NCBI RefSeq assembly: GCF_004010195.1
Contig: NC_057754.1
Span: forward strand, 12,930,122 to 12,950,121
Length of the DNA: 20,000 bases
Source of the DNA: Chiloscyllium plagiosum
Taxonomy: Eukaryota
Direction of reading: 5' to 3'
In this document: in pieces, positions 1-20,000 of the stretch
How the letters are laid out: the number at the start of each line of letters is the position of its first letter
Numbering within the stretch: position 1 is the stretch's first letter
Translations under genes and position numbers: made by a program
The notes under the pieces: model-generated
The model's database searches: none
What the model saw: only the letters and a program-made list of their open reading frames with translations
Told to the model about the DNA's origin: nothing

Positions 1-123
1 CTCTTTTAAAGCTTTTCACCTCACCTTCAATCTGTGTGCTCTAGTTTTGAACTTCCCCAACCTCAGAAAATATCCTTGGTTATTCGCCATTTCCACGGCC
101 CTCATGATTTTATAAACCTCTAT
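1..123 (-). mobile_element. CR1 LINE fragment (ORF2 C-terminal region), cut by the Penelope insertion
   Basis: 'ctcatgattttataaacctcta' and upstream sequence resemble the CR1 3' region seen at ~10830-10860 and ~19430-19460; similarity stops where the inverted Penelope segment begins. Confidence 0.7.
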
Positions 124-355
124 CTGCCGCTTCCGGTTGTCAGTTCCAGCTGTCCGCTGCAGTGGCCAGTGTATTAGGTCCAGGTCGATGTGCTTATTGA
201 TTGAATCTGTGGATGAGTGCCATGCCTCTAGGAATTCCCTGGCTGTTCTCTGTTTGGCTTGTCCTATAATAGTAGTGTTATTCCAGCCGAACCCATGTTA
301 CTTGTCATCTGAGTGTGTGGCTACTTAGGATAGCTGGTCATGTCGTTTCGTGGCT
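121..355 (-). mobile_element. Inverted 5' copy of the Penelope-like element 3' region (GIY-YIG C-terminus / pLTR part)
   Basis: Ungapped reverse complement of 2291-2525; about 15 mismatches in 235 nt by manual count. ORFs 137..328(+) and 2237..2557(-) give near-identical peptides. Confidence 0.95.
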
Positions 356-399
356 CGTCGTGACAAGCCTGGGACACAACCAGACAGAACGGATTCAGG

Positions 400-2603
400 A
401 TGATCCAGGTAATGATTACAGACGCACACAACAGACTACACAAATACAGACAAGAAATTGCGCGCCAAAAATCGTTTATTTCAAAAACCACCAATCAGGA
501 TTGGACCCGGACCATAGAACAGGCCATCACCATAGTACAGAACAGGACCACACACCGCAAAAAAGGCACTAAACGAAAAAATGGCCAAACTAACACATAA
601 CAGAGAGGACACCACAACACACTCCTGGGTTAGAAACATCTCCCACAGACAGCTCACAGACACGGAAAGAACAACACTGGCCAAGGGACTCAATTACAAC
701 CACAGGGTCGCCAAGACAGCAGACTTCCTAGCAGCACTACAATGCACACTCAGAAACGAAGGACTGACAGAAGAGACACAACAAACAGTGAGACAAAGTA
801 TCGTACCACTGATAACAAGGAAAAGACAAACACATTAACTCAACACCAAGGAGAGGGAAGCAGTAATAGCACTAAAAAACGATAAGAACATAATCATACT
901 ACCAGCAGACAAAGGCAGAATGACGGCCATCCTGGACAAACCAGACTACATCCAAAAAGCGCAACAACTACTTACTGATACCAACACCTACCAAAAGAGG
1001 GAGTTTGACCCCACGCCACAGCTCGCCAGTAGGATAAACAACACATTAAGGAACCTACAAAAAAACGGACAGATAACCAGGTTTGATCTACAGAGAATGA
1101 AACCCGAAAGCAACAACACCCCCAGATTATATGGACTACCTAAAGTGCACAAACCAGACACCCCACTCAGACCCATAGTATCACTACAAGGGACACCATC
1201 ACACAAACTGGCTAAAGAACTGCAGTAGAAACTGAAACACCTGATCAACTGATCCAGACACTCTATACAGTCAACACAGGAATTCTTGGACATCATCAGA
1301 AATATACACATAGACAAGGAAGAGATTATGGTCTCATTTGATGTAACGGCACTGTTCATCTCTATCGACAAAACCCTAGCCAGAGAAACAATAGCCAACC
1401 TGCTGGACATACATAACAGTCAACAAGACCGGGAACCTATCAACAAAGACTGCATACTCAAACTACTGGACCTGTGCCTCACAACACACTTCATATTCAA
1501 CAACCAATATGTGAACAAATCAACGGCACACCCATGGGCTCACCCATCTCTGGACTCATAGCAGAAGCGGTAATGCAAAGGTTAGAACAAACAGTCTAAC
1601 CGCAAATTCAACTCAAACTCTGGGTCAGATATGTGGATGATAACTTTGTAATCATTAAAAACACAGAAATCGAGAACACACACCGGATCATCAACGCAAC
1701 ACTCACAGGAATCCGATTCACGAGAGAGGAAGAAAAGGACAACCAACTCCCATTCCTAGACGTTATGATACAGAGAACGCCGAACGGAGAATTCACCACA
1801 AAGCTATACAGGAAAGCCACACACACAGACCAAGTCCTAAACTACGAAAGCAACCACCCCAACACACACAAAATAAGTTGCATCATGACACTGTTCGAAA
1901 GGGCCACACCACACTGCAGTACACCAGAACTGCAAAAAGAGGAAGAAGAACACCTATACAATGTCTTTGCCAAAAACTGATACCTCCGCAATTTCATCAT
2001 CAGATGCCTAAGGGAAAGACAACGAAATGAGGACATGCCACAACCCAAAGTACTAGCCATACCCTAACCTACATCAAAAACATTTCTGAACTGACAGCCA
2101 GACCACTAGAATTCATAACAGCACACAAGTCAACAGCCACTCTCAGACAACAACTCACCAGGACAAAGGACCCGATATCCAGCATGAGCAAAACCAATGT
2201 GGTGTACAAAATACCATGCAAGGACTGCACAAAACACTACATAGGACAAACAGGAAGACAGCTAGCTATCCGCATCCATGAACACCAACTAGCCACGAAA
2301 CGACATGACCAGCTATCCTTAGTAGCCACACACTCAGATGACAAGCAACATGAGTTCGACTGGAACAACACTACTATTATAGGACAAGCCAAACAGAGAA
2401 CAACTATGGAATTCCTAGAGGCATGGCACTCATCCACAGATTCAATCAATAAGCACATCGAAATGGACACAATATACCGGCCACTGCAGCGGACAGCTGG
2501 AACTGACAATCGGAAGCGGCAGATAAAAATCACGTTAAATGCCGGAGGAAACATCACAGAAGCGCTTCACAGGAGGCTCCCAAGCACTGAGGATGTCACC
2601 TAA
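400..2603 (+). pseudogene. Disrupted PLE polyprotein ORF (N-terminal region, RT, GIY-YIG endonuclease)
   Basis: Collinear ORF pieces 400-600, 581-838, 920-1228, 1286-1561, 1633-1980, 2184-2603 separated by stops and frameshifts; final stop TAA at 2601-2603. Confidence 0.9.
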
Positions 2604-2623
2604 ACAGGGGACGAAACGTCTGC
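2584..2623 (+). ncRNA. Minimal type I hammerhead ribozyme of the PLE pLTR
   Basis: GCA(2584-86) CTGAGGA(2587-93) T GTCACCT-AAAC-AGGGGAC (helix II, 6/7 pairs) GAAAC(2613-17) GTC(2618-20) TGC(2621-23). CUGANGA and GAAA core intact, GCA/TGC helix I, palindromic ACGT in the helix III region. Confidence 0.85.
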
Positions 2624-2716
2624 AACACAAATTCCCAGCTCGGCGAACAGAACCACAACATATATTCAACTCATTCCACCAAAACAAATTACACTATTTC
2701 CCAGCTGCTTTTAGAT

Positions 2717-2832
2717 CTGATGCATGCTGAGTGGACTGAAAACTTTAACTCTGTTTTTCTCTCAACAGAAGCTGCCAAACCTGTTCCGTTTCCCCAGCAC
2801 TTTGTATCTTTTTGTTTCAGATATTCAGTAGC
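2717..2832 (+). mobile_element. Old short repeat derived from a PLE 3' end (degenerate hammerhead plus tail)
   Basis: 'ctgatg...gactgaaaactttaactctgtttttctctcaacagaagctgccaaacctg...tttccccagca' resembles 8232-8311 and a common shark PLE-derived repeat (from memory). Confidence 0.55.
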
Positions 2833-2870
2833 TTTCTTTTTTTTATTTAATGTTTCTTTTTGGTATTTCA

Positions 2871-3240
2871 TGGGATGTCAGCGTCACTGTGAAGGGCAGC
2901 ATTTGATGACCATCACTAATTGCCCTTAATTGTGATCATTCCACAAGGCAGTACAGAGCCAAGCACATTGTTGTGGGTCTGAAGTCAGTCTCAATCCAGA
3001 CCAAATAACGATGTTAGATTTCTTTACCAAAGCACATCAATGAAACAGATAGATTTTTAGACAAAAATCGCCTCGTTTTATGGTTGCAGTTCGTGCATTT
3101 GTTTTTATTTCGCTTCTTATCACTTGAATTTAAGTTCTGCGATCAGCTGTGGTAGGATTTGAGACAGTATCTTTAGTATTCTAACCTGTGCCTCTGAATT
3201 ACCTATCCAGCGACATTACTACTCTGACACGGTGTCCCTA
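2871..3240 (-). mobile_element. Deu-domain (SacSINE1-like) tRNA-derived SINE, diverged
   Basis: Tail 'gggatgtcagcgtcactg...catcactaattgccctt', core 'cacattgttgtgggtctgaagtca...ccagacca', tRNA-like head at ~3150-3240; similar to 17251-17463. Confidence 0.65.
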
Positions 3241-3657
3241 TCGTGAACATACTTTAGAGACATTACAAGTTTGTGATCGATTTATTCGTAACTGGAGCAG
3301 TGGCCAGAAGACAACTGTAACTGTAAAGTATGACCTTTCACAAGGCATAGGCAATGGTTTATTCAGCAACGGCACTGACACAATGGTGGAGACTCAGGGT
3401 ATTATGAAGCTGGTAGTGGGCAGATTTGGTGATGGAGACAATACCAAGACATACATCAGTTCAACGCAAAAAGGGTCCTCACAGTTTTGTTTCAGACGTC
3501 TGTGAGGGAGGAGTCTGAAATTTGTGTATAATGAATGGATTTTATAATGGAACTAGATACAATAGTTTCTGTCTTTACCAGATAGAGATAACAAAAAAGC
3601 AATGAAGTTCCACATGGCTTATGGAATTAATAAATAGATAGAGAGTGAAAAACTTAC

Positions 3658-3874
3658 CAGGAACACCAACAATAGCGAGGGTGGGATAATAACCTGCCTG
3701 AATAATCATCAGTGCACCGTATATTTGCCATGATAATGTTGACCTAGGCCAGGAAAACAAGAAAAGACCATCGGATAAACTCCTGTGCATTGTTGTAACA
3801 TTCCAGTCTATTGTTCTCAGATACTGATCGATTATTGGAATATTCCAGTCTAATGTTCTCAGGTTATGATCCAT
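3658..3874 (-). CDS. Putative first coding exon of a GPR139/GPR142-like class A GPCR (N-terminus and start of TM1); rest of gene not in window
   Basis: ATG at 3874 in good Kozak context (gtaATGg); 72 codons + 1 nt ending '...MIIQAGYYPTLAIVGVP' then canonical donor G|GTAAGT (3657-3652). YYxxLxxxGxP resembles GPR139 TM1 (YYSLLLCLGLP, recalled, with an intron at the same place); N-glycosylation sequon NVT. Confidence 0.75.
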
Positions 3875-3913
3875 TACTGGAACATTCAAGTCTGTTGTTC
3901 TCAGATTCTGATA
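3788..3913 (-). repeat. Coding tandem repeat, 3 x 42 bp (6 x 21-bp subunits), in the GPCR N-terminus / 5' UTR
   Basis: Units 3913-3872, 3871-3830, 3829-3788 translate in frame as YQNLRTTDLNVPVM / DHNLRTLDWNIPII / DQYLRTIDWNVTTM. Confidence 0.9.
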
Positions 3914-4658
3914 TCTCCTCTCCCTGCCTCTGTAGCTACTGACTCCGTTAGTGTTGGAGGTGATGTGTCTGCTGCTACCATGGGATAAAGCACCGAAAGA
4001 CGTCCCTTACTAATAGGAGAGAGAAAGCTCTATTGACACAGTTTGAGTGTCCATAGAGACTGACATCAATCACAGTTACTGAACAACGAGTTCCAGTTAA
4101 CCCCTTTTTCTACAGCATTTTCAGCTCACATTAACAACTGAAATGGATTGGATGGCGACATCATTAGGTATTGGTCTCATCTCCAATCACTAGTGAAGTC
4201 AGTGCTGAGGTGGGGGTGGGGGGGTCTGATGGATGTTTTCTTTTCGCAGATGAGATGTTTCTGCTGTGTTGTTCATGTTCAATGTTGTAATGGCTTGAAG
4301 CCCCAAAAATCACACAATCAAGTTGTTGTTATTGTGCTGTTCTCTCCTCCGCTCGAACAATTGCCAACCAAAAGATTGTCCCTGGGCAGAGTTGCCCTGG
4401 CCTTACAGAGGAAGTTTGTACAGGTGTGGACATTACTCTGACTGCTGTCTGAAGGCAATGCTGAAATGTCAACACACAAGTTGCGCTCAAGTTTTTTTTA
4501 AATTGGCATGCATCTTATTGCTGTTTTATTCGCTTTAAATCAGTGAGAATTACATTTTTTTACTTCAGTCCAAAGGGAAAATAAATGGCATGAACAAAGA
4601 CCTTGTTCATTAAAACTAATGGATTAATGAAAAAGGGACAGAATGAAAATAACATTAG

Positions 4659-5220
4659 GTTATGTCAGGGCCCGGGTGTCCTTGGAGAAGGAGCACGCGG
4701 TGTCCACCAACATCCTGGAGTTGTTCAGGGAGAGGTCGGTGCCGCAGGGAGTAGAGTGCATTATTTCCCCCTCCTACTCTATTTTGATTAAGTCCCTGCC
4801 CTCCCCTTCACTGTTTTGATCACACAGAACTACCCTTTGATGTGAAGGGCAGTGCTTGTCACCGGCCAGCCGGGTGTTTTCCTTTCTTCCTGTTGGTGGA
4901 AATTGAATAAAGATTCGTACACTTTGTGTTTTTCAATGTGTCTCACACCTGCACACACACAACAGGGGTGCTGGGGTAAAAATAAGCACTACCGCAGTTA
5001 GGCGGTAGTGTGTGGGTTAAATTTTAAAGAAAAGAAAAAAAAGAAAAAAATGAACAGGAGTTTTTTGTCACTGGCCATTCGGGTGTTTTCCTATCTTCCT
5101 GGTGGTGGAAATTGAATAAAGATTCGTACACCTTGTGTCTTTCACTGTGTCTCATACCTGAAAAAAAAAACAGAAGTGCCTGTTTGATCACGACGCATCA
5201 CCCTTTGATGTGAAGAGAAA
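4659..5220 (+). mobile_element. 5'-truncated Tx1/L1-clade-like LINE 3' end with appended extra 3'UTR fragments, bounded by a 17-bp TSD
   Basis: TSD AATGAAAATAACATTAG at 4642-4658 and 5221-5237; ORF2-like C-terminus YVRARVSLEKEHAVSTNILELFRERSVPQGVECIISPSYSILI; AATAAA; A-rich tail ~5026-5050. Clade call from memory. Confidence 0.75.
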
Positions 5221-5386
5221 AATGAAAATAACATTAGTTAGGAGACAGAAAGGAATGGGAACAGTGGTTGTGGAGATTTGAGGGGAATACAACGATAATC
5301 CCCCAGTCACCATAACGCTTTTTGGCAGACAGAATGAAATGCAAAACAGAGCAATGAAACTGAGATAGAACGCTGATTGCTGATGT

Positions 5387-5668
5387 GGCTCTGTGGGTCA
5401 GGGATTAGCGCTACACTACACAGTGCTCGGGGTCTGGTTTGATTCCAACCTCAGGCGATTCACTGTGTGAAGTTTGCATCTTCTTCCCAGGTCTGTGTGT
5501 ATTTCATCCCACAGTTCAAAGATGTGCAGATTAGGTGAATTGGCCCAGCTAATCTTCTCACTGTGTTCACCGAAGTGTAGGTTAGGCACATTAGTGAAGG
5601 GTCAATATCTGGGGTAGAAGAATGGGTCTGTGTAGGCTACTCTTCCAAGGACCTGTTTCCACATTACA
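5387..5668 (+). mobile_element. HE1-like (V-SINE) tRNA-derived SINE
   Basis: A-box-like 'gtgggtcagggattagc', B-box-like 'ggtttgattcc', V-domain-like 'tgtgtgaagtttgca...cccacagttcaaagatgtgcagattaggtgaattggc', CR1-type tail 'ggacctgtttccaca'. Confidence 0.8.
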
Positions 5669-5767
5669 TTCATTCGATGAATGTGAACAGGAAATATCAA
5701 ACGGAAAGAATAGTATGCTACATAAGTGTTTACTGAGTGGATATACTGTTCGACAGGGTTGTGCACA

Positions 5768-7639
5768 TATAGAACATAGTACATTACAGCGCAGTACAGA
5801 TCCTTCTGCCCTCAATGTTGCGCCGACCTATGAAACCAATCTGAAGCCCATCTAACCTACACTACTCCACTTTTCATCCATATGCTTATCCAACGACCAC
5901 TGAAATGGCCTTAAAGTTGGCGAGTCAACTTCTGTTGCAGGTAGTGCGTTCCACACCCCGCTCCTCTTTGAGTAAAGAAACCACCTCTGACATCTGTCCA
6001 TTACATCTCAATTTAAAGCTAGGTATCCTCCTGCTAGCCATTACTATCCAAAAACAGGCTCTCGCTATCCAGCCTATCTAATCTCTGATTATATTATATG
6101 CCTGAATTAAGACACCTCTCAACAGTCTCTCAAAAGAAAACAGCCTCAAGTCCCTCAGCCTTTCCTCATAAGACATCCATACTAGGCAACAACCTAGTAA
6201 AGCTCATCTGAACCCTTTCCAAAGATACCACATCCTTCAGTGAATGAGGTGACCAGAACTGTGTTCAATAGTCCAGCTGCAACATGACCCAATGGCTCTG
6301 AAACTCAATCCCTCTACTAATAAAAACAAACACACCATATTCCTTCGGAATAACCCGATGAAACTGGGTAGCAACATTCAGGGATCTATGTACATGGACA
6401 CTGAGGAATCTCTACTCATCTACACGACCAAGAGTCTTACCAAGAGCCCAATACTGTGCATTCCTGTTGCTCTATCCAAAGTAAAATACCTGACATTGTT
6501 CCACATTGCATTCCATTTGCCACCTCACAGCCCAGCCTCCAAATTATCTGTGTCCTGCTGTAACCCACAACATCATTTGGCACTATCCACAACTCTAGCA
6601 CCCTTAGTGTCATCTGCAAATTTACGAACGTATCCTTCTACGCCATCATCCAGATCGTTTATAAAACTGACAAAACAGATCCTTGCGGTACACCACTAGT
6701 AACTGAACTCCAGGATGAACATTTCCCATCAGCTACCACCCTCTGTCTTTTTTCAGCCAGCCAATTCCTGATCCAAACCGCGAAATTACCCTCCAACCCA
6801 TGCCTCTGTATTTTTTGCAATAGCCTATCGTGGGGAAAAATGTGAGGACTTCAGATGCTGAGATCAGAGCTGAAAATGTGTTGCTGGAACTCTCCTGCTG
6901 CGCTTCTCCTATCGTGGGGAACCTTACCAAACGCTTTACTGAATGTCATATGCACTACTTCAACCGTTTTACCCGCATCCACCTGTTTGGTCACCTTCTC
7001 AAAAAATCCAATAAGGTGTGTGAGGCACGACTTACCCTTCACCAAACCGTGTTGACTATACCTAATCAAATTATTCCTTTCTAGATGAGTATAAACCCTA
7101 TCTCTTTAACAATTTCAACACTTTACCCACAACCAAAGTAACGCTCACTGGTCTATCATTCGACTCTACTCCCCTTCTTGAATAAGGTAACATTTGCTAT
7201 CCTCCAGCCTTCTGCACTATTCCTGTAGACAATGACAACATTAAGATCAAAGCCAAAGGCTCTGCAATTTCGTCCCTGGCTTCCCACAGAATCCTAGGCT
7301 AAATCCCATCCAGCACAGGGGAGTTATCTATTTTTAAACTTTCCAGAATTGCTAACACCTCTTTCTTGTGAACCTTTATCCTATCTAATCTGCTGACTTG
7401 TATCTCAGGATTCTCCTCGTCAGCATTGGCTATTTTCTAGTGTGAATACTGATGAAAAAAATGACTTAGCGCTTTCCCTATCTCCTCTGACTCCAAGCAC
7501 AAATTCCCACTACTACACCTGATAGGCCCTAATGTTATTTTAGTCATTTTTAAAAATCCTGATATAGTTATCGAAAGCCTTCGGGTTTTCCTTGACCCAA
7601 TCAACCAACGACTTCTCATGTCCCCTCCTGGCTCTTCGA
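5768..7639 (-). mobile_element. CR1 LINE, 5'-truncated, internally deleted, diverged
   Basis: Collinear with 10501-12360; RT peptides 'SQHGLVKGKSCLTHLIGFFEKVT', 'VKENPKAF'; tail 'tagaacatag'; possible TSD TGCACA (5762-5767, 7640-7645). Confidence 0.9.
6838..6907. mobile_element. 70-bp PLE-3'-end-like insert inside the CR1, flanked by a 14-bp duplication
   Basis: CCTATCGTGGGGAA at 6824-6837 and 6908-6921; the paralogous CR1 site (~11627-11640) is uninterrupted. Confidence 0.75.
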
Positions 7640-7822
7640 TGCACAGAATACTCAGAATTAAAAACCACGACATGAATAACACAATGTGCAGGGCCATGGA
7701 AAGAATACGGAACAACATCAGTAGAAATATAGCTCATTACGTGCTGATACAGAGATGTTGGCTCCAGTAACCACCGCCTTTGTTATAATAATGATATACA
7801 ATTCTAAAGTGTTAAAATAAAA

Positions 7823-8090
7823 CATTCAGGCCATCGAGCTGACAATGATCCTCTGAAGAACATTGCACCCAGATCCACCTCCTACACGATTCCTCTATCT
7901 CCCCTTGTTAAAGAAAGTAATTGCAGATAAACAATTGGGAAGAATCAGAAACACCTGGACAAAACACTTGCAGACACGGGAAGAATATGAAAGCTGAATA
8001 CAGACGGTGGCCCTAGGGTGGAATTGGGCGCATGTTCCCATGTGCTTCGAGACAGCTGTGCTAACCACTGAGCCACCGTGCCACCCACCC
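7823..8090 (-). mobile_element. HE1-like SINE
   Basis: Reverse complement starts GGGTGGCACGGTGGCTCAGTGGTTAGCACAGCTG (tRNA-like A box); V-domain-like 'aaacacttgcagacacgggaagaatatgaaagct'. Confidence 0.85.
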
Positions 8091-8126
8091 AAATATGTCA
8101 CTGTGCTAGCGTATACGAGGGAACTT

Positions 8127-8320
8127 GGAAATCTCAGATACAAGTGGAAAATATTGGTGAAACTAAGGCTGATGAGTCAGTATCTTGAGAGTGAAAGAGA
8201 GTAAACATATTGAGACGAACATGACTCTGTTCTGAAAAAGTCATATTGATCTCAGAACGTTCATTCTCTTTCTGCTCAGATGCTACTGAACTTGTTGAAG
8301 TTTTCCAGCAATTCCAACTT
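8127..8320. mobile_element. Degenerate fold-back made of two inverted PLE-derived 3' ends
   Basis: Nested complementary blocks ATGACT(8221-26)/AGTCAT(8239-44), TGAGA(8211-15)/TCTCA(8250-54), GAAAGAGA(8193-8200)/TCTCTTTC(8265-72); hammerhead relic CTGAAAA...CAGAACGTT (8232-8261). Confidence 0.6.
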
Positions 8321-8744
8321 CCTTTTTCTTTTGGAGTGTGGATGTTTTTCTGATATGATAGAGAACAGTGAAACTGCCATTTCAGTTAGCTCTCATGTAT
8401 TTGGTTATGGTCATTGAATGAAAAATTAAAAACTTTTTATTTGACAGAGACCTAAATATTAATAATATTTTCTGTGTCATAAATCACCATGAAAATGTTG
8501 AATTCAGTGGCCATGAATCACATGATCAATCCTCAATAAGTAACCAATTGAATTAAGGATCCCAATCATTACCTCAGTATCATATCATGCTCCTGGTGTC
8601 ACTCGGGTCATACTTATTCAGAAAGATCTTACATTTCTGAAACTTTAGATGAAACTGTGGAAACATAAGGTACATTGATACAGGGCATAGTCATCCACGG
8701 GTTTTGGAAGGAACTAGCATGGGCAGATTTTACGTGTCAAACAC

Positions 8745-8940
8745 AATCACTCTGGAAAAGGCGACATAGAGCAGCCTACTTGAATCTCTTCTGTCCAATG
8801 GATGCACATACACACGGAGCTGCTTGTAGGCGCATTCCGAGATGTTTTAACAACTGGTAGTGAAGGAAGAGCAATTTAGTTCCTAGTCAGGATGACATGT
8901 AACTTTGAAGATAACTTGTAGAGATTGTTTTCCCATTGTT
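8745..8940 (-). mobile_element. Ancient CR1/L2-group LINE 3' fragment
   Basis: 'agtgaaggaagagcaatttagttcctagtcaggatg' is the reverse-complement relative of 'ttctgacttgaatcgaaaccattttcccttcactgtc' at ~14211-14247. Confidence 0.5.
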
Positions 8941-10359
8941 CCCATTACCAGTGCAGATTGTTCTCTAATTCCCATTAATCACAGTTTTGCTCAGGATCCT
9001 TGATCCGACTGTCAGTCAAGGCCTGCTCCATTGAAAGGGAAGTCTCTCTGATCTCACATCAAATTATATTGGAAGATCAGTTGAAAGAACAAGGAGCAAA
9101 AGACAAGAATACTGTTTGTTTGAACAATATCCTCACAACATACAAAAGAAAATTGATACGTGGACTTTCAATTCTGTCCGAAGATGTTTGTTGGTGTTGA
9201 GGCTGTTTGGTTAAGTGTTGTGTTAAAGGGACAAGAAGAAACTCCACTCTGTACCAATAGTTAACAAAGCCATCCTGTTCATAGCGCATCAGACAGTGGC
9301 AAACATGCTGATTTCTGTTGCTGTTGGACAGTGATCATTTCAAACGCACCATTCACTGATGACATGTAGAAGCACAGAATTCAGCAATTTCCAGCATTTA
9401 GTTTGAGAGCAAAAAGCGAAAGGGAGAGTCAGGGAAACTGGGAGTGATAGGGAAGTGGTGTGATACACAGTGCGAGAAGTGTGAAGGGAGATGGTCAGTG
9501 GAAGGGTATGTCACAGCAGAAGGGGCAACGCAACGAAAGTAGGTGGAGAAGGAAAGAATATGAAGGGGAGGAGGTGGTGTGTCAGAAGGGCCATCTGTGG
9601 CAGGGAAAACCATGCAGTTGGAAAATGAGATTAGTGGACAATCAAACATCACTGTTAAGGAAAAGTGGGATCTGGTTTCCTTTGAATATGAGGAAAATGT
9701 TTTTTATACATCCACTCTACATTTCTGTATCTCCATCAAGTGCAGACATTTTCTTTTCTCTCCAATTCATTATCTCAACATTTTGTCACTTAATGTCACT
9801 AAACAAAATCCAGAACGGTGGGTGTTTTTTTTTCTATGAATTTGCTTCCAATTCAATGCAGAAATGAGAATGTGATTTGATCTTCTACTGCATGCTTATA
9901 ATGCAGCATTTAATTGAATCTTTATCCTCATCACCTTATTCTTTCAAACAAACTTCAGTATGAGCCTGCATCCATCCTGCAGATTAAAAAAAAGTTCCCT
10001 GTGTTCTGACGGGGTTGCAGGGAATGTTATAAAGAATGAGCTGCGGGCCCACATAAAATGGAAATGCTGCAGTGCACAGTACCAAAAGCGACTCCAAGAT
10101 TAATGATGTACAAGCAGAGGACCGGGGTATAAAAGCAGAATTCAGTTCCATGTCCAAAATACTCTTTGTAGCTCCCTAATAAAAGCCCTCTCCTGCATCA
10201 TGCTGCAAATTCACCAAAAGAGGGAAAACTATAGACTGGAATTATCAATTCTTCCTCTGCAACAACGACTGTAGAACAATTAGAAAATCAAGTTGTGTTT
10301 CTGATATTCATACACGTTGATGATAAGAATGTGGGAGATGGGGTGGGGGTTAGAGCATG

Positions 10360-10500
10360 ATAAACAATGTTGTGGATGACACAATGATTATTCCGGTGGT
10401 TCACAGTGAGGACGGAAGTGTTAGGTTACAGGAGGGTACAACCGGATTGTTCAGATGGCCAGATCAATGATCGATAAACTTAACACTGCAATATGTGAGA
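10360..10500 (+). mobile_element. Old CR1 RT fragment, left half of a copy split by the young CR1
   Basis: Degenerate 'VDDTMIIPVVHSEDGSVRLQEGTTGLFRWPDQ' matches the CR1 FADD region (compare ORF 11306..11587). Confidence 0.7.
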
Positions 10501-12843
10501 TAGAATATAGAACATAGAAAAATACAGCGCAGTACAGGCCCTTTGGCCCTCGATGTTGCGCCGATCCAAGCCCACCTAACCTACACTAGCCCACTATCCA
10601 CCATATGCCTATCCAATGCCCGTTTAAATGCCCATAAAGAGGGAGAGTCCACCACTGCGACTGGCAGGGCATTCCATGAACTAACGACTCGCTGAGTAAA
10701 GAATCTACCCCTAACATCTGTCCTATACCTACCACCCCTTAATTTAAAGCTATGCCCCCTATACCTACCACCCCTTAATTTAAAGCTGACTCCATACGTG
10801 GAAAAAGGTTCTCATGGTCAACCCTATCTAAACCCCTAATCATCTTGTACACCTCTATCAAGTCACCCCTAAACCTTCTTTTCTCCAATGAAAAGAGCCT
10901 CAAGTGCCTCAGCCTTTCCTCGTACGATTTTACTACCATACCAGGCAACATCCTGGTAAACCTCCTCTCAACCCGTTCCAGTGCCTCCAAATCCTTCCTC
11001 TTGTATGGCGACCAAAACTGCACACAATACTCCAGATGCGGCCGCACCAGAGTCTGATACAACTGCAACATGACCTCAGGACTCCGGAACTCAATTCCTC
11101 TACCAATAAAAGCCAGTACGCCATATGCATTCTTTACCGCACTATTTACCTGGGTGGCAACTGTCAGAGATCTGTGTACATGGACACCAATATCCTTCTG
11201 CTAATCCACACTACCAAGTATCCGACTATTAGCTCAGTACCCCATCTTTTTGTTACTCTTACCAAAATGAATCACCTCACACTTACGTCCATTGAACTCC
11301 ATTTGCTACCTTTCTGCCCAGCTCTGCAGCTTATCTATATCCCGCTGTAACCTGACACATCCTTCCTCACTGTCAACAACTCCACCGACTTTTGTATCAT
11401 CTGCAAACTTGCTCACCCAACCTTCTCGCACCTCCTCCAGGTCATTTATAAAAATGACAAACAGCAATAGTCCCAAAACAGATCCTTGCGGAACACCACT
11501 AGTAACTGCACTCCAAGCTGAACCTTTGCCATCAACTACTACCCTCTGTCTTCTTCCAGCCAGCCAATTCCTAATCCAAACCTCCAACTCACCCTCAATG
11601 CCATACCTCCGTATTTATTGCAGTAGCCTATCATGGGGAACCTTAACAAACGCCTTACTAAGATCCATATACACCACATCTACCGCTTTACTCTCGTCCA
11701 CCTCCTTAGTTACCTTCTCAAAGAATTCAATCAGGTTTGTGAGGCACGACCTGCCCTTCACAAAACCATGCTGACTATCCCTGATCACATTATTCCTATC
11801 CAGATGTTCATAAATCCTATCCCTGACAATTCTCTCTAAGACTTTGCCCACAACAGAAGTGAGACTCACCGGCCTATAGTTACTAGTGTTATCCCTACTC
11901 CCCTTCTTGAACAAGGGAACCACATTTGCTATCCTCTAGTCTTCTGGCACTATTCCCGTAGACAACGAGGACATAAAAATCAAGGCCAATGGCTCTGCAA
12001 TCTCCTCCCTTGCTTCCCAGAGAATCCTGGGATAAATGCCATCAGACCCAGGGGACTTATCTATTTTCACCCTTTCCAGAATTTCCAACACCTCTTCCCT
12101 ACATACCTCAAAGCCGTCCATTCTAATTAATTGTGACTCAGTATTCACTTTGGCAACAGTGTCCTGTTCCTGAGTGAATACTGACGTAAAGTATTCACTC
12201 AGTGTCTCCCCAATCTCTTCAGCCTCCACTTCCCACTACTATCCTTGACTGGACCTATTCCTACCCTCGTCATCCTTTTATTCCTGACATACCTATAGAA
12301 AGCCTTTGGGGTTTCCCTAATCCTACCAACTAAGGACTTTTCATTTCCCCTCCTTGCTGCTCTTAGCTCTCTCTTCAGATCCTTCCTGGCTACCTTAAAT
12401 CTCTCAATCGCCCCAATTGAACCTTAACTCCTCATCTTTACATAGGCCGCCCTCTTCCCTTTAACAAGGGATTCCTATTCCTTATTAAACCACGGCTCCC
12501 TCACACGACCCTTTCCTCCCTGCCTGACAGGTATATACTTATCAAGGACACTCTTTAGTTGCTCCTTGAACAATCTCCACATATCATTTGTGCCCTTGCC
12601 TTGATACCTACTTTTCCAAGCCACGCATCCTAAGTCGTGCCTCACCGCATCATAATTTCCCTGCCCCCAGCTATAACTCTTGCCCTACAATGCACACTTA
12701 TCCTTCTCCATCATTAGAGTAAAAGTCCCCGAATTGTCGTCATTGTCCCCAAAGTGCTCACCTACCTCCAATTCTAACACCTGGCCTGGTTCGTTCCCCA
12801 GAACCAAATCCAATATGGCCTTACCTCTTTTTGGCCTGTCTAC
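10501..12843 (-). mobile_element. Relatively young CR1 LINE, 5'-truncated in the APE endonuclease domain
   Basis: ORF2 pieces: 'AILDLVLGNEPGQVLELEVGEHFGD' (EN end), 'KSPGSDGIYPRIL', 'NYRPVSLTSVVGKVLE', '[10 protein letters not shown]', 'SKFADDTK', 'LVRPHLEYCVQFWSP'; (TAGAACA)n tail at 10501. Confidence 0.95.
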
Positions 12844-13210
12844 TGCACTTTGAAAGAATAACAACACAAGAGAGTACTCAAACCATGAAAATGGCTAGAT
12901 TTGCTTTTGCTTTACTTTGGAGCAGAGAAGGTTATGGTGAGAACCTGACAGAGGTGTATAACCGCATGAGAAGTATAGACAGAGTGAACAGACAGCAGCT
13001 GTTCCCCTTAGTCAAACGGTTAAATATAAGCGGACACACGTTTAAAGTGAAAGACAAGAGGTTCAGTGAGGATTTGTGAAATCTGGTTTGAACCCAGAGG
13101 GTGATATGCTTCTGGAATGCATTGCCTGTGAGGGTTGTTGAGGAAGGAAACCGTACAAACTTGGCAAAACACTTGTATCAGCACTTGATGGTGCCAGATT
13201 TGATAGGCAT
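12841..13210 (+). mobile_element. Old CR1 continuation (right half), internally deleted
   Basis: 'ctgcactttgaaagaataac' continues the CEVxHFGxxN motif begun at ~10495; 'ENLTEVYNRMRSIDRVNRQQLFPLV...GHTFKV' is CR1 ORF2 C-terminus. Confidence 0.75.
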
Positions 13211-14204
13211 CTTCTTTATTATACGATTCCATGATATATTGTGAAGCACCACCCAATGGTAATTGTTGGTTTGATCCATCGAACAAGTAAGTAGGGAGAT
13301 TAGAAATCAGCATCATCTCATGGAGCATCAGTACTTACTAAACCAAGGACAGCTCATCTATCTCTGAAAATATTCAAGATAATTCACTTGCTCAGTGTAA
13401 GTTTCATTCAATAAGCCAACCAACATTATTCCAGCTGTTTGACACCATTAGTTTAAGGACACCAATAACATAGAAACAAACTTTCCTTCATTGTTATATC
13501 GACTTCTAGTTGTAAGGTTGTTATTTCTCTGCAGAATAATAAATTCCTTGCCACATATTCGCTTTGACAAAGAGTCAGTTTTCCTGCGTTTTTCTGCCAG
13601 ATGTTCATCACAGTACAGCGGCTTGTTTAACACTACGTCCACTACCAGTAATACTTACGCCAAGCTAAACTGGCACATGAGATGCACAGCTGGTACCCCC
13701 TCCCAACAGCCACTTGGATGGGCTAACACCAAGTGAACTGAAACTTCTCAACGGCAATTAATGTTGGACTAGCTCCATTAAAATCCCAAATGAATTTTTG
13801 AAAAATTCAATTTCCTAATAATAAATGAACAATGTAACCATGTTTATTGTTCTGATGAGTTTGTTGCGGACTTTGAAGTAGTGTGATGCATTTGCAGAAA
13901 TCATTTCGTGAATACATTGAAATAAAAGGCCAACTGACAGCCCAGGTCACGAATAACACAAGTTAATGCAGCATTAAATCAGCAGCTGAATGAGCACAAA
14001 ATGCCAGAGCAGAGTGGGCCACGCACCTTGAGGTAATTTTCATTAATGTAATTTGGTGTTTTCTGGCTGGTGTAGACATGTTGCGCTGAATGGCCTGCTT
14101 GTGTTCCATAAGACTATCACTTTAATTCTTGAAAACAGAAAATATCTAACCATTTACATAGCTTGTGAGCATCAATTGGTGATAAATATAATCTCCAAGG
14201 TCAC

Positions 14205-14325
14205 ATTGCATTCTGACTTGAATCGAAACCATTTTCCCTTCACTGTCACTTGTTCAGAATCCTGTAACTCTCTCTGAAACAAATATGTTCGTGTTCCTGC
14301 ATCAAGAGGACTAATGGGGTTCACT
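14205..14325 (+). mobile_element. Ancient CR1/L2-group LINE 3' fragment
   Basis: Opposite-orientation relative of 8745-8940. Confidence 0.45.
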
Positions 14326-14624
14326 AACACATTATGAGTGGAACTTAAACGTAGGCAACAGATCGGTGGTTTTTCTAATGAAACTCACCTCACAACAACA
14401 ACTGAAAGGAAGCTGCACTATTAAGACATTATCTAATTGCTAAAGCAGTTTCAAAAGAGTTTTTCACTTGTTTAAAAAACACATTTGGAAAGTTGTGCCC
14501 ATCACTCTGAAAGGAAAAATTTTCATGTTCATGAGAATGATCTCCTAATTTTTCGGTAGCTGAAGACAACAAAAAAGTAGAAACTAGCTTCAGGCGTAAG
14601 TGTTCCTTCTTTGCCCTTACAACG

Positions 14625-15260
14625 TTAGTGTGTCATTCTTAGTCAAGAATCTGCCTGCCTCTGCCTTAGGAATATTCAATGTCCATCGCTCTCTGGGATA
14701 AGAGTTTCACAAATACACAACACTTTGAGAGGGCTGAAACAACCCACATTTTATGTAATGAGATATTCTTCAGTTTTACTTTCCATCCACTTATTGTAGT
14801 CTCTCATACAAACTGAAGTATTATTTCAGAATTCATATTAAAAAGACTATGCAGAATATTCTGAGGTTAAACAAGATCACATATTGCCCAGCTAAACTCC
14901 AGAAGATATAGGGCCAGTCTGGTCAATATTTCCTCCTGAAGTACAATTCTTCACAGGAGTCAGTTGAGTGAATCTTCTCTGGACTACTTTGCATGTCATT
15001 ATGGCCATAGCTCTTTCGATGTGGTCTCACCAGTACAGTGTAAAACTGTAGAAAATTCTTCCTACTTCTGAATGAATTCTGTTTCAAAAAAGTTTCAACA
15101 TTTGTCTCCCTCTCTAAAACCCTGATGTACACGACCTTTTTTGTGTGATCCAGGTGCCTGATTCCTCTGTGCCTCAGTCCAAACTCTCCATTTAAATAAT
15201 TCGTGCATTTCAATTAAACTTCCAACATATTTGAACACAGACACATTTTCCATTCTATGC
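14625..15260 (-). mobile_element. Highly diverged CR1 fragment
   Basis: ORF 14923..15213 contains 'LQFYTVLVRPH', the CR1 ORF2 C-terminal motif; boundaries approximate. Confidence 0.6.
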
Positions 15261-15353
15261 TCCAATCATCAATATTTGTTGTTCATTTGACCAACTTATA
15301 TTTCTTTGTTAACTCGTGTAGTCTTCATATACAAATAAAAACAAGAAAATTAA

Positions 15354-15567
15354 AAATATTACATTGTCAATTCCATTGGAATGTGGCAACAGCCTATGTC
15401 TTTGACCGAGTATTCTGTCTGTATTATGGAAGAATACAAATATTTGAAATTGTCTGTGTCCTCTCAAGCAGGTACACATGTTTATATTCTTCCATAATGC
15501 AAACAGAATATTTCGTCAAAGACATAGGTTGACGCCACAATTGAGTGGAATCGACAATGTCATATTT
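15354..15567. repeat. Long imperfect inverted repeat (90-bp arms, 34-nt spacer), unclassified
   Basis: Arms 15354-15443 and 15478-15567 align without gaps as reverse complements; about 16 mismatches by manual count. Confidence 0.9.
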
Positions 15568-15699
15568 GTAGTCCATGTCCAAGCTATAAATTAGCGACAA
15601 TGCTAAAGTGTTTTGCTGTGCCATCACTCAGTTCCCATCACTGAAATATGGACAGATGGTGTAGAATCTGTGTGGGTGTAATTGTGCAACAACAAAGGT

Positions 15700-16130
15700 T
15701 AAAAAGGCAGAAAACAGCGAGTGAGGATAAAAATGATCATGTCAGTATGGTAGCCAGTGACATGTGTTATTCCACACGGCTCAGTGTTGGGACCACGACA
15801 TTTTACTTTGTAAATTAATGAGCTAGATGAATGTTCTAAGGGCATCTAGTTAACTTTTCAGATGATATAAAGATTTGTAGAGATTCAGGTAACATTGCGG
15901 AAGTGGAGAGGCTGCAGAAGGGTTTAAACACGTAAGGAGAGGGGGCAAAGAAGTGGCAGATGGAGTACAATGGAGGTAAGTGTGAGGTCATGCATTTTGG
16001 TAAGAAAAATACAGGCATGGACTATTTTCTAAATGTGGGAAAATATTTCAGTCTGAAGTGCAAAGACACTTGGGAGTTCTCGACCAAGATTGTCTCAAGG
16101 TAAACTTGCAGGTGAACCAATTGTTAGGAA
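15700..16130 (+). mobile_element. Diverged CR1 RT fragment, left part
   Basis: 'attccacacggctcagtgttggga' ([11 protein letters not shown]), 'ttttcagatgatataaag' (FADDTK-like), 'tggcagatggagtacaat...tgtgaggtcatgcattttgg'. Confidence 0.8.
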
Positions 16131-16822
16131 ACTTTTATATCACGACACAGTGTGTTTTATAATCTTATATTCACGAAAAGAACTGTAAGTCGACTCATAA
16201 ACAACAACATCTGTTTATTGAACGCAATTAATATTAGAACAATAAATTGTACTATAATGTAACGAAACACATTACAAACTACCTTATGCTTTAACTTAAC
16301 TTTGTATGATCGTATACCACTTCAACAGAGCATTGCCGGGCTCCACGTGCTGATTTCTCCTTCTTACGATGGACTTGGATGCGTCTTCTGCTTTGGTGGT
16401 TATTCTCGATTTACTGCGCTAAGTGGGGTTTTGCAGTGATTCTCATTCTTCAGAGTCTTCACCTCATTTTGGGAGGATATGGAGGATCTGTCAACAGAAT
16501 GACCAAGTTGGATAACTCTAATCAATCAGACCCAACCAAAGGTTTGCGCTTTGATGGCCCAAGGGAGGCATTCCGTTGTCCCATTCAAATTCAACTCCAG
16601 GTTTGTATTGCCGGGTCTGTAGCTGTCAAGTTTGTTTACAAACCGTCTGTGGGTAGCTGCAGCCTGTCTGGATTCTGCAGCATGTGGATTAGCACAGAAA
16701 GTTTACTCAAGGTCGGGATCCATTTCTCAGCATGCTTTAATCATTGTTCGTTTTTGTAACTCCATGGTAATTTGTTAATGTCCATCATAATTTCGTTATT
16801 TCAGGTGGCAAGTCTGGTCACA
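16131..16822 (-). mobile_element. ~690-bp insertion splitting a CR1; solo-LTR-like
   Basis: CR1 reads '...gttaggaa' (16130) and resumes 'aaggcaaat' (16823). On the minus strand the insert starts TGTGACC and has AATAAA (~16214-16219) ~80 nt before its end. No clean TSD or terminal CA seen. Confidence 0.5.
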
Positions 16823-17250
16823 AAGGCAAATACAATTATGGCATTTATTTTGAGAGGGCTTGAATATAAAAGCATGGATGTAATTCTGAGACTCTATAAG
16901 GCTCTAATCAGACCAAATTTGGATTATTGTGTGATGTTTTGGGCCCCATATATCAGGAAGGATACACTGCCCCTGGAGCGTGTTCAGAGGCAGTTCACAT
17001 GAATGGCCTCAGGAATGAAAAGCCTAACATATGAGGTCTCTGAGATTAAACTCGCTGAAGTTGAGAAGGATGAGGGGATCTAATTGAATCATGTAAAGTA
17101 CGAAGTGCCTGGCCAGAGTAGATGTCAGAAAGATGCTTCCATTGTTAGGAGGGGAAAGGACCCAAAGGCATAGTATCATAGTTAAGGGAAGACCTTTTAT
17201 ATCGGAGATAAGGAGAAATGTCTTCAGCCAGAGAGTGATGAATCTGTGGC
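16823..17250 (+). mobile_element. Diverged CR1, right part
   Basis: 'KANTIMAFILRGLEYKSMDVILRLYKALIRPNLDYCVMFWAPY' and 'RRNVFSQRVMNLW'. Confidence 0.85.
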
Positions 17251-17463
17251 AAGGATGGAAGTTTCCTTCCTTAAAGGACATTAGTGAACCAGATGAGTTT
17301 TCCCTTACAATGGATTCATGACCACCATCAGTCTCTTAATTCCACATTTGAATTCAAACTCCATCATCTACCATGGCAGAATTCAAATCCAGGTCATCAG
17401 AACATTAGCTGGGTCTCTCGCTTAAAAGTTCAGCGATAACACTACCAAGCCACTGCCTTGCCC
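17251..17463 (-). mobile_element. Deu-domain (SacSINE1-like) SINE, 5' half
   Basis: 'gtttccttccttaaaggacattagtgaaccagatg' core; tRNA-like head on the minus strand; similar to ~3005-3240. Confidence 0.7.
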
Positions 17464-18309
17464 AGTCCTCCAAAGTGTGACTAACTTGTGTAATATGATT
17501 TGCCTGAGACTTTTCCCTCAAGCTGTGATTGATTTCCGTGTCAAATCATGGATAATCTTTCTCCATTACGCAATTCCTCTTCCTCTCACCAATATACTTT
17601 AATTGAGAGGTTACTTAGTATCTCGTTGTGTCTTTACCTTTTTTTTTAATCAGAGAGACACAACAGCACAGGCCAGGGATTGGAAACTGGGATTTTCCAG
17701 ATCTCTGCGGGACTCAGTGCCATTCTCAATGTGTATCCCTCACTGGATCAGTCTAATTTCCCATTGTGTCTATTTCTCTGCCTCCTGTAGGTACTCAGGA
17801 ATTTCCTGACTCAGTAGACATCCCAACTACTGGCTGTTTCGTCCATCACCTCTTTGAAGATGGTTGGTCAGCCAGTCAGACAAAGGGCAGGGAGATCTAG
17901 AGTCTTTAATAAATCCTGCAGTGACGTAAGATCACTAACAGTGAACAGAGCAGAGAGGAGTGAGAGAGCTCCAAGCATCGGCTAACAAAAGATGACATAG
18001 ATACAGTGCTGGCGGGGGAGCATAGTACAGACACACCCCAGGCTCAATCACTGCCCCTACTGTCAGTTCTGTTGTTCTGAGACTCACTACTCTGCAACAC
18101 TGTACCTTTGGCATGTCTTGCGGACCAACGTCTTCAATAATTTTTAACTCCAATAGCAGTTCCTGCCCCTGTAACCTCCTCCTTTCCAGATAGTCCCTGC
18201 ACTTATTTGAAATATACTGCATTCCAGATTGAAATCCCTATATCTGAATATTTCTTCAGTGTCTACAATATGCCTTATCTCGGTAGTCTCCTCCTCCAAT
18301 AACTGAAGA

Positions 18310-18586
18310 AGAGTCATGGTTCACAGAAACTGTTCCTTTGGTCCGACTAGTCCATGCTGACCAGAGTCCCTGAACGAGTCACGTTTCCCTGCATTTGACC
18401 CATATTCCTTCAAACCTTCTCCTCTCCATATACCTGCCCAAATGTCTTTCCCAAATTGTTATTGTACTTTTCTCTACCACGTCCCCTGGAAGCTCATTCT
18501 ATACCTGCACCATCCTGTGTTTGGAAAATTTTCTCCTCCAAACCCTTTTAAGTTTTTTCTCTCCCATCTCATAATTATGCCCTCTC
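18310..18586 (-). mobile_element. Old CR1 3' end
   Basis: Tail 'agagtcat...cctttggtccgactagtccatgctgacca' followed by ORF2-end-like sequence. Confidence 0.65.
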
Positions 18587-19119
18587 GAATACAGAACATA
18601 GAACATGGCAGAGCGGTACAGGCCCTTCGGCCCTCAATTTTGCGCCAAACTGTGGAACCAATCTGAAGTCCATCTAACCTTCCCTATTCCATTCTCAATC
18701 ACATGCCTATCCAATGCCCATTTAAATGCCCTTAAAGTTGGCGAGTCCACGACTGTTGCAGGCAATGCATTCCATTCCCCGACTATTCTGAGTACCTCTG
18801 GCATCTGTCCCATATCTATTAATTAATAGTAATATTAATATCTTCCTCAATTTAAAGCTATCTCTCCTCGTGCTAGGCATCGCCATCCGAGGGAAAAGGC
18901 GCTCATTGTCCACCCCATCTCATCCTCTGATTATCTTGAATGTCTCAATTAATTGGCCTCAAATATCTTCTCTCGAACAAAAACAGATTCAAGTCCATCA
19001 GCCATCCTCCGTACCAGGTAAAAAATCTCCTGAAAACCCTTTCCAAATCTTTAACACACTTCCTCTAATGCGGTGATCTGAACCAGAGGCAACACTCCAG
19101 ATGTGGCCGCACCAGAGTT
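18587..19119 (-). mobile_element. CR1 3' fragment (same subfamily as 5768-7639)
   Basis: 'cagaacatagaaca' tail and 'ggaaccaatctgaag' 3'UTR shared with ~5830-5850; ends at 'ggccgcaccagagtt'. Confidence 0.85.
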
Positions 19120-19673
19120 ATAGAACATAGAACATAGAAGGATACAGCGCAGTACAGGCCCTTTGGCCCTCGATGTTGCGCCGATCCAAGCCCACCTAAC
19201 CTATACTAACCCACTATCCTCCATATACCTATCCAATGCCCGCTTAAATGCCCATAAAGAGGGAGAGTCCACCACTGCTACTGGTAGGGCATTCCATGAA
19301 CTTACGAGTCGCTGAGTGAAGAACCTACCCCTAACTTCAGTCCTATATCTACCCCCCCTTAATTTAAAGCTATGCCCCCTCGTAATAGCTGACTCCATAC
19401 GTGGAAAAAGGTTCTCATGGTCAACCCTATCTAAACCCCTAATCATCTTGTACACCTCAATCAAGTCACCCCTAAACCTTCTTTTCTCTAATGAAAACAG
19501 CCCCAAGTGTCTCAGTCTTTCCTCATACGATCTTCCTTCCATACCAGGCAACATCCTGGTAAACCTCCTCTGCAACCGTTCCAGTGCCTCCACATCCTTC
19601 CGAAAGTATGGTGACCAAAACTGCACACAATATTCCAGATGCGGCCGCACCAGAGTCTTATACAACTGCAACA
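19120..19673 (-). mobile_element. Young CR1 3' fragment with open ORF2 C-terminus
   Basis: Highly similar to 10501-11070; ORF open from LQLYKTLVRPHLEY to the stop at 19201; (TAGAACA)n tail; 5' end joins a (CA)n run. Confidence 0.95.
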
Positions 19674-19689
19674 CACACACACATATCTC

Positions 19690-20000
19690 GGAACTGCTGA
19701 AATAGTGCACTGTTACTGAGAACACACTCACACAACTCGGAACTGCTGAAACAGTGCACTGTCACTGAGAACACGCACACTAGGAACTGCTGAAACAGTG
19801 CACTGTCACTGAGAACACGCACACTAGGAACTGCTGAAACAGTGCACTGTCACTGAGAACACGCACACTAGGAACTGCTGAAACAGTGCACTGTCACTGA
19901 GAACACGCACACTAGGAACTGCTGAAACAGTGCACTGTCACTGAGAACACGCACACTAGGAACTGCTGAAACAGTGCACTGTCACTGAGAACACACACAC
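19690..20000. repeat. 44-bp minisatellite continuing beyond the window
   Basis: Unit GGAACTGCTGAAACAGTGCACTGTCACTGAGAACACGCACACTA starting at 19739, 19783, 19827, 19871, 19915, 19959 (last partial); diverged 49-bp first unit at 19690. Confidence 0.97.

Follow-up and report, generated by a model that had tools for sequence, protein, structure and literature searches.

A first exon of a repeat-bearing, GPR139-related shark receptor family in the Chiloscyllium plagiosum genome

A receptor first exon on the minus strand

The minus-strand segment 3874–3658 of a 20,000-nt stretch of Chiloscyllium plagiosum contig NC_057754.1 (hereafter, the window) is a real exon 1 of a member of the shark "probable GPR139" family, and its match to that family is far beyond chance. 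We lean toward the view that the family consists of two-exon class A GPCR genes of sharks, is large and clustered, and evolves by birth and death; the exon in the window belongs to one member. Because exon 2 is absent from the window, homology supports "first exon of a receptor" and not a complete gene.

The coding exon 1 (3658..3874, minus strand) is delineated by its open frame, by phmmer matches, by a family exon-1 profile, and by identity to the whale-shark protein P0048. It is 217 nt long (72 codons plus 1 nt). Its product begins with two 14-aa repeat units, continues through a variable spacer of ~30 aa, and ends in the outer half of TM1. The start codon at 3874 lies in the context GTA ATG G, with a purine at −3 and a G at +4, and an additional in-frame ATG is found at 3790. 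The frame from 3874 to 3658 is free of stops and ends in the residues ...IVGVP plus one G, where the hydropathy climbs (sliding mean 1.4), as for half a helix. The phase-1 splice donor GTAAGT (3652..3657, minus strand) occupies a family-wide position, the codon before N1.50, and loose ends of contigs fall at 3650–3652. The ATG, the open frame, the TM1-like peptide, and the GTAAGT donor are all present at 3874–3652, as the original prediction had claimed.

The exon-1 profile, which was built from 82 full-length relatives, scored 103.3 bits at 3922–3659 and found nothing above 0 bits in the rest of the window. The top score among 30 shuffled windows was −0.5, which argues against a chance open reading frame. 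A phmmer comparison of exon 1 with 1.84 billion representatives returned 32 matches (best E 5e-46). Exon 1 alone had no Pfam match and nothing usable in the PDB or the ESM Atlas; a word-based comparison of the 72-aa exon with longer database proteins, a weak test, gave 21 candidates and no significant one, and a profile of mostly fragmentary matches found nothing in the PDB. The family profile, the phmmer matches, and the full-length relatives bear out the proposal that the segment is the first exon of a class A receptor related to GPR139. The best score of an exon-2 profile across the window was −2.0 bits. Since this profile finds nothing, intron 1 should exceed 3.66 kb; it would occupy at least 3.66 kb of the window (1..3657, minus strand) and run off it.

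Relatives and the shared exon boundary

The nearest full-length relative is P0048, which is identical to the exon at 41 of 57 residues (72%) and to its core at 30 of 44 residues. Twenty of the 32 phmmer matches were looked up: 14 are shark proteins (13 by name and one by accession) from the genera Stegostoma, Scyliorhinus, Rhincodon, and Cetorhinus, and the other 6 are JGI/IMG or ENA records without a name. Three of the 20 are named "probable GPR139." The relatives P0024 and P0026 are full 7tm_1 proteins (62.5 and 64.2 bits; cut-off 30.5).

The TM1 motif is present in 26 of the 32 phmmer matches; the remaining 6, which are low-complexity or repeat-only, were dropped. Among the motif-bearing matches, 12 run into a donor-like GK, GE, SK, or CK after the motif, as the window does in GVPGKFF, 10 proceed into the second half of TM1, and 4 stop or diverge. 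Six of 27 further models are unrelated up to the TM1 junction and match from the next residue onward. At 3652, six bases into the intron, the match ends in 46 contigs of one run and 49 of another. The exon boundary is thus a feature of the family, because the motif read-through, the model junctions, and the contig ends coincide. GPR139 probably has its intron at the same TM1 codon. The locus carries both marks of the family: the order of 14-aa repeat, spacer, and YYP.LA..GVP TM1 motif, and a phase-1 intron directly after the GVP of that motif.

Twenty of the 27 newly listed models (P0160–P0175, P0177, P0179, P0181, and P0182) either lack the exon 1 typical of the family or begin within TM2 at an internal Met, and therefore the annotation undercounts full-length members. 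The Heptranchias models P0037 and P0038 (462 and 493 aa) have no repeat and score above what their identity suggests; they are possibly fused neighbors. CR1/L2-type LINE sequence leaks into some RefSeq receptor models as false N-termini. A tree based on 13% of the alignment columns placed the exon in a catshark clade, whereas the best identity is to whale shark, and the placement was discarded.

N-terminal tandem repeat and upstream frames

A repeat scan and translation identified three 42-bp tandem units (3788..3912, minus strand) that correspond to the 14-aa N-terminal repeat, a feature absent from the original prediction. Unit 1 lies upstream of the main ATG, and units 2 and 3 are coding. 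An N-x-T sequon is retained in unit 3 only; that is to say, two of three sequons are lost at the locus. TM1 could be located in 114 of 121 relatives, of which 12, 52, 26, 11, 10, and 3 have 0, 1, 2, 3, 4, and 5 repeat copies, with median N-terminal lengths of 35, 49, 64.5, 83, 85, and 99, respectively, or ~14 aa per unit. P0003 has 9 units, and an N-glycosylation sequon is found in 127 of 192 repeat units. We relied on these direct unit counts; a mod-14 test of N-terminal lengths peaks at 14, yet every tested period is significant in it because the paralogs are not independent. The simplest reading is that the length of this stalk changes through unequal crossing-over.

Two upstream ATGs, at 3981 and 3885, are both out of frame with the main ATG. 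Frame reading assigns the former to an upstream ORF of 26 codons (3901..3981, minus strand) and the latter, which is part of a repeat unit, to an upstream ORF of three codons (3874..3885, minus strand) whose stop overlaps the main ATG. An N-terminal extension from the ATG at 3981 was considered and rejected: the stretch is treated as 5′ UTR because it is out of frame, because paralogs have 1- to 2-nt indels at 4027–4048, and because a homologous stretch is modeled in frame with the receptor in only 4 of 150 relatives.

Intron, flanks, and other elements of the window

The putative intron holds a decayed retrotransposon (509..2603, plus strand), which lies opposite to the gene and which we take to be Penelope-like from its RT motifs. 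Its RT and GIY-YIG-like frames are interrupted by stops and frameshifts, and the GIY-YIG match is weak (E 0.016) and fails the cut-off. The 3′ end of the element is repeated inverted at 121–358 (238 nt, 93% complementary).

Upstream of the exon, contig depth marked a segment common to many paralogs (4040..4106, minus strand). Its depth was 5,587 and 19,377, compared with 451–1,746 in two adjacent bins, and 37 and 45 contigs cover position 4055. The segment is a candidate core promoter or 5′ UTR element. The slightly longer stretch 4040–4115 (minus strand) holds TCAGTCT, presumably an initiator-like motif, and run X7 contigs that leave the window at 4107 continue into an AT-rich, TATA-like stretch that is missing from the window copy. 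Neither a TATA box nor a satellite array of 26-bp period turned up upstream of the exon. Farther upstream, a dispersed repeat of 96 nt occurs twice within 4815–5215, with 91% identity between the copies. A high-copy element begins near 4658, because depth climbs very steeply from about that position in all four runs. Decayed CR1/L2-type LINE fragments lie at 6253–7105, 10775–12900, 16760–17335, and 18600–19761, with an RVT_1 match at 11306–11614 (E 1e-7). A 44-bp satellite with at least 7 copies (96% matches) occupies 19690–20000, 15.8 kb upstream of the exon, and runs off the right end of the window.

Family size and lineage-specific expansion

Searches with P0024 and P0048 gave 2,020 and 2,134 matches; the best 120 of each were examined, and the totals were not used as family size. 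All of the best 120 in both searches are shark proteins, and no ray or chimaera is among the matches listed. The 120 listed for P0024 include 64 from Heterodontus and 25 from Heptranchias, and 15 of the 120 listed for P0048 lie on one whale-shark contig. In a tree of 122 rows, which was made by a quick method with no outgroup from a sample biased to the best matches, the species labels need 16 changes, compared with 54.2 when shuffled. This clustering therefore indicates a pattern of lineage-specific expansion.

Paralogs are also seen in contigs that cover the locus. At least 93 contigs in run X1 and at least 108 in run X7 have a different letter at 3681, and one X1 contig is identical to the window over 3469–3675. 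The intron and the upstream region are covered by fewer contigs than the exon, at 82%–90% identity; since they too are covered, close paralogs share flanks. Depth ratios in the contig runs were not used as copy numbers, and a search of metagenome and viral contigs for paralog DNA with two motif patterns gave no matches. The large shark paralog family labeled "probable GPR139" to which the original prediction had pointed is thus found in the search lists and in the at least 93 paralogous contigs, and it has the large, clustered, lineage-specific expansion of chemosensory receptor families.

Relation to GPR139 and class A receptors

L-Trp and L-Phe activate the class A orphan receptors GPR139 and GPR142. 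The family profile retrieved GPR139 first from the PDB (E 4e-15) and the PAF receptor next (1e-9). GPR139 also ranked first by fold for the AlphaFold model of P0024 (pLDDT 62, moderate), by a small margin and at 20% identity. In the ESM Atlas, the neighbors of P0048 are clusters of "probable GPR139" and of FMRFamide-receptor-like proteins, which may serve as a lead. True GPR139 orthologues are 70%–96% identical, and the zebrafish and human proteins 70%, according to the available text of PMC7318219. By contrast, a family member is ~20% identical to human GPR139. Together with the at least 93 paralogous contigs, this speaks against a GPR139 orthologue. The original prediction had remarked that the N-terminus is unlike that of true GPR139.

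The six pocket residues described for Trp and Phe in GPR139 (E108, F109, H187, W241, R244, and N271; same part of PMC7318219) were mapped through the profile alignment onto the 82 relatives, a set that excludes the window copy itself. H187 (H5.43) is kept in 77 of 82 and W241 (W6.48) in all 82, and the position of F109 (3.33) is aromatic in 80 (Y in 61 and F in 19). The position of E108 is L in 79 of 82, that of R244 is L in 47 and F in 33 (80 of 82), and that of N271 is F in 73 of 82. The family is thus related to GPR139 yet is not GPR139: identity is ~20%, and three of the six pocket residues, the polar E108, R244, and N271, are lost. Judged from these sequences, the family probably does not bind free Trp or Phe as GPR139 does, and aromatic amino-acid sensing is doubtful.

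Most class A hallmarks are retained. N1.50, D2.50, D3.49, R3.50, both TM3–ECL2 cysteines, and W6.48 are found in 82 of 82 relatives, and F3.51 in 81. The exceptions are the class A proline P6.50, which occurs in 2 of 82, and NPxxY, which reads NTxxY in 80 of 82.

Conserved core and variable outer surface

Alignment columns of the exon-1 spacer have an entropy of 2.1 bits and those of ECL2 and ECL3 of 1.8 and 2.0, compared with 0.22 in TM3, and the thirteen deep-pocket positions have a mean of 0.44 bits. Outward-facing positions account for 29 of the 30 columns with the most variation, and 12 lie in exon 1. In the predicted model of P0024 (pLDDT 62), the spacer forms a short helix ahead of a long TM1. 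A near-fixed deep pocket below a variable outer surface that includes exon 1 suggests large or peptide ligands. The suggestion is a weak one, because in every GPCR family the loops are more variable than the helices and the entropies come from this family alone.

Discussion

A bold proposal, with a probability of roughly 0.3, is that the exon is part of an unrecognized fifth large vertebrate chemosensory repertoire, which would have been built in sharks from the GPR139 lineage and would read peptide or protein cues via a hypervariable surface on a repeat stalk of variable length. In the broader reading that we hold more likely than not, exon 1 would be joined in phase 1 to an exon 2 that lies past position 1 and codes for the remainder of TM1 through TM7. 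The resulting receptor would have a glycosylated stalk, variable in length and composed of the 14-aa repeats, followed by a hypervariable N-terminal helix and the top of TM1. Together with ECL1–3, this helix and the TM1 top would form an outer surface that differs from paralog to paralog and covers a nearly fixed core of seven helices. The family would most likely be a repertoire for discriminating among many related external ligands while signaling via a common G protein. The ligands would probably be peptides or proteins rather than free Trp or Phe. The simplest reading is a fixed signaling core with a lid specific to each paralog, carried on a glycosylated stalk, which would suit peptide or protein ligands better than many small odorants.

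Other readings of the family have to be weighed against this broader one. It is highly improbable that the exon is a chance ORF or comes from a single-copy orthologue of GPR139 or GPR142; RefSeq calls the relatives "probable G-protein coupled receptor 139," which speaks for orthology, but the ~20% identity to human GPR139, set against the 70% of the zebrafish orthologue, and the at least 93 paralogous contigs speak against it, as the shuffled windows do against chance. A single-copy GPR139 orthologue, the outcome that the original prediction had itself regarded as fatal, is excluded by the paralog lists and these contigs. It is unlikely, although less so, that the ancestral function has simply been multiplied, yielding a repertoire of amino-acid or small-molecule sensors for nutrients, taste, or smell like GPR139 and GPR142. 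GPR139 is the closest solved relative by both profile and fold, and H5.43, W6.48, and the aromatic residue at 3.33 are kept as noted above; against this stand the replacements of E108, R244, and N271 and the near-invariance of the deep pocket among paralogs, a poor fit to the coding of many small molecules. Another tentative possibility is that the family is internal or immune and not sensory, comprising receptors of leukocytes, gut, skin, or reproductive tissue that respond to peptides of the host or of microbes, as in the FPR or MRGPR expansions. The variable outer surface, the glycosylated stalk, and the lineage-specific expansions would suit such receptors, yet the same features equally fit sensory ones. 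In the available portion of a catshark study (PMC11979771), expression outside the nose is described for several "olfactory" receptor genes, and no GPCR appears among the 50 most specific brain-and-nose genes; sparsely expressed receptors, however, miss top-50 lists.

A separate question is whether the copy in the window is functional. We consider it rather more probable that the copy is intact than dead. Because the window ends before any exon 2 and none of the reads was spliced, it may be a pseudogene, or a stray exon 1 that a duplication left behind and from which no receptor is made; we regard this as the less probable state, although a serious one. The exon core scored 60.9 bits, above 3 of 33 held-out full-length members and 13 of 28 other matches, and this low score, the loss of two of three sequons, the retroelement inside the intron, and the truncated models among the nearest relatives (P0003, P0009, P0012, and P0019) are consistent with decay, as are the two out-of-frame upstream ATGs. 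However, the profile used for scoring is dominated by two other shark lineages, the 217-nt frame is open with a perfect donor, all five invariant residues of the family alignment are kept, the YYPT variant is shared with the full-length proteins P0080, P0108, and P0118, and one close paralog contig keeps the upstream frame gap-free over 3851–4025. The transcript data are compatible both with expression and with its absence. In 2% of the single-cell run X21 (unstated tissue), 123 RNA reads were placed, 13 of them at ≥99% identity; few, mostly diverged reads fall on exon 1, and none of the 123 showed a joint at the donor or an exon-2 loose end at 3657. Contigs of run X23 read through the donor without splicing and may derive from DNA.

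The titles, abstract openings, and few subscription papers covered by our literature search contained no published description of the family expansion, and GPR139 is absent from the main text and from the 12 of 24 supplementary files searched of PMC8455134. The family is thus machine-annotated and apparently undescribed in the literature. As far as the accessible text of these sources goes, cartilaginous fishes are characterized by few olfactory receptors (PMC10116579) and by a relative paucity of GPCRs (PMC8455134), and the catshark has 2 OR and 6 OR-like genes, 3 ORA, 3 TAAR, and 32 annotated V2R (PMC11979771). Dozens of annotated members per species among the best 120 matches, under one automatic label, conflict with the few-GPCR picture. 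If the proposal is true, a fifth repertoire would explain the fine smell of sharks despite so few OR, TAAR, and V1R genes. The family may be a missing part of shark chemical sensing and could reopen the question of shark chemosensation, which is testable with existing tissue RNA-seq. The locus shows one exon of a predicted receptor and no function; as one of many copies it adds exon 1 only, and it is useful as an entry point to the family and its variable-number coding repeat.

Comparison with known systems places the exon closest to the RefSeq shark models named "probable G-protein coupled receptor 139" (Rhincodon, Stegostoma, Heterodontus, Heptranchias, Scyliorhinus, and others), which have the same repeat, spacer, TM1 motif, and splice position; the repeat units of the window exon are more degenerate, and the RefSeq label is an automatic name with a putative function. 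GPR139 itself shares with the shark family a YY motif in TM1 and the lack of P7.50, and both have two-exon genes (for GPR139, according to the available text of PMC7318219). The shark family differs from GPR139 in that (i) it has many paralogs per genome, compared with one; (ii) E108, R244, N271, and P6.50 are replaced; (iii) an N-terminal 14-aa tandem repeat is present; and (iv) ECL2 and ICL3 are longer in the alignment. GPR210A/B of coelacanth, gar, and fishes are likewise additional GPR139/142-related lineages outside mammals, but with a few genes per genome in contrast to the large shark family (Rinne et al. 2019, available part of PMC6504862); the main text of that paper leaves sharks unmentioned. 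The OR, TAAR, V1R/ORA, and V2R/OlfC families show a clustered, lineage-specific birth-and-death pattern like that of the shark family, although none of them is among its listed matches, and they are small in sharks, as in the catshark example above (PMC11979771, in the portion available).
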